This document shows positions 1-64,000 of a stretch of DNA of 64,000 nt, one piece after another; positions within the stretch are counted from its first letter, which is position 1, and every line of letters starts with the position of its first letter. The DNA lies in contig JAAXGZ010000003.1 in the NCBI GenBank assembly GCA_012271135.1, positions 452-64,451 of the forward strand, read 5' to 3'. The DNA comes from Caldilineales bacterium. Lineage in GTDB: Bacteria; Chloroflexota; Anaerolineae; Caldilineales; Caldilineaceae. Below the pieces are notes generated by a model. The model did not search any database, was not told where the DNA came from, and saw only the letters and a program-made list of their open reading frames with translations. A program made the position numbers and the translations under genes.

Positions 1-368
1 ATCTCGCCCACCAGGTTGCGCAGGTTGGTCTGGGCCAGCTTGATGATGGCAACCAGGAAGTTCTCCACGTTGTAGATGAGCTTCACGGGGTCCGTGGCCT
101 CGTGATAGATCACGGCGTCCACCTGCACGGCCACGTTGTCCTTGGTGATGACATCCTGTGGCGGCACGTCGATGACCTGTTCGCGCATGTCCACCCGACG
201 CAGGGCGTCGATGAACGGGATGAGCAGGTTCACGCCCGGTTGGGCGGTGCGCTTGTAGCGGCCCAGGCGCTCCACGACGCCCCTCTGGTACGGGGTAATG
301 ATCTTGAGGCCCTGGACGATGAAGACCAGCACCAGGACCAAAAGCAGGATTATCGGAAGGTATTCCAT
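1..368 (-). CDS. SPFH/band-7 (stomatin/QmcA-like) membrane protein, 3'-partial at window edge
   Basis: Reverse translation from the ATG at 368..366 reads [94 protein letters not shown].... This is an N-terminal TM helix followed by the canonical SPFH core. The gene runs off coordinate 1. Confidence 0.85.
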
Positions 369-429
369 GGAGGGTTGGCTCCTCGGCCGGTGGCGGATTG
401 GGTTCGACTGGGGCAGTTAATTCCGCCGG

Positions 430-882
430 TCAGGTAGGGGGCGACACTTGGAGGTGGGCACCGTCCACGGACTGGACGACCACTTCGGAGCCTTCGGGAA
501 TGGAAGTGCCGTCCACGGACCGGGCCCGCCATTCCTCTCCCCGAATCTTCACCATGCCGGAGGTGTCGACCCCGTCGATGGCCTTGGTGACGGTGCCGCT
601 CATGCCGATGAGGCGGTCCACGCCGAAACTGACGTCGGGGGCATTGGTAACGCGCGCGGCGAAGGGTCGCATCGCGAAGTATGCGATCACCGTTACGCCG
701 CAGAAGACCAGCACCTCGACCACTACGTTGAAGCCGGTGAAGTAGCTGATGATAGCGGCGGCGGCCGCCGCGACGGCCAGGGGCAGCATGTAGGTACCAC
801 CGGTGAAGATTTCGGCGATCAGGAACACTACGGCAACGGAGACCCAAATCCAGTGGCCATCCAGCGAATAGGGAAGGTTCAC
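430..882 (-). CDS. NfeD-family membrane protein (start uncertain)
   Basis: ORF 430..1038(-). It has hydrophobic helices followed by the NfeD C-terminal barrel motif GMSGTVTKAIDGVDTSGMVKIRGEEWRARS, and lies immediately upstream of the SPFH gene as in nfeD-SPFH operons. The in-frame GTG at 882 gives a typical length of about 150 aa. The ATGs at 993 and 1038 remain possible starts. Confidence 0.7.
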   Translation of the reverse strand: MNLPYSLDGHWIWVSVAVVFLIAEIFTGGTYMLPLAVAAAAAAIISYFTGFNVVVEVLVFCGVTVIAYFAMRPFAARVTNAPDVSFGVDRLIGMSGTVTKAIDGVDTSGMVKIRGEEWRARSVDGTSIPEGSEVVVQSVDGAHLQVSPPT

Positions 883-1324
883 GGGCGCGTCCAATGCATG
901 AACAGGTGTCCCGGGTCCTTCGGCGACCGGGACGATGCCTCGATTATATACCCGTGCGCGGCTCCCAAATTGGTCTGTCTGACCCGATGCCATGCGTCCC
1001 CCTGAACGAGCAGTCCGTCGTGCTGGCGCTACCGACATCGGGAGGCCGGCATCTTCGACAGGCTGATCGCGGCCGGATACTCACATGAGAACCTCGAGTC
1101 GTGCACACCCGACAGACAATCGGCAAGCCTTTCCAACGTGCGTGGATTGGGAACCGGGACAAAGATGGAAGGATGAGGGCTTGACCGGAAGTGCTCCAGC
1201 CAAGGGGTTACACTGCAATGGGGTCGCCCATGGGAGCCGGGGTCGATGCCTGTGGTTTGGTCACAGGAGCACCGCCTGTCCTGTCGGGTTGCAGCCCCTG
1301 CCAGCCAATAGCGAACGCAGCTCC

Positions 1325-2293
1325 ATGCCCGACCCCTTTGCTTCTCCAAACCAGGTGCGGGAGTCGCTGCGCGACCAAGGATATGTCTGCTCGTCCGAAA
1401 TCGCCACGATTACCTATCTCAGCGATCAGTTGGACAAGCCCCTGTTAATTGAGGGGCCGGCCGGCGTTGGCAAGACCGAATTGGCCAAGGTCGTGGCAGC
1501 CGCCACCGGGCGCGAACTGATTCGCCTGCAGTGCTACGAAGGCCTGGACGAGACCAAGGCGCTCTACGAGTGGGAGTACGCCAAGCAGCTCCTGTACACC
1601 CAGCTGCTGCGGGACAAGCTGCAGGAGGTGCTGGCGTCCGCCGGTAGCCTGGCCGAGTCGGCGGACCGGATTGCCGCCGAGGAGAACGTGTTCTTCTCGA
1701 TGCGCTTCCTGTTGCAACGGCCCCTGCTCAGGGCCCTGCTCAGTCCGGAACCTGTGGTGCTTTTGATTGACGAGATCGACCGGGCGGATGCCGAGTTCGA
1801 AGCGTTCCTGCTGGAGATCCTGAGCGACTTCCAGGTCAGCGTGCCCGAGCTTGGCACCCTGGCGGCTCGGGTGCAACCGCTGGTGTTCCTGACCAGCAAC
1901 AACACGCGTGAACTGTCCGAGGCCCTCAAGCGCAGGTGTCTCTATCTTTTTCTCACCTACCCAGAACTGGAACAGGAGATCGCCGTGGTCAACCTGAAGG
2001 TGCCGGAACTGGACGGCGCGTTGACCCGGCAGGCCGTGGAGATGGTGCAGGGTCTGCGCAACCTGGACCTGCGCAAGCATCCGAGCATCAGCGAAACCCT
2101 GGATTGGGCGCGTACGCTCGTGGTTCTCAATGCCGAGCGGCTGGACCGGAGCCTGGTGTCCGACACGCTCAACGTCCTGCTCAAGCACGAGCGGGATCTG
2201 AAACGGGTGCAGCAGCGCCTGGAACCCATGTCCGGGGACGGCCCCGAGTATCAGGGACCCGAAGACGAAGACGACCACACCCGGTACCTGTAG
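1325..2293 (+). CDS. MoxR-family AAA+ ATPase (CoxD-like)
   Basis: Internal ATG at 1325 of ORF 1085..2293. Walker A is LLIEGPAGVGKTELAK and Walker B is VVLLIDEIDRAD. The CoxD/MoxR-type segment YEGLDETKALYEWEYAKQLLY is present. A VWA partner gene follows. Confidence 0.9.
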   Translation: MPDPFASPNQVRESLRDQGYVCSSEIATITYLSDQLDKPLLIEGPAGVGKTELAKVVAAATGRELIRLQCYEGLDETKALYEWEYAKQLLYTQLLRDKLQEVLASAGSLAESADRIAAEENVFFSMRFLLQRPLLRALLSPEPVVLLIDEIDRADAEFEAFLLEILSDFQVSVPELGTLAARVQPLVFLTSNNTRELSEALKRRCLYLFLTYPELEQEIAVVNLKVPELDGALTRQAVEMVQGLRNLDLRKHPSISETLDWARTLVVLNAERLDRSLVSDTLNVLLKHERDLKRVQQRLEPMSGDGPEYQGPEDEDDHTRYL

Positions 2294-2333
2294 TGCAAGC
2301 GGGATTCCGGCCGAATCAGGCAGCGGGGACGAC

Positions 2334-3716
2334 ATGGAAACCCGACTAATGCAGTTTGCCCGTGCGTTGCGGGCTGCCGGGGTGCCGGTGAGCATGGCCG
2401 AAACGGTGGATGCGGCGGGAGCCCTTACCGCCCTGGGCATCAAGGATCGGGAACCATTCCGCATCAGCTTGCGTTCCACGCTGATCAAGCGCACCATCCA
2501 CCTGCCGGTCTTCGACGAACTGTTCCCCATCTTCTTCGACGGCAAGGCCGAACTTCCGCCCGACATGGACAACGCTCTGGAAAACCTGTCGGACGAGGAG
2601 GCGGAGCAGTTGGCGTTGGCACTCAGGCAGCTGAAGGACGACATCGCCGACAGCCTGCGCCGCTTGCTGCGGGGCGAGCCCCTGACGCGGCAGGACCTCA
2701 ATCAACTGGCGGCCATGACGGGCCTGGACCGGGCCCGCAACATGCGCTGGAGCGAATGGATGGTGCGGCGCATGCAGGCCGCCCTGAAGCACGACAGCGT
2801 GCGCCGGGCCATGGCCGAGATTGCCAAGTTGCTGGAACAGGTCGGCTTCTCCAAGGAACGCCTCGACGAATTGCGCGCAATGCTGCAGGCCAACATCGAG
2901 GCCGAGACCGGACAGCTGCAGAACTTCGCCGGCCAGCGCATCACGGACAACATGCAGGCCAGGCCTCCGTCCGAGGATGTCGAGGATTTGCTGCACGCTC
3001 CGTTCGGCCGTCTGGGCGAGGACGAGATGAACGTTCTGCGTCAGGAGGTGCGGCGTCTATCTGCGGCGCTCAGGAGTCGGATTTCGCTGCGGCAGAAGCG
3101 ACAGAAGACCGGAACCCTGGACTTGAAGTCCACCATCCGCCGGAACTTGGGGCACGGGGGCGTGCCGTTCACTCTCAGCTACAAGCGGCGCCAAAAGAAG
3201 CCGCGGCTGGTGGTCATCTGCGACGTTTCGACCTCGATGCGCTACTGCACCGAACTCATGCTGAGCCTGATCCACGCCATGCAGGACCAAATCTCGCGCA
3301 CCTATGCCTTCGCCTTCAACGACCATCTGGAATACATAACCCCCGATCTGGCCCACGGTTCGGCCCAGGAGGCGGTGGACCGCGTGCTGGTCCGCATGCC
3401 GCCCGGCCACTATAGTACGGACCTGGGCGGAAGCCTGGCCGAGTTCGACCGCGAGTGGCTCGATCTGGTCAACCACCGGACCACCCTTCTGATGGTGGGT
3501 GACGGACGCAACAACTTCAGGGATCCGGAGACGGGCATCTTTCAGGAGATGGCCCGACGCTGCACCCGGACCATCTGGCTCAACCCGGAACCGCCCATGC
3601 TGTGGGGTACCGGGGACAGTGACATGAACGAGTACCTGCCCTTCTGCGACCACGTGCTGCAGGTGCAGACCATGGCGGAACTGACCGCGGCGGTCGACGA
3701 GCTGCTGACCCGCTGA
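2334..3716 (+). CDS. VWA-domain protein, CoxE-like partner of MoxR
   Basis: 460-aa ORF. The N-terminus is FARALRAAGVPVSMAETVDAAGAL. The C-terminal VWA fold has LVVICDVSTSM (MIDAS-like DxSxS) and TTLLMVGDGRNN. It starts 40 nt downstream of the MoxR gene. Confidence 0.85.
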   Translation: METRLMQFARALRAAGVPVSMAETVDAAGALTALGIKDREPFRISLRSTLIKRTIHLPVFDELFPIFFDGKAELPPDMDNALENLSDEEAEQLALALRQLKDDIADSLRRLLRGEPLTRQDLNQLAAMTGLDRARNMRWSEWMVRRMQAALKHDSVRRAMAEIAKLLEQVGFSKERLDELRAMLQANIEAETGQLQNFAGQRITDNMQARPPSEDVEDLLHAPFGRLGEDEMNVLRQEVRRLSAALRSRISLRQKRQKTGTLDLKSTIRRNLGHGGVPFTLSYKRRQKKPRLVVICDVSTSMRYCTELMLSLIHAMQDQISRTYAFAFNDHLEYITPDLAHGSAQEAVDRVLVRMPPGHYSTDLGGSLAEFDREWLDLVNHRTTLLMVGDGRNNFRDPETGIFQEMARRCTRTIWLNPEPPMLWGTGDSDMNEYLPFCDHVLQVQTMAELTAAVDELLTR

Positions 3717-3861
3717 CCGGCTTTCGCCGTCCGCGGACCGAGTCCGTCCGCGGGTTGTATAATCCCGCTCCGGGCGCGCGGCGCCTGTGTTTTTTAGGCG
3801 GGTTTTCCGGCTGCCGAAATGCCGGATGCCACAGTGCATACAGGAGTGCAGGTACAGGCCC

Positions 3862-4788
3862 ATGACCATGCGTGCCGACTACATCTGGATGAACGGCGAA
3901 GTGATGCCGTGGGACCAGGCCACCGTTCATGTCTTTGCCCATGCGCTGCACTACGGCTCCAGCGCCTTCGAGGGCATCCGGGCCTATGAAATCAATGGCA
4001 CCCCGCACCTGTTTCGGGCCCGGGAGCACTACGAACGGCTCCTGTTTAGCTGCAAGGTGGCCCACATGGCGTCGCCGCTCGACGTGGACGGATGGATCGA
4101 TGTCACCAAACAGGTCCTGCGGGCCAACAAACTGGCCGGCGCCTACATCCGGCCGCTGGTGTTCCGGGGCTACGATTCGCTGGGTGTGGACGGCCGGGGT
4201 TGCCCCATCGATGCCATCCTGGGTGCGGTGCCCTGGGGCAAGTATCTGGGCGAGGAGGCCATCGAACAGGGGGTGGACGTCCAGGTGTCCAGCTGGCGCC
4301 GCATGTCCTCCAACAGCTTCAGCCCCATGGCCAAGATTGGCGGCCAGTACGTCAACAGCCAGAACGTGGTGATGGAGGCCAAGGACAACGGCTTCGTCGA
4401 AGGAATCGTGCTGGATGCCAACGACAACGTGTCCGAAGGCAGCGGCGAGAACATTTTCCTGGTCATCGACGACCGGATCTATACGCCGCCGGTGGCCAGT
4501 TCGATTCTGCGGGGCATCACCCGCGACAGCGCCATCAAAATTGCGCGCAGCAAGGGCTTCGAGGTGCGCGAGGAATTCATTTCGCGCGAAATGCTGTACC
4601 TCGCCGACGAGATTTTCTTCTCGGGGACGGCCGCCGAGATCACGCCGGTGCGGTCGGTTGACCGCATGCCGGTGGGCAGCGGACAGCGGGGTCCGGTCAC
4701 CAGGGAGATCCAGGCGACCTTCTTTGGCATCGTGGAGGACGGCGCCTACGACGAATGGGGCTGGCTTGAGGCCGTTCCGCTTGATTGA
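3862..4788 (+). CDS. ilvE: branched-chain amino-acid aminotransferase (class IV)
   Basis: Internal ATG at 3862. Sequence: MTMRADYIWMNGEVMPWDQATVHVFAHALHYGSSAFEGIRAY...GENIFLV...ILRGITRDS...FFSGTAAEITPV, the typical IlvE signature. Confidence 0.9.
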   Translation: MTMRADYIWMNGEVMPWDQATVHVFAHALHYGSSAFEGIRAYEINGTPHLFRAREHYERLLFSCKVAHMASPLDVDGWIDVTKQVLRANKLAGAYIRPLVFRGYDSLGVDGRGCPIDAILGAVPWGKYLGEEAIEQGVDVQVSSWRRMSSNSFSPMAKIGGQYVNSQNVVMEAKDNGFVEGIVLDANDNVSEGSGENIFLVIDDRIYTPPVASSILRGITRDSAIKIARSKGFEVREEFISREMLYLADEIFFSGTAAEITPVRSVDRMPVGSGQRGPVTREIQATFFGIVEDGAYDEWGWLEAVPLD

Positions 4789-4800
4789 TATGGAGGCGTC

Positions 4801-5616
4801 ATGTCCGACAAGGAATTCAGGCACGTAGGGCTTCCCTACCTCAGGTTCGAGCAGGCCCGGGATCTGAGGCTGGACCTGTACCTGCCCCGGACCGATCATC
4901 CGGCGTCGCTGCTGGTCTGGATCCACGGTGGGGCCTGGATGCACGGGGACAAGTCGGATCCTCCCGTGCTACCCATGGTTGACGAAGGCTGGGCTCTGGC
5001 CAGCATCCAGTACCACTTCAGCCACGAGGCCTTATTCCCGGCCCAGATTCACCAGTGCAAGGCGGCCATCCGCTGGCTACGGGCCCAGGCGGCGCGTTTT
5101 GGCTTCTATGCCGAGCGGATCGGTGTCCTGGGTGCCTCCGCCGGCGGACATCTGGCGGCCCTGCTGGGAACCTCCAACGGACAGGTGGCCCTGGAGGGCG
5201 ATCTGGGCGAGCACCGGGACCAGTCCAGTTCGGTCCAGGCTGTGGTCGACTTGTTCGGCCCCACGGACTTCGCGCGCCTGCCGGACCATCCCAGCGACCT
5301 CGACCATGCCGCGCCCGACTCGCCGGAAGGATTGCTGCTTGGCGGCGCCGTGGCGGATCATCCGGACCGCGTGGCCATGGCCAATCCCATTACCTGGATT
5401 TCGGATGCCACCTGTCCATTCCTGATCCTCCACGGCAAGGCGGACATGATCATCCCCTGGCAGCAGAGCCGGCTGCTGGCCGACACCCTGGCGGACTACG
5501 GGTCCCATGTCGAATTCAGGCTGCTCGGCCAGGCCGGCCACGGCGGTCCGGAGTTCCACGAGGCCGAACAGGGGGAGGCCATCCGGGCCTTTTGCCGGCG
5601 TCACCTACTGGCTTGA
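4801..5616 (+). CDS. alpha/beta hydrolase (esterase/lipase-like)
   Basis: Oxyanion-type motif IHGGAW, nucleophile elbow GASAGGHLA (GxSxG), and a C-terminal LHGKADMIIP...GHG segment. Confidence 0.8.
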   Translation: MSDKEFRHVGLPYLRFEQARDLRLDLYLPRTDHPASLLVWIHGGAWMHGDKSDPPVLPMVDEGWALASIQYHFSHEALFPAQIHQCKAAIRWLRAQAARFGFYAERIGVLGASAGGHLAALLGTSNGQVALEGDLGEHRDQSSSVQAVVDLFGPTDFARLPDHPSDLDHAAPDSPEGLLLGGAVADHPDRVAMANPITWISDATCPFLILHGKADMIIPWQQSRLLADTLADYGSHVEFRLLGQAGHGGPEFHEAEQGEAIRAFCRRHLLA

Positions 5617-5815
5617 GGGTTCCCCGGCCAGGCGGCCTGGTTTCAGTTGGACTGGTCCCTGCACCCCGGTCCGGTTGTGGCTATAATGGAGCATCCTGCT
5701 TCCCACAACCATGCCTATACATGTGCCGAGGGCCAGCTTGACGGTCAACGTTGTGTGCACACGGGGAGCCTCGCAGTAGTCAATCAATCCTTCAGGTAGA
5801 GAAAGGAGAGACGCA

Positions 5816-7168
5816 ATGGAACTTACGCGCAGACATTTTCTGAAAGCCACCGGCCTTGTGGGTGCCGGTTTGGCGCTGGCGGCTTGCGCGGCACCCGCTC
5901 CGGCCGGTGATGAAGGGGATTCAGGCCAGGCCGCGGACGATGCCACGGTCGTGCGCTTCATGTCCCGCTCCGGTGCCAACATCGGCGGATACGAAGACAC
6001 ACTGGGCAACGATTTCCGCGAGGAGTTCCCGAACATTCAGGTTCAGGTGGAACCGGCTCCGGAAGGCTGGATCGATCTGCTGCTGACCCAGATGGTGGCC
6101 GGTACGGCCCCCGACATCTTCCAGGCCTGGGGCAACATCTTCTTCAACTGGACGGAACGCGACCTGATCCTTGATGTGCAACCCTATGTGGACGGCTTCA
6201 TGTCGGCCGAGGATGTAGCGGACTTCAACGAATTCCAGTGGACGGGTCTGGAAATTCTGGGCATCCGCGCGGGCCTGCCGAAATACATCAACCTGATGAC
6301 GGTCACGGTCAACAAGGACCTGTTCGCCGAACTGGAAGTCGAGCTGCCGCCGGAAGATGGCGACTGGAACCACGACGACTACGCCGCGATCGCCGATCAA
6401 CTGACCCAGGCGGCCCGGGCGCAGGGCAACGAGGATTTCTGGGGTGCCTGGTATCCGGCCTGGAACTGGGATCGTTTCTGGTACCGGGTGGACATGTTCG
6501 GCGGCAGCGTCGTTGACGAGAAGTACGGTCTGGTCTGCCAACTGGACACCCCCGAATCGCAGGCGGGTCTGCAGTGGTCCTGGGATCGCATGTGGGTGGA
6601 CAACACGTTCGCCCAGCCGGGCCAGGTTGAGAACCAGTGGTTCCACAACGTGATGAATCCCGGTTTCACGGCCATGGCCGAAAGCGGTACCTATCCCGGC
6701 AATACGGACCGGGCCCTGGGTGAGAACTTCAGTTGGGACATGCGCCATGTTCCGGTGGGCCCGACCGGCATCCGCAAGGTTCTGGGCACCTCCGATGCCT
6801 GGTCCATCACCAAGCAGTCCCAGGTTCCGGACGAGGCCTGGGAAGTCCTGAACTATGTGGCTGGGCCGCACTTCCAGCGCAAGGTCGTAGTGGGGGTCGA
6901 AGGCATCATTCCGGTGCGCAAATCCCTGATTGCCTCCTTCATCGACGACATGCGGGCCCAACGCCCCAGTCTCGCAGACGTGCGCTTGGAGACCATTGCC
7001 GAAATCCTGGACTGGGGTTACGCCGAGGATTCATTCTGGTTCAAGAACTCCAACGCGGCCAGCGAACTCCTGGTGCCCGCACTGGAGAAGGTCTATATCG
7101 TGGGGGATGTGGGTCCGGAATACCTGATCGACATCGCCGCCCAAATTACGGAAGCGCAGCAGTCCTGA
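5816..7168 (+). CDS. sugar ABC transporter substrate-binding lipoprotein (family 1, CUT1-type)
   Basis: Tat/lipoprotein signal MELTRRHFLKATGLVGAGLALAAC. 450-aa SBP_bac_1-like body, followed by MalF/MalG-type permeases. Confidence 0.85.
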   Translation: MELTRRHFLKATGLVGAGLALAACAAPAPAGDEGDSGQAADDATVVRFMSRSGANIGGYEDTLGNDFREEFPNIQVQVEPAPEGWIDLLLTQMVAGTAPDIFQAWGNIFFNWTERDLILDVQPYVDGFMSAEDVADFNEFQWTGLEILGIRAGLPKYINLMTVTVNKDLFAELEVELPPEDGDWNHDDYAAIADQLTQAARAQGNEDFWGAWYPAWNWDRFWYRVDMFGGSVVDEKYGLVCQLDTPESQAGLQWSWDRMWVDNTFAQPGQVENQWFHNVMNPGFTAMAESGTYPGNTDRALGENFSWDMRHVPVGPTGIRKVLGTSDAWSITKQSQVPDEAWEVLNYVAGPHFQRKVVVGVEGIIPVRKSLIASFIDDMRAQRPSLADVRLETIAEILDWGYAEDSFWFKNSNAASELLVPALEKVYIVGDVGPEYLIDIAAQITEAQQS

Positions 7169-7250
7169 CCGCTTCCCGTTGTTAGCAGTCGGGGGGCGGA
7201 GCCGTTCGTCGGTCCACCTCCCGGCCACCATCGGTTCCGTCCCGCCTCTG

Positions 7251-8174
7251 ATGGCCGTCACTGCCAAGGCTTCTGCTTCGCGCATGAGCATCCAGGCCCG
7301 GGACAACATCGCCGGGTTCCTGTTCATTGCGCCCTGGCTGATCCATTTTGTGTTCCTGATTGCGGGCGCCATGGTTTTCTCCATGGGCATCAGCTTCTTC
7401 AAGACCGATTTCCTGACCGGTTTTGAGTTTGTGGGATTCAGCAACTGGCGCGACATGTTTCAGGACGAGTTGTTCTGGAAAGCCCTACGCGTCACCTCGT
7501 ACTACACCTTTGTCCTGGTTCCGGCCAGTGTCATCCTGGCCCTTACCATCGCTGTGCTCATGAACCAGAAGGTCAAGGCACTGGGGATCTGGCGCACCGT
7601 GTACTACCTGCCCTCCGTGGTCCAGGGCGTGGCCGTCGCGGTCCTGTGGGGCTATGTGCTCAACCCGCGGTTCGGACTGCTGAACCAGGGACTGGAACTC
7701 ATCGGCATCGACGACGGGCCCCGGTGGCTCTTTTCGGAAGACTGGGCGGTGCCCGGCTTCATTCTCATGGGCCTGTGGGGCGCCGGCGGCGCCATGCTGC
7801 TCTACCTGGCCGGCCTGCAGGGGATTCCCACTCATCTGTACGAGGCGGCCGACCTGGATGGCGCGGGTCCCGTGCGCAAGTTCTTCGCCGTCACGATTCC
7901 CATGCTGACCCCGACGATCTACTTCAATGTCCTGATCAGCATCATCGCTTCCTTCCAGGTCTTCACCCAAGCCCTGATCCTTACGGCCGGAGGGCCCAAC
8001 AACGCCACTCTGACCCTGGTGCTCCTGCTCTATCGGGAGGGATTCCAGAATTTCCAGTTTGGTTATGCTTCGGCCATCGCCTGGGGTCTGTTCTGCGTGA
8101 CATTCATCTTTGCCATCCTGGTCGTGCGCACCTCCAGCACCTGGGTGCACTACGAGGGGGAAACCAACAATTAG
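7251..8174 (+). CDS. sugar ABC transporter permease (MalF/UgpA-like)
   Basis: Internal ATG at 7251. Contains NIAGFLFIAPWL, six TM segments and the EAA loop LYEAADLDGAGPVRKFFAVTIPML. Confidence 0.85.
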   Translation: MAVTAKASASRMSIQARDNIAGFLFIAPWLIHFVFLIAGAMVFSMGISFFKTDFLTGFEFVGFSNWRDMFQDELFWKALRVTSYYTFVLVPASVILALTIAVLMNQKVKALGIWRTVYYLPSVVQGVAVAVLWGYVLNPRFGLLNQGLELIGIDDGPRWLFSEDWAVPGFILMGLWGAGGAMLLYLAGLQGIPTHLYEAADLDGAGPVRKFFAVTIPMLTPTIYFNVLISIIASFQVFTQALILTAGGPNNATLTLVLLLYREGFQNFQFGYASAIAWGLFCVTFIFAILVVRTSSTWVHYEGETNN

Positions 8175-8232
8175 CGCTCCCGCCACCCCCATTCCCGCGA
8201 CCTACGCCTATCGTTCGCGAACCAACATCCTG

Positions 8233-9057
8233 GTGCGCCGGATTGTCGGCAAGACGCTTCTGTACATCGTCTTGTTCACAGGCGGGATGATCTTCCTCGC
8301 GCCACTGCTGTGGATGCTTTCCACGTCCTTCAAGCCCGAGCACCAGGTCTACAACGTGCCCATCGAATGGATACCGGAAGTCTTCGATTACCAGAACTAC
8401 ATCGAAGGCTGGCGCTACCTGGACTTTCCCCGGTTCTACATCAATACTACCTATCTGACCGTCGTCAACATCTTTGGCCTGCTGCTTTCCAGTTCGCTGG
8501 TGGCCTTTGGTTTCGCCCGCATCCGGTTTTGGGGGCGCGAATGGATATTCCTGGTGCTGCTCTCCACCATGATGCTGCCCCAGCAGGTCACCATGATTCC
8601 CATCTACGTCTTCTGGAGCCGCCTGGGTTTCGTCAACACCTATTGGCCCCTCATCATTCCGGAATTCCTGACCAACGCCTTCAACGTGTTCCTGCTGCGC
8701 CAGTTCTTCATGAGCATCAACCTGGAACTGGACGACGCCGCGCGCATCGACGGGGCCGGGTGGCTGATGATCTACGCGCGGGTGCTCATGCCCTTGTCCA
8801 AGCCGGCTCTGGGGGTGCTGGCCATCATGGCCTTCACCTGGAACTGGAACAACTTCCTGTATCCGCTCATCTACATCAACGAGACCCGCAAGTACACCGT
8901 TGCGATTGGCCTGCGCCTGTTCGAGACCCAGCAGTCCCAGTACATGGCGGAGACCATGGCCATGACGATGGTGGCGCTGATCCCGGTCCTGCTCGTGTTC
9001 TACCTTGCCCAAGCCCGTTTCATTCAGGGCATCGTGATTACTGGGGTCAAGGGCTAA
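8233..9057 (+). CDS. sugar ABC transporter permease (MalG/UgpE-like), start uncertain
   Basis: ORF 8110..9057. Contains FLAPLLWMLSTSFK and the EAA loop LDDAARIDGAGWLMIYARVLMPL. The TTG at 8110 would overlap the upstream gene by 65 nt. The next in-frame start codon is the GTG at 8233. Confidence 0.78.
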   Translation: MRRIVGKTLLYIVLFTGGMIFLAPLLWMLSTSFKPEHQVYNVPIEWIPEVFDYQNYIEGWRYLDFPRFYINTTYLTVVNIFGLLLSSSLVAFGFARIRFWGREWIFLVLLSTMMLPQQVTMIPIYVFWSRLGFVNTYWPLIIPEFLTNAFNVFLLRQFFMSINLELDDAARIDGAGWLMIYARVLMPLSKPALGVLAIMAFTWNWNNFLYPLIYINETRKYTVAIGLRLFETQQSQYMAETMAMTMVALIPVLLVFYLAQARFIQGIVITGVKG

Positions 9058-9535
9058 GCTCTCGATACAGGGTGATTGAACATGCTGGGCGGTGGTTCGA
9101 GGCCAGCGTGTGCTGCCAGGACCGTCAGGAAGATCAGATGGTCGCCCCGCGGCTTGAAGTTTCCCGGACCGCCCGCGTCCGGACTGGACACCGCTGATCA
9201 TGTCCCGGGACGTTTACGGAGTCCCGGCAGACGACCCTGAGCTGTTGTTTTGGTTTTGTTGATTGGGACAAGCACAATGCACCGGGTGGTTTCGTCTCCC
9301 ACCGGGCCTTTTGCACCTGCGATTGGGGCCGGAACGGGGGCAAAATGCTAGACTCCAGTGCTCAACCGCTCTGAACAATCGATCCCAAAGAACCAGTCCG
9401 TGGCTGCACCGGCCGGGTATGTGCCGACGGTGAACGGTCCGGTTCCAAGCTCCGCGTGAACCGGAGTTTGGTCGGGCCAGCCCGTGGATTGAAGTTTCTG
9501 AATCCGAAATTCCCACCGCCCCTGCGTTTCGACCG

Positions 9536-10576
9536 ATGTCGAATTCACCAACCAACGGGTCTGTGAACGCGCACGCCGACGAGGCGTATCGCCGGCTCCT
9601 GGAGATCGATGATCTGGCGGTCCACTTCCTGTTGGAGCGGGCGACGGTCCGGGCGGTCAACGGCGTGACCTTGAACCTGGACCGGAATTCCACCTTGGGC
9701 ATCGTCGGTGAAAGTGGGTGCGGCAAGAGCGTGACCGCCCATTCGATCATGCGTCTGGTGAAGTCGCCGCCGGGCAAGGTGGTCCACGGCGCCATTCGCT
9801 ATTGGCCGCAGGACGCGGATACGCCGGTCGAATTGACTGCCCTGGATCCCACCGGCCCGCAGATCCGGCACATCCGCGGCAGCGAGATTTCGATGATCTT
9901 TCAGGAACCGATGACCTCGCTCAACCCCCTGCATACCGTGGGGCGCCAAATCGCGGAGTCGGTGGCCCTGCACCAAAACCTGTCCCGGAAGGATGCCCTG
10001 GACCGTGCCCGCGAAATGCTGGCCCTGGTGCGCATTGCCTCTCCGGAACAGCGCGTGCGGGAGTTCCCTCACCAGCTGTCGGGAGGCATGCGCCAACGCG
10101 TGATGATTGCCCTGGCCCTGTCCTGCAATCCGCAAATCCTGATCGCCGACGAACCGACGACCGCGCTGGACGTGACGGTGCAGGCCCAGATTTTGGATCT
10201 CATGAACAGGCTGCGAGAGGAATTCGAGTCCTCGATCATCCTGATTACGCACAACTTGGGCGTTGTCTCCCAGATGTGTGATCAAATAGCTGTCATGTAT
10301 CTGGGGAAAGTGGTTGAGTACGGCACCGCGCGGGATATTTTCAAGCGTTCCAAACACCCCTACACGGAGGGCTTGCTGAATTCGGTGCCGGTCCTGGGCC
10401 GCCGCCAGCGGCAACTGGTGCCGATCGAGGGCATGGTGCCCAGCGCGGCCGACACCGTGGTGGGCTGTGCGTTCGCAGACCGCTGTCCGGCCGTGATGCA
10501 ACGGTGCCGAGAAGCGGAACCTCCCTTGCGGGAGACTGAAGCTGGTCATTTGGCAGCCTGTTGGCTGCACGAGTGA
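9536..10576 (+). CDS. oligopeptide/dipeptide ABC transporter ATP-binding protein (OppD/DppD-like)
   Basis: Walker A GESGCGKS, signature LSGGMRQR, Walker [13 protein letters not shown], and a C-terminal oligopeptide-type Cys-rich extension. Confidence 0.9.
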
Positions 10577-10609
10577 GATTGTGTTTTTTCAATCAGGAGA
10601 CTTTGTCCC

Positions 10610-12721
10610 ATGCATAGATTGCTAATGTCGGCGGTGATGTTGCTGGCCTGCCTGTTCGTGCTGGCAGCCTGCGGCGCGCCGGCGGCCGAGGAGCCCGCGG
10701 CGGAACCGGCGGCCGCGGAGACCGCGCCGGTCGAGCTGGCCGCGCCGGTACCGTATGAATTTGGCACGCTGCCGGGAGGGGGCTCGGGTGAAGTTGCCCG
10801 TTACCCGTTGTCGGACCTGGTCCAGTACCGGGCCCTTGATGAATACCACCAGCCGGCCTTCATGGATGCCTTGGTGGCCGACGGCACCCTGCCGCCGGTG
10901 GAGGAACGGCTGCCACCGGAACCGATGGTGATCCCGACCGACGGCATGTCCGACGGCCCGGGAGTCTACGGTGGGGTTTGGCGCGATTTCTCGGCGGTCC
11001 AGACCGAAGGCTGGAACCTCTGCGCCCGCGAAACCCAGGGCTGGTTCGGCATCAACTACATCTATTCGGAAGCCTTGGTGGATGCCGCTCCGGTGTTCAT
11101 GCGTTCGGACGACTTTGCGCCCCTGCCCAACCTGGCCAAGAGCTGGGAATGGAGCGAGGACGGCATGCAGCTGACCATGACGCTCATGGAAGGCGTCAAG
11201 TGGTCGGACGGTGCACCGCTCACCATGGAGGACATTCGCTTCACCTGGGAAGACAACATCCTGGATCCGAATGTTCCCTCCTGGAAGACCCCGACATCTT
11301 GGGAAATCGACGGGACCCCGGTCACCATCGACTTCCACGACGACTACACCTTCACCTGGAACTTTCCAGTGGCCTTCCCGGTCCAGAAGATCTTCGACAT
11401 GGACTTCCTGGACTTCACCATCTGCCCGGCCCATGTTTTGAAGCCGCACCATCCCGCCCACGGCGGCGTGGACTACGAGGCCTACGAAACGTCACTGCCA
11501 CCGCTGGACCTGCCTCCGGTCTCTCTCGGCCCCTGGGTCGCGGTGGAGTACAAGACCGACGAGTTCATGGTCATGCGGCGCAACCCCTACTACTGGAAGG
11601 TGGACGAGGCCGGCAACCAGCTGCCCTACATGAACGAGGTCACGTTCCAGAAGGGCGAGAGCGGCATCGGCCGCACACTGGGGACCTTGGGCGGTTCCAT
11701 TGACCACACCAACCTGGAAAACCCCAGCACCTACATCGAGACCACCAAGCGGATGCAGGAAGAGGATGCCCACTTCTACGTGGCTTGGGGCCCCGAGGCA
11801 CTGGGCTTTCCGATTGAGTTCAACCTCTCCCTCAACCACGGTGTTGAGAGCGAACGCGACGCGTCGTTGCGCGACCTGTTCCGAGATGTGCGCTTCCGCA
11901 AGGCGGTTGCCTATGCCCTGGACCGGGACGGCATTGCCCAGTCGGTGGTGCGGGGTCCCTTCCTGCGCGGCTTCCCCGGCGGCATTGTCCCCGGTGCGGT
12001 GGAGTTCGACATCGACTCGGTGGTGAACTATCCCTATTCGCCGGAGTCGGCTTCTGCCCTCCTGGCCGAGCTGGGCTTCGAGGACACCAACGGCGACGGC
12101 ATCCTGAACTGGACGAGTGGTCCGCTGGAAGGCGAGGAGTTGATCATCGGCCTCAACACCAGTGAGGACGCCGCTGCTACCCAGGGTGTCGGCGAAGCTG
12201 CCTCCGCGCTTCTGCGGGACGTGGGCGTCGAGATCAACATGCGGGTCATGCAGGGCCCGGCCTTGGGCGATGCCAACACCAACGGTACGTGGGAAATGCG
12301 GGTCACCCGCACCGGTCAGCACTACCTGACCCCGTTCACGCGGTGCACCGACCTCGGCCCCGTGACTAAGGAGTTCGGCATCCATCGTGAGGGTGCCGAG
12401 CCGCGTGTGCTGCTGGACTTCGAACAGGAGCTGATTGACGTCATCAATGCCTTCTGCCTCGAGCCCAATCAGGCCAAGCGCAACGAATTGATGTCGCGAT
12501 ACAACGAACTCTTTACCGGGAACGTGTACCACGCCGGCACCATCATCGGCCGCTACGGCCTGGCCATGGCCAAGCGCTTCAAGAACATCCCGATTGGCTC
12601 GCCGCCGTTCTTCGTCCACTGGACGTGGGGCAACGTGCGTCCCGAGCAGATGTGGATTGCCGAAGAGGATCAGGACTTGGTTCCCGAGATTCGTCCCGGC
12701 GAAATTCCCGTCTACAACTAG
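10610..12721 (+). CDS. peptide/nickel-type ABC substrate-binding lipoprotein (family 5), long form
   Basis: Lipobox MLLACLFVLAAC. 703-aa SBP_bac_5-like body. It sits between the ATPase and the DppB/C-type permeases. Confidence 0.85.
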   Translation: MHRLLMSAVMLLACLFVLAACGAPAAEEPAAEPAAAETAPVELAAPVPYEFGTLPGGGSGEVARYPLSDLVQYRALDEYHQPAFMDALVADGTLPPVEERLPPEPMVIPTDGMSDGPGVYGGVWRDFSAVQTEGWNLCARETQGWFGINYIYSEALVDAAPVFMRSDDFAPLPNLAKSWEWSEDGMQLTMTLMEGVKWSDGAPLTMEDIRFTWEDNILDPNVPSWKTPTSWEIDGTPVTIDFHDDYTFTWNFPVAFPVQKIFDMDFLDFTICPAHVLKPHHPAHGGVDYEAYETSLPPLDLPPVSLGPWVAVEYKTDEFMVMRRNPYYWKVDEAGNQLPYMNEVTFQKGESGIGRTLGTLGGSIDHTNLENPSTYIETTKRMQEEDAHFYVAWGPEALGFPIEFNLSLNHGVESERDASLRDLFRDVRFRKAVAYALDRDGIAQSVVRGPFLRGFPGGIVPGAVEFDIDSVVNYPYSPESASALLAELGFEDTNGDGILNWTSGPLEGEELIIGLNTSEDAAATQGVGEAASALLRDVGVEINMRVMQGPALGDANTNGTWEMRVTRTGQHYLTPFTRCTDLGPVTKEFGIHREGAEPRVLLDFEQELIDVINAFCLEPNQAKRNELMSRYNELFTGNVYHAGTIIGRYGLAMAKRFKNIPIGSPPFFVHWTWGNVRPEQMWIAEEDQDLVPEIRPGEIPVYN

Positions 12722-12744
12722 CGGCCGGCAAGGCCGATACATAC

Positions 12745-12772
12745 GGGGGAGGAACCGTCGGGTTCCTCCCCC
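12745..12772 (+). terminator. perfect 12-bp GC-rich hairpin after the binding-protein gene (attenuator or mRNA stabiliser)
   Basis: gggggaggaacc-gtcg-ggttcctccccc, 24 nt after the stop codon. There is no long T-run, so a partial terminator or processing barrier is more likely than a full stop. Confidence 0.5.
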
Positions 12773-12839
12773 TTGGCTTGCCGTGCGATCGATTTGTCAC
12801 ATTGAGAGTGGATAGCAGGTACCGGTTGCGGGCCAGGCC

Positions 12840-13838
12840 ATGATTTCCTATCTGATCCGGCGTCTGCTGTCCGCCGTAACCGTGTTGCTGGTGGTGAGCG
12901 CGATTGCGTTCGTGGTAATCCAGCTGCCGCCCGGCGACTTCACCGACATCTACAAGGCCCAGCTCATCACCCAGGGGGGGCTGACCGAAACCGAGGCGGA
13001 AGCCGCGGCCGAGGAAATGCGCGCCCGGTACGGCCTTGACGTACCGGTGCCGGTCCAGTATGTGAACTGGATCATCGGCATCGTGACGCGCGGTGAGTTC
13101 GGGTACTCGTTCCGCTACAAGGAGGATGTCGGCAGCCTGATAGCCGAGCGGCTGCCCCGCACCATTGGGCTGGCCGCCGCTGCCCATGCCACATCCACAA
13201 TCGTGGGCCTGCTTGTAGGCATTTTTGTGGGGCAGCGGCAGTACTCGCTCAGCGACAACGTCGCGGCCGTGGTGGCCTTCATCCTGACCTCCCTGCCGCG
13301 CTTTTTCCTGGCGCTGGTCATCATCTACATCCTAGTCTTCACCTTCGACCAGCAGAGTGTCACCTCGTTCTATTCGCCCGAATACGTGGTCGCGCCCTGG
13401 TCCGTGGGCAAGTTCCTGGATCTGCTCAAGCATGTTTGGCCTGTCATCGCCATCGCCGGCCTGGGCGGCGTGGCCCGCAACCTGCGGGTCATGCGCGGCA
13501 ACCTGCTGGACGTGCTCAATGCCCAGTACGTGGTCACGGCCAGATCCAAGGGCATCAAGGAGCGGCGGGTTGTCAACCGGCACGCCGTGCCCAACGCCCT
13601 GCACCCGATCGTGGCCTACCAGGGGACGGCCATTCCCTACATGGTCCAGGGGGAACTGGAGGCCGCCATCGTGCTGAGCCTGCCGACCGTCGCCCCCATG
13701 TTCTACGGCTCGCTGCGCAATCAGGACATCTACATTACGGGCAGCATCCTGCTGCTCTACGGCGCGCTTCTGGTCGCGGGCAATCTCCTGTCGGACATCT
13801 TCCTGGCCGTTCTCGACCCGCGCATCCGCTACTCCTGA
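12840..13838 (+). CDS. peptide ABC transporter permease (DppB/OppB-like)
   Basis: N-terminus [33 protein letters not shown], plus the conserved motif [25 protein letters not shown]. Confidence 0.9.
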
Positions 13839-13857
13839 GGCGGCAAGTCCGCCTTGG

Positions 13858-15042
13858 TTGCCGGCTGTTCCCACCGTCATGACCGTTTCGCACCAGACCT
13901 CGGCCGCCCAAGCCGACAGTGCCCTGGCCGAGGCCCTGGATGTGCACGGCGGCCGGCAGGAGAGCAGCGAAACCTACTTCCAATTGGTCAGCCGGCGGTT
14001 CATGCGCAGCCGGATCTCGCTGCTGGGCGGCCTCATGATCCTGATGCTGGCCATTCTGTCGATCTTCTCGGACTTCTTCTCCCCGACCGATCCGACGGAA
14101 ATCGACATGCAGGCGACCTTCACCCCGCCGCAGAAGGTTCGTTTTACCAATGTCGAGGGAGGGTTCAGCCTGCGGCCCTTCACCTATCTGCAGGTATACG
14201 ACTTCCACCCGGAGACCCTTGAACCCGTGTGGGTCGACGACGAGAGCCGGGAGTATCCGGTGAAGTTCTTTGTCAAGGGGTGGGAATACAAGGTCCTGGG
14301 GTTCATTCCCATGGACCGGCACCTGTACGGCGTCGAGGACGGTGGCACGGTCTACATCCTCGGCACCGACAAGCTGGGTCGGGACCTGTTCGGTCGTATG
14401 TGCCAGGCTGGACGCATTTCCCTGGCCCTGAGCCTGTTCGCCGGCCTGATTTCGATTGCCGTCGGTTCCGTGCTGGGGGTCATCTCCGGCTACTACATGG
14501 GTTGGATCGACGGTCTGCTGCAGCGCTTTGTGGAGGTGGTGCAGTCTATTCCCGCCCTCCCGCTGTGGATGGCCCTGGCGAGCGTGGTGCCGATTACCTG
14601 GGATCCGCTGCTGGTCTTCGTGATCATGGCTTCGATTTTCGCCCTGATCGGATGGACCGTGCTGGCCCGCGAGGTGCGCGGCAAGGTGCTGGCCTTCCGC
14701 GAAACGGACTTCATCTTGGCGGCCAAGGAGATGGGGGCTTCCGATCTGCGGGTGATCTTCCGCCACCTGTATCCCCATGCCCTGAGCCACGTGATTGTGG
14801 TGCTGACCCTGCAAATTCCCCAGATCATTCTGGCCGAGGCCTTCCTCAGCTTCCTGGGCCTGGGCATTCAGGAACCGCTGATCAGCTGGGGCTACCTGAT
14901 GCGCGATTCCAACAGCCTGGAGACTCTGGGGGTCAATCCCTGGATCCTGTCCCCCGCCGCGTTCATCGTGATCGCCGTGCTCGGCTTCAATTTCCTGGGG
15001 GACGGCCTGCGCGACGCGGCCGATCCCTACGCAACCGCCTGA
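13858..15042 (+). CDS. peptide ABC transporter permease (DppC/OppC-like)
   Basis: Contains [14 protein letters not shown], the EAA-type loop [23 protein letters not shown] and FLGLGIQEP. The alternative ATG at 13879 is possible. Confidence 0.85.
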
Positions 15043-15045
15043 GGA

Positions 15046-16107
15046 ATGACCATGGCTGCCGATGCCTGGACCGCTGCTTCCGAACCCGAGGCGCGGATCG
15101 GTGACACCATTCTGGATGTCAGGGACCTGAAGCAATGGTTTCCCATCCGGCGCGGCCTGCTGCAACGGGTGGTGGGGCACGTCAAGGCGGTGGACGGCGT
15201 GAGTTTCCGTCTGCTGGAACGGGAATCGCTCGGGCTGGTTGGTGAGAGCGGCTGCGGCAAGACCACAGCGGGACGCACAATTCTGAGGCTGTACGAGCCC
15301 ACGGGGGGTGAGGTCTGGTACACGCGGGAGGATGGCTCGCAGGTAGAACTGACATCCCTCACCCCGCAGGAAATGAAGGTTCACCGGCGCGAACTGCGCA
15401 TGATCTTCCAGGATCCCTTCTCGTCGCTCAATCCGCGGCTGACGGTCATGGACATCATCGGGGAACCGCTGATCATCCACGGAGTGACCCGCAAGCGTGC
15501 CGAAATCGAGCGGCGCGTGGCGGAACTAATGGAGGCGGTCGGCCTCAACCCGAACTACATGGGGCGCTATCCCCACGAGTTCTCGGGCGGTCAGCGCCAG
15601 CGCATCGGCCTGGCCCGCACCCTGTCGCTGAATCCCCGGATCATCATTGCGGATGAACCGGTCTCGGCCTTGGACGTGTCCGTCCAGGCCCAGGTCCTGA
15701 ACCTCCTCCAGGAACTCAAGGAACAGTTGGGCCTGACGCTGCTGTTCATTGCACACGACCTCAGTGTTGTCGAGCACATCTGCGACCGCATCGCGGTCAT
15801 GTACTTGGGCCACATCATGGAGATCGACGACGCGGAGGATCTTCTGCGCAATCCGGCCCACCCCTATACGGAGGCCCTGGTGTCCGCCGTGCCTCCCGCC
15901 GACCCGGACGTGCGCATGGAGCGCATCATTCTGGAGGGGGATGTGCCCAGCCCCTCCAATCCCCCAACCGGCTGCGTCTTCCATCCCCGCTGCCGCTATG
16001 CGGACGACATCTGTCGTACTGAGTTTCCGCCCATGGTGGATCTGGGCGACGGTCACCAGAGTCGCTGCCATTTCGCGGCCGACCTCGATCTCCAGGGAGT
16101 GGACTGA
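15046..16107 (+). CDS. oligopeptide/dipeptide ABC transporter ATP-binding protein (OppF/DppF-like)
   Basis: Walker [10 protein letters not shown], signature FSGGQRQR, Walker [13 protein letters not shown], and a C-terminal [19 protein letters not shown] tail. Confidence 0.9.
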
Positions 16108-16108
16108 G

Positions 16109-16477
16109 GTGAACGGTCCGTCCGGAGCCGTGCGGGGCTGGAGCGCCGCGGCCTGGCTGGTGCCGGTAGTCGGTCCCGTGCTGGCGCTGTTGGCGGGTGG
16201 TCATCCCCTGTCCCGTCACCATGCCCTACAGTCCTTGGTGGTCAGCACCACTGCCGTGGCCGTGTTTCTGGCCTGGGCCGCGCTGGGGTGGATTTTGACA
16301 TGGATCCCAATCGTGGGGGCGACGATGGGCGCCATGCTGTTTGCAGGGGTACCCATGGTGCTGGCCGCCACGCTGGTGGCCCACATATCCGGGCTGGTGT
16401 ATGCCTGGCAAGGCCGCTTCACGCTGGTGCCGTTGTATGGCGGCCTGCTGAGAGTTGTGCTGGGTTCCGCGGACTGA
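16109..16477 (+). CDS. small integral membrane protein (about 122 aa, DUF4870-like topology)
   Basis: In-frame GTG at 16109, one nucleotide after the OppF-like stop (TGA 16105-16107; ...gactgaGgtgaac...). It encodes VNGPSGAVRGWSAAAWLVPVVGPVLALLAGGHPLSRHHALQSLVVSTTAVAVFLAWAALGWILTWIPIVGATMGAMLFAGVPMVLAATLVAHISGLVYAWQGRFTLVPLYG, with three to four TM helices. The family assignment is tentative. Confidence 0.55.
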   Translation: MNGPSGAVRGWSAAAWLVPVVGPVLALLAGGHPLSRHHALQSLVVSTTAVAVFLAWAALGWILTWIPIVGATMGAMLFAGVPMVLAATLVAHISGLVYAWQGRFTLVPLYGGLLRVVLGSAD

Positions 16478-16506
16478 CGGACAGGGCCGGATTCCGCGCT
16501 TCGTTG

Positions 16507-16722
16507 CAGCTTGGTTGAGTTGGGTTGGGAACCCAATTGCCGATCAAGCTTCCGTGTCGAGGTGTGGCCCAGTCAACCGTCAGCAGGCAAGGCGGGACGC
16601 CGGGAACCGGTTCGCCCACGGGCGAACAGTCAGGTTTATCACAAGCACCACAGCATGTTGCCTGTAGTTCCTGTTTGATTCGGCTTTGATGCGGCGTTCA
16701 TCCATCCGAAGGTGCCACGGTG
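16507..16722 (-). repeat. conserved structured non-coding tail downstream of Uma2 gene 1 (copy A)
   Basis: Aligns with 18409..18591, with an insertion of about 27 nt in copy A. A 34-nt block ttcggctttgatgcggcgttcatccatccgaagg is identical in both copies. The reading frames of the two copies disagree on both strands, so the element is not coding. Hairpins: gttcgcc-cac-gggcgaac and ttgggtt-ggg-aacccaa. Confidence 0.6.
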
Positions 16723-17901
16723 CTATCCGGAGCCGTGGTCGTGGTCCGGGTTTCCCAGCAGGGACTGCCACTCGTTCGGTGCCTGCTGCACCTTCCGGAT
16801 GCGATCCATCACATTCGGCGGGGGGCCGTCCCGATGCCAAGCAGCCTCGATCCGTTCCAGGTTCGCCGGTTCCAGCTCCGTTCCCAGGCATGCGCGCAAC
16901 AGACCAATGGCCAACTCCATCCGTTCACGCTCCATTTCTGTCCATTCAAATTCGGCGTCGGTCTCGCGGTCGCGCCAGCGGCCCGTGTCCGGGTCGTACC
17001 ACTGGAAGCGGGGGGGTGGCCTGTATTCCTCGGGCAGGCTCTGCATGGCCTCCGTGTCCTCCCGCGCATTCGGCAGCATGCGGATGTGCGTGTCGAACAC
17101 CTCGCTCCAGTACGCGTCCGCGCCTTCGACCGACATCACCGGGTCGGGCTCGACCTGGCGGTATGTCCCACCCTCCAGCCGGAACACCAACAGCTCCCGG
17201 GGCGAACCCGCCCGGCGCTTGCCGCCGAGGTCGTAGGCCAGGTATTCGGGGATCCCCGCCGCCGCATACAGGCGCTTCTTGTAGATGAGGTCGCGGTTCG
17301 CGGAGCCCTTGGATAACACCTCTAGCACCAGCTGCGGCACAGGCGCGCCCAGATCCAGACGCAGGATGCGTTCGGGCATGAACCGTTCCCGTTCCGGTGC
17401 CGACATCGCCTTCCGCACCAGCAGGTCCGGGCGCACGGCTTTCTTGACCGGGTGCCGCTCTGTGCTGGTGCGATTGACCTGCGCGACGGTCTCCGGTCGG
17501 AAACGGACGGTCCCCTCGTAGTCGGCCTCCAAACCTACCCGGGCAAGGGGATCGGTCGCCGATTCCTCCATGCGCTCCTGGATCAGCCGGGCGCGTCGTT
17601 CGGCGGGGCTCATCACACCGTTCTTGTCGTATTCATCGAGATGGACACCCTCGGCCCCGTAGTCGGGGTCGGTGGTCCAGTCGTGGTCGTACTCGTGGGC
17701 GACGTCGTAGATGAAGTCGGGGTCGAAATGGCCCAGCTGCTCCAGTTCGGCGCGCCATTCCGCCCAGTGTTCCCGCCGCCAGGCGCTCCGTGCCGCGCGC
17801 GCCGCGCGTGTCATGGTGGGGTCGGCATCGGGGTGCGGCTCCGCCACGCGCCCGTTGGGCACCGCCGGCATCCGCGTCCGTTCCCGCACGGCCGTGTCCA
17901 T
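16723..17901 (-). CDS. Uma2-family (DUF820) PD-(D/E)xK endonuclease with N- and C-terminal extensions
   Basis: 392 aa. The Uma2 core is PERILRLDLGAPVPQLVLEVLSKGSANRDLIYKKRLYAAAGIPEYLAYDL. The N-extension carries HFDPDFIYDVAHEYDHDWTTDPDYG. The C-terminal module is LAIGLLRACLGTELEPANLERIEAAWHRDGPPPNVMDRIRKVQQAPNEWQSLL. Confidence 0.8.
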   Translation of the reverse strand: MDTAVRERTRMPAVPNGRVAEPHPDADPTMTRAARAARSAWRREHWAEWRAELEQLGHFDPDFIYDVAHEYDHDWTTDPDYGAEGVHLDEYDKNGVMSPAERRARLIQERMEESATDPLARVGLEADYEGTVRFRPETVAQVNRTSTERHPVKKAVRPDLLVRKAMSAPERERFMPERILRLDLGAPVPQLVLEVLSKGSANRDLIYKKRLYAAAGIPEYLAYDLGGKRRAGSPRELLVFRLEGGTYRQVEPDPVMSVEGADAYWSEVFDTHIRMLPNAREDTEAMQSLPEEYRPPPRFQWYDPDTGRWRDRETDAEFEWTEMERERMELAIGLLRACLGTELEPANLERIEAAWHRDGPPPNVMDRIRKVQQAPNEWQSLLGNPDHDHGSG

Positions 17902-18067
17902 GCTTCGCCTCCCGTTTCGGAAATTGGCCCCATTCTACTCCGATGCCCCGTTGGCCAACGGCAGGGATCCTTATTTTGTGAACCCAGTCTGAGCCTGGAA
18001 TGGGCAGGGGCCTTCGTCGCAGGCTTCGTCCCGGCATGTGTCCCTGCCGCTTGACCTATCCGTGCCT

Positions 18068-18368
18068 GCGGCTGTCCGGCGTGTCAGGGAACTGCAGCGA
18101 ACGCCAGTGGATCTTGCTCCGGAACATGTCCGCCGCGGTGTGGCCTGGTCCCACCCGGTGCAGTGGGCCTCGATTTGGCCAAGCAACGTGCCGGGTAGTT
18201 TCGTCTTCAGGACTGCGTACACCATGGAGACGCGCTCCTCAATATGACTCTTGCTACGCCTCTGGCCTCGTCTTTCTGCACCTGGTATTTTGTCTTGACA
18301 CCCACATCCAGGTCGCGCCAGAGGCTTCGGTCAGGATCGCATCACCCGGTGTTGCTGTATGGCAGTTT
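18068..18368 (-). repeat. dispersed repeat / decayed gene remnant, long copy
   Basis: Its ends match 21370..21518 (gcggctgtYcggc.gKtcagggaactgcagcgaaYgcc ... gttgMtRtatggcag). The minus-strand frames give ...GVKTKYQVQKDEARGV... and ...HWRSLQFPDTPDSRRHG*, broken by frameshifts. Confidence 0.45.
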
Positions 18369-18408
18369 GCCGAGAGCCGTGCCGGGTTCCCGCTGCGCGG
18401 TACTGTTA

Positions 18409-18591
18409 CAGTTTGGTTGGATTCGGAACCCAATTGCCGAGCCAACCGTTAGCGGGCAAGGAAGGATGCCGGGAACCAGTTCGCCTACGGACGAACAGCC
18501 AGATTCATCAAGGGCACCACCGTGTTTCGACTGTCGTGCCCGTTGGGTTCGGCTTTGATGCGGCGTTCATCCATCCGAAGGCACTACGGTG
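18409..18591 (-). repeat. conserved structured non-coding tail downstream of Uma2 gene 2 (copy B)
   Basis: Homologous to 16507..16722; see that entry. The hairpin gttcg-cctacgga-cgaac occupies the equivalent position. Confidence 0.6.
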
Positions 18592-19710
18592 CTATCCGGA
18601 GCCGGTGTCGTGGTTCGGGTCTCCCAACAGGGACCGCCATTCGTTCGATATCCGCTGTACCTTCCGGATACGGTCCATCACATTTGGCGGGGGACCGTCC
18701 CGATGCCAAACGGCCTCGATCCGTTCCAAGTTTGCCGGTTCCAGATCCGTTCCCAGACATGTGCGCAACAGACCGATGGCCAACTCCGTCCGTTCACGCT
18801 CCAACTCCGTCCGTTCACGTTCCTGGTCGGTCTCTCGATCGCGCCAGAGACCCTGGTCCGGATCCCACCATTGCAGCCGATGCAGATCTACCGGTTTGTC
18901 CGGCATGCCGACATCCACGTCGCGGGCCACAGCCGGCAGCATGCGGATGTCGGCCGCCAGCACTGCGCTGTGGTACACGGGCCATTCCCCGTCCCCTGCC
19001 TGCCGCGGGATCCGAACATAGTTCCCCGTGTCGCCCAGCCGCCAGCCCCAGAACGAAACGCCGTCCGCGGACGCCGGCGGCGCATGGCCCTCCGGGTCGT
19101 ACAGCCAGTACTCCGCAATGCCCATGGCGGCATAGGTGTCCAACTTGGGCCCCAGATCCGCTTGCCACGTGGACTCGGAGAGGACCTCCAGCACCAGCAG
19201 CGGGGGCGGGTCCACTCCCAGCCGGCAGGCGCGGGGCAGCGGTTCGCCTGGCGGCAACACCTTCGGCAGCACGGCCACGTCCGGAACGAGATGTCCCTTG
19301 TCCCTGAACTCGTGGTCCGGTGCCAGGGCCTGCCTGACCGCGTCCGACAGGTGCACCGTGAATTCGCGCGGTGCACATCGGCCCCGCAGGTCCTCTACGG
19401 TGTGCTTGAAGGATGTAAGGGAGTATTTGTGTGGTTCGGTGGTCAAGTAGGTAACCCCATCCACACCGTAGTCCGGATCCGTCGTGTATTCGTCGTCGTA
19501 CTCATGGGTCGGGTCGTAGGGGTAGGCCGGGTCGTAGTGGGTCAGGGCTCTGATCGTCGTCCACCAGGCCTCACTGCCGGGCATCGGCGCGGCAGGCAGC
19601 GGTGGCAGTGCGACGGTCGCAGTCCCGTTGAAGGGCCGGTCTGCCGTTCCGTTCACGGCGTCGCCTTCAGTTCCGATCCGTTCCTGTTCCCGTGCCTTCG
19701 GCGTGGCCAT
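18592..19710 (-). CDS. Uma2-family (DUF820) endonuclease paralog with N- and C-terminal extensions
   Basis: Internal ATG at 19710 of ORF 18592..20097. The core is LGVDPPPLLVLEVLSESTWQADLGPKLDTYAAMGIAEYWLYDP. The N-extension is HYDPAYPYDPTHEYDDEYTTDPDYG. The C-terminal module is LAIGLLRTCLGTDLEPANLERIEAVWHRDGPPPNVMDRIRKVQRISNEWRSLL. The start is not certain. Confidence 0.75.
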   Translation of the reverse strand: MATPKAREQERIGTEGDAVNGTADRPFNGTATVALPPLPAAPMPGSEAWWTTIRALTHYDPAYPYDPTHEYDDEYTTDPDYGVDGVTYLTTEPHKYSLTSFKHTVEDLRGRCAPREFTVHLSDAVRQALAPDHEFRDKGHLVPDVAVLPKVLPPGEPLPRACRLGVDPPPLLVLEVLSESTWQADLGPKLDTYAAMGIAEYWLYDPEGHAPPASADGVSFWGWRLGDTGNYVRIPRQAGDGEWPVYHSAVLAADIRMLPAVARDVDVGMPDKPVDLHRLQWWDPDQGLWRDRETDQERERTELERERTELAIGLLRTCLGTDLEPANLERIEAVWHRDGPPPNVMDRIRKVQRISNEWRSLLGDPNHDTGSG

Positions 19711-19939
19711 GGCCGCGTTCCTGCTCACTCCAAGTGTTGGTCCGCCATTGTAGTACGCTCCGAATTGGCGGCCTGCCACGCCTCCCATCGCCTGTTGATA
19801 TGGCAGCTTAAAGCCACGGTGTTTCGAGCCCGTTGCGGGTTCCGTTAAAGGGTTCCGATAAAATTGGATGGCAGGTGCCGGTCGATTTCTGATCGCCCGC
19901 CGCACCAAGCCATCGTCCAACCTAGACAGGAGCAACCGT

Positions 19940-21268
19940 ATGAGCAAGTCGTCAGCGCGCCTAAACCGCAGGCAGTTCCTCACCTTGGCCGGCGCCGGAG
20001 CCATCGCCACGGGCCTGGCGGCCTGTGTGCCTGCCGCGCCCGTCGGCGATGCCGGGGACGGCGCCATGGAGGACGTCCAGTTGCAGTTCGTGACCAATCA
20101 CGGCGATGTCGAGATTCCGTTCTTCCAGCAGGTAGTGGATAACTTCACCGAAGCCAATCCCCACGTCCAGATCGACCTGCTGAATGTTTCCACGGAGTAC
20201 TACACCAAGATCAACACGCAGGGCGTCGGGGGTGATCTGCCGGACATCTTCTACACCCGGACGTTCGACGTGGTTCCCTACGCCTCCAAGGAGTGGACGG
20301 TCAACCTGCAGCCGCTGGTGGAGCGGGACAACATCGACACCGACGATTTCTGGGAAGCCGAAGTGGAACAGATCACGTACCAGGGCGATCTGTATGCCCT
20401 TCCCTACGACTTCTCAAACCTGGGCGTTGCCTACAACATCAACATCTTCAACGAGGCGGGCCTAGAGGTTCCGGACGGCAGTTGGGACTGGGACGGCCTG
20501 CGCACCGTGGCCGAATCGCTTACGACTCGGGAAGACGGCCGCACCACCCGCTGGGGGTGGGCCGCCCACCCCTGGCCCTGGGTCTGGGTTGGCATCATTG
20601 CGGCCAACGGCGGTGGCATCCTCAACGAGGATCAGACCGAGTGCATCATGGCCTCGCCCGAAAACATCGAGACCCTCAGCTTCTTCAAAAGCCTCTGGTC
20701 CGACAGCATCATCCCGGAACAAGGTGCCATGCCACAGGGGGTGGAGGGGTTCTCCGCCGGCATTCTGGCCATGACCACGATGGGTTCCTGGGCCACACAG
20801 TGGCGCCGCGCGGCCATCGGCGACAGTTTCGACTGGGATGTGACCGCCTACCCGTTCGGTTCCGAGGGGCGCCGGGCCGTTTCGGCCGCAGGTGGCGCCT
20901 GGGGCATTGCGACCAACTCCGACCATGTGGAGGAGACCTGGCAGTTCAATGTGCACCTAACCAGCACGGAGTCGACCAACATCCTGATCTCCGAACCGGT
21001 CCGCTCCATCCCGGGACGCAAGTCCTCGGTGCCGGCCTGGACAGCGGCGGCTGCCCGCGAGGATCTGCCGCCGCGGAACGTCGAAGTCTTCGCCGAAATG
21101 ATGGAGGATGCCTACTCGGCACCGTTCCCGGCCTATTGGAAGGACCTGGAGACGATCTGGTTCAATCGGGTGGCACCGCTGATTTCGGGCGGAGATCCTT
21201 CGGTGGATGTCGCCGAGTCCCTGGGCAAGTTCCAGGACGAGGTCAACGAGCTCATAGCCATTTCCTAG
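19940..21268 (+). CDS. sugar ABC substrate-binding lipoprotein (family 1), paralog 1
   Basis: ATG at 19940 preceded by aggag. Tat/lipobox MSKSSARLNRRQFLTLAGAGAIATGLAAC. 442 aa, collinear with the next gene. Confidence 0.85.
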   Translation: MSKSSARLNRRQFLTLAGAGAIATGLAACVPAAPVGDAGDGAMEDVQLQFVTNHGDVEIPFFQQVVDNFTEANPHVQIDLLNVSTEYYTKINTQGVGGDLPDIFYTRTFDVVPYASKEWTVNLQPLVERDNIDTDDFWEAEVEQITYQGDLYALPYDFSNLGVAYNINIFNEAGLEVPDGSWDWDGLRTVAESLTTREDGRTTRWGWAAHPWPWVWVGIIAANGGGILNEDQTECIMASPENIETLSFFKSLWSDSIIPEQGAMPQGVEGFSAGILAMTTMGSWATQWRRAAIGDSFDWDVTAYPFGSEGRRAVSAAGGAWGIATNSDHVEETWQFNVHLTSTESTNILISEPVRSIPGRKSSVPAWTAAAAREDLPPRNVEVFAEMMEDAYSAPFPAYWKDLETIWFNRVAPLISGGDPSVDVAESLGKFQDEVNELIAIS

Positions 21269-21300
21269 TGCGGTTGACCCTGTATGGGTTGGTCGCCGAG

Positions 21301-21330
21301 AGGCGGGGCCGCCACGCCGCGACCCCGCCT
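21301..21330 (+). terminator. hairpin after SBP paralog 1
   Basis: aggcgggg-(14 nt)-ccccgcct. The same structure recurs after paralog 2. There is no T-run. Confidence 0.4.
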
Positions 21331-21369
21331 TCCCTGATTCAACTCCGACGGTTGGGTTTATGTGTTCCC

Positions 21370-21518
21370 GCGGCTGTTCGGCTGGTCAGGGAACTGCAGC
21401 GAATGCCGGTCGGCTTGGCTCAACCACACCTTCGTCCTTCATCCATAGTGCAGTCTTGTCCTGCTCGACGCCATGTGTTGGCTTGCCACGCCTCCCATCG
21501 CCTGTTGATATGGCAGCC
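21370..21518 (-). repeat. dispersed repeat / decayed gene remnant, short copy
   Basis: Homologous to the two ends of 18068..18368 with the middle deleted. The minus strand gives ...EQDKTALWMKDEGVV... and ...SLQFPDQPNSRGNT*. The right-hand part also recurs at 19771..19808. Confidence 0.45.
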
Positions 21519-21637
21519 AAAGCCACCGTGATTCGAATTCGTTTCAGTATCGGGTAAAATTTTTCTTCGCAGGTACCGGCAGACTCCCGATCGGCCACCG
21601 TACCGAGCCATCGTTCAACCTAGACTAGAGTGAAAGC

Positions 21638-22966
21638 ATGAGCAAGATGTCAATGCGCCTGAACCGCAGGCAGTTCCTCACCCTGGCCGGTGCCGGAGCC
21701 ATCGCCACGGGTCTGGCGGCCTGTGTGCCCGCCGCTCCTGCTGGCGATGCCGGGGAAGCTGCCATGGAGGACATCCAGATTCAGTTCGTGACCAATCACG
21801 GTGACGCTGAACAACCCTTTTTCCAGCAGGTGGTGGACAACTTCACTGATGCCAACCCGCACATCCAGGTTGACTTGCTGAATGTCTCCGCGGAGTACTA
21901 CACCAAGATCAACACGCAAGGCGTGGGAGGCGATCTTCCGGACATTTTCTATACCCGAACTTGGGACGTGGTTCCCTACGCCTCCAAGGAGTGGACCGTC
22001 AACCTGCAACCCCTTGCTGAGCGCGACAACATTGATTTCGACGACTTTTGGGAAGCTGAATTGGAGCAAATCGTCTACCAGGGCGATCTGTATGCCCTTC
22101 CCTACGACTTCTCAAACCTGGGCGTTGCCTACAACATCGACATCTTCAACGAGGAGGGCATAGAGGTTCCGGACGGCAGTTGGGACTGGGACGGTCTGCG
22201 CAGCCTGGCCGAATCGCTCACGATTCGGGAAGACGGCCGCACCACCCGTTGGGGGTGGTCCGCCCACCCCTGGCCTTGGGTCTGGATTGGCATCATTGCG
22301 GCTAACGGTGGAGCTCTTCTCAACGAGGATCAGACCGAGTGCGTGATGAACTCACCCGAAAACATCGAGACCCTCAGCTTCTTCAAAAGCCTCTGGTCCG
22401 ACGGTATCATCCCGGAGCAAGGTGCCATGCCACAGGGGGTGGAGGGGTTCTCCGCCGGCCTTCTCGCCATGACCACAATGGGTTCCTGGGCGACGCAGTG
22501 GCGCCGCGGGGTGATTGGCGACAAATTCGACTGGGATGTGACTGCCTATCCATTTGGGTCCGAAGGACGACGGGCTGTCTCTGCCGGTGGTGGAGCATGG
22601 GGCATTGCCACCAACTCCAATCACATTGAAGAGACCTGGCAGTTCAATGTTCACCTGACCAGCACGGAGTCGACCAACATCCTGATCTCCGAACCGGTCC
22701 GCTCCATCCCGGGACGCAAGTCCTCAGTACCGGCTTGGACAGAGGCGGCTGCCCGCGAAGATCTGCCACCGCGGAACGTCGAAGTCTTCGCCGAAATGAT
22801 GGAGGATGCCTACTCGGCGCCGTTCCCAGCCTACTTTAAGGATCTGGAGACGATCTGGTTCAATCGGGTGGCACCGCTGATTGCGGGCGGAGATCCTTCG
22901 GTGGATGTCGCCGAGTCCCTGGCCAAGTTCCAGGACGAGGTCAACGAGCTTATTGCTAGTTACTAG
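21638..22966 (+). CDS. sugar ABC substrate-binding lipoprotein (family 1), paralog 2
   Basis: MSKMSMRLNRRQFLTLAGAGAIATGLAAC. 442 aa, with no indels relative to paralog 1. By eye, roughly nine residues in ten are identical. Confidence 0.85.
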   Translation: MSKMSMRLNRRQFLTLAGAGAIATGLAACVPAAPAGDAGEAAMEDIQIQFVTNHGDAEQPFFQQVVDNFTDANPHIQVDLLNVSAEYYTKINTQGVGGDLPDIFYTRTWDVVPYASKEWTVNLQPLAERDNIDFDDFWEAELEQIVYQGDLYALPYDFSNLGVAYNIDIFNEEGIEVPDGSWDWDGLRSLAESLTIREDGRTTRWGWSAHPWPWVWIGIIAANGGALLNEDQTECVMNSPENIETLSFFKSLWSDGIIPEQGAMPQGVEGFSAGLLAMTTMGSWATQWRRGVIGDKFDWDVTAYPFGSEGRRAVSAGGGAWGIATNSNHIEETWQFNVHLTSTESTNILISEPVRSIPGRKSSVPAWTEAAAREDLPPRNVEVFAEMMEDAYSAPFPAYFKDLETIWFNRVAPLIAGGDPSVDVAESLAKFQDEVNELIASY

Positions 22967-22998
22967 GGCGACTGACCCTGAATGGGTTGGTTGCCGAG

Positions 22999-23027
22999 AG
23001 GCGGGGTCGCCATGCGCGGCCCCGCCT
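22999..23027 (+). terminator. hairpin after SBP paralog 2
   Basis: aggcgggg-(13 nt)-ccccgcct, duplicated together with the gene. Confidence 0.4.
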
Positions 23028-23055
23028 TCCCTGATTCAACAACCCCGCCTGACCG

Positions 23056-23970
23056 TTGATTGCCTTGCCCAAGACTCCCAGGGCCCGGCGTGAGGCGCTG
23101 GAAGGCTATATCTTCCTGCTGCCTTGGCTGCTGGGGTTTCTGCTGTTTACAGCCGGACCCTTGCTGGCTTCGTTTTACCTGGGATTCACCTCCTACCGCG
23201 GAGACCGCAGTTGGCCGGACTGGATCGGGTTCGCCAACTTTACGAAGCTGTTCCAGGACGAGCTTTTCTGGCAGTCCCTGAAGGTCACAGTTATCTACGC
23301 CGTGGGCTTCCTGCCGCCGGGTATGGCGCTGGGCTTCAGCATCGCCCTGTTGATGAACCAGCGCGTCAAGGGCGTCAGCATCTTCCGGACCATCTACTAC
23401 CTGCCTTCGGTCATCACGGGCGTGGCCGTGGCCGTGCTGTGGGGTTTCGTATTCCACAAGGAATTCGGCATCCTCAATTCAGTTCTGGAGTGGTTCGGGG
23501 TCACGCCTATCTCGTGGCTCTTCAACTCGCGCTGGGTCATGGTTGCCTTCATCATCATGGGCCTCTGGGGGGTGGGCGACGGGATGATCATCTACCTCGC
23601 CGGCCTGCAGGGCATTCCGACGGAGTTGTACGAGGCGGCTTCAATTGACGGCGCCCGGCGCATGCGGCGGTTCTGGAACGTCACGATCCCCATGATGTCT
23701 CCGACCCTGTTCTTCGTGCTGGTGACGGCGCTGATCAAGACGTTCCAGATCTTCACCACCGCGTACATCATGACGCGGGGTGGGCCCAACTACGCGACCT
23801 ATTTCTTCAGTGTCAACATCTACAACACGACCTTCGTGTCGTTGCGCTTCGGCTATGCCTCGGCCCTGGCCTGGCTGTTGTTCGTATTGATCTTCCTGCT
23901 GACCCTATTGCTGTTCCGGTCGGCGAAGTTCTGGGTTTTCTATGCGGGCGAAAAGGAGGAAGCGGCGTGA
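23056..23970 (+). CDS. sugar ABC transporter permease (MalF/UgpA-like)
   Basis: Apparent TTG start. Contains EGYIFLLPWLLGF and the EAA loop LYEAASIDGARRMRRFWNVTIPMM. Confidence 0.85.
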   Translation: MIALPKTPRARREALEGYIFLLPWLLGFLLFTAGPLLASFYLGFTSYRGDRSWPDWIGFANFTKLFQDELFWQSLKVTVIYAVGFLPPGMALGFSIALLMNQRVKGVSIFRTIYYLPSVITGVAVAVLWGFVFHKEFGILNSVLEWFGVTPISWLFNSRWVMVAFIIMGLWGVGDGMIIYLAGLQGIPTELYEAASIDGARRMRRFWNVTIPMMSPTLFFVLVTALIKTFQIFTTAYIMTRGGPNYATYFFSVNIYNTTFVSLRFGYASALAWLLFVLIFLLTLLLFRSAKFWVFYAGEKEEAA

Positions 23971-24845
23971 CAGTCGGCACGGAACAGATTGCCCAGACTT
24001 CCGGCGACGGCGAAGGTCGCAAGCTGGGTACGGCGGAGACGATCGTCACCTACATCGTCATTCTGGCCGGAGCCGTTGGGCTCATGTTTCCGTTTGCGTG
24101 GATGCTGTCGACCAGCCTCAAGCCGCTGGACGAGGTGTACAGCTATCCGATCATCTGGATTCCGTCCCAGATTGTCTTCGAGAATTACATTGAAGTCTTT
24201 AAGAAGGTGCCCTTTGCCCGGTACCTCTGGAACTCTTTCGTACTGTCGGTGCTGGGGATCATCGGCAACATGGCCGGCAGTTCGCTGGCGGCCTTCAGCT
24301 TTGCCCGGCTGCGTTATCCGGGCCGTTCTTTTTTCTTCATCATGATGCTGAGCACGATGATGGTGCCCATCTGGGTGACCATGGTGCCGACCTTCGTCAT
24401 GTTTTCCCGACTCGGCTGGCTGGACACCTACCTGCCGATCCTGCTGCCGGCCTACTTCGCCGTTCCGTTCTTCACGTTCCTGATGCGGCAGTTCTTCCTC
24501 AGTGTGCCCGTGGAGATCGAGGACTCGGCCCGGATCGACGGCTGTTCTTCCTTCGGGGTGTTCTTCCGGATTCTGATGCCGTTGTCCGTTCCGGCCCTGG
24601 CCACCGTGGCCATTTTCTCGTTCTTCTTCTACTGGAACGATCTACTGGGTCCGCTGATCTACCTGCGGTCGCAGTTGAAGTTCCCGGTGGCCATGGGCAT
24701 CGCCTCGTTCCAGACCGAGCAGTATGCGAACTTCGCCCTGATGATGGCCGCCGCCACAATGGCCGTGGCCCCGATGCTGGTGGTCTTCTTCTTCACCCAG
24801 CGCCTGTTCATCCAGGGTGTGGTCATCACCGGGGTTAAGGGGTAG
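23967..24845 (+). CDS. sugar ABC transporter permease (MalG/UgpE-like)
   Basis: 4-nt overlap with the upstream permease. Contains FPFAWMLSTSLKP and the EAA loop IEDSARIDGCSSFGVFFRILMPL. Confidence 0.85.
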   Translation: MTVGTEQIAQTSGDGEGRKLGTAETIVTYIVILAGAVGLMFPFAWMLSTSLKPLDEVYSYPIIWIPSQIVFENYIEVFKKVPFARYLWNSFVLSVLGIIGNMAGSSLAAFSFARLRYPGRSFFFIMMLSTMMVPIWVTMVPTFVMFSRLGWLDTYLPILLPAYFAVPFFTFLMRQFFLSVPVEIEDSARIDGCSSFGVFFRILMPLSVPALATVAIFSFFFYWNDLLGPLIYLRSQLKFPVAMGIASFQTEQYANFALMMAAATMAVAPMLVVFFFTQRLFIQGVVITGVKG

Positions 24846-24951
24846 CGCTTGGATCGCACCGGCAAGCCAATCATTCACTGGAGGATTGGATTTCGAACAA
24901 GGTTGGACAGCATTCCCACGACATCGGGCCGGTTCGGCCCGGAGGCCTCCC

Positions 24952-25974
24952 ATGCAGAACATACTGACCGAGCGAGAGGAACTGGCTGACGGGATGCCCC
25001 GCGACGCGCGGGGATTCTGGCAGCCCGAGGACGGGACGGCGGATCCCAATCCGTGGTTGGCGTGGCCCCTGAAGCCGAAGGAGGCCCTGACCTGGCTCAA
25101 GGATTACATCTACCCCTGGAACCTCATCTACGCGGCCCTCGCCACGTTGACCTGGTACTTCCTGACGCCGGACCTGACGCGTACGGCCGAATTCCAGTGG
25201 GACTGGATCCTGCAGGTCTTTCTCCGCAACCAGGTGATGCTGATCGTCATCGTGAGTGCCTGGCACATCTGGCTCTGGGTCAAGAAGTCGCAGGGGCTGC
25301 AGTACAAGTACACCTCGGACTGGATGGGAGCCGGCAAGCGCCAGTTCCTGTGGAACAACCAGGTGCGCGACAACGTCTTCTGGAGCTGTGTCAGCGGTGG
25401 CATCACGTGGACCGCCTACGAAGTCCTGATGCTCTGGGCCTACGGTAGGGGCATCATCCCCTACCTGGACCCCGCGGCCGGCCCCCTACAGATTGTCTGG
25501 TTCGTTCTAATCCTGGCGGCCATTCCGCTGTTCAGGCTGTTCCACTTCTACTGGGTGCATCGGCTTCTGCACTGGCCGCCCCTTTACAAGGCTGGCCACT
25601 ACCTGCACCACAAGAACATCAACATCGGTCCGTGGTCCGGCTTGGCCATGCATCCGATCGAGCACATCCTGTACTACAGCTGCATCCTGATCCACTGGGT
25701 GGTGCCATCCCATCCCATCCACATGATCCTGAATGCGCAGCACGCGTCCTTCACCCCGGCCCAGGGTCATGTCGGATTCGAGCACGTGGTGGTCGGGGAG
25801 AAGGGGAAGATCCCGGCCGGCTCCTACTTCCACCAGTTGCATCATCGCTACTTCGAGTGCAACTACGGGGAACCGGACATTCCCTTCGACCACTGGTTCG
25901 GCACGAGCCATGACGGCTCCGCCGAAGCACATGAGCAGATGCGGGTGAAGAGGCGGGCCGTGCACAACGTGTGA
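24952..25974 (+). CDS. fatty-acid hydroxylase / sterol-desaturase superfamily membrane di-iron enzyme
   Basis: Internal ATG at 24952. Three histidine boxes are present: HFYWVHRLLH, HYLHHKN and HQLHHRY. There are several TM helices. Confidence 0.8.
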   Translation: MQNILTEREELADGMPRDARGFWQPEDGTADPNPWLAWPLKPKEALTWLKDYIYPWNLIYAALATLTWYFLTPDLTRTAEFQWDWILQVFLRNQVMLIVIVSAWHIWLWVKKSQGLQYKYTSDWMGAGKRQFLWNNQVRDNVFWSCVSGGITWTAYEVLMLWAYGRGIIPYLDPAAGPLQIVWFVLILAAIPLFRLFHFYWVHRLLHWPPLYKAGHYLHHKNINIGPWSGLAMHPIEHILYYSCILIHWVVPSHPIHMILNAQHASFTPAQGHVGFEHVVVGEKGKIPAGSYFHQLHHRYFECNYGEPDIPFDHWFGTSHDGSAEAHEQMRVKRRAVHNV

Positions 25975-26110
25975 ACGCGGCCTGGTGCATGCCAGCGGCT
26001 GCCTTTGGTTCCGGTATTCGACTTACTTTCCGGTCTTGGCCGGTTGCTTGGCCGCCGTGCGGTTGCCGGCAAAGCATCCTGGTCGGCCGGACCGTGATGT
26101 TTGTTGAGCG

Positions 26111-26148
26111 AATCCTGTCTCCGAGAAGCATTTCTCGGAGACAGGATT
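26111..26148. terminator. bidirectional hairpin (17-bp perfect stem) at the left island border
   Basis: aatcctgtctccgagaa-gcat-ttctcggagacaggatt, between the convergent hydroxylase and XRE-remnant genes. Confidence 0.6.
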
Positions 26149-26153
26149 AATTG

Positions 26154-26354
26154 TCAGTGGCTTTCAACCTCTCCCACGTTGGAGAAGTTGGTGATTGCTA
26201 TCTCGCCCTCGGGAAACTCGGCCACAATCTTCAACTGCCCGCCCACTGCCTCGACGTAGGACCGGAGGCTTGACACGTACATGTCATCGATGCGCTGTTG
26301 GCGCTTCGGCGGGAAGTTCTTGGTCAACTCGTTGAACGGATGGCGTCCACTCAT
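26154..26354 (-). pseudogene. XRE-type antitoxin relic with an in-frame deletion of the HTH
   Basis: 66 aa: MSGRHPFNELTKNFPPKRQQRIDDMYVSSLRSYVEAVGGQLKIVAEFPEGEIAITNFSNV. The N-terminal and C-terminal segments match the roughly 100-110-aa XRE antitoxin family (M..H.F.EL....P...... / TDMY.S.LR.Y.EA.GG.L.I.A.FP). The central HTH of about 40 aa is missing. Confidence 0.55.
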
Positions 26355-26397
26355 TTGATCGACCCCTCCAGTCTCGGTTCTGGATTAGGTTGTAGGA

Positions 26398-27678
26398 ATG
26401 GAAAAAGCTAGAGCCTTCATTTTCGGTGTGCTTGCGACCATGTTGGTACTGGTCGTGTTGGCATTCTTCGTCGTCAACGACCGATTCGGTTTGATGCTGA
26501 AACTGGTGGGTCCTAAGTATGAAGTTCCGCAAGAACACTTAGATAAGCTTCAAGAAATGTTTCCCGCTCCTTCGACTTTGGATCGTTCTTTAGATGCAAA
26601 TGAACAACTGTGCGTATTCCAAGTCAACCCCGGCATCGTAGGTGATGTCGATATTTTCGACAAAATCCCTGATAGTTGGTGGGCCAAAACCCTGACAGAT
26701 CGAGAGATCAACGAGCCACAACTTGAGGAAGACTACTTCCTGTTGCTAGATGGGACACCAGGGTACGGCGATGACGAGTTCTGGTTCCATGTGCGCCATT
26801 TCAAGGCTTCAGCACCCACGATCATGCTGGAGGAGGGCTGGGTTCGAGCGACAAACCTTCAGGCCCAGACACCTGAATGCAGTCTGGGTGGACTCGTGTC
26901 CGAAGATGTGCCTGTCCCCACGGCCACCCGCGGCCCAACGGCTACAGCCACTGTGGTCGTGTCTGTGGTGACACCGGTACAAGGGGAGTCACCCTGCACC
27001 TATCGGGCCCAGCCCGGCATTGTGGGCGACATCGACATATTTGATGCGATTCCCCAAGACTGGCTGGACAAGACGCTGCACGACCGCGAGATTGACGAAC
27101 CCCAACCGGAAACCGATTTCTTCCTGTTGCTCGATGAGACTCCGGGCTACGGTGACGATGAGTACTGGCTCCATGTGCGTCATTTCAAGGCTTCAGCACC
27201 CACGATCATGCTGGAGGAGGGCTGGATCCGAGTGACAAACCTTCAGGCGCTGACACCTGAATGCAGTCTGGGTGGACTCGTGTCCGAAGATGTGCCTGTC
27301 CCCACGGCCATCCGCGGCCCGACGGCTACGGCCGCAGTGGTCGTTCCCGTGGTGACACCGGTACAAGGGGAGCTACCTTGCATCTATCGGGCCCAGCCCG
27401 GCATTGTGGGCGACATTGACATTTTCGATGAGATTCCCCAAGGCTGGTTGGACAAGACGCTGCACGACCGCGAGATTGACGAACCCCAACCGGAAACCGA
27501 TTTCTTCCTGTTGCTTGATGAGACTCCGGGCTACGGTGACGACGAGTACTGGCTCCATGTTCATCACTTCAAGGCATTGGCTCCGGACATCATGTTGGAG
27601 AAGGGCTGGGTGCGGGTTACGAACCTCCAAGCCTTGACAACTGAGTGTACGCTTGAAGCACTCATGCAACATCGTTAA
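26398..27678 (+). CDS. membrane-anchored hypothetical protein made of three 128-aa tandem repeats
   Basis: N-terminal TM helix AFIFGVLATMLVLVVLAFFVV. Repeats begin at Cys72, Cys200 and Cys328, and the third lacks the linker. Each unit reads C..(R/Q)..PGIVGD(V/I)DIFD.IP..W..KTL.DREI.EPQ.E.D(Y/F)FLLLD.TPGYGDDE(F/Y)W(F/L)HV.HFKA.AP.IMLE.GW.R.TNLQA.T.EC. GC content is clearly lower than in flanking DNA. Confidence 0.7.
   Translation: MEKARAFIFGVLATMLVLVVLAFFVVNDRFGLMLKLVGPKYEVPQEHLDKLQEMFPAPSTLDRSLDANEQLCVFQVNPGIVGDVDIFDKIPDSWWAKTLTDREINEPQLEEDYFLLLDGTPGYGDDEFWFHVRHFKASAPTIMLEEGWVRATNLQAQTPECSLGGLVSEDVPVPTATRGPTATATVVVSVVTPVQGESPCTYRAQPGIVGDIDIFDAIPQDWLDKTLHDREIDEPQPETDFFLLLDETPGYGDDEYWLHVRHFKASAPTIMLEEGWIRVTNLQALTPECSLGGLVSEDVPVPTAIRGPTATAAVVVPVVTPVQGELPCIYRAQPGIVGDIDIFDEIPQGWLDKTLHDREIDEPQPETDFFLLLDETPGYGDDEYWLHVHHFKALAPDIMLEKGWVRVTNLQALTTECTLEALMQHR
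26611..27675 (+). repeat. 384-bp tandem repeat, 2.8 copies (26611, 26995, 27379)
   Basis: Exact period of 384 nt. Copies 2 and 3 are near-identical at the nucleotide level; copy 1 is more diverged. Confidence 0.85.
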
Positions 27679-27849
27679 CCAACTGAGGCTTGGGAAGGAA
27701 TTCGAGATGGCCCACCAGTGTTACTGCACCCAATAGCAGTCGTGTCAAGGAACCCCCAAACTTGCCTATGGGGATGGAAACTTCATCTCCTTTCGACGAT
27801 TGGCATCCCATTGCTTGATTGAAGTATGGGCTTACGGTCGCCTCTCGGA

Positions 27850-29010
27850 TCACGGCTCCTCTTCCGTCAGAATTCGCAAGTATTCTTGGTACGCGTACAC
27901 CCGACCGCGTCGCTTGCCCGTGATCTCGCGCAATACGCCAAGGTCTTGCAGCAACCCTATCGCCTTGCTGGATGTTGGGGCTGTTAGACCGAGTAGCCCT
28001 GAAGCACTGGGGACAGTGACGACCGGATTGGACGGTAGGCAGTCGAGCAATCGGATCGCCGCGACCGTGGGGCTTTTGTGTTCGAGGAGGCGGCTGCGGT
28101 TACGTTCAATCAGCGCATGGAGAGCCTGAGCGACACGCACTCCGTCGGCTGCGGCTGTCTGTACACAGCCGAGAAAAAACCGGGTCCAACCTTCCCAGTC
28201 TCCAGTTTGGCGTACGGCATCCAAATGCGCGTAGTACTCTTGCTGGTTCCGTTTCAAGGCCAAACTGAGGTAGAGCAGAGGCTGGTCGAGTAGACCCCAA
28301 TGCTCCAACAGCAAGGCAATCAACAGCCGGCCGATGCGTCCGTTACCATCTAGGAAAGGATGGATTGTCTCGAACTGCACATGGGCCAGACCAGTTCTCA
28401 CGAGAGGTGGGAGATCGTGTTCCGCATGGAGCCATCTCTCCAGTGCACCGAGCGCGCTGGCCACCTCATCCGGTGGTGGGGGTACAAAATGGGCGTTGCC
28501 GGGGCGACTGCCACCGATCCAGTTCTGCGAACGACGGAGTTCCCCCGGTAGTTTGTCTTCGCCACGAACGCCGGCCATGAGAATTCGGTGCGCCTCACAC
28601 AACAAGCGGATGCTGATCGGCAGTCCTTTGGGATCTGCAATCCGAGCCCGAGTGTGCGCTAGGGCATCCATATAGTTGAGGACCTCGCGTACATCATCCG
28701 GTCGATCACTGTGCTGGGTAGCCTCAAATGCTACAACGTCCTGAAGCGTTGCCTGCGTGCCTTCGATTTGCGATGTGACCACTGCCTCCTTGCGAACGAA
28801 TCCGTACAGGAACAAGCCTGGGTTCGGTACCACCGAGCCCGCGACTGCAAGTCGTGCCAGTTCCGCTAATGCAGCAGTATGTAGATTGGAGGTCAGGTCA
28901 TCCAACTCCAGCGGAGGCTCGACCGGGGGGAGTGGGAAGGGCACAAACGCGCGTACCTCTTCTCCACCTTTGGTACTGGTGATGCGGTATCGACCGGTCT
29001 GACGAGTCAC
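27850..29010 (-). CDS. Fic-family protein (AMPylase-type) with N-terminal inhibitory helix and C-terminal wHTH
   Basis: Fic motif HPFLDGNGRIGRLL. Inhibitory motif TSQIEG ([S/T]xxxE[G/N]). C-terminal wHTH is LGLTAPTSSKAIGLLQDLGVLREITGKRRGRVY. The GTG at 29010 has gaggag 9 nt upstream, and the longer ORF reaching 29205 lacks homology-like sequence. Confidence 0.85.
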   Translation of the reverse strand: MTRQTGRYRITSTKGGEEVRAFVPFPLPPVEPPLELDDLTSNLHTAALAELARLAVAGSVVPNPGLFLYGFVRKEAVVTSQIEGTQATLQDVVAFEATQHSDRPDDVREVLNYMDALAHTRARIADPKGLPISIRLLCEAHRILMAGVRGEDKLPGELRRSQNWIGGSRPGNAHFVPPPPDEVASALGALERWLHAEHDLPPLVRTGLAHVQFETIHPFLDGNGRIGRLLIALLLEHWGLLDQPLLYLSLALKRNQQEYYAHLDAVRQTGDWEGWTRFFLGCVQTAAADGVRVAQALHALIERNRSRLLEHKSPTVAAIRLLDCLPSNPVVTVPSASGLLGLTAPTSSKAIGLLQDLGVLREITGKRRGRVYAYQEYLRILTEEEP

Positions 29011-29040
29011 AGGGGAAAGCTCCTCAATCTTTCTCAGGGG

Positions 29041-29097
29041 GTTAAGAAACGATCGTTGCTTAATGTACACCACAAAGAAACGATCGTTTCTTTGTGG
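29041..29097. promoter_or_regulatory. two adjacent palindromic operator-like sites upstream of fic
   Basis: There is a perfect 28-bp palindrome ccacaaagaaacgatcgtttctttgtgg (29070..29097), and an imperfect copy ttaagaaacgatcgttgcttaa (29042..29063). Both share the core AGAAACGATCGTT. They lie 30-90 nt upstream of the GTG start. Confidence 0.5.
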
Positions 29098-29394
29098 CAG
29101 ATGCGCGGAGAGTTGCTCAATCCAGACAGCAAGGCGGTTGCTTGCTATCCAACAGTGCCTTGCAGGTGGCGAGGTTACAGGGGTTCTGAACGTTGGGCTT
29201 GGCAACTGGGTGGCGGTGGATCGAGAGTGCTACAACCACGCCAGTCAGGAATTGGACCTGTGGCCTACCACGTGGCAGAGGTGAATCTTCTTCCGTTGAG
29301 GTGCCCTGCCAAGACTCGTTATCAGCATGGCCCGGAGTTGGGATGCAGGCAAAGCCCGAGCCAATCATGGGGTTTGAGGGCCTCGAGTGGTTGG

Positions 29395-30605
29395 CAGGGC
29401 AAACGCAAAGTCGGGTTCAGGGCAGGCTTGGGGCCAGCAGCCGGGGTCGGTGTCCGATGCGGTCGCGCAGCAGCCCGATGGACACATGGGATCTGAGATT
29501 CCGTTGAACCGTGCGCACCCTGTTCAGGGCGGCCCGGCGGAGGATGCCCATCACGGCGGGCGCGTGGCCCGTGCGGATGCGGCCGTCGTCCTCCCGGAAC
29601 GGCACGTCCAGGGTGCGGTGCAGGCCGTTCCCGCGTCCCAGTGGCCGCGGACCAGCTCCAGCAGGGTGCCCGCGTCCGGGGAACGGCCGGGATGTAGTAG
29701 CGCACCGTGCGGGTGCGACGCCCGCGGGGGCCGGTGCGCTCCGTCCGCACCCGGAGCCGGCTGCGCAGGCCGGGCCAGGCTTTGGGGTCCGCCACCCACT
29801 CGCAGAGGCCGGGGCCGCCCAGCACGGTGCCGGTGCGCCGCTCGGTGCGACCGCGGTTGTGCTTGAAGGTCTGGTCGCGGGCCTCCGCCTCCGGCGCGAA
29901 GGCGCCCCGCTCGGCGTCGTCGAAGGCCGCCTTCACCTCCCGGTGGAGGGTGGGCTGGTTGCGCTTGACGGCCAGGACGCAGTCAGCCCCGCCCGCCCGC
30001 AGGGCCTGCACGATGGCGGTCTGGCAGCCGGCGGCGTCGATCGTGACGACGGCTCCCTCCAGGACCAGGCGGTCGAGCAGACGGGGTATGGCCTTGATCT
30101 CATGGCTTCTGGCCGCACACGGTTCCCGGGCCAGGGTAGGCCTTCCTGCACCAGGAAGGCGCTCACGAGGTGCAGGGGGCGGCGGGCCGCCTTGCCGTCC
30201 AGGGCCAGGACCAGCTCCTGCAGGCCGGGTAGGCTGGTGCCGTCGAGCAGCCACAGGGCGGCCTGCATGGCCGTCTCGGGGTCCCGCCGGCGCACCAGGC
30301 GCAGGCAGGTGTCGCGGGACGGCGTGACCGGGCCCAGGGCCACCAGCAGCGTGGCTAGGAGCACGCACAGGGCATGGCGCACGCTGCGCGGGTCGCGCGG
30401 ATCGGGCAGGGCTTGCAGATGGTGGGCGAAGGCGCACAGGGCCTCCAGCAGGGCCGGGTCGGGGCGTGCGACCAATGTAGGCCATGAGGGTTGCCGTGGG
30501 GACTGTGGGGATATGGATACCCCCATGGGATGCGCGGCGGCTCTCTTGATCCGATTGGGCCGGCGACGGCCTGGCACCGGGCCGCGGCATGGAATATCCC
30601 TGCCG
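29395..30605 (-). mobile_element. degenerate ISAs1-family element (transposase broken into at least 3 frames)
   Basis: Minus-strand pieces lie in different frames. They read DPRDPRSVRHALCVLLATLLVALG...LALDGKAARRPLHLVSAF; HEIKAIPRLLDRLVLEGAVVTIDAAGCQTAIVQALRAGGADCVLAVKRNQPTLH...TVRYYIP; and LLELVRGHW...PFREDDGRIRTGHAPAVMGILRRAALN. The ends are only weakly defined (ggcaggg at both termini). Confidence 0.7.
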
Positions 30606-30629
30606 CTTTAATCCCAATCGTCGATGAAT

Positions 30630-31182
30630 TCATTCCATGTACAAGGGTCGCAGCCTACGCCCCGAACCGACCCTGCACCGCCCCGATTCACCGCGGGCAA
30701 AAGAGCGAGGTTTCTCCAGCCTGCTCCGGAAGTCGTCCGCATCCTCCGCCAACCGGAAGGTTTCGAGCTTGGCCGATCCACCCGACCCGTCCTCACCCAC
30801 CAGAATGAAATCGTGCAGGTTTGTTACCAGGCCCCACCGGTAGCGACTCACTTGATCCGACTGCGCGGTCAGCCCGGCATCGTCCCCCACGCCTTTCACT
30901 TCCACCACCCCTCGCTCCGGGAGCTGTCCCGCCCTCGGCCGGCCCTTCTGGACCTGCCTTGCCGTGTAGAGGGCAAAGTCTGGATGGCCGGCCCCCTGAT
31001 CCGCGCCTTCCTGAATGCAGAACACCTTGGGCTTGAGCTCATGCCCTACTGCACCGAGGAGGTTTGTCAGTGCCGGATGGTAGGAGGGTTCCCTGGTCCC
31101 GCCACCCGATGCGCGCACCCGACGGAGTTCAGCGAAATACGCTTCCACCGCAGTGATCAGTTTCTGATTGGGTCCCGGACAT
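30630..31182 (-). pseudogene. N-terminal fragment of a large RM-type DNA methyltransferase/restriction protein
   Basis: (MSGT)NQKLITAVEAYFAELRRVRASGGGTREPSYHPALTNLLGAVGHELKPKVFCIQEGADQGAGHPDFALYTARQVQKG...PERGVVEVKGVGDDAGLTAQSDQVSRY..LVTNLHDFILVGED. From memory, this resembles the N-terminal domain of type IIG-like enzymes of about 1000 aa. The ATG at 31182 is out of frame by one base in a C-run. The body is lost at the ISAs1 relic. Confidence 0.5.
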
Positions 31183-31319
31183 CGTGCCTTCCTGTGAATC
31201 GACGTGCTGCCGTCTCATGGTACGGTCTGGCAACTTCGAAAGATGTCACGACGAACGGGTTCGTGGCGACTGTGCGGCACCGTTGAAGCTGAAAGCGCCG
31301 TGACTGGGCCACAACCGTG

Positions 31320-31655
31320 TTTTCCTAAAAAGTGCCAGAAACGCCGACTCCATCTCGGCCCCGAAGGCGAGAATCCCGATTCGATCGTAGCAACGCCGCG
31401 ATGTCCGTCGTGGAGCAATTGCCGCGCTGGGTCCAGATGACCTTGGGGGGCGGCCCTGCACGAAACTCAGATGATGGAAGTCCGCGTCCTTTGAGACGAT
31501 GGTGAGATTATGATCCCGAGCGTAATCCCAGATCAGATCGCAACATCGTTAGCTCGGGCCAGTCCGATATCCCGAACATGGACGGATCCCGAAAAGATGT
31601 CCGATAGGCCAGCGACGAGACGCGGAGACAGGTTCTCGTCGAAGAGGAGCTTCAC
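31320..31655 (-). pseudogene. DUF5615 (PIN-like/Mut7-C-type) toxin gene with multiple frameshifts
   Basis: The GTG at 31655 overlaps the DUF433 stop (GTGA). Translation VKLLFDENLSPRLVAGLSDIFSGSVHVRDIGLARANDVAI stops at a TGA created by a 5-bp tandem duplication (cagat-cagat, 31529..31538). The continuation WDYARDHNLTIVSKDADFHHLSFVQGRPPKVIWTQRGNCSTTDIAALL...ILAFGAEMESAFLAL needs two more frame changes. Confidence 0.65.
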
Positions 31656-32508
31656 TCGGGCGGGATCGAAACCAGCCTGCGTTCACGCTCTGCCGCGAAC
31701 ATCAGTACTGCCCGGATGTCTTCGCGCTCGAGATCCGGGAAATCCGCCAGGATTTCCGTTTCCGTCATCCCGGACGCCAAGTACTCAAGGACATCGTACA
31801 CCGTGATCCGGAGCCCGCGGCTGCACGGCTTCCCGCCGGCACTGTTTCAATCTCGTTGATATGGGTCCGGACGCACAGGCGGCGAGGGCTGCCTACAATG
31901 GGTGTTGTCACGACAACCCAAGAGGACCCTCGCCGTGGACTTCAGTCCCAGCGCCTGCCACCCCCGAACGCCAACGGGCCCTGCCCGATGCCCCGGCCGC
32001 CTGCCCCCGTTGCGGGGCCTGCGCCTGGCGCCGCAACGGCACCCATCCCCGCCACCTGGTTGTCCTCGGCCGGCTGCGGGTGCAACGCCTGGCCCGGGAA
32101 CGACCGCCGGAGGCGGGCCCCGTCCTGCTGGCCCTCTGGGAAGCGGTGATGCAGGGCCGCGTGCGTCTGCGGCCGGAGGTGCAAAAACTGCTGTAGCATC
32201 TCATGGAACGCGGGCACGAACGGGTGCGCAGCCAGGGGAACCCCACGGTGCTCGCCTCCACCAACCGCCCGGGGGCTGTTTGGCCGCTTCAAACCCCGGG
32301 CCCGCCTGACACGGGGGCTGAAGACCGAGGCCGGGGCCCTCAACTTCGTGCGTCTGATGGCCCGCGGCATGGCCTGACGCGACACAGGAAGCCCACGGGT
32401 ACGGAGGATAGGCCCGGGACGGCCCACAACCAATATCAACGAGATTGAAACAGTGCCCTTCCCGCCTCTCTTTCCTGGCTCCAGAGTGATGCGCTTCAAA
32501 CGGTTCAT
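31652..32508 (-). pseudogene. DUF433 antitoxin-like gene split by a 620-bp MITE
   Basis: Joining 32508..32467 to 31837..31652, with one TSD copy removed, gives MNRLKRITLEPGKRGGKPCSRGLRITVYDVLEYLASGMTETEILADFPDLEREDIRAVLMFAAERERRLVSIPPE. This is a full-length DUF433 protein with the GKPCIRGTRI-type motif. Confidence 0.75.
31838..32457. mobile_element. 620-bp MITE-like element with 25-bp perfect terminal inverted repeats and a 9-bp TSD
   Basis: The left repeat ggcactgtttcaatctcgttgatat (31838..31862) is the reverse complement of the right repeat at 32433..32457. The flanking direct repeat is cttcccgcc (31829..31837 and 32458..32466). Inside are decayed transposase pieces: a Zn-ribbon (CPRCGACAWRRNGTHPRH) and a C-terminal piece (GLFGRFKPRARLTRGLKTEAGALNFVRLMARGMA). 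Confidence 0.8.
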
Positions 32509-32640
32509 ACCCTCAGGATACCCTTGGGTCGGATCGGGGGTCAAGCCTCGCGGTTGGGCCGGATTTCCGAACTGCGGCCAAGCCGGACAGCAAGGTTTGA
32601 CATCCAATCCAGTTGCCGAACAGTCGCGGATAATTACATC

Positions 32641-34146
32641 ATGAACATATCCGAACCCGTTGCTGTCCCGACGGTAATCCCACCGGAGTTGATTGCCGAC
32701 CTTCACCGCCTCAACCCTTGGTGGACGGACCAGCCGGCTGCACGGATTCCCGCCACTCGCCGCCACTTGGCGGCCCGGGTACGGCGACGCCTCGATGTTG
32801 ACATAGCACCCATTGTGGCGGTGCGCGGTCCGCGCCAGGTGGGCAAGACCACTATCCAGTTGCAGCTCATCGCCGATCTGCTTGGCGAGGGAGTTCCCCC
32901 TACCAGCATTCTGCGGATCCAGTTCGATGAACTGGTATCCACTGATCGGTTGCTCGATCCCATCCTCCGCATCGCCTACTGGTTTGAAGAAAACATTGCT
33001 ACCGATCGCTTCAACGCGCTGGACCGGCAGGGGCACAAGGCCTACCTGTTTCTTGACGAAGTGCAGAATCTGGACAACTGGAGCGCGCAACTCAAGTTCC
33101 TGGTGGATACCGTTGGGGTCAAGGTTCTCGTGACCGGTAGTTCCGCCCTGCGCATTGAAAGGGGGAGGGACAGTCTGGCCGGACGTATTCACACTGTGGA
33201 AGCCGGAACCCTTTCGCTCACCGAGATCGGCAGGTTTCGCCAGTTGGACCATCCGGATCCGTTTTTGCCTGACAATGGTCTGAGGCATCTTTTGCACAAG
33301 GAATTCTGGCTGGAGCTTGCTGAACACGGACGTAGCCACTCTGAATTCCGCGACCAGGCCTTCCGGCATTTCTCGGCTCGCGGCGGATATCCCATGGCCC
33401 ACAACCGTGCCGAGGTCGACTGGTCCCTGCTGTCCGACCAATTGAACGAAACCGTCATCCAGCGGGTGATCCAGCATGACCTGCGATTGGGGAATCGCGG
33501 CCGTCGTCGCGATGCCTTTCTTCTGGAGGAACTCTTCAGGTTGGCCTGCCGCTATGCCGGGTTAACGCCTTCCTACGATTTGCTTGCCGACGAGGCTCGG
33601 TTGTCGATGGGTGCCGACGTGGGTCGCCAGAGGGTTGCAAACCACCTAAGGTTCCTCGCCGACACCATGCTGCTGCACCTGATACCGCCTCTGGAACTGC
33701 GTCTCAAGCGACGCCGGGGCAGCCCCAAACTGTGCCTGGTTGACCACGGCCTCCGGGCCAGCTGGCTCCAGGAGCAAATTCCGCTGGCCCCGGAGGCGTT
33801 GGCGGCAAGTCCGGAGTTGAGCACTATGGCTGGCCACATTGCCGAGAGCACACTTGGTGCCACTGCCTCCGGCATTCCCGGCCTGGGCATTGCCCACCAG
33901 CCGGAGCGTGGCTTGGACCGTGAGGTTGACTTTGTCTTCACTGTCGGCGACCGACGGTTGCCGGTCGAAGTGAAGTACCAACGCCGTATCGATTCAGTCC
34001 GGGATACCTTGGGCATCCGATCGTTTGTGGAGAAGTCGGCCAACCGCGCCCCCTTTGGACTGCTCATTACCCAAACCGATACTCCAACCGAGGATGCACC
34101 GCATATTGTCAGTATGCCGCTTTCGACATTCATGCTGCTCGCTTAG
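32641..34146 (+). CDS. AAA_14/DUF4143-type ATPase
   Basis: ATG at 32641. Contains LHRLNPWW, Walker A VRGPRQVGKTT and Walker B YLFLDEVQN. The C-terminal DUF4143-like region carries a PD-(D/E)xK-like segment EVDFVFTVGDRRLPVEVKY. Confidence 0.8.
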   Translation: MNISEPVAVPTVIPPELIADLHRLNPWWTDQPAARIPATRRHLAARVRRRLDVDIAPIVAVRGPRQVGKTTIQLQLIADLLGEGVPPTSILRIQFDELVSTDRLLDPILRIAYWFEENIATDRFNALDRQGHKAYLFLDEVQNLDNWSAQLKFLVDTVGVKVLVTGSSALRIERGRDSLAGRIHTVEAGTLSLTEIGRFRQLDHPDPFLPDNGLRHLLHKEFWLELAEHGRSHSEFRDQAFRHFSARGGYPMAHNRAEVDWSLLSDQLNETVIQRVIQHDLRLGNRGRRRDAFLLEELFRLACRYAGLTPSYDLLADEARLSMGADVGRQRVANHLRFLADTMLLHLIPPLELRLKRRRGSPKLCLVDHGLRASWLQEQIPLAPEALAASPELSTMAGHIAESTLGATASGIPGLGIAHQPERGLDREVDFVFTVGDRRLPVEVKYQRRIDSVRDTLGIRSFVEKSANRAPFGLLITQTDTPTEDAPHIVSMPLSTFMLLA

Positions 34147-34219
34147 GCGGGGCAAGTCCAACGTAACTGTCCAGCAACCCTGTTGAGCGTCAACTCCTGT
34201 CACGGAAATTGGGATCTGA

Positions 34220-35446
34220 TACCAATCCATTACAATAGCATTACTTGATATGTGGACGGTGGCACCGGGAGGGACGGCCATGGCTCGCAGGACGGCGATC
34301 GTCTGGGCGGTCGGGGACACGGTGGACGCCCTGCATGCGCAGTACCGGTCCGGGGGCCTGGCCGCGGTGCGGTGCCGGCGGCGGGGCGGGCAAGCCCTCC
34401 TGCCTGACGAAGGACCAGGAGGCGCAGCTGGTGGCGGAGGCGGCCACGGGCGTGTTTGCGACGGCGCAGGCGGTGCGGGACTGGATTGAGGAGCGGTTCG
34501 GGGTGGTCTACACCCGCGACAGCATGTACACGCTGCTGCCACGGCTGGGGATCCGGCTGAAGGTGCCCCGGCCCCGCCACCCGCAGGCCGACCCCCGGGC
34601 CCGGGCGGCCTGGAAAAAGAGGGGCTCGGCGCACGCCTGAAGGCGGTCGGCCTGAAGCATCGTGTGGGGCGACGAGATGCGCGTGGGGCTGCGCGGCCAG
34701 GTGTGCAAGGTGTGGGCGCCGCGGGGGGTGGCGGTGTCCCAGGCCGTCCGGATCGGCTGGAAGTACACCCATGTGGCGGTCGCCATCGATCCCATGACGG
34801 GGCGGCTGTGGTGGGCCTGGCAGAAGAACATGACGGGCGAGGAGATGGCCCGCATCCGGGGGGTCTGGGCCGCAGAACCTGGGACGGGGCCGGGGGCCAC
34901 ACGGGCGAGGACAGGCAGGCCGTGGACGCGCCCCGGGTGGTGCAGCCACCCTACGCCCCCGAACCGGACCCGGTCGAGCGCTTCTTCCGGGAGCTGCGCC
35001 GGGCCCTCGAGATTGTTAAGGGTATCTGCACAAAATATCGCACAATCAAAAGGCTTGTTTGGCACCGGCAGAGCCATGATCCCGTGCCTGTTCCCTGTCT
35101 TGGAGCATGCCGAACCCGCAATGGCCGCCAACGAGGCCGGACCCATTCGGATTCCAAGCCTGTCGGTGCCCGCCGGACACGCCAAGAGATCCTTGACAGG
35201 CCGTTGGTCCCCCAATGAAGCTCACTTTATCGACATGATGGGCATTGAACAAATACCCTTGTCAAGGCCCTCGAGGGACGGGTGTATGAGACCCTGCAGG
35301 CTAGGCAGGCGGCCCTGGAACCGATCCTGAAGGCGTGGCAGGCCGACCGGACCGGGTGCGGCAACTGTGCGGCTGGCACTGGATCCGGGACACCCTGGAG
35401 GCCCTGCCCGCCAACCCTCAAGTAATCCAATCATGATTGATTAGTA
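34220..35446 (+). mobile_element. degenerate IS630-family element (TA-flanked, transposase frameshifted, MITE-interrupted)
   Basis: The imperfect terminal repeats of about 29 bp are taccaatccattacaatagcattacttga and tcaagtaatccaatcatgattgattagta, each abutting TA. Transposase pieces lie in at least 4 frames. They read FATAQAVRDWIEERFGVVYTRDSMYTLLPRLGIRLKVPRPRH; WGDEMRVGLRGQVCKVWAPRG; QPPYAPEPDPVERFFRELRRALE|GRVYETL; and VRQLCGWHWIRDTLEALP. Confidence 0.75.
35012..35266. mobile_element. 255-bp MITE-like insertion nested in the IS630 relic
   Basis: The flanking 9-bp direct repeat is gccctcgag (35003..35011 and 35267..35275). The termini are attgttaagggtat and atacccttgtcaag (11 of 14 inverted). 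Removing the element restores RRALEGRVYETL in the IS630 frame. GC content is lower than in the host IS. Confidence 0.65.
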
Positions 35447-35522
35447 TGAGTTGTAAGCGGAGCGGATTCAGTGCGCACACGGGTTGCCAAGCATTGAATG
35501 CCAACAACCCATCCGCAGGGAG

Positions 35523-36071
35523 TCAATCGTTCACTGATGTTTCCACCTGGCTTCTACCTTGGCCCGACGAGCTGGTTATCGCTCCAGGGTATTGGGTCAC
35601 CGGCACGAACAGCGACTCCGGTTCCACCAACAGATTGGTGGCGTGCCGACCCAAGACCCTCGCGATCGCGTCAAGGGTTTTGAACCGGGGCGACTGTGCT
35701 CCCTTCTCCAACCGTACCAGGGTCACCCGCCCAATGTCGGCCGTCTGGGCGAGTGCCGCCTGCGTCAAACCCGCGGACTCGCGAAAGCCCCGAATGCATT
35801 CACCGAGGATCTGTCTACCCTGCATGGCAATGGCCTCGATCGCGGGCCGATAGGAAGCATCACAGTAGTGGCGGGCGAAGTCCCAGGGAATCTCGACCAT
35901 CTCGTCACCGACCGTCTCCAGAACCATTTCGTACGGATTCGCTAGACTGGACAACGCCGTGCGCTCCTCAATCTCGGGTATGTCCTTGTAGGGCTTGTAG
36001 GGAATGCATCCGTGGGCCCCATCCGCAAAGCCGATTTCGATTGCATCCTCCAGTGGATTGGCGACCGTCAT
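35523..36071 (-). CDS. DUF2442-like domain fused to an XRE-family HTH
   Basis: Internal ATG at 36071. The N-terminal part is MTVANPLEDAIEIGFADGAHGCIPY...MVEIPWDFARHY. The HTH follows: ILGECIRGFRESAGLTQAALAQTADIGRVTLVRLEKGAQSPRFKTLDAIARVLG. Confidence 0.65.
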   Translation of the reverse strand: MTVANPLEDAIEIGFADGAHGCIPYKPYKDIPEIEERTALSSLANPYEMVLETVGDEMVEIPWDFARHYCDASYRPAIEAIAMQGRQILGECIRGFRESAGLTQAALAQTADIGRVTLVRLEKGAQSPRFKTLDAIARVLGRHATNLLVEPESLFVPVTQYPGAITSSSGQGRSQVETSVND

Positions 36072-36116
36072 CGCATCCGATAGGCATTGTTGACCAGAAC
36101 GGCTTCCATCGTCGCC

Positions 36117-36379
36117 TACCTTCCGTGGATGGCGTCCCACGCCTTTCTGATTTCCGCTGCGTGCGTTGTATAGGCCTTCATAAATGCTCCTGAAGGTCCC
36201 GGCCGGAGGCGACTCCATGAGCGTACCTCCGTTGAGTTCCACGCGGCATACGTCTTGGCTGCCCACCCAGACATGTACGTGGGGCGGTTTGAAACCGTTC
36301 TCCCTGGTATTCACAATGATTCTCCAGACACCGTCTGGAGAATCGCGGGAAGCTTCTCTTTGGGGAATTTGCCAGGCAT
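36117..36379 (-). pseudogene. DUF4160-family gene, frameshifted
   Basis: The pieces are MPGKFPKEKLPAILQ.., then (frame change) VWRIIVNTRENGFKPPHVHVWVGSQDVCRVELNGGTLMESPPAGTFRSI, then (frame change) KAYTTHAAEIRKAWDAIHGR*. The KPPHVHV motif is the DUF4160 hallmark. Confidence 0.55.
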
Positions 36380-36391
36380 GTCTGGCAAATT
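36366..36391. promoter_or_regulatory. 10-bp inverted repeat overlapping the DUF4160 start codon
   Basis: aatttgccag-gcatgt-ctggcaaatt. A candidate autoregulatory operator for the DUF4160/DUF2442-HTH pair. Confidence 0.4.
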
Positions 36392-36618
36392 GGGATCTCC
36401 GACATCCCGGACGTGACCATGACCTGTGAAGACTGTACTTGCCGGGCTGGAACAGTTCAGTCCTGGTGATGTCGATTCCGCCGTTGACTCCTCATCAGCC
36501 TGTCCCCGTGGTCATGGCTTCATGTCAGCATGCCGGTCGAAGACGGGCATCGGCCGGCAGCCAGCACTCCAACTTCACTGCGTTGTTACGCGATCGCTTC
36601 GTGTGCCCTGATGTTCTC

Positions 36619-36894
36619 CTATCGCCCGCATGCCCTGCGCGAGCTCATAGCTCGCCTACATGCGCATCCAGTGCTTGGCTGTACCCCAGCCAATAGCCTC
36701 CAGGCGAGAGCCATGTTCGCGGATACGCCTGTCTTGCCGTTGAGCAGACACGGCAACGTGCCCTGCTCACAACCCAGATGTGCTGCCGTCTCAGTCACGT
36801 TCCAGCCGACCTCATCCATGCTCGCCCGACCCAGTTCGCCCAAGTGTGGGGGATTCAGCATGGGACCTACGCGCTCACCGTCGGCGTTGTCCAT
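36619..36894 (-). pseudogene. higA: HigA-type (VapI/XRE) antitoxin with C-terminal frameshift and premature stop
   Basis: ATG at 36894 preceded by aaggagg. Translation: MDNADGERVGPMLNPPHLGELGRASMDEVGWNVTETAAHLGCEQGTLPCLLNGKTGVSANMAL. The expected continuation RLEAIGWGTAKHWMRM lies in another frame and ends at a TAG. Confidence 0.6.
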
Positions 36895-36911
36895 AATCTT
36901 CCTCCTTGTCA

Positions 36912-37080
36912 TCAGTGGTAGTCGACCAAGTTCACGTCCACGGCTTCGCTGTTCTCCAAGCGGAACCATACTTCATGAAAATTGTCTGTGCCCCAAGCCA
37001 AACTTTGGCCTCCCCGCTTCCTCGCGCTCCAGGGGAATCGCGCCTGCACACAGTGGACGGTGATGCCGGAGTTTCGGCCT
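36912..37080 (-). pseudogene. higB: HigB-like toxin remnant (C-terminal part only)
   Basis: ...GGQSLAWGTDNFHEVWFRLENSEAVDVNLVDYH*, ending 15 nt before the higA start codon (stop TGA 36912-36914, higA ATG 36894). There is no in-frame start and the N-terminal half is missing or degenerate. Confidence 0.4.
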
Positions 37081-37128
37081 CCGACACCAGGACCCGGTGC
37101 TGAACCAGCGGGGAAGGGTGCTGCAGCA

Positions 37129-38934
37129 TCAGCGCTGGTGCGACCGGAGGTGAGTCCAATCGTTGTCGATACCGTGCACGGAGCTCACTGCACCCTCGAT
37201 CGAAATCCTGCCTTCCTGTGTCTTTGCAATATGGAGGGCTATACAGGTCGCATCCGCCCTGTTGTCCAGTTCCACAAGCAGGCCCCGGCCGTATTGCTTG
37301 AGTGCAGCCTGGTCTTGTGCTTCCTGCAGGCTGCGGTTGTATTTCAGTTCCATAACGGCGATCCGGCCCCCGCATAGGGTTGCCAGATCGTAGCGTCCTG
37401 CCAGTTCGGCCTGTTCCGAACGCGGCATGACACCCATGCCTAGGAACAGGCCATGCAGTGCCGCATGGTAGGAGAACTCGTCGTCCATGATGTGGTAGGG
37501 AAAGGCATACAGGCAGTCCAACAGGGCTGTTGGAAGATCCTCATACTTTCCTGACACCAGGCACTTGTGCACGCGCTCGACGCCCGGCAACTGCTCACCC
37601 ACATGGACAAGGGCCAGATCCCTGAGCATGGTCCGCGAGACCTCGCGGTTGGGCCAACCCAGGCGTGCCGGGTGCCCATCCTGGGCAGGATGGTGTGTCA
37701 GGTAGCCGCTTTGCAGCATGAGCGACTTGAGGCCCGTTGCCTTGTTGCTGTAAAAGTCGGCATCCAACTCGTCGGGATGTGCGAAAGGAATCGAGTTCAC
37801 CGAGTTGGGTTGCTGCCTCAGGGCATCCACCAGTGTCTTGGATACCCCCGAGTCCGACCAGTGCGACGGGAATCCATGCATCCTGATACTGTCCCGCACG
37901 GCCGGGGTCACCAGGTCGGAAAGAGTGTTGCACAGCGACCACGGGTTGTAGACCGCCGGCCCCTGTCCGGCACGATCGAATCGATATCCGTTGTAGTAGG
38001 TTTGAAGCGACGCACGCAGCTCGTCGGTGGATTGCCTCAGGCTCTGCGCCGCCGCCTGGACGATGTTTGACAGAGGGGGTTGGTCCAGCTGGGCCTCGGT
38101 GAATCCGCACACACTGCCGAGATCCGCACGCCAGGTGCAGTCCTGCAGGTTGTTGAGTGCCGAAAACAGCTCTCCGTAGGCACGGCGTGTGATGCCGGTG
38201 ATCAGGACCTTGTGGAGAATCCCGTCACATTGCTTGAGAACCCGAAAAAAGTCGCGGAACAATCGGAAGTACGGGTCAACCTCCGACGGCCTCCGGCCAA
38301 GGAGCGACAGCAGTGGCGTATCGTATTCGTCCACCAGCACCACCGGGTCGTTGCATTCCACCTGTAGCGACTGGATCAGTTCGTCAAGCATGTCCTGGGC
38401 TGCAAACCGATAGCCTGTTGGTTCACGCAGGTGCTTCATGGAAATGCCGGGGTCGTATCCCCTGCAGTACCAGAGCAGGGCCTGTTGGGCAACATGCCTT
38501 TTGAGGGACAGCTCCATTTGACCGACGCTGGAACCGGTAATCCTGCTTAGGTCAAGCCGAATGACGGGATGGCGCGCAGAGGTTGTGAACGGCTGCTCCC
38601 ATGCCGTGCCGGCGAAAAGCTGTTCGTCCTGAACCTTTGGCATCGCCCGAATCGTTGATCGGGCAGGGTGTCTCACTCTCGGCAAGTCGCCTTGGAACAT
38701 GCACTCGATGGTCGAGTGCATCAGGGTCTTGCCGAAGCGGCGCGGCCGGGACAGGAACAGGAACTCGCCGGTATTCAGCAGTTGAGCCAGCTCGCTGGTC
38801 TTGTCGACGTAGGCGTGACGCTCGCGCCGCAGGCGCGCATAGTCGGAGATCCCGGGGCGCAGTCTCGGAACGGCCGGGGATTGCCCTTGCGTCTCGTCGG
38901 GATTGGTATGGATGTCCGGTTCGTCCGTCATCAT
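37129..38934 (-). CDS. AAA-ATPase_like (PF09820-type) N-domain plus PD-(D/E)XK nuclease (PDDEXK_9-type) C-domain protein
   Basis: 601 aa. N-terminal segment is ISDYARLRRERHAYVDKTSELAQLLNTGEFLFLSRPRRFGKTLMHSTIECMFQG. Also contains VVLVDEYDTPL. C-terminal segment is GRYDLATLCGGRIAVMELKYNRSLQEAQDQAALKQY. Confidence 0.8.
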   Translation of the reverse strand: MMTDEPDIHTNPDETQGQSPAVPRLRPGISDYARLRRERHAYVDKTSELAQLLNTGEFLFLSRPRRFGKTLMHSTIECMFQGDLPRVRHPARSTIRAMPKVQDEQLFAGTAWEQPFTTSARHPVIRLDLSRITGSSVGQMELSLKRHVAQQALLWYCRGYDPGISMKHLREPTGYRFAAQDMLDELIQSLQVECNDPVVLVDEYDTPLLSLLGRRPSEVDPYFRLFRDFFRVLKQCDGILHKVLITGITRRAYGELFSALNNLQDCTWRADLGSVCGFTEAQLDQPPLSNIVQAAAQSLRQSTDELRASLQTYYNGYRFDRAGQGPAVYNPWSLCNTLSDLVTPAVRDSIRMHGFPSHWSDSGVSKTLVDALRQQPNSVNSIPFAHPDELDADFYSNKATGLKSLMLQSGYLTHHPAQDGHPARLGWPNREVSRTMLRDLALVHVGEQLPGVERVHKCLVSGKYEDLPTALLDCLYAFPYHIMDDEFSYHAALHGLFLGMGVMPRSEQAELAGRYDLATLCGGRIAVMELKYNRSLQEAQDQAALKQYGRGLLVELDNRADATCIALHIAKTQEGRISIEGAVSSVHGIDNDWTHLRSHQR

Positions 38935-39266
38935 GCACTGCGTTCGGTTGGAGGGGCCCAGTTGGCGTCAAGCCCAGTGGATTGTAGTGCGCCGTTCAGG
39001 CCGGCACAGGCTCAATCCGAACTCCGCCTCGGTTACACGACCAAGGGAGAGCCGAGACGCTGCAGTGCAGGCTTCGGAAAACCTGGGACGGTGAAGCCAT
39101 TCGCGAGGTGCTGAAGACGCATGAAGAGCCGCTGCCGTGGCTGCGAGACTACATTCGGGATGTTGTTGAGGATTTGGAAACCGGGGATGCGCCAGTCGGT
39201 TGTGGAAGGCACAGCGCGGCCGGGTAGAATGGATTCCCGGTATGGAACGGGAGGCGAAACATAGCG

Positions 39267-40457
39267 GTGGTTGATATGCGAATACGACCGCAGGCCGCAG
39301 CGATCCCGACTGCTGTGGCCGATCCGGATTGGGGACAGGGGCGGCCGGACCCCCGCGCCTTGGCGGTGGCCCAGGAATTGCAGGAGCGGTTGCCGGATAC
39401 CCAAGTGATGCTCTTCGGCAGCCGGGCGGGGGGCCGATGGCGGCCGCGGTCTGATCTCGACTTGGCTGTGATTGGCATGGAAGAAGACCTGGAATCGGAA
39501 TCTTCCTTGCGGAACACGGCCAAGGCCATGGCTGGAGACCTATATGACAGACCGCCAGATATCCAGATTTTCCCTATTCCACGTTCCGAATTTGAGAAGT
39601 TTCGCACTTCCCTACCCCACATCGCAGGGCAGGTACAGAGCCGAGGACTTACACCGGAAGGAGAGCACCTTCCCCTCATGACGCAAGACAACCCGTGGCC
39701 CGGAGTCCGGACATTGCTGCAATCCACCCGGCGCCACTTGGAGAGAGCCTTGGGCAACTTGGAACAATATCCCGACGAAGCAGTGTTCCATGCTCATTCA
39801 GCATTGGAAACAGTTCTCAAGGCGGCTCTGGGCGCGGCGAAGGTAGATTTCGAATTTACCCACAATCTGCAGGATTTGGTAAGGCAAGCGAGAGAAGAGG
39901 CGCCGGCCACCCTCTTGGCGTCAATGGAGGGCTTCCCGTCTGCCGCCCAACTGAATGAGTGGACGAAGTTTCGACTACAGGTCCCCTACAGCGGAGAAAC
40001 CGTGCCTTGGCCAGCAGATTCGGCTGAAGAGATCGTTGGCACCGTACAACGACTGAGCGGGATTCTGGCAGGGCACGCGCTGGAGTCGCTGGGCAAGTCC
40101 CCACACGATGTTGGTTACGCGGAGTGGCTGGGGAATGGCCCCTTGGCCGGTTGGGAATCGCTGCCTCTGGACTATTTTTCGCAGGCGGAGGTGGAAGAAC
40201 GGATCATCCAAGAAATCCGGGCAGCGGAACGGACCGACTTGGCTGTCGCGACACTGCGCGTGTTCCTGGGGAGTGACTTGACCCCGGCCGTCCTGGATCG
40301 GATCGAGGCCGCATGGCGCGCAGAAGGGCCGCCGCCGGACTATCTGCAAAATCTCAAGGACGCGCAACAGGCACCGGACAATTGGCGTTCCCTGCTGTTG
40401 TCGGATCACCATGAGCCGGATACCGACCGCGCGTCGAACGATAGATACTGCGTCTGA
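39267..40457 (+). CDS. fused minimal nucleotidyltransferase (MNT) - HEPN protein carrying the Uma2-type C-terminal module
   Basis: NTase motif MLFGSRAGGRWRPRSDLDLAV. HEPN-like helices HAHSALETVLKAALGAAKVDFEFTHNLQDLVRQA. The C-terminus LAVATLRVFLGSDLTPAVLDRIEAAWRAEGPPPDYLQNLKDAQQAPDNWRSLL aligns to the tails of both Uma2 proteins. Confidence 0.75.
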   Translation: MVDMRIRPQAAAIPTAVADPDWGQGRPDPRALAVAQELQERLPDTQVMLFGSRAGGRWRPRSDLDLAVIGMEEDLESESSLRNTAKAMAGDLYDRPPDIQIFPIPRSEFEKFRTSLPHIAGQVQSRGLTPEGEHLPLMTQDNPWPGVRTLLQSTRRHLERALGNLEQYPDEAVFHAHSALETVLKAALGAAKVDFEFTHNLQDLVRQAREEAPATLLASMEGFPSAAQLNEWTKFRLQVPYSGETVPWPADSAEEIVGTVQRLSGILAGHALESLGKSPHDVGYAEWLGNGPLAGWESLPLDYFSQAEVEERIIQEIRAAERTDLAVATLRVFLGSDLTPAVLDRIEAAWRAEGPPPDYLQNLKDAQQAPDNWRSLLLSDHHEPDTDRASNDRYCV

Positions 40458-40700
40458 TCCCCCTTGAGTGCCAGGACATGGTCCGCACCGCGGTCGCGGA
40501 GCGCCTGCGCTATCTGCATCCGGTACTCCATGGCATCGATTGTCACGATGTAGCCCCCGGTAGCAACATCGACCACGCCGGGATAGCCATGATTCCGTTG
40601 GATCTGTCGTCTACCCGGTACCGTCTCAGCGTAAGAAGCTGACCGGGTACAGGGACACGACAGTGGGAACGGCCATGATGGTGGTTTCCGGGTGGGACGA
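40458..40700 (-). mobile_element. internal fragment of an ISAs1-family transposase gene (right island border)
   Basis: Minus-strand pieces read VDDRSNGIMAIPAWSMLLPGA and GGYIVTIDAMEYRMQIAQALRDRGADHVLALKGDQ. These match the KSNEI.AIP and TIDAMGCQ..IA..I...GADY.LALKGNQ signature. No element ends are present. Confidence 0.55.
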
Positions 40701-40847
40701 AGACCACCCATCCCATGGTTGCCCCCCCCAAGTTGAATGCGATTCCCCTGCGCGGAACACAGGGTACTGTGGGATGTGTGGCAAATTTTCTTTATACTTG
40801 GCGGACTGTATCCACCTTGTCCCAAGGACCTTTCACGGACGAACAGC

Positions 40848-43325
40848 ATGTCTACCGAAATTCCCCGCTACAACCCGGCGGCCATTGAGGCCAAGTGGCA
40901 GCAGGAATGGGAACGGTTGGGCTTGTATCGCACCGTGGAGGATCCCGACCGGCCCAAGTGGTACGCGCTGACCATGCTCCCGTACCCTTCCGGGGACCTG
41001 CACGTAGGGCACTGGTACGCCATGACACCCAGCGACACGGCAGCCCGTTACCGGCGCATGCAGGGGGCCAACGTCTTCTTTCCGATTGGGTTCGACGCCT
41101 TCGGCCTGCCGGCAGAGAACGCGGCCATCGCCCACGGTATCAATCCGCGGATTTGGACCTACGACAACATCGACAACATGCGTCACCAGCTGCGGCAGAT
41201 GGGTGCGATGTGGGCCTGGGACCGCGAGGCGGTCACCTGCGAGCCCGGGTATTACAAGTGGTCGCAGTGGTTTTTCCTGCGCCTGCTGGAGGCCGATCTC
41301 GCCTACCGCGAGAAGGCGCCCGTGGACTGGTGTCCGAACTGCAATACCACCCTGGCCCGCGAACAGGTTTGGGGCGAGGACAAGCACTGTGAACGGTGCG
41401 GCACGCCGGTCATCCAGAAGGAACTGGAACAGTGGAAGTTCCGCATCACCAACTACGCGGACGAACTACTGGCCGATCTCGAGAATATCGAGTGGCCCGA
41501 TCCGGTCAAGATCATGCAGACCAACTGGATCGGCCGCAGCACGGGTGCCCAAGTGGCCTTCCATACGGAGGACGGCGAGCCCATTGAGATCTTCACGACG
41601 CGCCCGGATACGCTGTGGGGAGCCACGTTCATGGTGCTGGCACCCGAACATCCACTTGTTTCCCAAATCACGACCGACGACCGACGGGCCACGATCGAGG
41701 ATTATGTGGAGAACTCAGCGCGCCTCAACGAAGCCGTTCGCACGGACATCGGTCGAGAGAAGACCGGCGAGTTCACGGGAGCGTATGCCGTCAACCCCGT
41801 CAATGGAGCCCGCATTCCAATTTGGATCGCGGACTACGTGATGCTGGGCTACGGTACGGGTGCCATCATGGCCGTGCCCGGCCACGACGAACGCGACTTT
41901 GCCTTCGCCGAGCAGTTTGGCCTGGACATCGTGCGGGTGATTTCGGGCCCGGACGGGGCCACGGGACCCCTGACCGAGGCCTGGCCCTCCAAGGAAGATG
42001 GAGCGATGATGAACAGCGGCGAGTTCGATGGCACCCCGGTTGTGGGAGCCGCGGACAAGGTCATTGCCTGGCTGGAGGAAACCGGCAAGGGCCGCGCCCA
42101 GGTCAACTACCGGCTGCACGACTGGCTCATCTCCCGCCAGCGCATGTGGGGCACGCCCATCCCGATTGTCTATTGCGCCGATTGCGGGACGGTGTCGGTG
42201 CCCTACGACCAGCTTCCCGTGTGCCTGCCGGAGAAGACCGAGTTCCAGCCCTCCGGCGAGAACGCCCTGCTGCATACGCCGTCGTTCCTGAACACGGAAT
42301 GCCCGCAATGCGGCCGGGAGGCCAAGCGCGAAACAGACACGATGGACACCTTCATGTGCTCGTCGTGGTACCAGTACGCCTACGTGGCCCCCTACTGGGG
42401 CGACGGCAAGCCCCTGACACGCGACGCGCGCCCTTGGAGCCGCGAGGCTGGGGACTACTGGCTGCCCGTGGATCAGTACACCGGCGGCATCGAGCACGCC
42501 ACCATGCACCTGCTCTACACGCGGTTCTTTACCAAGGCCCTGCGCGATCTGGGCGTGGTGGACTTCGATGAACCAATGGACCGGCTCTTCAACCAAGGCA
42601 TGATTCTGGGTGCCGATTCCGAGAAGATGTCCAAGAGCCGAGGCAACGTGGTGGATCCGGACGATGTCGTGCAGCGGTACGGCGCGGACACGGTGCGCGG
42701 CTACCTGATGTTCATCGGACCCTGGGATCAGGGCGGACCCTGGGACCCGCAGCGCATCGAGGGCGTACGCCGTTTTCTCAACCGGGTTTGGACCGTGGTG
42801 ACAGAGCCGGTCGAGGCGAGTTCGCAGGATGCATCCGCCGCGCGCCAGCTGGAACAGAAGCTGCATGCCACCATTGCCAAGGTGACCGCCGATCTGGATC
42901 ACTTCCGCTTCAACACGGCCATCTCGGCCCTGATGGAGCTCAACAACCAGATGATGAAGGTTAGGACGACCGCGGTTGCCGACACTGCGCTTTGGACGCA
43001 GGCCGTGGATTCGATGTGCCTGATGATGGCGCCGTTCTTCCCTCACATCGCCGAGGAGCTCTGGTATCTCACGGGTAACAAGGACAGTGTCCACCTGCAG
43101 AACTGGCCCGTTCACGACGAGGAACTGGCCCGGGCCAATGAGATCACCATCGTGGTGCAGGTCAACGGCAAGGTCCGCGCAACCGTGGAGGTCGAGCAGG
43201 GCATGGCTCCGGAAGGCCTGGAGGCGCTGGCACTGGAACAGCCGAACGTGCAGCCCTACCTGGACGGCAGGGAACTGCGCAAGGCCATCGTGGTCCCGGA
43301 CAAGCTTGTCAATCTGGTAGTTTGA
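40848..43325 (+). CDS. leuS: leucine--tRNA ligase
   Basis: ATG at 40848. Contains MSTEIPRYNPAAIEAKWQQEWERLGLY, the HIGH-type motif PYPSGDLHVGHWY, the KMSKS motif SEKMSKSRGNVV, and the CP1 editing-domain Zn motif CERCG. 825 aa. Confidence 0.95.
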   Translation: MSTEIPRYNPAAIEAKWQQEWERLGLYRTVEDPDRPKWYALTMLPYPSGDLHVGHWYAMTPSDTAARYRRMQGANVFFPIGFDAFGLPAENAAIAHGINPRIWTYDNIDNMRHQLRQMGAMWAWDREAVTCEPGYYKWSQWFFLRLLEADLAYREKAPVDWCPNCNTTLAREQVWGEDKHCERCGTPVIQKELEQWKFRITNYADELLADLENIEWPDPVKIMQTNWIGRSTGAQVAFHTEDGEPIEIFTTRPDTLWGATFMVLAPEHPLVSQITTDDRRATIEDYVENSARLNEAVRTDIGREKTGEFTGAYAVNPVNGARIPIWIADYVMLGYGTGAIMAVPGHDERDFAFAEQFGLDIVRVISGPDGATGPLTEAWPSKEDGAMMNSGEFDGTPVVGAADKVIAWLEETGKGRAQVNYRLHDWLISRQRMWGTPIPIVYCADCGTVSVPYDQLPVCLPEKTEFQPSGENALLHTPSFLNTECPQCGREAKRETDTMDTFMCSSWYQYAYVAPYWGDGKPLTRDARPWSREAGDYWLPVDQYTGGIEHATMHLLYTRFFTKALRDLGVVDFDEPMDRLFNQGMILGADSEKMSKSRGNVVDPDDVVQRYGADTVRGYLMFIGPWDQGGPWDPQRIEGVRRFLNRVWTVVTEPVEASSQDASAARQLEQKLHATIAKVTADLDHFRFNTAISALMELNNQMMKVRTTAVADTALWTQAVDSMCLMMAPFFPHIAEELWYLTGNKDSVHLQNWPVHDEELARANEITIVVQVNGKVRATVEVEQGMAPEGLEALALEQPNVQPYLDGRELRKAIVVPDKLVNLVV

Positions 43326-43372
43326 GCCGCCCTGCATCCCGCTTAGCCGTTGCCGCAACGGAGTTCCCCCGC

Positions 43373-43729
43373 ATGGACGACTGCCTGTTCTGCCGCATCA
43401 TCAAGGGCAAACTGCCGGCGAAGATCGCCTATCAGGACGATTTGGTGACTGCCTTCCACGACATCGATCCCCAGGCCCCGGTCCACATCCTGGTGGTACC
43501 CAACCAACACTCCGAGAGCTTGGCGGAGATGGGCGATGCGGACGCCGAAAGCCTCGGGCGCGTGGTGGAGGTGCTGAACAAGGTGGCGGAGCAGGAAGGC
43601 GTGGCTGCAAGCGGCTACCGCACTCTGGTCAACACGGGTCCGGACGCCAACCAGATCGTGATGCACACCCACTTTCATCTGCTGGCCGGCAAGCCGCTTG
43701 GCCCCATGCTGAGCGCGTTCATCGACTGA
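43373..43729 (+). CDS. HIT-family (histidine triad) nucleotide hydrolase
   Basis: [23 protein letters not shown]...APVHILVVP...HTHFHLLAG (HxHxHxx triad). Confidence 0.9.
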
Positions 43730-43778
43730 TATTCAACCGGAAGCGGCGGTGGCCGGAGTCCGGACCGAAGGGAACCAC

Positions 43779-45014
43779 ATGGGCATGACTGGCAGCGACA
43801 AGAAGGTTCGGAAGACCGCCCTCGCCTATTCGGGCGGGTTGGATACGAGCGTGGCCGTGCCCTGGCTGCGCAACAACTACGGATGCGAGGTGGTGTGCTT
43901 CTGTGCCAATCTCGGCCAGGAGGACGAACTGGATGGCTTGGAGGACAAGGCCAGGGCATCCGGGGCCAGCAAGTGCATCGTGCGTGATGTTAGGGAGGAA
44001 TTCCTGACCGACTTCGCCTTTCCGACCCTGCGGGCCGGCGCCATTTACGAACGGGACTATCTGCTCGGAACCTCGATGGCCCGTCCCCTGATTGCCAGGC
44101 ACCTGGTGGACGTGGCGCGCGCGGAAGGCTGCGACGCCATTGCCCACGGCGCCACCGGCAAGGGTAACGACCAGGTTCGCTTCGAGCTGACCGTCATGGC
44201 CCTGGAACCGTCCCTGCGCATCATTGCACCGTGGCGCGAGTGGAACATCAGGGGACGCGTGGACGCTCTGGAATACGCGGAGGAGTGGAACGTGCCGGTC
44301 AAGGCCACGGCCGACCGCATCTACAGCCAGGACACGAACCTGTGGCACCTCAGCAACGAGGGCGGTCCGCTGGAGGATCCTTGGAACGAGCCGCCCAAGG
44401 ACATGTTCGAGTGGACGGCGGCCCCCGAGGATGCTCCAGACAAGCCGGTTGAACTAACGCTGGGCTATGTCAAGGGTGTTCCGTGCTTTCTGAACGGACA
44501 GAACATGGATCCCGTGTCCCTGCTCAAGGAACTCAATGCCTTGGGAGCGATTCACGGAGTGGGACGGGTCGACCTGGTCGAGAACCGCTTGGTCGGCATG
44601 AAGAGCCGGGGTGTGTACGAAACCCCGGGCGGTACCATTCTCTATCGCGGGCACCAGGCCCTGGAGCAATTGTGCCTGGACCGTGAGACCCTGCACCACA
44701 AGGAGCAGATGGGCCTGAAGTTCGCGGAACTGGTCTACAACGGCCAGTGGTACACCCCCCTTCGGGAGGCCATCACCGCCTATGTGGAGAGCACACAGGC
44801 CACGGTCACGGGCGAGGTGCGTCTGAAGCTGTACAAGGGGAATGTCATCCTGGCCGGCCGGCGCAGCCCGCACAGCCTGTATCGCGAGGACTACGTGACC
44901 TTCGAGGAGGACGACGTCTACGATCAGGAAGACGCGGAGGGTTTCATTCGCCTGTTCGGCCTGCCGCTCAAGGTGCAGGCCTTGGTGCGGTCCGACGGGG
45001 CCGCTTCCGACTGA
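43779..45014 (+). CDS. argG: argininosuccinate synthase
   Basis: [17 protein letters not shown] (ATP pyrophosphatase P-loop), [39 protein letters not shown]. The ATG at 43779 is preceded by aaggga; the ATG at 43785 is also possible. Confidence 0.93.
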
Positions 45015-45073
45015 ACCACTGAATTCAGGGAGCCGGCCAATCCGGCACCCCTGCCAAGACAAGGAGCAACCCG

Positions 45074-46315
45074 ATGGCCGTAGGCGGAGAAATCGGATAC
45101 ACAGGGGCACAGGCTGCCGTTCCCGGATTCGATGCGGCCGGGGTGGCGGCCGGCATCAAGCCGACCGGGGATCTGGACATGTCGGTGATTGCCAGCCCGA
45201 CTCCCTGCATGGCCGCGGCTACTTTCACGCAATGCAAGTTCCCGGCCGCCCCGGTTCTGTATGATCGGCAGGTGGTGGACTTCAATCCCTCTGGCATTCA
45301 CGGGGTGGTGGTCAACAGCGGCTGTGCCAACGCCTGCACCGGCCCGGAGGGCATGGCCAACGCCCGCATGATGGCCGAATCCTTGGAGAAGGCCATCGGC
45401 AGCGGTGACTCGACCACGCTGGTCATGAGCACCGGCGTGATTGGCGTGCAGCTGCCCATGGATCGCATTCGGGCCGGAGTGCCCGCCGCCGTGGACAAAC
45501 TGAAGCCCGAAGGCTGGCATGATGCCGCCCGCGGCATCATGACCACGGACACCTTTCCCAAGCTCTACACGGGTGGCGTGGCGCTGGATGGCGAGGAGGT
45601 TCGGATCTCCGGCATCTCCAAGGGCGCCGGCATGATTCATCCCGACATGGCGACCATGCTGAGTGTGATGACAACCAACGCCGCGGTCACCGCGCCGGTA
45701 CTCCAGGCTGCCCTGTCGGCTGCAGTGCACAAGAGCTTCAACTGCATTAGCGTCGACGGCGACACGAGTACCAACGACACCGTCCTCCTGCTGGCCAGCG
45801 GCCAAGGTTCGGCGCCGGTCATCGACAAGACCGAAGGTCCGCTGTGGGACGCGTTCCTGGCCGGGTTGACGGAAGCTTCCATTGAGCTTTCCCGGGCCAT
45901 CGTGCGCGACGGGGAAGGGGCCACCAAGGTGGTTTCGATCGAAGTGGTGGGTGCCAAATCCGACGAGGATGCCCACAATGCGGCCCGTCGGGTTTCGATC
46001 AGCCCGTTGGTCAAGACCGCTTTCTACGGCGGCGATGCCAACTGGGGTCGCATTCTGTGCGCGGCCGGAAACTCGGACGCCGAAATCGCCCCGGAGGAGA
46101 CCAATCTGTTCATTGCCGCCAATGGCGGTCCCGAGTTGCAACTGGTGGCTCAGGGCACCCCGTTGAACTACGCCGAAGAGGATGCCGCCGCCATCTTTGC
46201 CGAGATCGAGGTGGGGGTTCGAATCGACCTGGGATTGGGACAGGGAGAGGCCACTGTCTGGACCTGCGACTTCAGCCATGAGTACGTCACCATCAACGGC
46301 GACTACAGAACCTGA
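45074..46315 (+). CDS. argJ: bifunctional glutamate N-acetyltransferase / amino-acid acetyltransferase
   Basis: Autoprocessing site KGAGMIHPDMATMLSVMTTNA, plus DGDTSTNDTVLLLASG. The start codon is preceded by aaggag. Confidence 0.93.
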   Translation: MAVGGEIGYTGAQAAVPGFDAAGVAAGIKPTGDLDMSVIASPTPCMAAATFTQCKFPAAPVLYDRQVVDFNPSGIHGVVVNSGCANACTGPEGMANARMMAESLEKAIGSGDSTTLVMSTGVIGVQLPMDRIRAGVPAAVDKLKPEGWHDAARGIMTTDTFPKLYTGGVALDGEEVRISGISKGAGMIHPDMATMLSVMTTNAAVTAPVLQAALSAAVHKSFNCISVDGDTSTNDTVLLLASGQGSAPVIDKTEGPLWDAFLAGLTEASIELSRAIVRDGEGATKVVSIEVVGAKSDEDAHNAARRVSISPLVKTAFYGGDANWGRILCAAGNSDAEIAPEETNLFIAANGGPELQLVAQGTPLNYAEEDAAAIFAEIEVGVRIDLGLGQGEATVWTCDFSHEYVTINGDYRT

Positions 46316-46793
46316 ACCTACCGGGAATGCCAGGCTGTCCGCCTTCTGGTGACGGGCTTCACCTGCGCATTCCCAGATGCTTGCACGTCTTTTTGGGCAA
46401 TCCGTTGTGACAGGGCGTGAGCGGTTATTGAAGTCCTCGCAGGTATGCCGTACGCCACGTCCGTGGCCAGTAGTGCGGCATACCGTCGGAACTGTCCGGA
46501 AATCTCAGATCTCGGCTGCTTAACGGCTCCGCGTCAGCCACCCTTGTGGCCCCAGACGATCTGCGAGCCCAAGCCACCGGTTTGGATCATGGGCAGTTCC
46601 TTGCTGGATTCACCTCGTATGGATGTTCTGCCATGACGCGGTGCTCAGGCTGTGGTCCAACGGCTACTTTGGAGGTGGATCTTCGCCCTGACGCGACTTT
46701 GTCAACGTCCTGCGGGCATGGTAATCAGGCGTAACCCGGTGCTGGGACGTGCCCGGAAGCGACTACAGTGGACCGGAAAACCGTCCACCCCGC

Positions 46794-47555
46794 CTACGCC
46801 AGGATTTGGGAGAGGAACAGCTTTGTCCGGTCTTCCTTTGGATTGTCGAAAAACTCTTCCGTGGCACTTTCTTCGATGATTTGTCCGTGATCGAACATGA
46901 GCACCCGGTCGGCCACCTCTCGGGTGAATCCGATTTCATGGGAGACGACGACCATTGTCATTCCCGACTCGGCCAACTCACGCATCACATCTAGGACTTC
47001 CTTGATCATCTCCGGGTCCAGGGCCGAGGTCGGCTCGTCGAACAACATGATTTTGGGCTGCATGGCCAGAGCGCGGGCAATGGCGACCCGTTGCTGCTGG
47101 CCACCGGATAGCTGACCTGGATACTTGCTTGCCTGCTCGGCGATACCCACTCGTTCCAGGAGTTGTTCGGCAATTTCCTCTGCCTGACGAGCCGGCAGCT
47201 TGCGCACTTTCATGGGCGCGAGGGTGATGTTGTCCATAGCCGTTAGGTGGGGGAAGAGATTGAACGACTGGAAGACCATGCCTACGTCGCGTCGGATGGC
47301 GTCGATGTTGCGCACGTCGTTGGAAAGCTCGATGCCGTCGACGATTATGTCCCCGCGCTGGTGCTCCTCCAGCCGGTTGATGGTACGGATGAAGGTGGAC
47401 TTGCCCGACCCAGATGGCCCCACGACCACTACGACCTCGCGCTTGCGTACCGTGGTGGTCACCCCCCGCAAGGCGTGGAAGTTGCCGTACCATTTGTGTA
47501 CATCCCTGCACACGATCATGTCGGAAGTATCGATTGTTGATTCGCTCGCGGCCAT
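46794..47555 (-). CDS. polar amino-acid ABC transporter ATP-binding protein (AapP/GlnQ-like)
   Basis: Walker [10 protein letters not shown], signature [15 protein letters not shown], Walker [13 protein letters not shown]. Confidence 0.9.
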
Positions 47556-47740
47556 GTTCCTAACGCTCCGACTGGTTCCAGACTTTTTTGAAGGCGTCTA
47601 CAAAATCGGTGTGGCGTTCACTCGTTTTTCCTGCTTTCACCCGCTCCATATCCCACTTCTGCCCGCCTTTCCCGCAAAAGCGGGAATCAAATACAGGCTG
47701 GGTGACGACATCGAAACCGAATACGTGGGGCCTACGCGCC

Positions 47741-48991
47741 CTATCTATGTCCGACTCGGAGATGTGCCTCGACTCTCCTGCTGACGTAGGACATGGTGTA
47801 GGTAAAAATCCAGAAGACCAAGGCTAGGAACAGGAACAGCTCCCTTGCGCTAGCCAAATACTTCGCGTTGCCTTGTATAAACGCCCGGCTAAACTCAACC
47901 ACGTCCAACATTCCAATAATGTATACCAGGAGGGTGTCCTTGAACAGGGAGATGAACTGCCCCACGATGGCGGGAATGACGTTGCGGATGGCCTGGGGCA
48001 GGGAGATAAGCAAGGTGGTCTGCCAGCCGGCCAGCCCCAATGCCCGCGCCGCCTCCACCTGGCCTGGGTGAAGCGCCTGCAAGCCTCCCCGGATATTCTC
48101 CGCCATGTACGCCGAGCTGAACAGGGTAAGTATCACCCCGGCCCGGAAAAGGGAATTGGTGGAGAAGTCCTGCGGGAAGGCCAATGGCACCAATACTTGG
48201 GACATGAACAGGAGCGTAATCAGCGGCATGCCCCGCATTACCTCGATGAACACCACGCACAGCAGCTTGACCAACGGCAGGCTACTGCGCCGCCCCAGGG
48301 CCAGGGCGATGCCGATGGGCAGACTGAGGGTGATGCCGGTCACCGCCAGCAGCAGGTTTAGCATCAGGCCGCCCCAGTATATGGTCGACACGGGTTGCAG
48401 ACCCGGAACCCCCGGCAGCCCCCCCACCAAGACCAGGATGACCAGGAAAAAGAGGACTCCAAGTATGACTATCCAGCGGACCGTGCCTAGGGGCGTGTAC
48501 CGGGCCAGCACCCACCCCGCCGCCACAGCGGGAAGGTTCGCCACCAGCAGTAGACGCACGTCCAGGCCCATCTGATCCATGCTATAGGGAAGAAAGGCGA
48601 AGGCGACCGTTATGGCCGCCACGCCAATGGCGATGCGTTTGGCAGCCTTGTCCCCGGACACGGCCCACGCCATGCCCAGCAGCACCGACACCAGCAGCAG
48701 GGAGGCCTGCGGCCTCCAGAAGCAGTTCTGACCGGGGCAGGCGAATTCTGTGTTGTACTGACCAATGATGAGCCGGCCGCCCAGGGTTGCGATGACCTTC
48801 CAGTCAGCTTCCAGGACTATCCAGCTCAGCCCAAACCACAAGGCCACGCCCAGTAAAGCGGCGTATATGAAGGTCAGGACGGTGTTGTACCAGGTGCTGA
48901 ACAGGTTGGCATAGGCCCAGCCCACGCCGCCGCGTTCCGTGATGGGAGGAGGGAGTACCACGCCTGGCGGCGTGTCCGTCGCAGATGCCAT
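47741..48991 (-). CDS. amino-acid ABC transporter permease (AapM-like, long form)
   Basis: 416 aa, multi-TM. Contains the HisM/GlnP-type EAA region YMAENIRGGLQALHPGQVEAARALGL. Confidence 0.85.
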   Translation of the reverse strand: MASATDTPPGVVLPPPITERGGVGWAYANLFSTWYNTVLTFIYAALLGVALWFGLSWIVLEADWKVIATLGGRLIIGQYNTEFACPGQNCFWRPQASLLLVSVLLGMAWAVSGDKAAKRIAIGVAAITVAFAFLPYSMDQMGLDVRLLLVANLPAVAAGWVLARYTPLGTVRWIVILGVLFFLVILVLVGGLPGVPGLQPVSTIYWGGLMLNLLLAVTGITLSLPIGIALALGRRSSLPLVKLLCVVFIEVMRGMPLITLLFMSQVLVPLAFPQDFSTNSLFRAGVILTLFSSAYMAENIRGGLQALHPGQVEAARALGLAGWQTTLLISLPQAIRNVIPAIVGQFISLFKDTLLVYIIGMLDVVEFSRAFIQGNAKYLASARELFLFLALVFWIFTYTMSYVSRRVEAHLRVGHR

Positions 48992-48995
48992 TCGC

Positions 48996-50210
48996 CTAAT
49001 TTCCTACCAACCGAATGCTCCGGTTATAAATGTTGCCGATCAAGGAATAGGTCAGGCTCATGGCCAGGTAAGCCGCCGCCAGCAGGACGTAGATGGACAC
49101 TGCCGGAGCCGTCTGCGTCATGGTCTTGGCGACGTTGGCCAGATCCGAGTAGCCTATGGCTCCGGCCAGGCTGCTGTTCTTGGTCAGGTTAAGGCATTGG
49201 CTGATCAGCGGGGGGATGATAACCCTCAGGGCCTGGGGGAAGGTAACATGGCGCAGTGCCGCCATGGGCGCAAGTCCCAGCGACCGGGCTGCTTCCGTCT
49301 GACCCCGGCCTACCGATTGGATGCCGGCCCGGACAATCTCCGCAATGAACGAGGATGTGTAAATCACCAGCCCGGCCAAGAGCGCCATCAGGCCGCCGGA
49401 GATTGTGAAGCCCCCGGCGATGCGTCCGAAAGTCCCCTGTGGGGCCGGATCCGAGATGGCAAAGGGAGCGTCTCCAAACGCCGCGCTGACGAACAGCCAC
49501 CCGGCAACCGCGATTGCAACGGCTATGACACTGCCTGTAACCAGGGGATAGGACGCCCTTCCAGTGAGGGTCTCGCGCCGGGTCAATGCATGGTACAGCA
49601 CCATAGCGGCAATGATCGAGGCCAGGGCAACAGCCAGCCATACCCAGGCAGCGTCCCAATTGGACGGCGATGGCCACGGCAACGACAACCCCGCATTGTT
49701 GATGTATATCCTATCCGCGATGACGTATCCTTGGCGGACCGGAGGCAACGCCAGTACCACGTAGAACCAGAAGAACAGTTGCACCAAAAGGGGAATGTTG
49801 CGGAAGATCTCGATGTAGATCAGAGAGGTCCTGGACACCAGCCAGTTTCCCGAAATGCGGGCCACGCCCACCACGATCCCCAAGGCCGTGGCCAGGATGA
49901 CTCCCACAACAGAGACGATGATGGTGTTGGTAGCGGCAACTCCAAAAGCGTAGAGGAAGGAGTCTGAGGATTCGTAGGGGAGAAAGTGCTGCCCGATGGG
50001 GGTCTGATACTCGCGGGAAAGGAAGCTGAACCCGTGGGGAATCTCCCGGTCTTGGATGGTGTTGGTGATGTTGGTGAAGAAAGTGGTGACCAAGACCACC
50101 ACTATGACGCCCGATATTATCTGCAACGCCCACTGTATGACAAGGGCGTGCCGCCAGAGTGGCACGCCCTTGTAGTAAGTAAGTCCTCGCAGCGCCTCGA
50201 TCATGATCAT
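48996..50210 (-). CDS. amino-acid ABC transporter permease (AapQ-like, long form)
   Basis: 404 aa. Contains FIAEIVRAGIQSVGRGQTEAARSLGL. It is separated by 4 nt from the next permease gene. Confidence 0.85.
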   Translation of the reverse strand: MIMIEALRGLTYYKGVPLWRHALVIQWALQIISGVIVVVLVTTFFTNITNTIQDREIPHGFSFLSREYQTPIGQHFLPYESSDSFLYAFGVAATNTIIVSVVGVILATALGIVVGVARISGNWLVSRTSLIYIEIFRNIPLLVQLFFWFYVVLALPPVRQGYVIADRIYINNAGLSLPWPSPSNWDAAWVWLAVALASIIAAMVLYHALTRRETLTGRASYPLVTGSVIAVAIAVAGWLFVSAAFGDAPFAISDPAPQGTFGRIAGGFTISGGLMALLAGLVIYTSSFIAEIVRAGIQSVGRGQTEAARSLGLAPMAALRHVTFPQALRVIIPPLISQCLNLTKNSSLAGAIGYSDLANVAKTMTQTAPAVSIYVLLAAAYLAMSLTYSLIGNIYNRSIRLVGN

Positions 50211-50243
50211 GGCGCAGAGGGTTACCGCAGAGGAGCGAGAGGG

Positions 50244-51404
50244 TTACCGCAGAGGAGCGGAGTAAATCTGGCCGCCCTTGGGACAGTCCGAACAAGCAGC
50301 GTCGGCCCACAGGGCATTCCGGCCGCCTTCACGAGGGAGATTGATGCCACCCGGGCCAAGGTTGCGGTCGTAGATTTCACCGTAGTTGCCCACGCTCCCG
50401 ATCACGTCCTGGGCCACGGTCTGGCTGAGTCCCAGGGTTTCCTGGCCGAAGGAGCCTTCCAGTCCGAAGAGACGGTCAACCTTGGTGTCTCCGGTACTCT
50501 CGGTCGGTACCGCATCGGAAGTCACGCTGTACGCCTCGGAGTAGATCAGGATGGCCATGACGGTCTTCACGATGTCGAACCACTGCTCGTCACCGTGAGG
50601 GACCACCGGGCCGAGCGGCTCTTCCGAGATGGTTTCGGGAAGGATTACGTGTGCATCCCGGTCCTCGAAGGCACTGCTAATAGCGGCCAACTGGGAGCGG
50701 TCGTTGGTGAAGGCGTCGCACTGCTGGCTCTGATATGCGGCCACCACCGCGTCGGTGTCCTCGAAGGTGAGGGCATTGATGTTCAGGTCGTTCTGGTTTG
50801 AGAAGTCCTGCAGGTTCAACTCGGTGGTCGTTCCCTGGGTCACGCAGACGGTGGCGTCCTTAAGCTCCAGGGAACTGGAGATGCCCAGGTCCTTCTGCAC
50901 CATGAATCCCTGGCCGTCGTAGAACATGGTCTGGGTGTAGTTGCCCCACTGGGCGTCTCGGGACGTGGTCCAAGTGACGGTGCGAACCAACAGGTCCACT
51001 TCGCCGGACTGGATGGTGGGTCCGCGTTCGGCAGCGGTGATCAGTCGAATCTCAAAGGCATTTGCATCGCCCAGGACGGCGGCGGCAACCGCGCGGCAAA
51101 GGTCGATATCGAAACCGACGTTATTGCCGGCATCGTCCAGGAAGCCGTAGCCCGGCACGTCGTTGCGGCTGGCACAGATAAGCTTGCCTCGGTCCTGGAC
51201 TGTTTGGAGACGGGAACCGGCCATCTCGGCCGGCATATCGCCCGTCGCCTCAAGGTCCATCACCATAGCTTCCAGCTCGGCGATTTTCGCGTCACGTTCG
51301 CTTATCTCGTTTTCCAGGGCTGATGTGTCGACAGTCTCACAACCGATGACAACCAAGGAGATTGCCATCAAGAGTCCTGCCAGAATTAGCCACTTTCGGA
51401 ACAT
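50244..51404 (-). CDS. amino-acid ABC substrate-binding protein (AapJ-like) with N-terminal coiled-coil insert
   Basis: Signal/lipobox MFRKWLILAGLLMAISLVVIGC. An ENEISERDAKIAELEAMVMDLEA segment follows, then an SBP_bac_3-like body (GFDIDLCRAVAAAV). Confidence 0.85.
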   Translation of the reverse strand: MFRKWLILAGLLMAISLVVIGCETVDTSALENEISERDAKIAELEAMVMDLEATGDMPAEMAGSRLQTVQDRGKLICASRNDVPGYGFLDDAGNNVGFDIDLCRAVAAAVLGDANAFEIRLITAAERGPTIQSGEVDLLVRTVTWTTSRDAQWGNYTQTMFYDGQGFMVQKDLGISSSLELKDATVCVTQGTTTELNLQDFSNQNDLNINALTFEDTDAVVAAYQSQQCDAFTNDRSQLAAISSAFEDRDAHVILPETISEEPLGPVVPHGDEQWFDIVKTVMAILIYSEAYSVTSDAVPTESTGDTKVDRLFGLEGSFGQETLGLSQTVAQDVIGSVGNYGEIYDRNLGPGGINLPREGGRNALWADAACSDCPKGGQIYSAPLR

Positions 51405-51454
51405 GGTAAACGTACCTCCTGAAGTAATGATTTGTCACTATACAACAGTGTAGG

Positions 51455-52604
51455 CCAGGGCGATTGCATCCAGATGGGAGGGGGCGACGGACCGGATGGA
51501 CATCGGCCTACAATGGGCGGTTCCGGATTGAGCCTGCGGAGAACCCCTCATGGACGGCCCGATGCCCTCGTCTCTGGTCGAGACTCTGGACACCCTGGAG
51601 GATCCGCGGGTGGATCGGACCAAACTGCACCCCCTGACGGACATCCTGGTGCTGGCCGTGCTGGCCGTCATCTGTGGCGCCGACAGTTTCGTGGCCATCG
51701 CGCTCTTCGGCCAGCTCAACGAGGCCTGGCTGCGCTCTTTCCTGGCGCTGCCGCACGGGATCCCCTCGCACGATACGCTGGGACGGGTCTTCGCGCGGCT
51801 GGATGCAGCCCGCTTCGAGGAGGGCTTTCGGGACTGGGTACAGGCGGCCTTGGCCCTGACCGACGGCCAGGTCGTGCCGATTGACGGCCAGCGCGTGCGC
51901 GGCTCCCACGACCGGGGTCGGGGCCTGGGGCCTCTGCACCTGGTGAGCGCCTGGGCGCAGGCCAATCGCCTGGTGCTGGCCCAGACGGCGGTGGCCGACC
52001 AGTCCAACGAGATTACGGCCATCCCGGAGCGGCTGCGCATACTGTGCCTGAAGGGCTGCATTGTGACCCTTGACGCCATGGGTTGTCAGAAGGCGATTGC
52101 GCGCCAAATCCGGGCGCAGGAGGCCGACTACGTGCTGCGCGTGCGGGCCAACCACCAGGGCCTCCACGACCGCCTGGAGGACCCGTTCCGTCTGGAACGG
52201 GCCGCGGATTTCGCCGGCTGTCCCCACGACGATGCGGACACGGTCGGGAAGAACCACGGCCGGATTGAGATCCGCCGCTGCTGGACGACGGGCGACCCCG
52301 ATTACCTCCACCATGTCGATCCCGACCGGGAGTGGTGCGACCTGACCAGCCTGGTCTGGGTCGAGGCCGCCATGCGTAAACTGCTCACCGTCCTCAACGC
52401 CGTGATGCGGGACCAGGTTCCTTGGACAACGGCACCCTTGTCAACGACGATCCATACTTGACACGGAACACAGTTGCTGCTGCGGCAGGACCGATCCCTC
52501 AAGGTGGGCATCGCCAACAAGCGGCTGGCGGCCGCCTGGAACAAGGACTACCTGTGCCAGCTCATCGGCCTCAAGCCCAAACCCATTTAGATGTAATCGC
52601 CCTG
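51455..52604 (+). mobile_element. ISAs1-family element with readable ends and 9-bp target-site duplication; internally rearranged
   Basis: The terminal inverted repeats are cagggcgattgcatc (51456..51470) and gatgtaatcgccctg (52590..52604), matching at 14 of 15 positions. The flanking direct repeat is cagtgtagg (51446..51454 and 52605..52613). Confidence 0.8.
51550..52590 (+). pseudogene. ISAs1 transposase gene with internal replacement and frameshift
   Basis: The ISAs1 signature runs to ...LTSLVWVEA: DPRVDRTKLHPLTDILVLAVLAVICGADSF, LHLVSAWAQANRLVLAQTAVADQSNEITAIPERL, VTLDAMGCQKAIARQIRAQEADYVLRVRANH. About 57 nt then encode AMRKLLTVLNAVMRDQVPW, an IS110-family C-terminal-like motif. The ISAs1 tail LLRQDRSLKVGIANKRLAAAWNKDYLCQLIG follows in another frame. 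Confidence 0.7.
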
Positions 52605-53450
52605 CAGTGTAGGATTGTTGCAATGAGCGCGGGAATGGTTCCGGGAACGCGCAAGGGGTGGGCGACGCGGCATCGCCTTGGTTGGGCGACAGCCGTCAGG
52701 CGCATACGGAGCTGATGGCCTGGAGGCAAGGAAGTTGCGCGTCGGCCTCCGTCTGGAAGCCCTGTGCACCGCGCACGCGGGGATTCGGCCGCCAAAGCGT
52801 CTTTCCAGGTCTTTGGCGCTGGTCGACACTCCTTGAGCGTGCCCGTGGATCCGCCATCCGGTTCCACCGGTCCGGGCAGTGCTGCACCGGCTACTGCCAT
52901 TCCTCGGGTGCCGACGCGGCCGGGTTCATGGCCTCCGCCAACCAAGTGGGCAGGAGCCCCGCCCCTTTGGCGGGGAGTTCCCACAGTTCCCAGCGCACCG
53001 GCTCGAAACCGCCGCATGTCTCTCGGGCCGTTGCCACCGAAACAGGGCCAGGCCCCGCCGCAGACGGTCCCGGACCTAGGGCAGATGCCACTGGACTCGC
53101 GGCACAGCGGATACAAGGCAGGGGGCATTGACTGTTCGCTGAAACTTGATGGTTTCTGAGAGGATGCGGTGTGACGGAACCGGATCCCTGGCGTCCGCGG
53201 CTGGCAATGCGGATATGGAAGATGTTGTGGCTGTGGCCGCCAACATCTGTACACAGGCCCGGCCCTGTGCATTGGCCAATTCCAAACTTATCGGCTTCGG
53301 ACGGAAGATTGGGAAGCTTTCCGGATCCAGAAATCGACCATCGAGCCCGCGTTTCACCAAGGTTCCGGGATATACTGCTGTTGCGCCGCGTTCGAACCGG
53401 CCCGGCGGCCGAATCGCAGCCGATATTCCCGCCGAAGTTCCAGTCCCTGC

Positions 53451-53999
53451 ATGTCCCCCGAATTCATCAATACGCTGGGTGTCTGGCTCGAAGTGGCTGT
53501 CACCGTCATGGGTGCGATGCTGTTCGCGCTGTGGGCGGGGACCGTTGTCTGGACCATTAACGACATCCGGGCCAGGTCCTGGGACGTACTGGCCATGATC
53601 CTGGCAGCTGTCCTGGTAATTCTGGTTCCATTTGCTGGCCTGGTGGTCTACATCCTGGTCAGGCCGCGCGAAACCTTGGCGGATACCTACAACCGGGCCC
53701 TCGAGGAGGAGGCGCTGTTGCGCGAGGCGAACGTGTCGTTCTTCTGTACCGGCTGCAGTCGTCCGGTGCGCGACACATGGGTGTTTTGCCCCCATTGTCA
53801 GGTTCAGTTGTTGCAGGCGTGCCCGGCCTGCGGCCATGCGGTCCGTCCCGAGTGGACGGTCTGTGCCCAGTGCGGAACCGCGCGCGGTGTCCAGCCCGCA
53901 CAGCAGTATCCGCAGGCAGAGGCCGGGGTGGAACCTTGGAACCAAGCCTCCGCCCCCGATGCCCGGACCGCGTCTGCCGAGCAGGTCCCCGGGCGCTGA
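53451..53999 (+). CDS. membrane protein with a PLD-nuclease-N-like (PLDc_N) TM domain and a double zinc ribbon
   Basis: The TM part WTINDIRARSWDVLAMILAAVLVILVPFAGLVVYILVRPRE is followed by FCTGCSRPV...FCPHCQ...CPACGH...CAQCG (four CxxC pairs). Confidence 0.6.
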   Translation: MSPEFINTLGVWLEVAVTVMGAMLFALWAGTVVWTINDIRARSWDVLAMILAAVLVILVPFAGLVVYILVRPRETLADTYNRALEEEALLREANVSFFCTGCSRPVRDTWVFCPHCQVQLLQACPACGHAVRPEWTVCAQCGTARGVQPAQQYPQAEAGVEPWNQASAPDARTASAEQVPGR

Positions 54000-54276
54000 T
54001 TTCTCAGGTCCCCGGGCGGGATCACCGACCGCGGCGACCGTTCACAACATCGCGGCGCAAGCTGAACTGCCTTGTGCCGATCTGCCATATCCATGACGTT
54101 GATGCACCATTGAAAGGCTGCTGGATGCACACTGGCTGGACAGAATGCACGTCCGCGGAGCCTTGGTTTTGTAACATATGCCCAAACCCAATTCGTTCCG
54201 GCGGCTGTAGGATTGTGCAATTGCAACCGCGACGGGCGGAGCCTTGCCCGCGTACCAAACCAGGAGTACTACTGAC

Positions 54277-55698
54277 ATGGCCCTAGATTGCAAGACCGGC
54301 GCAGACGTCATCGAGGCCATCAAGGCCAACGGCGTCAACATTGTGGATGTCCGGTTTACCGACCTGTTCGGCCAGTGGCACCACTTCTCATTGCCGGCGG
54401 AGACCTTTGATGCGGAAGAGGCATTCGAAGAGGGTCTCGGATTCGACGGCTCTTCCATCCGCGGTTTCCAGAGCATCGATGTCAGCGACATGATTCTGAA
54501 GGGCGATCCGACGACCGCCCACCTGGATCCGATTGCCGACGACCGGTTCCCGACGCTGGCCTTCATCGCCAATGTCTACGACCCTATCACCCATGAGCCC
54601 TACGGCAAGGGCCCCCGCAACGTGGCGCAGAAGGCCGAAGCCTATCTGAAGTCCACCGGTATCGGCGATACTGCCTATATCGGCGCGGAGGCGGAGTTCT
54701 TCATCTTCGACAGCATCGCCTACGCCACGGGCCGCAACTACCAGGGCTACGAGATCAACAGTTCGGAAGGCCCTTGGACCGGCGGCGAGGTCAGTGGGGG
54801 CCACAAGGTCGGCTGGAAGGGTGGCTACTTCCCCGTGCCCCCGACGGACTCGATGCAGGATGTCCGGTCCCACATGGTGCGGACCATGGTCGCCTCCGGG
54901 CTGGAGGTCGAGGTGCATCACCACGAGGTGGGCACGGCCGGTCAGGCCGAGATCGATCTGCGGTTCGACACGCTGCTGCGCTCGGCCGACAACATGCAGC
55001 TGTACAAGTACATCGTCAAGAACATCGCCAAGGCCAACGGCAAGACCGCGACCTTCATGCCCAAGCCCCTCTTCGAGGACAACGGTTCCGGCATGCACAC
55101 CCACCTGAGCATCTGGAAGGACGGCGACAACACCTTCGCCGGCGACGGCTACGCCGGGCTGAGCGAAACGGGCCTGCACTACATCGGCGGCGTGCTCAAG
55201 CACATCAACGCCCTGCTGGCCTTCGTGGCGCCCCTGACCAATTCGTACCGGCGCCTGGTCCCCGGCTACGAGGCTCCGGTGGTGGTGGCCTACTCCGCCC
55301 GCAACCGTTCTGCCGCCTGCCGCATTCCGATGTACTCCGGATCGCCCAAGGCCAAGCGTGTGGAATTCCGCTGTCCGGATCCCGGTGCCAACCCCTATCT
55401 GGCCTTTGCGGCCCTGCTGATGGCGGGCCTGGACGGCATTCAGAACAAGATTGATCCGGGCGAGCCGGGCGACATGGACCTGTACGAAGAGGACGCCATG
55501 TCCCAGGTGGATTTGGTCAAGGGTTCGCTGGGCGAGGTCCTGGACGAACTGGAGAACGACCATGAGTTCCTCCTGCAGGGCGGCGTCTTCACACCGGAGC
55601 TCATCGAGTCGTACGTGGAATACAAGCGCTATGAGGAAGTGGATGCCGTTCGCCTGCGCCCGCATCCCGAAGAGTTTGTGATGTACTACGGGATTTAG
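54277..55698 (+). CDS. glnA: glutamine synthetase type I
   Basis: ATG at 54277 preceded by aggag. Contains VDVRFTDLFGQWHHFS, FPVPPTDS, HHHEVGTAGQAEIDL, NGSGMHTHLSIW, SYRRLVPGYEAP, RIPMYSGSPKAKRVEFRCPD. 473 aa. Confidence 0.93.
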   Translation: MALDCKTGADVIEAIKANGVNIVDVRFTDLFGQWHHFSLPAETFDAEEAFEEGLGFDGSSIRGFQSIDVSDMILKGDPTTAHLDPIADDRFPTLAFIANVYDPITHEPYGKGPRNVAQKAEAYLKSTGIGDTAYIGAEAEFFIFDSIAYATGRNYQGYEINSSEGPWTGGEVSGGHKVGWKGGYFPVPPTDSMQDVRSHMVRTMVASGLEVEVHHHEVGTAGQAEIDLRFDTLLRSADNMQLYKYIVKNIAKANGKTATFMPKPLFEDNGSGMHTHLSIWKDGDNTFAGDGYAGLSETGLHYIGGVLKHINALLAFVAPLTNSYRRLVPGYEAPVVVAYSARNRSAACRIPMYSGSPKAKRVEFRCPDPGANPYLAFAALLMAGLDGIQNKIDPGEPGDMDLYEEDAMSQVDLVKGSLGEVLDELENDHEFLLQGGVFTPELIESYVEYKRYEEVDAVRLRPHPEEFVMYYGI

Positions 55699-55723
55699 CC
55701 CGTTCCGCCATTCAGATATGCCG

Positions 55724-55751
55724 GGAGCCCGGTCCGATCGGACCGGGCTCC
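55724..55751 (+). terminator. 13-bp-stem hairpin between the two glutamine synthetase genes
   Basis: ggagcccggtccg-at-cggaccgggctcc, followed by tgcatgatttaat. Confidence 0.6.
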
Positions 55752-55801
55752 TGCATGATTTAATAGGGTCGCGCACCACTTTTCGTTTCGAACACAAGAC
55801 C

Positions 55802-57148
55802 ATGGCCAAGGCGATCACTGCACCTACCAACAAGAAGTTGGGACAGCTCCTTCGGTCCGAAGGGGTTGACTTCGTCTGGCTCCAGTTCAGCGACATCGAA
55901 GGTCAGATCAAGCAGATTACGATCCCCGCGCGGCAGTGGACGGAGGTGGTGGATCACGGCCAGTGGTTCGACGGCAGTTCCATCCAGGGGTTTGCGCGTA
56001 CGGTCGAGAACGACATGTACCTGATGCCCGATCCCTCCACCTTCGCGCTGATTCCGTGGGAGTCGGGAACGCGTACGGCCCGGGTCATCTGTGACGTGCT
56101 CCTGCCCAACGGGGATCCCTTCCCCGGCGATCCCCGCTATGTCCTGAAGCGGCAGTTGGAACGGGCCCGCGGGATGGGCTACGAGTACAACATCGCACCC
56201 GAACTGGAGTTTTTCCTGTTTCGACGGCACGAGGACGGGGAAGTCCTGCCCCTGCAGCCACTGGACCAGGCCGGCTACTTCGACATCTCCATCGACATCA
56301 GCCGCAGCATTCGGCGCAAGATTGTCGAGTCGCTGGCTGAGATGGATGTGGTCATCAACGCCTTTCACCATGAAGTGGCGGAAGGCCAGAACGAACTGGA
56401 CATGCGCTACGGTCCGGGCTTGCAGTTGGCCGACAGTACGGTGACGGCCCGCATCGCGGCCAAGGCGGTGGCCCACCAGCATGGACTCTTCTGTTCTTTT
56501 CTGCCCAAGCCGATGACTGGAAAGTCCGGGTCGGGCATGCACGTGCACCAGAGCCTGCTGGATCCGGTGACCGGCAGGAACCTGATGTACGACGACGGGC
56601 ACCCGTACCGGCTGAGCCAGACGGCCCTGCATTTCATCGCTGGCCAACTGGAACATGCCAAGGCCATGGCCTGCGTGGTGGCTCCGCTGGTCAACAGCTA
56701 CAAGCGCCTGGTGTCTGGCTTCGAGGCTCCGGTCAAGATCTGCTGGGGTCGCACCAACCGGGGTGCCCTGATCCGGGTGCCTCGCACCACGCGCGACCGG
56801 AGCATCAGCACCCGCTGTGAACTGCGCAGTCCCGATCCAAGTGCCAACCCCTACCTTGCCTTCGCCGTCATGCTGGCGGCGGGCCTGGACGGAATCGAGA
56901 AGGAGATGCAGCCGCCCAATCCTCTGGAAGAGGATCTGTTCCAGGTAACGGACCGCCGCCACGGATACGAATCCCTACCGGACAGCCTGGGTGCCGCGAT
57001 CGAATTTCTCCGGGACAATCATGTTCTGGCAGACGCGCTGGGACCCCACCTGCACGACACCTATGTGGAAGCCAAGACCCAGGAGTGGATTGAGTTCCGC
57101 ACACACGTCAGTACCTGGGAACTGAATCAATACCTGGCCACCTACTAG
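55802..57148 (+). CDS. glutamine synthetase family protein (second, shorter GSI-type paralog)
   Basis: ATG at 55802. Contains [79 protein letters not shown]. 448 aa. Confidence 0.9.
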
Positions 57149-57164
57149 CCCGCACTTCCGGCCC

Positions 57165-58721
57165 GTGATCGCAGTTGTCGACTTCGGGAGCCAGTACTCC
57201 CAGCTGATTTGCCGCCGCATCCGCGAACTGCAGGTTCCGGCGGAGCTGGTCCCCTGGCCAAAGACGGACACCTTCCTCGGCACCAGGGAGGTTCGGGGGG
57301 TGGTCCTTTCGGGCGGCCCCGCAAGCGTCTATGTGGACGGGGCGCCGTCGCTGCCTGCCTCCGTGCTGGCCCGGGGAGTGCCGGTGCTTGGCATCTGCTA
57401 CGGCATGCAGCTGCTGATGCAGGCTCTGGGCGGACGGGTGGAGCCGGCCACGACCAGGGAATTCGGGCAAGCCTCGGTCCGCCACACCGGGGAGTCGGCG
57501 CTGTTCCAGAACATCGAGGCCGCATCAAGTGTCTGGATGAGCCACGGTGACCGGGTGGAGGCCCTGCCCGACGGCTGCCGATCCATCGCCGCCAGTCAGG
57601 GCAGCCCACATGCGGCCGTGGCCGCGGAGGACGGCCGGATCTTCGGCCTGCAGTTCCACCCGGAGGTCAGCCACACCGTCCGCGGGATGGATATCCTGGG
57701 TAACTTTGTGCACGGAATTTGCGGTTGTGACGCAACCTGGACCACCGAAGAACTGGCGGGCGCATGCATCAGGGACATCCGGGCGCGCGTGCCCGCGGAC
57801 GGGCACGTTCTGCTGGCGCTCAGCGGAGGCGTTGACAGCAGCGTCGCGGCGGCACTGGTCCACCAGGCCGTGGGCGATCGCCTGACCTGCATCTTCGTCA
57901 ACAATGGTCTCTTGCGGATGGGAGAGGCGGACCAGGTGCTGAGGGATCTGCGGGAGTGGAATCCACGCCTCCGCATCGAGCCCGTCGACGCTGTGGAGGA
58001 ATTCCTGGAGGACTTGGCGGAGGTCACGGACCCGGAACTCAAACGAACCCGCATCGGTTATCGCTTCATCCGCATATTCGAGCGAGAGGCTGCGCGGCTG
58101 GCAGGGGCGTGGGGTGCCGACGCGTCCCGATTCCTGGTACAGGGCACCATCTACCCGGACGTGATCGAGTCCGCTTCGGGCAGCGGAGAGGCGCATGCCC
58201 AAACCATCAAGACCCACCACAACGTCGGTGGCCTGCCGCCCGACTTGGACTTCGAATTGATCGAGCCGCTGCGCATGTTGTTCAAGGACGAGGTGCGGCG
58301 GCTGGGCGCCGGGCTCGGCCTTCCTGTCTCGCTACTCGAACGACACCCCTTTCCGGGTCCCGGCCTGGCCGTACGCATCCCGGGCGAAGTTACGTGGGAA
58401 CGGTTGGAGACACTGCGCCGGGCCGACGCCATCTTCCTTGAGGAACTGCGTCGGGCAGGCCTGTACACCGCGACCGATCAGGCATTCGCGGTGCTGCTGC
58501 CCGTGCAAAGCGTCGGCGTGATGGGGGATGGCCGGACGCTGCAGAATGTGGTTGCGCTCAGGGCTGTCAGTACGAGCGACTTCATGACGGCAGAGTGGAC
58601 GCGGCTTCCGTGGGATTTGGTGGCGCAAGTGAGTACTCGCATCGTCAACGAGGTGCCGGGGGTCAACCGGGTGGTGTTTGACGTGAGCACCAAGCCGCCG
58701 GCCACGATTGAGTGGGAGTGA
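57165..58721 (+). CDS. guaA: GMP synthase (glutamine-hydrolysing)
   Basis: GTG start. The GATase domain has [29 protein letters not shown] and FGLQFHPEV. The ATP-PPase P-loop is [13 protein letters not shown]. The C-terminus is [15 protein letters not shown]. Confidence 0.95.
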
Positions 58722-59095
58722 CATCCGCAAGCAATCGAGGCCGAGTTGCACTTGCCATCGAACTGCCGGTGTTGTCTGCGGTGCGTGTGGATCTGGTTCA
58801 GGAAAAGCCGCATCAAACCCCTCGTGCAGCCGTGCAGGGGATGCCGAGTTGGCCATGCCGAGAATTATTTTTCTGGATCCCGGCGCAGCCTTCTACATGG
58901 TGGGGAGCGGCAATTTCCGCTGCACGACACGCGTTCTCAGGCCCGCGCAGGCAACAGAATGGATCGCGGCGATTGTGTGGATAGGGGCAGGTGCGCCGAC
59001 AATGACCCTATCATAAGGTGAACCTTGGCGTCAGGCGGTTGCCCGGCGCCTGCCTTGAAGTTTGCGAGTAGGAGTGGACACGGCACCGCACTGCC

Positions 59096-60670
59096 ATGGG
59101 AAGTTGGCTCAGGGTGCTGGCCCCGCTGGTTGTTTGTTTGGCTCTGGTTCGTCTGTACAGTTGGTACAAGGCGGAGACCGCGCCGATCCCACCGGGGGTC
59201 CTGATCGGCTACGAAGACTACAGCGACGCGGAGTCCGAAGCGGAAGTGGCCGACTTGATCAGGGCCCGCGTCGGGGAACGGATTCTGGTCCTGTTCAACG
59301 GCGAGCGCCTGATTCTGGAGGCGGAGGAGATCGGCCTGCAGATTGATATGCAGCGAATTCTGCAGGAAGCCGCCCAGTATCTGGAGGGCGATGTCTTCGT
59401 ACGGTTGGTTTTGAGACAGGTGCTGGGACTGCCGCCGGAAATCCACCATGTGCCGGTGTATTACGCGATCGATTTCGAACAGGCCCGGACCTGGCTGTAT
59501 GCCATCAATGAGCAGTACCGGACCGAATCGCAGCCCTACCGGCTTCTGCCCGTGGGCCGCGACTGGCTGGCCGGACAAGGGGACGGGGACGGCTCGTCGC
59601 CGTCCGCCGATCTGGCGTTCATGCCCTATGCCTATCCCGATTGGACTTGGCAGGAGGGGCCACGCGGCATGCAGGTTGATGTGGAAACATCGTTGACGAC
59701 GTTGGCCGAGGCATTTTGGGGTCCCGGCGACCGGGTGTGGACGCTCGCTACGGTGGAAGAGCCGCCCTTGGCTCCCGAACTTGGCTCGCTGGCCAAAGTC
59801 CTGGACGATTTCACCGCCAGTTTTCATGGCTTCGCCTCGTTCTGGATGCAGGACCTGACCACCGGGGAAGTGGTGGAAGTTGACAGCCAAGTGGCGTTTT
59901 CGGGCATGTCCACACTGAAGCTGCTGGTGGTGATGGCCGTCATGGAAGCCATCGACGGGATAGGCTCTGCGACCGACCTGGGCCAGTGGATCGATCTGGC
60001 GCTGGTGGACAGCAACAACTCGGCGGCCAACCTGCTGATGCAGTACCTGGGCGACGGCAGCGTGGTCGCCGGCGCCGCGGCCGTGACCAAGTTCGCACGC
60101 AGTCTGGGCTTGGAGAACTCCTATTACCTGACCGGTTACGATGACCCAGCTCAGGTCGTGCCGCTGGCGACTCCGGCGAATCAGTCCGGTTGGGACACCC
60201 GTCCCGACACCCATCTCCAGTCCACGGCGGGCGACATGGGCCGGATTCTGGCGGGGATGTACGAGTGCACGCAGGGACGCGGCTTCTTTGTTGACACGTA
60301 TCCGGACACCATCACCCCGGAGGAATGCCGGGACGCCCTGTTCTATCTGTCCGGCAACCGCTTCCTCGAAATGCTGTGGGGCGGTCTGCCGGAGAAGGAA
60401 ACGCAGACCGTGTGGCACAAGCACGGGTTCACCGAAGAACAGCACGCCAACGTGGCGTTGGTATGGGGGCCGACCGGACCCTACGTGCTCAGTCTCTTCC
60501 TGTACAAGCCCGGATGGCTCGACTGGGACGTGAGCAACAGCACAATGTACAACGTAAGCCGCATCACCTGGCGCCTGCAGGAACAGGTGGCCGCGGCGGG
60601 GGACCGAACCTTCCAGTCCTCCATGGAACTTCCGACGCCGCAGGGCTACGTGCAGCAGCCCAACCGTTGA
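59096..60670 (+). CDS. membrane-anchored serine hydrolase with class-A beta-lactamase-like C-domain and an unassigned N-domain
   Basis: N-terminal TM helix WLRVLAPLVVCLALV. About 250 aa without a motif I recognise. Then SxxK (FSGMSTLKLLV), an SxN-like loop (VDSNNSAANLL) and a KTG-like HKHG. Confidence 0.7.
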   Translation: MGSWLRVLAPLVVCLALVRLYSWYKAETAPIPPGVLIGYEDYSDAESEAEVADLIRARVGERILVLFNGERLILEAEEIGLQIDMQRILQEAAQYLEGDVFVRLVLRQVLGLPPEIHHVPVYYAIDFEQARTWLYAINEQYRTESQPYRLLPVGRDWLAGQGDGDGSSPSADLAFMPYAYPDWTWQEGPRGMQVDVETSLTTLAEAFWGPGDRVWTLATVEEPPLAPELGSLAKVLDDFTASFHGFASFWMQDLTTGEVVEVDSQVAFSGMSTLKLLVVMAVMEAIDGIGSATDLGQWIDLALVDSNNSAANLLMQYLGDGSVVAGAAAVTKFARSLGLENSYYLTGYDDPAQVVPLATPANQSGWDTRPDTHLQSTAGDMGRILAGMYECTQGRGFFVDTYPDTITPEECRDALFYLSGNRFLEMLWGGLPEKETQTVWHKHGFTEEQHANVALVWGPTGPYVLSLFLYKPGWLDWDVSNSTMYNVSRITWRLQEQVAAAGDRTFQSSMELPTPQGYVQQPNR

Positions 60671-60790
60671 AACGGAGGGTGCCGCGACGCGGCGCCCGTT
60701 CCGGTGCGGGAGCGAACCGACGGCCGGCCTGCTCCCCGGTCGAATCCAGCGGCAGCCAAGCGGGGCGTTTCGCCATCTCTGCCGGCCAAT

Positions 60791-61573
60791 TTACTGGCCG
60801 GTTGGTTCCACCGTGGCCGAGAAGTCCATTTCAAGGACTAGGGGATCCGCCACCCATGTCACGAGCGGCGGCATCGGGACGGAAATGCCCCACTCCTCTC
60901 GCGAAATGGTGGTCGTGCCGCTTCCGGTGAACTCGTGCTCGGACACAAACCGTGCGGAAAGCGCAAAGGACAGGGGAATCTCCTTCCCCAACACACTGAG
61001 TGTTCCTTCCAACTGGCCCTCAAATTCCTGACCCACATCCACCATGGCAGGAACCTCTGCGAAGCCTGTGGGCGTGAAGACGATTTCCGGGTAGGCGCTT
61101 GTCTTCAGGATGAACCTGTTGATGGCGCCGTTCCGTCGGTCGCTGTCCGTGACAAAGGTCGCGGCATCGATCGCCACCGGCTCGAAGGTTGTGGCCATCA
61201 GGTCGGACAGCGTGACTCGGAGCGCCCCCGATACGGTCGAGGTCGCACCCACCACCAGTTTGTGATTGCCTGCCAGGGTCTCCTCGATCAGGAACCGGAC
61301 TTCGGTGGCAGTGGCGTCAAGCACGAAATCGGCAGGTTCAACCACCATAACGGGTTCGTCCGGTTCTTCCTGGGCCGGCGCTTCGGCCGGGCTATCCTCA
61401 GCCTGGGTTTTTTCCGGCTCCTGTGTGTCGTCCTCGACAGTGGTTTCGGGCACGGCTGGCACGGTCATTTCAGCGCAGCTCGCCAACAGCAGCAACAGTA
61501 GAACCGCGGCAAGTGTTCGTAGTAGGACCGACACAAACGTGAGTCCGATCGTAAAGGTTGCGGTGCGGGTCAT
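60791..61573 (-). CDS. YceI-family lipoprotein with acidic linker
   Basis: Internal ATG at 61573. Lipobox LLLLLLASC. Acidic low-complexity linker EDDTQEPEKTQAEDSPAEAPAQEEPDEP. YceI-like body FVLDATATEVRFLIEE...FVTDSDRRNGAINRFILKTSAYPEIVF. Confidence 0.75.
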   Translation of the reverse strand: MTRTATFTIGLTFVSVLLRTLAAVLLLLLLASCAEMTVPAVPETTVEDDTQEPEKTQAEDSPAEAPAQEEPDEPVMVVEPADFVLDATATEVRFLIEETLAGNHKLVVGATSTVSGALRVTLSDLMATTFEPVAIDAATFVTDSDRRNGAINRFILKTSAYPEIVFTPTGFAEVPAMVDVGQEFEGQLEGTLSVLGKEIPLSFALSARFVSEHEFTGSGTTTISREEWGISVPMPPLVTWVADPLVLEMDFSATVEPTGQ

Positions 61574-61802
61574 GGAAAATCCGGATGTGACAGATTTCAG
61601 ACAGGATTGGTATTGGCTTGGCCCAACCGTGGTCGTGGCAAGGACCATCAAGACGATGACGGATGAAGGCCGGCATCCTTTTGGCACCGGCAGCAAGTTG
61701 ACACCGGCCCCGAGCCTACGACGCGTGCGGACCGCGCTGCGTTATGCGTCGGAAAACGGAGGGACAAAAGCCCAAACTGGCTAACCCTACCCACACCGGG
61801 GA

Positions 61803-63683
61803 TCAGGCGGAGGCGGGAGTCAACCCCAGCAGTTCCTCGAAGTCTTCTCGCTCGAGAACCTCTCGTTCCAGCAGGGTTTCGGCCACAAGCTTCAAGTTCG
61901 CCATGTTGTCCTTCAGCAGTTCGATGGTGCGTGCGTAGGCGCGATCGACCAGGGCGCGCACCTCCTTGTCGATTTTCCGGGCCACCGCTTCGCTGTATTG
62001 TCGCTGCTCTCCGATCTCCATGCCCATGAAGGGGTTGTGTTCGCCCTGGTTCAGCTGCATGGGCCCCAGGGATTCGTTCATGCCGTAGCGAGTGATCATG
62101 CTCTGGGCAATCTGGGTTACCCGTTCCAGGTCATTCTCCGCGCCGGTCGTGATGTCCTCGAACACAAGCTCCTCGGCGGCGCGCCCGCCCAGCAGAGCCG
62201 ACAGCTGTGCCTCGAAGTCCGAGACGCTGAGCAGGTTCTTCTCCTCGTTGGGAAGCGGCATGACGTAGCCCAGCGCCTGTCCGCGGCTGATGACAGAAAC
62301 CTTGCTGACATTGTCGGCAAGGTCCAGCAGGGCCATCACGATCGCGTGGCCGGCCTCGTGGTAGGCCACGTAGCGGCGCTCCTTCTCCGTTATGACCCGA
62401 CTTTTGCGGGCGGGGCCAGCCATGACCCGTTCAATGGCTTCCACCAGGTTCTGCATGGTGATGGAGTTCTGATCCTTGCGCGCGGCCAGGATGGCGGCCT
62501 CGTTCATCAGATTTTCCAGGTCCGCTCCCGCCAGGCCCGGGGTTTGGGCCGCAATGGCCTCCAGGTCCGTGTCCTCCGAGAGCGGCTTGCCGCGCGCGTG
62601 GACATCAAGAATGGCGTGCCGTTCATGCCGCTCGGGCAGGTCGACCACCACCTTGCGGTCGAAACGGCCGGGTCGCAGCAGGGCCGGGTCCAGGATGTCG
62701 GGTCGATTGGTGGCGGCAATGACGATTACGTTGGTGCCGCTTTCGAAGCCGTCCATCTCCACCAGGATTTGGTTGAGGGTCTGTTCCCGTTCGTCGTTGC
62801 CGCCTCCCATGCCGGCACCCCGGTGTCGGCCGACGGCGTCAATCTCGTCGATGAAGACAATGCAGGGAGCCTGTTCCTTGGCCTGCTTGAAAAGGTCCCG
62901 GACCCGGCTGGCGCCGACGCCCACGAACATCTCCACAAACTCGGAGCCGGAACTGGAGAAGAACGGCACGCCGGCCTCGCCGGCCACCGCCTTGGCCAGC
63001 AAGGTCTTGCCGGTGCCGGGCGATCCCACCATCAGGACGCCCTTGGGGATGCGGGCCCCCAGTTCCTCGAACTTGGCCGGTTCGTTCAGGAACTCCACCA
63101 CTTCCTGCAACTCCTGCTTGGCCTCGACCAGGCCGGCCGCGTCGTCGAAGGTGATGTTGGTGTGGTGCTCTGGTTCGACCTTCTTGGCGCGGCTTCGGCC
63201 GAATTGCAGCGCACGGTTGGGGCCGGCACCGCTTTGGCGCATGATGAACAGGAAGAAGCCCAGGATGATCAGCATGGGCAGGATGATGAGGAACCCGCTC
63301 AGAATGGCCGCGAACCGGGGCGGATTGCGGAAAGTGATATTCAGGGAGTTGAGGATCTCGGGATTCACCCCGAGGTTGGCCAGACTGTCGTAGATGCTGG
63401 CCTCCATCTCCTTGCGGGAGCGCAACACGTTGTCGTTGTTGAGGCGCACCGCGATGGCGTCGCCCTCTACATCAATGCCGGCCAGCCTGCCCGTACTCGC
63501 CAGTTCCGCCACGCGGTTGAGGCCAACCGTGTCGGTGCGGGACGTGTTGAAGACCAGGAGCCGCACGGCCACCACCCCCACGATGACAAGCAGGATCCAG
63601 ACCCATCCCTGGGACAGGAGATCGGACCATTTTTGAGGGGGACGGTTGCGGGGGCCGGAGCCGCCTTCCGGGTTGTTGGTCAT
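61803..63683 (-). CDS. ftsH: ATP-dependent zinc metalloprotease FtsH
   Basis: Walker [19 protein letters not shown], Walker [16 protein letters not shown] segment [19 protein letters not shown], zinc site HEAGHAIV. 626 aa. Confidence 0.95.
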
Positions 63684-64000
63684 GAAATGGCGGGGATCAA
63701 GGCACTGGATGGTTCAGCATAAGGCACGGTGCCGGAACGGCGCGTGATCGTATTGCCAACCGCATAAAGTTTCAAGGGGCCGGCCGAACCCCGCGCAGCG
63801 TGCCCGCGCAATCGAGACCGTACCCGGACGACAGGGACTATGGACGTCCTCCACTGGACCCCGCGACCTCGCAAGGGACTCTTTCCGCGGGTCGGTTTCA
63901 ACCGGATCGCGTTCTGTCGTTTCCATGGCAATTCCCCGGGACGAGATGCGCGTCGGTCCGTCAGTTCAAGGCGTCCAGCCGCTCCCTGATGCTGGTGCCC

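Follow-up and report, generated by a model that had tools for sequence, protein, structure and literature searches.

Two neighbouring genes of a Caldilineales MAG, here called A and B and contained in a 64,000-nucleotide stretch of contig JAAXGZ010000003.1 (the window), are members of a large, genus-restricted and heavily expanded subfamily of Uma2 (PF05685) proteins, and not an oddity of one locus. In this subfamily, a repeat helix and a small helical tail form an exchangeable cassette bounded by a hairpin-coding sequence, and gene B is a chimera that carries the tail of A. Taken as a whole, and including the toxin or defence role that we infer for these proteins, we assign to this reading a probability of about 0.7.

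Architecture of the proteins encoded by A and B

A preliminary description of this DNA had pointed to two unusually long Uma2 paralogues of 392 and about 372 aa, both with an N-terminal motif, an ERERMEL or ERERTEL helix and a C-terminal module of about 60 aa. This is confirmed here by the open reading frames and their Pfam assignment, and all three elements were found as described. The relevant features, all of them on the minus strand, are the following:

16723..17901 (-), gene A, long Uma2 nuclease with its native tail; intact ORF and translation, 392 aa
17641..17901 (-), N-extension of A, residues 1-87 (alignments, family-restricted motif)
17071..17640 (-), Uma2 PD-(D/E)XK core of A, residues ~88-277, with D159, E194, D204 and K208 (Pfam, PDB profile, Foldseek)
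16969..17016 (-), conserved beta-hairpin RFQWYD..G.WRD of A, residues 296-311 (model strands 298-303 and 308-310)
16921..16968 (-), E/R-rich linker helix of A, residues 312-327 (modelled helix 312-339), with one ERERxEL heptad
16747..16920 (-), C-terminal helical tail of A, residues 328-385 (alignment A2; AF2 tail model, pLDDT 84.7)
18592..19710 (-), gene B, chimeric long Uma2 nuclease, its body of B type and its tail of A type; intact, 372 aa
18780..18823 (-), 21-nt tandem repeat of B, 2.1 copies, encoding two ERERTEL heptads (TRF)

The start of B was placed at the ATG at 19710, which is also the start of the genes called at two syntenic loci, L011 and L012, where the orthologues of A display 88% identity. 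The Pfam search of A and B yielded Uma2 only (51 and 52.5 bits, respectively; cut-off 27), with a match spanning about 70-100 residues (profile positions 65-151 in A and 65-133 in B, out of 172). Since the solved Uma2 proteins have only 178-190 aa, A and B are about twice the usual length, and, when compared with a single-domain Uma2 protein of about 180-200 aa, they present about 85 aa before and about 115 aa after the core that lie outside the family model. The order of the parts is the same in both: an N-extension of about 85 aa, the Uma2 PD-(D/E)XK core, a QWWD..G.WRD hairpin followed by the E/R-rich repeat helix, and a helical tail of about 58 aa. Structure prediction of full-length A, as the preliminary description had proposed, produced a confident AF2 model (pLDDT 84.8, pTM 0.74) in which the Uma2 fold and the extra elements are visible and the whole chain forms one unit. 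The neighbours of A and B are ABC-transporter operons and do not constitute a defence island.

With regard to the core, E194, D204 and K208 were invariant, and D159 nearly so, across 66 sequences, and the residues aligned with them in 6okh and 9y1l, the two entries matched by the core in a PDB profile search, are identical. Foldseek with the AF2 model retrieved 6okh, 9y1l, 1wdj and 3ot2 (E 9e-7 to 6e-4, probability 1.0, 165-184 aligned columns), solved Uma2 proteins being the sole matches in both searches. A and B carry a complete Uma2 core with the conserved acidic and lysine residues, from which a nuclease activity is predicted. In fact, the central 190 aa or so share with the canonical Uma2/DUF820/TT1808 proteins (PF05685; 1wdj, 3ot2, 6okh and 9y1l) both the fold and the PD...E(V/I)xS...D...K...Y...EY residues, and canonical Uma2 genes are, like the A/B family, multi-copy per genome. 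In contrast, A and B have double the length, their N-extension, hairpin, repeat helix and tail fall outside the Pfam model and every solved structure, and their extension and tail were found in one genus only of the order sampled. The cores of A and B also matched four PADLOC PDC-S03 models (best E 8e-12 and 5e-12).

The N-extension of A consists of a disordered start, an R-rich two-helix element (32-54) and the acidic and aromatic motif H(F/Y)DP..Y.YD..HEY..DWTTDPDYG, the residues W, H, Y, E, Y, TTDP and Y being invariant in alignments A1 and A4. It was seen only in PF05685 proteins and gave no match against Pfam and PDB; it was present in 18 of the 19 other genomes of the same GTDB genus and in none of 131 genomes from 25 sister genera. 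In the hairpin, Q300, W309 and D311 are invariant and W301 nearly so. The helix that follows varies in the number of its 7-aa units, encoded by a 21-nt repeat: the orthologues of A carry four or five heptads (4.1 tandem copies in L011 and 4.7 in L012) and the additional gene X of L012 a single copy, so that orthologues and paralogues together cover 1, 2.1, 4.1 and 4.7 copies. Other family members have EGRA, ERDQAAQ or EGRE repeats instead. Finally, the tail had 141 relatives among 1.84 billion representative proteins, the match being C-terminal in the full-length ones, and no match in Pfam, NCBIfam, PDB or DUF4351; among the 19 other genomes of the genus, 16 carried it, and it was absent from all 131 genomes of 25 other genera. 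In separate profile searches, neither the N-extension nor the C-terminal module corresponded to an annotated domain in Pfam, NCBIfam or PDB, and both were confined to one genus of the order sampled. The preliminary description had found no known system to which the architecture could be assigned, and this view is upheld.

The same tail module was also found in the window on a different protein:

39267..40457 (+), nucleotidyltransferase and HEPN fusion protein (Pfam NTP_transf_2 and HEPN) with the tail module at 40230-40406

This tail was recognized by the tail HMM (E 1.9e-23) and is 50% identical to that of A, and the same tail was found on NTase-HEPN proteins of two other contigs. It ties the tail to toxin-antitoxin-like scaffolds of the MNT-HEPN kind (type VII), although the enzyme is unrelated to A and B, is relevant here through the common tail only, and scored 29 bits against MntA, below the NCBIfam cut-off of 60.

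In the Rpn (YhgA-like) proteins, a PD-(D/E)XK nuclease is joined to a helix of variable repeats and to a small helical domain at the C-terminus, by which toxicity and defence activity are controlled (Zhong et al. 2023, PMC10400941). The A/B family shares with Rpn proteins carrying RpnS/DUF4351 (PDB 7TH0) the succession of a nuclease, a long helix whose short repeats vary in number between strains, and a small helical C-domain. Hypervariable tails that can be exchanged are common to both as well, some genes of either kind are followed by tail-like copies or remnants, and neither has a separate partner gene. However, the core is Uma2 in A and B and Transposase_31/Rpn in the others, the Rpn repeats are of 4 aa and those of the A/B family mostly of 7 aa, the tail is dissimilar to DUF4351/RpnA-S, and the internal start codon is not conserved in the A/B family. 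The possibility that the tail is a DUF4351/RpnS homologue found no support in four tests, which disclosed no similarity in sequence, profile or fold. The PF14261 HMM gave no match genome-wide at E<=1 and none in 36 tail sequences, and a C25 variant tail with EGKAEG repeats was likewise negative; hhalign of alignment A2 against 15 DUF4351 segments from Chloroflexota genomes yielded a probability of 3.2% over 12 aligned columns; and, in a Foldseek search of PDB with the tail model, the best E was 2.9 and 7TH0 was not among the 50 matches listed, small helical domains being hard for this method, which makes this last negative a weak one. Since the tail has no detectable DUF4351/RpnS homology, the functional analogy with Rpn is one of design only.

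This design would also be compatible with each gene being an Rpn-type gene-within-gene toxin-antitoxin, in which a tail-only protein made from an internal start neutralizes the full-length nuclease, as RpnS and RpnL would suggest. A displays two in-frame ATG codons at the start of the tail, a Met occupies this position in 27 of 70 members, and gene callers predict, in metagenomes, tail-only proteins of 55-80 aa that begin at this Met. However, 27 of 70 is only 39%, another hydrophobic residue being found elsewhere, and both B and the NTase-HEPN copy are without the Met; moreover, the short database proteins may be fragments from contig edges or frameshifts, and no RpnS homology was detected. 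We consider a gene-within-gene arrangement unlikely.

Family expansion and exchange of tails

We counted 32 Uma2 loci in the genome that harbors A and B, including about 22 of the three-part type. Roughly one copy in three is broken, which points to a birth-and-death turnover. In databases, we found 205 relatives of approximately 335-500 aa, all of them from Caldilineaceae MAGs where named, and given in public records no name other than 'Uma2 family endonuclease' or 'hypothetical protein'. From about 9 MAGs, 80 loci could be retrieved. Several MAG names in the genus (SB06xx, IRC1) suggest sponge metagenomes. Tails have been swapped at other loci too: within the groups L024/L060 and L030/L031/L035, the bodies are 92-96% identical and the tails 29-31%, and the sequences diverge directly after WRDRE(T/S)D, that is, at the same hairpin junction. 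The hairpin-coding sequence is, in all these cases, both the recombination junction and the boundary of the module.

Several genomes of the genus reach at least 35-40 matches each, the most that the search scored per genome, many of them pseudogenes, and such numbers could reflect mobility if the genes were selfish elements, either homing-type nucleases or the cargo of an unrecognised transposable element. Uma2 genes have been described in mobile-element contexts in some proteobacteria (Steczkiewicz et al. 2012), and IS605-type genes lie a few kb off in L011. Yet the paralogues have no common flanking DNA, the 3' flank of A matching genome-wide the copy next to B and nothing else, and, across 69 loci, we found neither a partner gene nor a transposase nor any other neighbour that was conserved. 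Furthermore, A and B are syntenic in three genomes and the change in copy number at their locus is tandem and recombinational, all of which makes selfish mobility quite improbable as the source of the copies.

Origin of the tail of B

A and B are 43% identical overall and 80% identical in their last 92 aa, and their tails are far closer to each other than to those of any other paralogue in the genome (30-47%). At the DNA level, positions 16567-17004 and 18436-18873 aligned by blastn with 83% identity over 438 nt, and the remaining DNA of both genes was not alignable save for 75 nt encoding the N-terminal motif. The preliminary description had spoken of diverged nuclease parts and almost identical 3' ends; while the divergence was borne out, near-identity overstates the case, the coding tail DNA being 84.4% identical, with peaks of 90-92% in 60-nt windows. 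The mapping of the tract that it had proposed revealed, in addition, that the similarity passes the stop codon and continues at 81% over about 156 nt of 3' flank, with weaker patches to 16415/18338. Since the non-coding flank and the third codon positions have diverged about equally (19% and 21%, respectively), co-transfer suffices to account for the similarity of the flanks. The 3' flank of A overlaps the 3' end of a convergent small ORF ending at 16477, and it depicted a fold z-score of -1.3 and no Rfam match. The segments involved are:

16415..16722 (-), 3' flank of A, source of the copied flank (blastn to 18338-18591)
18068..18344 (-), displaced native tail of B, now a pseudogene spread over three reading frames (tblastn, query the native tail of B in L012)
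18338..18591 (-), copy of the 3' flank of A brought with the tail, non-coding (81% over 156 nt plus weaker patches)
18832..18873 (-), left insertion junction, coding for QWWDPDQGLWRDRE (B residues 280-293), where B-type and A-type alignments both hold
21364..21473 (-), second fragment of the end of the native B tail (tblastn; blastn 80-81% to the ends of the B tails in L011 and L012)

Comparison of the syntenic loci, which carry B and A in L011 and B, X and A in L012, with A and B at the same position in three genomes, provided the key to these segments. The body of the window B is about 90% identical to those of B in L011 and L012, whose tails differ: there the native B tail is intact, and the window B tail cannot be aligned with it. 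Both insertion junctions could be mapped. On the left, the match with the B body stops at 18832 and that with the A tail begins at 18873, and a 17-nt stretch near this junction is identical between A and B. At its start, the displaced tail repeats the hairpin motif (..DPDRSLWRD..); it closes with ..HWRSLQFPDTPDSR, and is matched in blastn by L012 7111-7272 and L011 9211-9361. The second fragment sits between two duplicated SBP genes.

As read from these alignments, B is a chimera produced by a single, old duplicative insertion, at the hairpin-coding motif, of the tail of A together with the stop codon and some 250-300 nt of the 3' flank of A, and its own tail was pushed downstream by the insertion and then decayed. 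Because the displaced native tail is still present, the A-type tail represents an insertion and not a replacement tract. The most plausible route would be copying primed by homology, or else one crossover, at the hairpin motif. The tail of B resembles that of X in L012 (97-99% identity in the final ~135 nt of the CDS) more than that of A in its own genome (82-91%), and shares with X the derived residues RISNEW... and ...DTGSG; since B is closer to X than to A, the insertion predates the split of the window and L012 genomes. Probably, the single B gene of the window also merges B and X, which are separate in L012.

Gene conversion or selection on the tail had been suggested initially. Recombination between paralogues is indeed upheld, but it is very unlikely that the two tails owe their likeness to ongoing conversion (concerted evolution) or to purifying selection of great strength, and selection is not needed to explain the data. 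The mutual closeness of the tails, and the fact that A and B are adjacent and in the same orientation, would be expected under such a process; the greater closeness to X, the extension of the similarity into a non-coding flank and the displaced tail as the mark of an insertion would not, and, in the three genomes examined, the tails of A and X were most similar between orthologues and not within a genome. Finally, the preliminary description had considered that the long ORFs might be fusions caused by mis-assembly. It is hardly credible that errors of assembly or annotation produced them, for example through fusion of Uma2 with neighbouring small genes or through chimeric contigs: even though the source is a fragmented MAG (159 contigs) and mis-assembly is frequent where genes are repeated, more than 200 database clusters contain the same three-part proteins, including single-contig genomes of 4-5 Mb, three independent assemblies present the same architecture, L012 independently carries the same chimera and the same remnant, and AF2 folded the whole chain with confidence.

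Possible role and significance

Polymorphic toxin loci such as Rhs and CdiA have C-terminal modules bounded by a motif, at which new modules are inserted while the old one is left orphaned downstream with part of the motif. The A/B family shares with them the boundary motif and the displaced downstream orphan (in the window B, the junction being present also in the L024/L031 group). In contrast, its variable module is a small helical domain and not a toxin, the catalytic domain lies in the constant body, Pfam disclosed no secretion or delivery domains in A and B, and no adjacent immunity gene was conserved in 69 loci. PADLOC PDC-S03 is a single-gene, Uma2-type phage-defence candidate; it was proposed by genomic association and is not a validated system, and its models, of 184-207 positions, cover only the core of A and B.

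By analogy with these systems, we believe that A and B probably each encode a DNA nuclease of a toxic or defence type that works on its own. The tail would be the handle for oligomerisation or for binding a partner, spacing or the specificity of pairing would depend on the repeat helix, as it does in Rpn nucleases, and tail swapping and changes in repeat number would diversify this specificity. More tentatively, and with considerable doubt, each gene could be a one-gene toxin or defence module in which the swappable tail and the repeat helix make up a pairing code that gates the DNA nuclease, the N-extension being a sensor or regulator. The partners might be a tail-only product, other enzymes with the tail, for instance the NTase-HEPN fusion, or a phage factor. 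If this were true, insertion of cassettes at the hairpin would be a dedicated diversification mechanism that parallels those of Rpn/RpnS and polymorphic toxins and evolved independently on a Uma2 scaffold.

Uma2/DUF820 is among the largest PD-(D/E)XK families without known function, and it is the one to which the PDC-S03 candidate belongs. The subfamily described here offers a testable handle on it, with a defined module boundary. Natural tail swaps on nearly identical bodies, and orthologues that differ only in heptad number, are ready-made comparisons with which to ask if oligomerisation, toxicity or specificity is under the control of the tail, as has been shown for Rpn nucleases. The locus itself records a stepwise replacement of a C-terminal domain, by insertion at a short conserved motif and subsequent decay of the displaced module, and the fact that a single genus of the Caldilineaceae has expanded the family to dozens of copies would fit a fast-evolving conflict system.

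Architecture of the two long Uma2 proteins

Two intact ORFs were analyzed:
16723-17901, minus strand: gene A, intact ORF, 392 aa
18592-19710, minus strand: gene B, intact ORF, 372 aa counted from the ATG

The reading frame of B is free of stops upstream as far as 20097. However, we placed its start at the ATG of MATPKAREQ..., since the gene calls at the corresponding positions in synteny of two other assemblies begin in the same way. Uma2 (PF05685) was the sole Pfam match of both proteins, with 51 (A) and 52.5 (B) bits against a cut-off of 27, and it covered positions 65-151 (A) and 65-133 (B) of the 172 in the profile. Since solved Uma2 proteins have only 178-190 aa, A and B are about twice the usual size. 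With a BLASTP identity of 43% across 351 aa, they are indeed the two unusually long paralogous genes of the preliminary description, and the divergence that it noticed in the central nuclease parts is also real (about 37% identity in a partial alignment versus 80% in the final 92 residues). On the other hand, the 3' ends, described there as almost identical at the DNA level, displayed 84% identity. DNA alignment, suggested earlier as a means to map a conversion tract, did disclose a similar tract of 438 nt (16567-17004 versus 18436-18873, 83% identity), the only other alignable DNA being 75 nt coding for the N-terminal motif. This tract, however, is not confined to the coding 3' ends: it runs past the stop codons for about 156 nt of flank and continues in weaker patches to 16415/18338.

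An AlphaFold2 model of A (pLDDT 84.8, pTM 0.74), built on an alignment of 66 relatives and read together with it, divided the protein into disordered residues 1-25, two arginine-rich helices (32-54), a loop with the invariant motif H..Y..HEY..TTDP.Y (55-87), a complete Uma2 core (about 88-277), a beta-hairpin RFQW(W/Y)D..G.WRD whose Q, W and D are invariant (296-311), one long helix (312-339) and three short helices in a small bundle (345-382). Of the active-site-type residues of the core, E194, D204 and K208 were invariant in the alignment and D159 nearly so. Foldseek and a PDB profile search matched only Uma2 structures (6okh, 9y1l, 1wdj and 3ot2). The prospect that the extensions would correspond to annotated Pfam domains was not borne out, as the isolated N-terminal (1-90) and C-terminal (301-392) pieces yielded no Pfam match; the full-length proteins matched nothing in NCBIfam. 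A search restricted to the N-extension retrieved 60 proteins, 59 of which carried PF05685, which argues that the extension is a lineage-specific elaboration within the Uma2 family. A word-indexed search limited to the tail region returned only close relatives and was uninformative on its wider identity.

Origin of the B tail

The syntenic loci provided the key to the similarity of the A and B tails. L011, on a 5.0-Mb contig, carries genes B' (380 aa) and A' (406 aa), and L012 carries B'' (380 aa), X'' (367 aa) and A'' (413 aa). B' and B'' have a native tail of another type that ends in ...W.SLQFPDQPDSQGS, and X'' joins a B-type body (the part before the hairpin junction) to an A-type tail. In identity profiles, the body of B matched B'' and X'' at about 90% identity each, and the last 135 nt or so of its CDS were 97-99% identical to X''. 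Its tail showed 82-91% identity to A of the same genome versus an unalignable 30-45% to the native B tails. B is thus a chimera, with the left junction at 18832-18873, coding for QWWDPDQGLWRDRE. Using the native B tail of L012 as query, we sought the displaced tail in the window and found it entire, downstream of the B stop codon and the copied A flank. It is split over three frames (18338->18264, 18279->18127 and 18157->18068); the hairpin motif recurs at its start (..DPDRSLWRD..), and its end reads ..HWRSLQFPDTPDSR. The order on the minus strand is therefore B body, hairpin, A tail with its stop codon and 3' flank, second hairpin and decayed B tail. Since the native tail lies after a second hairpin, beyond the A tail, stop codon and flank, the event did not replace a tract but duplicated about 500 nt and inserted them at the hairpin motif.

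The same remnant is present in L012, so that the insertion took place before these two genomes separated; the residues RISNEW... and ...DTGSG, shared by B and X'' and lacking in A, lead to the same conclusion. Gene conversion or selection on the tail had been proposed earlier to account for the similarity. Recombination between the paralogues did occur, but the displaced tail, with its counterpart in L012, shows that one old insertion explains the likeness instead. Since then, the flank has diverged by 19%, third codon positions by 21% and the first two positions by 12-14%. The flank has thus changed about as much as third positions, and no function is needed to explain its similarity. The lack of shared flanks and of a transposase, together with the syntenic position, led us to reject a mobile element. 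We likewise discarded the idea that the 3' flank is a terminator or structured RNA: its folding was not stronger than that of shuffled sequence (z = -1.3), and it had no Rfam match and held no terminator-like site. No further copies of it were found in the source genome. A small hydrophobic ORF without Pfam match (16108-16477, plus strand) is convergent with gene A; its last 60 nt or so were copied with the A 3' flank and persist as a degenerate remnant near 18338-18390.

The window was probably rearranged further around B. The first 90 nt of B are 96% identical to B'' and 80% to X'', no separate native B gene was found in the window, and a piece of one was located as follows:
21364-21473, minus strand: fragment of the native B tail end, between two copies of a sugar-binding protein gene

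These copies, of a sugar-ABC substrate-binding protein gene, stand in tandem at 19770-21343 and 21480-23040 (86.6% identity over about 1570 nt), and the gene is single in L011 and L012. In the simplest reading, the single B gene of the window would be a merger of the B and X copies, a second B copy having been almost entirely deleted after a duplication of B together with the substrate-binding protein gene.

Distribution, turnover and tail exchange

A and B are not a unique pair but members of a large family restricted to one genus. The source genome (4.05 Mb in 159 contigs) contains 32 Uma2 loci, about 22 of them with the three-part build; some 13 of these are intact and the others frameshifted, truncated or fragmentary. 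Broken long copies were seen on contigs C125, C77, C123, C17, C51, C130, C94 and C13 (1689-2330) of this genome. With about one third of the long copies affected by frameshifts, internal stops, truncation or fragmentation, the family appears to undergo rapid birth-and-death turnover. The protein database yielded 205 relatives of about 335-500 aa, those with names being a "Uma2 family endonuclease" or "hypothetical protein" of Caldilineaceae MAGs, and a scan of species-representative genomes gave 80 loci in about nine MAGs. When the order was searched by profile, 16 of the 19 further genomes of this GTDB genus had the tail and 18 the N-extension, neither was found in 131 genomes of 25 other genera, and several genomes had at least 35-40 matches each. 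Among 300 sampled other genomes of the phylum there were two marginal matches.

Searched against 1.84 billion representative proteins, the 58-aa tail profile matched 141, at the C-terminus in the full-length hits and as two tails in tandem in two proteins. The database relatives P0127 (457 aa) and P0163 (477 aa) carry tandem tail modules after the hairpin and may be intermediates with the displaced tail still in frame. Some species of the genus have numerous N-extensions and few or no tails of the A/B type, and hence the extension-plus-core unit combines with tails of more than one kind. Two shorter paralogues of the source genome, L127:494-1498 (contig C25, 334 aa) and L128:374-1252 (contig C5, 292 aa), have a diverged N-motif (HYDP.Y.Y...EY....TTDP.Y) and only Uma2 as Pfam match; in the C25 protein, EGKAEG-type repeats lead into a different tail.

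When body and tail identities were compared over 2,415 pairs, tail swaps proved to recur at the hairpin junction. The bodies of L024/L060 and L030/L031/L035 are 92-96% identical and their tails just 29-31%, the sequences being colinear through ...WRDRE(T/S)D and unrelated right after. L024 and L031, with bodies of 95% identity, belong to one genome. Conversely, L023 and L083 have bodies of 34% and tails of 72% identity. The tail of an NTase-HEPN fusion (39267-40457) was 50% identical to that of A, inside the range among Uma2 tails. The linker helix consists of short repeats whose number varies between orthologues: the 21-nt unit coding for ERERTEL is present in 1 copy in A and X'', 2.1 in B, 4.1 in A' and 4.7 in A'', and other members have EGRA, EGRE or ERDQAAQ repeats. 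In other genomes, extra tail-module matches lie on either strand immediately upstream of long Uma2 genes (L018:1505-1675(-), L027:871-1041(-), L043:2349-2480(-) and L049:2532-2648(+)); they may be part of neighbouring genes or orphan tails.

Comparison with known systems and possible role

In the Rpn proteins, a PD-(D/E)XK nuclease precedes a helix whose four-residue repeats vary between strains, and the chain ends in a small C-domain of three helices (PMC10400941). An internal start additionally yields this C-domain alone (RpnS, in many annotations DUF4351), and RpnS blocks full-length Rpn, the full-length enzyme being toxic and phage-defensive; some rpn genes are followed by small tail-like genes (PMC10400941). 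A and B share with Rpn the succession of nuclease, variable repeat helix and small helical C-domain. Homology of the tail to DUF4351/RpnS was nevertheless not detected in any of our tests: the PF14261 (DUF4351) HMM had no match genome-wide and matched none of 36 tails scanned member by member, a PDB profile search with the tail alignment found nothing relevant, Foldseek of a dedicated tail model (pLDDT 84.7) gave a best E of 2.9 with 7TH0 absent among the 50 matches listed, and hhalign of the tail alignment with 15 genuine DUF4351 segments from Chloroflexota gave a probability of 3.2%. The C25 variant tail, with its Rpn-like repeats, was DUF4351-negative too. A conserved internal start for a tail-only protein also seems doubtful, as a Met stands at the start of the tail in just 27 of 70 members and not in B. 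On the basis of these failed membership tests and the poorly conserved internal start, we consider the resemblance to Rpn one of design, without demonstrated ancestry.

In Rhs and CdiA polymorphic toxin loci, new modules are inserted at a conserved motif and the displaced module is left as an orphan. The locus of A and B resembles them in the cassette inserted at a conserved motif and the orphaned old module, but the two proteins have neither delivery domains nor an immunity gene.

The Uma2 core of both proteins matches the PADLOC single-gene defence candidate PDC-S03, and the literature treats the Uma2 family as a "predicted endonuclease" only (PMC3424549). By analogy, we predict that A and B each code for a self-contained, toxin- or defence-type DNA nuclease, in which the tail would be an oligomerisation or partner-binding handle and the repeat helix might set spacing or pairing specificity. 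Against a role in defence, which is putative, stand the ABC-transporter genes that neighbour A and B, the absence of a defence island and the fact that no homology to RpnS was detected. Beside the long Uma2 loci we found no conserved partner gene, and the genes that recur next to them are either ABC permeases in synteny or other long Uma2 genes.

Two other ORFs of the window were recorded. One of 426 aa (26398-27678, plus strand), in the stretch of lowest GC (0.55), contains three tandem repeats, each about 128 aa long (period 384 nt, 84% nucleotide identity between adjacent copies), besides a hydrophobic segment at its N-terminus. Another of 451 aa (27850-29205, minus strand) bears a HPFxDGNGRxGR motif, recognized by eye only, that is typical of Fic/Doc-type proteins. 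L011 starts with a gene having Fic_N/Fic Pfam matches, in a stretch beyond the region aligned to the window.

Taken together, A and B represent a lineage-specific modular elaboration of Uma2 nucleases, with one well documented case in which a tail cassette was replaced. Their main value is as natural constructs for testing the roles of Uma2 proteins and of such tails.

Follow-up and report, generated by a model that had tools for sequence, protein, structure and literature searches.

A tandemly repeated, acidic extracytoplasmic domain in a membrane-anchored protein of Caldilineaceae and its possible role at the cell wall

In the stretch of 64,000 nucleotides analyzed here (the window), one gene encodes a protein, P0001, in which a single domain occurs three times in tandem behind a membrane anchor. 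What kind of domain this is, how the array arose and what it could do for the cell are the questions that the locus raises. The gene is the sole long reading frame at its place and is open throughout (Table 1). An earlier interpretation made without database searches (the sequence-only reading) had assigned the protein one N-terminal TM helix, and this was borne out by the hydropathy profile, which stays at or below 1.4 on the Kyte-Doolittle scale everywhere outside the helix. The helix has no charged residue, is preceded by K3 and R5, is not followed by an A-x-A cleavage site, and is kept in the homologues P0002-P0007. The spacer between the helix and the first repeat evolves in a near-neutral manner.

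Table 1. Features of the repeat gene in window coordinates
Feature	Position	Strand	Basis
ORF (P0001), 426 aa + stop	26398..27678	+	open frame; orthologues 77-89% identical
TM helix, residues 6-26, signal-anchor	26413..26475	+	Kyte-Doolittle 19-residue peak 3.04 at residue 8
Juxtamembrane spacer, residues 27-71	26476..26610	+	dN/dS 0.72 for residues 1-65
Domain core 1, Cys72 to Cys161 + 4 residues	26611..26892	+	profile match E 5.5e-58
Linker 1, residues 166-199	26893..26994	+	Pro/Thr/Val/Ala-rich; dN/dS 0.89
Domain core 2, Cys200 to Cys289 + 4 residues, hybrid unit	26995..27276	+	AF2 model; half-unit identities
Inferred unequal-crossover junction in unit 2	27169..27177	+	similarity switch from unit-3-like to unit-1-like
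Linker 2, residues 294-327	27277..27378	+	dN/dS 0.72
Domain core 3 + C-terminal tail, Cys328 to Cys417 then LEALMQHR	27379..27675	+	profile match E 1.2e-61
Gene cassette, from some 18 nt before to some 165 nt after the ORF	26380..27843	+	homology limits with L032; L005 vs L012-L014; GC3

The repeat layout is as the sequence-only reading had described it, with 2.8 exactly phased copies of a 384-bp unit, for which TRF gives the same period and no indels. The units begin at Cys72, Cys200 and Cys328, spaced by exactly 128 aa, and each comprises a core of ~94 aa with two invariant Cys, followed by a Pro/Thr/Val/Ala-rich linker of 34 aa; unit 3 has no linker, hence the fractional copy number. The expected linker motif, PVPTA.RGPTATA, is present, and P, T, V or A make up 69% of the residues of linker 1. 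The counterpart of linker 2 in the L004 orthologue is 9 aa shorter. Over the whole gene dN/dS is 0.24-0.34, with 0.23 in the domains and 0.7-0.9 in the linkers and N-terminus. The contrast between the domains (0.23) and the linkers (~0.8) indicates a constraint specific to the domains, and since the frame is also intact in at least five assemblies, it can be concluded that the gene is real and under selection.

An alignment of 14 domains from three architectures has 40 invariant columns out of 105. Neither Cys varies in any of the 14 domains, in agreement with the claim of two conserved Cys per unit, but the spacing within a unit is C-x88-C rather than the C-x111-PEC that had been proposed. 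Asp or Glu occupies 10 of the 40 invariant positions, in the motifs GD.DIFD, DREI.EP and DDE.W, and each domain has 16-20 acidic versus 6-10 basic residues, with a pI of ~4.2. The acidic core described as GYGDDEYW is found as GYGDDE[YF]W, and the MLE.GW.R.TNL segment is likewise present. The family is characterized by a C-x88-C core with GD.DIFD, DREI.EP, DDE.W and GW.R..NL motifs in extracytoplasmic carriers. All carriers of the domain bear a TM anchor or a signal peptide; for example, the single-domain relative P0008 has a classical signal peptide where P0001 has a signal-anchor, which supports the extracytoplasmic location that had been suggested. Given the invariance of the two Cys and the DsbA-like proteins encoded by the genome (five Thioredoxin_4 matches), a disulfide probably forms between them and would staple the termini of the domain together. 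An AF2 model of unit 2 (residues 194-298; pLDDT 89.3, pTM 0.81) is beta-rich with two short helices, and a second model from a different alignment has the same order of strands and helices. The confident model of unit 2, the agreement of the second model with it, the variable number of copies per protein (1, 2, 3 or 5) and the occurrence of the domain as a C-terminal add-on to an otherwise stand-alone protein all argue that it is an autonomous folded module.

Does this module belong to a known family? The sequence-only reading could not assign it, and it was not matched above threshold in Pfam, NCBIfam, PHROGs, PADLOC or the PDB sequences; nor did Foldseek relate it significantly to any well-characterized family. 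A profile built from the 14 domains had zero matches among PDB sequences at E<=10, and when the domain model was compared with PDB and BFVD by Foldseek, no structure reached E<=0.001. The best PADLOC model reached E 8e-4 (17.6 bits) and the best PHROG model, from a family of unknown function, E 0.0023, with no stretch passing alone in either case. The proposed resemblance to bacterial SH3-like domains gained weak support. SH3 domains (7cso, 2kym and 2dl7) do head the list of weak Foldseek matches in PDB and have its highest TM-scores, with E-values of 0.47-3, none significant, TMq of 0.38-0.40 and TMt of up to 0.54 (2dl7), and the BFVD list includes two phage peptidoglycan peptidases, also non-significant (TMq 0.44-0.49, E 0.4-0.65). 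However, hmmscan of P0001, P0006, P0007 and P0008 at E<=1 returned no SH3 family. The SH3_3 (PF08239) HMM has 27 matches elsewhere in the same genome, and when the domain profile was compared by hhalign with the genome's own 22 SH3_3 domains, one weak local match of 24 columns was obtained (P 0.036, probability 1.4%), pairing the DDEYW..V...GWVR segment with the last two strands of SH3_3. The core of the domain is SH3-like at best. Two weak HMMER matches were discarded as spurious, P0011 as a low-complexity match and P0013 as repeats of an unrelated family (E 7e-4).

At 50% identity, a set of 1.84 billion protein representatives includes only three clusters of this family. This, together with the lack of a match among Pfam and NCBIfam models, PDB sequences and folds, and predicted viral folds, makes the ~100-aa domain, which is extracytoplasmic and confidently foldable, a candidate new family or DUF in a phylum that has received scant study and about whose envelope biology little is known. 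A named record and the scans of genomes assign it to Caldilineaceae. With its narrow taxonomic range and uncultured carriers, the family has limited practical importance. All relatives come from metagenome assemblies, and an intact domain was found in one of the 19 other genomes of the genus.

The units of the window gene differ in their histories. Units 2 and 3, which had been considered almost identical in DNA, agree at 94% of the first 186 nt, whereas in the remainder of the domain their identity drops to about 70%. Between units 1 and 2, in turn, identity is 95% in the 3' part of the domain and 90% in the linker, while the 5' half of unit 1 is distinct, at 67-69% to units 2 and 3 versus 92-93% to the orthologous unit 1. 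Unit 2 is therefore a hybrid with a unit-3-like 5' part and a unit-1-like 3' part, and the switch is bounded by the last 5' mismatch between units 1 and 2 at unit nucleotide 175 and the first 3' mismatch between units 2 and 3 at 183. A single unequal crossover in an ancestor with two units, A and B, would yield such a B5'/A3' middle unit. Recent expansion or concerted evolution had been offered as explanations for the likeness of the repeats. The former does not hold, since the three-unit array is common to orthologues at a dS of 0.2-0.4 and cannot be recent; the latter does, in that gene conversion holds the shared halves 94-99% alike inside each genome. That the repeat count might be an assembly artefact was also considered, but three units were found again in four other assemblies, all independent (P0002, P0003, P0005/L004 and L031), and a copy-number survey revealed a five-unit allele in L032 (positions 3424-5473). 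This allele, which carries an apparent frameshift (A4 versus A3), arose by further unequal exchange. In half-domain trees the domains of the two-unit proteins group together (support 93/89) and were not assigned as orthologues of units 1 and 3.

An unrelated secreted protein also captured the terminal unit at its C-terminus, since the domain fused in P0008-P0010 has the same TTECTLE tail as core 3. The N-terminal part of P0008-P0010 belongs to a Pfam-less secreted family of ~320 aa; its AF2 model has a pLDDT of 62 and found no Foldseek match, so that the fusion gives no functional clue.

The gene as a whole behaves as a mobile accessory cassette. It had been singled out as the most AT-rich of the window, and indeed it has 55% G+C versus 62% for the window, occupies the two most AT-rich 1-kb bins and has a GC3 of 0.62 versus 0.85-0.87 in the upstream host genes. 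Homology with L032, where the genomic context is different, extends from ~26380 to ~27843 of the window. In three congeneric species (L012-L014), precisely the 1443 bp that correspond to it in L005 are missing and replaced by 13 bp, with CTCC microhomology at both junctions. A low-GC3 cassette of ~1.44 kb is thus the unit of presence, absence and relocation between genomes. Short relics with stop codons occur in L005, L012-L014 and L032, and P0012 is a decayed fragment of 69 aa. The relics of L012-L014 were considered as remains in situ of a three-unit gene; this was rejected, because in L005 the intact gene is accompanied by the orthologous relic, located downstream of it, which indicates that the relic stems from an older copy. 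Across sister genomes, the locus thus displays successive steps of domain evolution: a hybrid unit from unequal crossover, ongoing gene conversion, variation between three and five copies, capture of a unit by another gene, clean gain or loss of a cassette, and decay into relics.

The surroundings of the gene in the window are those of a variable island with TA, RM and IS relics. The gene is convergent with fic, as had been noted, with 171 bp between the two stops. A check of co-occurrence with Fic, which the sequence-only reading had recommended, was negative: Fic stays at the site in L012-L014, species without the gene, the relatives with one, two or five units have no Fic neighbor, and L005 has no more of Fic than a matching C-terminal fragment, which lies past IS genes at a distance of about 4 kb downstream. 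The adjacency to Fic is incidental. A different context was seen in L001, where a two-unit gene and the stop codon of a gene for a TM-anchored Amidase_3 protein overlap (ATGA), and the pair is flanked by a RodZ-like HTH_25 gene on one side and an SLT lytic transglycosylase gene on the other. L006 also has the SLT and GatB side of this cluster; its sequence ends 34 bp upstream of the domain gene. The linkage to the amidase is known from a single lineage. In the window genome a gap of 60 bp without any gene separates Amidase_3 from SLT, and the partnership with the amidase is thus not an obligate one. Another homologue lies downstream of a GT2 gene.

Among the roles that had been suggested (receptor or adhesin, phage-exclusion surface protein, cell-wall binder), only the last gains support, from the Amidase_3, RodZ-like and SLT context of the two-unit homologue. 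We propose, tentatively and at slightly less than an even chance, that the protein is a non-enzymatic, multivalent scaffold whose domains bind an envelope polymer of the cell wall. The signal-anchor helix would tether it to the cytoplasmic membrane, and the two near-neutral linkers would act as spacers for three acidic, beta-rich domains displayed outside the cell. Each domain might then bind a repeating unit of peptidoglycan or a wall-linked glycan, possibly assisted by cations, and two to five tandem copies would add avidity and reach. In a lower-GC sister lineage, the domain protein would be co-transcribed with the membrane-anchored Amidase_3 and may position or regulate it. Chloroflexota are usually taken to have no outer membrane.

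Several observations speak against a wall role. The domains are strongly acidic, and wall-binding SH3b and GW modules are usually basic. In the window the gene is part of a TA/RM island with foreign codon usage, and it is missing from most congeners. As for an SH3-type wall binder, the similarity to PDB structures is non-significant even for the best match.

The same acidity could instead serve a surface adhesin or matrix binder whose target is not the wall of the cell itself but a component of a host, a biofilm or a sheath, with Asp/Glu clusters binding Ca2+ or Mg2+ and the repeat number setting the reach. The many invariant acidic positions, the low pI, the change from three to five copies, as in many surface adhesins, and the patchy accessory distribution among relatives known from metagenome assemblies only would all fit. 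However, no known Ca-binding motif family was matched, the two-unit form belongs to a cluster of housekeeping genes for wall morphogenesis, and a TM anchor with 34-aa linkers leaves little reach past the wall; we regard this role as unlikely. The island would suit a protein of a defense/TA locus that excludes phages or masks their receptors, given the TA, RM and IS relics, the adjoining Fic gene, the foreign GC3, the clean presence/absence polymorphism with relocation and the variable repeat number. This appears improbable, in that neither PADLOC nor PHROG gave a match, there are no adjacent phage genes, the domains are under purifying rather than diversifying selection, and homologues occur outside islands, in the amidase operon and downstream of the GT2 gene.

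The relics, the P0012 fragment, the apparent frameshift in the five-unit allele and the loss from most congeners could also mean that the gene is functionless, selfish repeat DNA heading for the relic state of sister species. The intact window frame and its four intact orthologues, the low dN/dS of the domains relative to the linkers and the many columns kept across three architectures make this very improbable. Scarcely credible is kinship with CsoSCA_N, the N-terminal domain of the carboxysome shell carbonic anhydrase and the sole Pfam name obtained. PF20687 matches residues 396-423 at E 3e-05, with weaker matches on the same segment of P0006-P0008, which are not independent evidence. At 24.6 bits the match does not reach the gathering cut-off of 27.5, and it covers 28 of the 93 profile positions, on the last 28 residues of domain core 3. 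P0001 ends 3 residues past it, without the CsoSCA catalytic domains, and is membrane-anchored and extracytoplasmic; TIGR02701 scores 9.8 bits versus a cut-off of 241, and with no PDB chain at E<=10, no solved CsoSCA chain was matched.

Returning to the wall-binding scaffold, its closest analogues differ from it in instructive ways. SH3b domains (SH3_3; lysostaphin/ALE-1-type) are likewise small extracytoplasmic beta modules, often tandem or C-terminal on secreted wall enzymes, and have a W..V ... GWV....L pattern in the last two strands, to which the weak local hhalign match refers. The window domain, in contrast, is about 30 residues longer, has two short helices, an invariant Cys pair and strong acidity, and lacks both an HMM match and significant structural similarity. 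GW modules of Listeria InlB/Ami (SH3_8) are SH3-like units of ~80-100 aa, and how strongly their proteins associate with the wall depends on the number of copies. They are also tandem, with an invariant Gly-Trp, but show no sequence match, and they are basic, bind lipoteichoic acid and occur on proteins without a membrane anchor, unlike the acidic and TM-anchored window protein. The eukaryotic MIA (melanoma inhibitory activity) protein, a secreted SH3-like domain with disulfides, appears at Foldseek rank 38 (1i1j; TM 0.30, E 3.6), an analogy and not homology.

EnvC/NlpD LytM-type amidase activators offer another parallel, as the two-unit homologue is an envelope protein encoded with an Amidase_3 in L001 and possibly acts on that enzyme. 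However, it has no LytM or coiled-coil domain (no Peptidase_M23 match at E<=1 in P0001, P0006 or P0007), and the partnership is deduced from the overlapping genes of a single lineage. Should the link to the amidase hold, a new type of wall-hydrolase partner would have been found. A bolder and quite unlikely extension is that the domain is a new extracytoplasmic fold, more than a diverged SH3, that founded Caldilineaceae-specific, tethered partners of Amidase_3 in wall remodeling, with the island copies spread horizontally and repeat number tuning reach. In the mode of repeat evolution, the closest likeness is to alpha C/Rib-type surface proteins of Gram-positive bacteria, whose near-identical, in-frame DNA repeats are homogenized by recombination and whose copy number varies by strain, as with three versus five here. 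The domain itself is unrelated, and the Chloroflexota protein has an N-terminal TM anchor in place of an LPXTG or sortase signal.

The feature is real and was described correctly by the sequence-only reading: hydropathy and Tandem Repeats Finder (period 384 bp, zero indels) agree on a single N-terminal TM helix followed by 2.8 exactly phased units. Each unit consists of a ~94-aa core and a 34-aa linker in which Pro, Thr, Val and Ala make up 69% of the residues, and the count is 2.8 because the terminal unit lacks the linker. The motif C.[FY][QRK]..PG is seen at residues 72, 200 and 328, a spacing of exactly 128 aa. In every unit the second Cys lies 89 residues past the first, so that the proposed x111 spacing must be corrected to C-x88-C. 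The invariant Cys pair, with the DsbA-like genes, points to a putative disulfide staple. The core is strongly acidic (16-20 Asp/Glu vs 6-10 Lys/Arg; pI 4.1-4.8), with Asp or Glu at 10 of the 40 invariant positions of the domain. Residues 6-26 form an uncharged hydrophobic stretch (Kyte-Doolittle 19-residue maximum 3.04; never above 1.4 in the rest of the protein). With K3 and R5 ahead of it and no A-x-A site behind, this stretch is a signal-anchor, of putative orientation. As had been noted, the gene is AT-rich (G+C 55% vs 62% for the window) and convergent with a Fic gene.

The domain, unrecognised at the outset, has no credible family match in Pfam, NCBIfam, PHROGs or PADLOC, and a 14-domain profile matched no PDB chain at E<=10. 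The AlphaFold2 model built from the 14-domain alignment (pLDDT 89.3, pTM 0.81) has eight strands and two short helices, and a second model from another alignment has the identical order of elements. Neither PDB nor BFVD gave a significant Foldseek match; among the weak ones, SH3 domains had the highest TM (7cso, 2kym and 2dl7, the last at TMt 0.54), and two phage peptidoglycan peptidases appeared as well. A comparison by hhalign with 22 of the genome's SH3_3 domains paired DDEYW..V...GWVR..NL alone, and this with the two final SH3b strands (P 0.036). The SH3 resemblance suggested earlier survives in these weak, non-significant leaders and this local alignment, and an SH3-like core is a somewhat probable lead, not a membership. 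The window's genome has 27 canonical SH3_3 matches; a long SH3_3 array on another of its contigs, C125, is listed in the table.

This is a new domain family within a familiar architectural class, and its taxonomic range is narrow. In 5.8 billion clusters, a word-indexed search found 9 proteins; HMMER, run exhaustively over 1.84 billion representatives, gave three real clusters and one decayed 69-aa fragment. With one genome per GTDB species, the only further locus was in a MAG titled Caldilineaceae bacterium. Among 150 other genomes of the family, the intact domain was present in one, which belongs to the window's genus, and short relics were found in three genomes of that genus, this one included. 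A TM anchor with three units (five at L032, a locus in another genome) is common to the window protein and its homologues P0002-P0005, which are 77-89% identical to it. P0006 and P0007, with a TM anchor and two units, come from a lower-GC organism (about 54% G+C) whose GatB shares 70% identity with the one in the window's genome. P0008-P0010 combine a signal peptide, a ~330-aa unknown domain and one unit. Elsewhere their N-terminal part stands alone as a protein of 316-336 aa, in the identical syntenic position behind a GT2 gene; it has therefore captured one unit, which bears the terminal unit's tail motif, TTECTLE. The domain behaves as an autonomous extracytoplasmic module. The GT2-linked secreted family itself (~320 aa), three members of which gained one C-terminal repeat domain, has no Pfam match, a poor AF2 model and no fold match.

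Positions of the repeat gene and associated features (L handles are loci in other genomes)
Position	Strand	Feature
Window 26154-26354	-	XRE-like ORF, 66 aa
Window 26398-27678	+	Repeat gene, open frame of 426 aa
Window 27169-27177		Similarity switch inside unit 2
Window 27850-29205	-	Fic gene: Fic_N, Fic, weak C-terminal HTH_13 match
L032:3196-3297		Relic
L032:3424-5473	+	Five-unit allele
L031:5494-5835		XRE-like orthologue, 113 aa; HTH_37 domain, E 3e-9
L012:581-1392	-	Small overlapping ORF pair, 100 and 170 aa (also in L013, L014)
L001:6012-11941		RodZ-like HTH_25, Amidase_3, 2-unit and TPR-SLT genes, adjoining gatB
L007:6882-8336; L029, L030:6001-6960		Secreted ~320-aa family downstream of GT2 in Caldilineaceae
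G000:C125:26-2419	-	Open frame, 1249 aa or longer, ending no more than 26 bases from the contig end; at least nine canonical SH3_3 repeats in tandem

Units were compared with one another at the DNA level, register by register. Copies 2 and 3 had been called almost identical; this holds for the first 186 nt and fails for the remainder of the unit. Unit 2 resembles unit 3 across nt 1 to ~180 (94% identity) and unit 1 across nt ~183-384 (95% in the domain part, 90% in the linker). Such a mosaic is the expected outcome of one unequal crossover in a putative two-unit ancestor, A-B -> A-(B5'/A3')-B, where A is the unit 1 type and B the unit 3 type. The orthologues at L004 and L005 (dS 0.2-0.4) show the identical pattern, which is therefore older than their divergence. 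Between units 2 and 3 of one genome, the 5' halves share 94-98% identity, vs 86-89% for orthologous unit 2 copies; in both the window and L005, the 3' halves of units 1 and 2 share 95-99%. Because the shared halves are closer within a genome than orthologous halves are between genomes, gene conversion is still acting on the array, a repeat with an unusually well documented history.

Three units were found again in four independent assemblies, which excludes an assembly artefact as the source of the count. The survey among strains that had been proposed shows that copy number varies, with five units in L032, where the allele lies in another genomic context downstream of a bPH_1 gene. The 5' halves of its units 2-4 are 97-99% identical, and its unit 3 is frame shifted by a one-base A-run difference (A4 vs A3 in the other unit) that may be a sequencing error.

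The repeat gene is a relocatable, dispensable cassette. The host genes upstream, for a sugar ABC system and a fatty-acid hydroxylase, are conserved and have a GC3 of 0.85-0.87, vs 0.62 for the repeat gene. Homology between the window and L032, whose context is different, starts near -18 of the ATG and extends to +165 past the stop. In three other species of the genus (L012-L014), the hydroxylase, XRE and Fic genes are kept and exactly the 1443-bp gene-bearing stretch of L005 is absent, replaced by 13 bp with CTCC at both junctions. A short relic with stop codons, comprising a domain end and linker start, occupies the cassette site in L012-L014; in L005 it follows the intact gene, and in L032 it precedes the start of the five-unit gene by about 130 bp. 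The relic therefore derives from an older copy. In codon usage the window copy is similar to the lower-GC lineage (local GC3 ~0.6), a likeness which suggests that it may have been acquired horizontally.

In that lineage, the 2-unit gene at L001, the one complete locus for this linkage, overlaps the stop codon (ATGA) of a gene for a TM-anchored Amidase_3 with the catalytic domain only. The pair is flanked by genes for a RodZ-like HTH_25 protein and an 854-aa TPR-SLT lytic transglycosylase, and the SLT and GatB side of the cluster is seen again at L006. The window's genome carries this cluster on contig C78 minus the repeat gene, with only an empty 60 bp between its Amidase_3 and SLT orthologues.

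The repeat belongs to an undescribed family; it is a multi-copy module, maintained by selection and targeted outside the cytoplasm. Tandem multiplicity, addition to the C-terminus of another protein, the weak similarity to SH3 and the wall-gene operon of the sister lineage suggest a non-catalytic binding role. The protein might be a multivalent envelope- or peptidoglycan-binding scaffold, possibly an amidase partner, a reading to which we give a little less than an even chance. The acidity of the domain would also suit a cation-dependent adhesin, which we consider unlikely.

A phage-exclusion surface protein would fit the island context, but finds no support in dN/dS or in the PHROGs and PADLOC libraries and is less likely still. 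By Nei-Gojobori against L005, dN/dS is 0.23 for the three domains and 0.72-0.89 for the linkers and N-terminal 65 residues (0.04-0.15 for the adjacent hydroxylase and ABC permease genes); the domains are under constraint, the spacers in composition only. That the gene is decaying seems quite improbable. Kinship with CsoSCA would draw on the sole Pfam match, CsoSCA_N, but this is sub-threshold (24.6 vs 27.5 bits) and covers only the last 28 residues, leaving that reading a negligible chance.

Co-occurrence with Fic had been offered as a check; L012-L014 keep Fic without the repeat gene, and the adjacency is incidental. With a GC3 of 0.60, Fic is no more typical than the repeat gene. Its only match in L005 is a C-terminal fragment about 4 kb downstream, past IS110 and IS605 genes. 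Just 171 bp separate the repeat gene and Fic in the window, vs two small ORFs, without a Pfam match, between relic and Fic in the cassette-less species. On the other side, 43 bp away and divergently transcribed, the window's XRE-like ORF has lost the in-frame HTH; its L012 version is 107 aa long.
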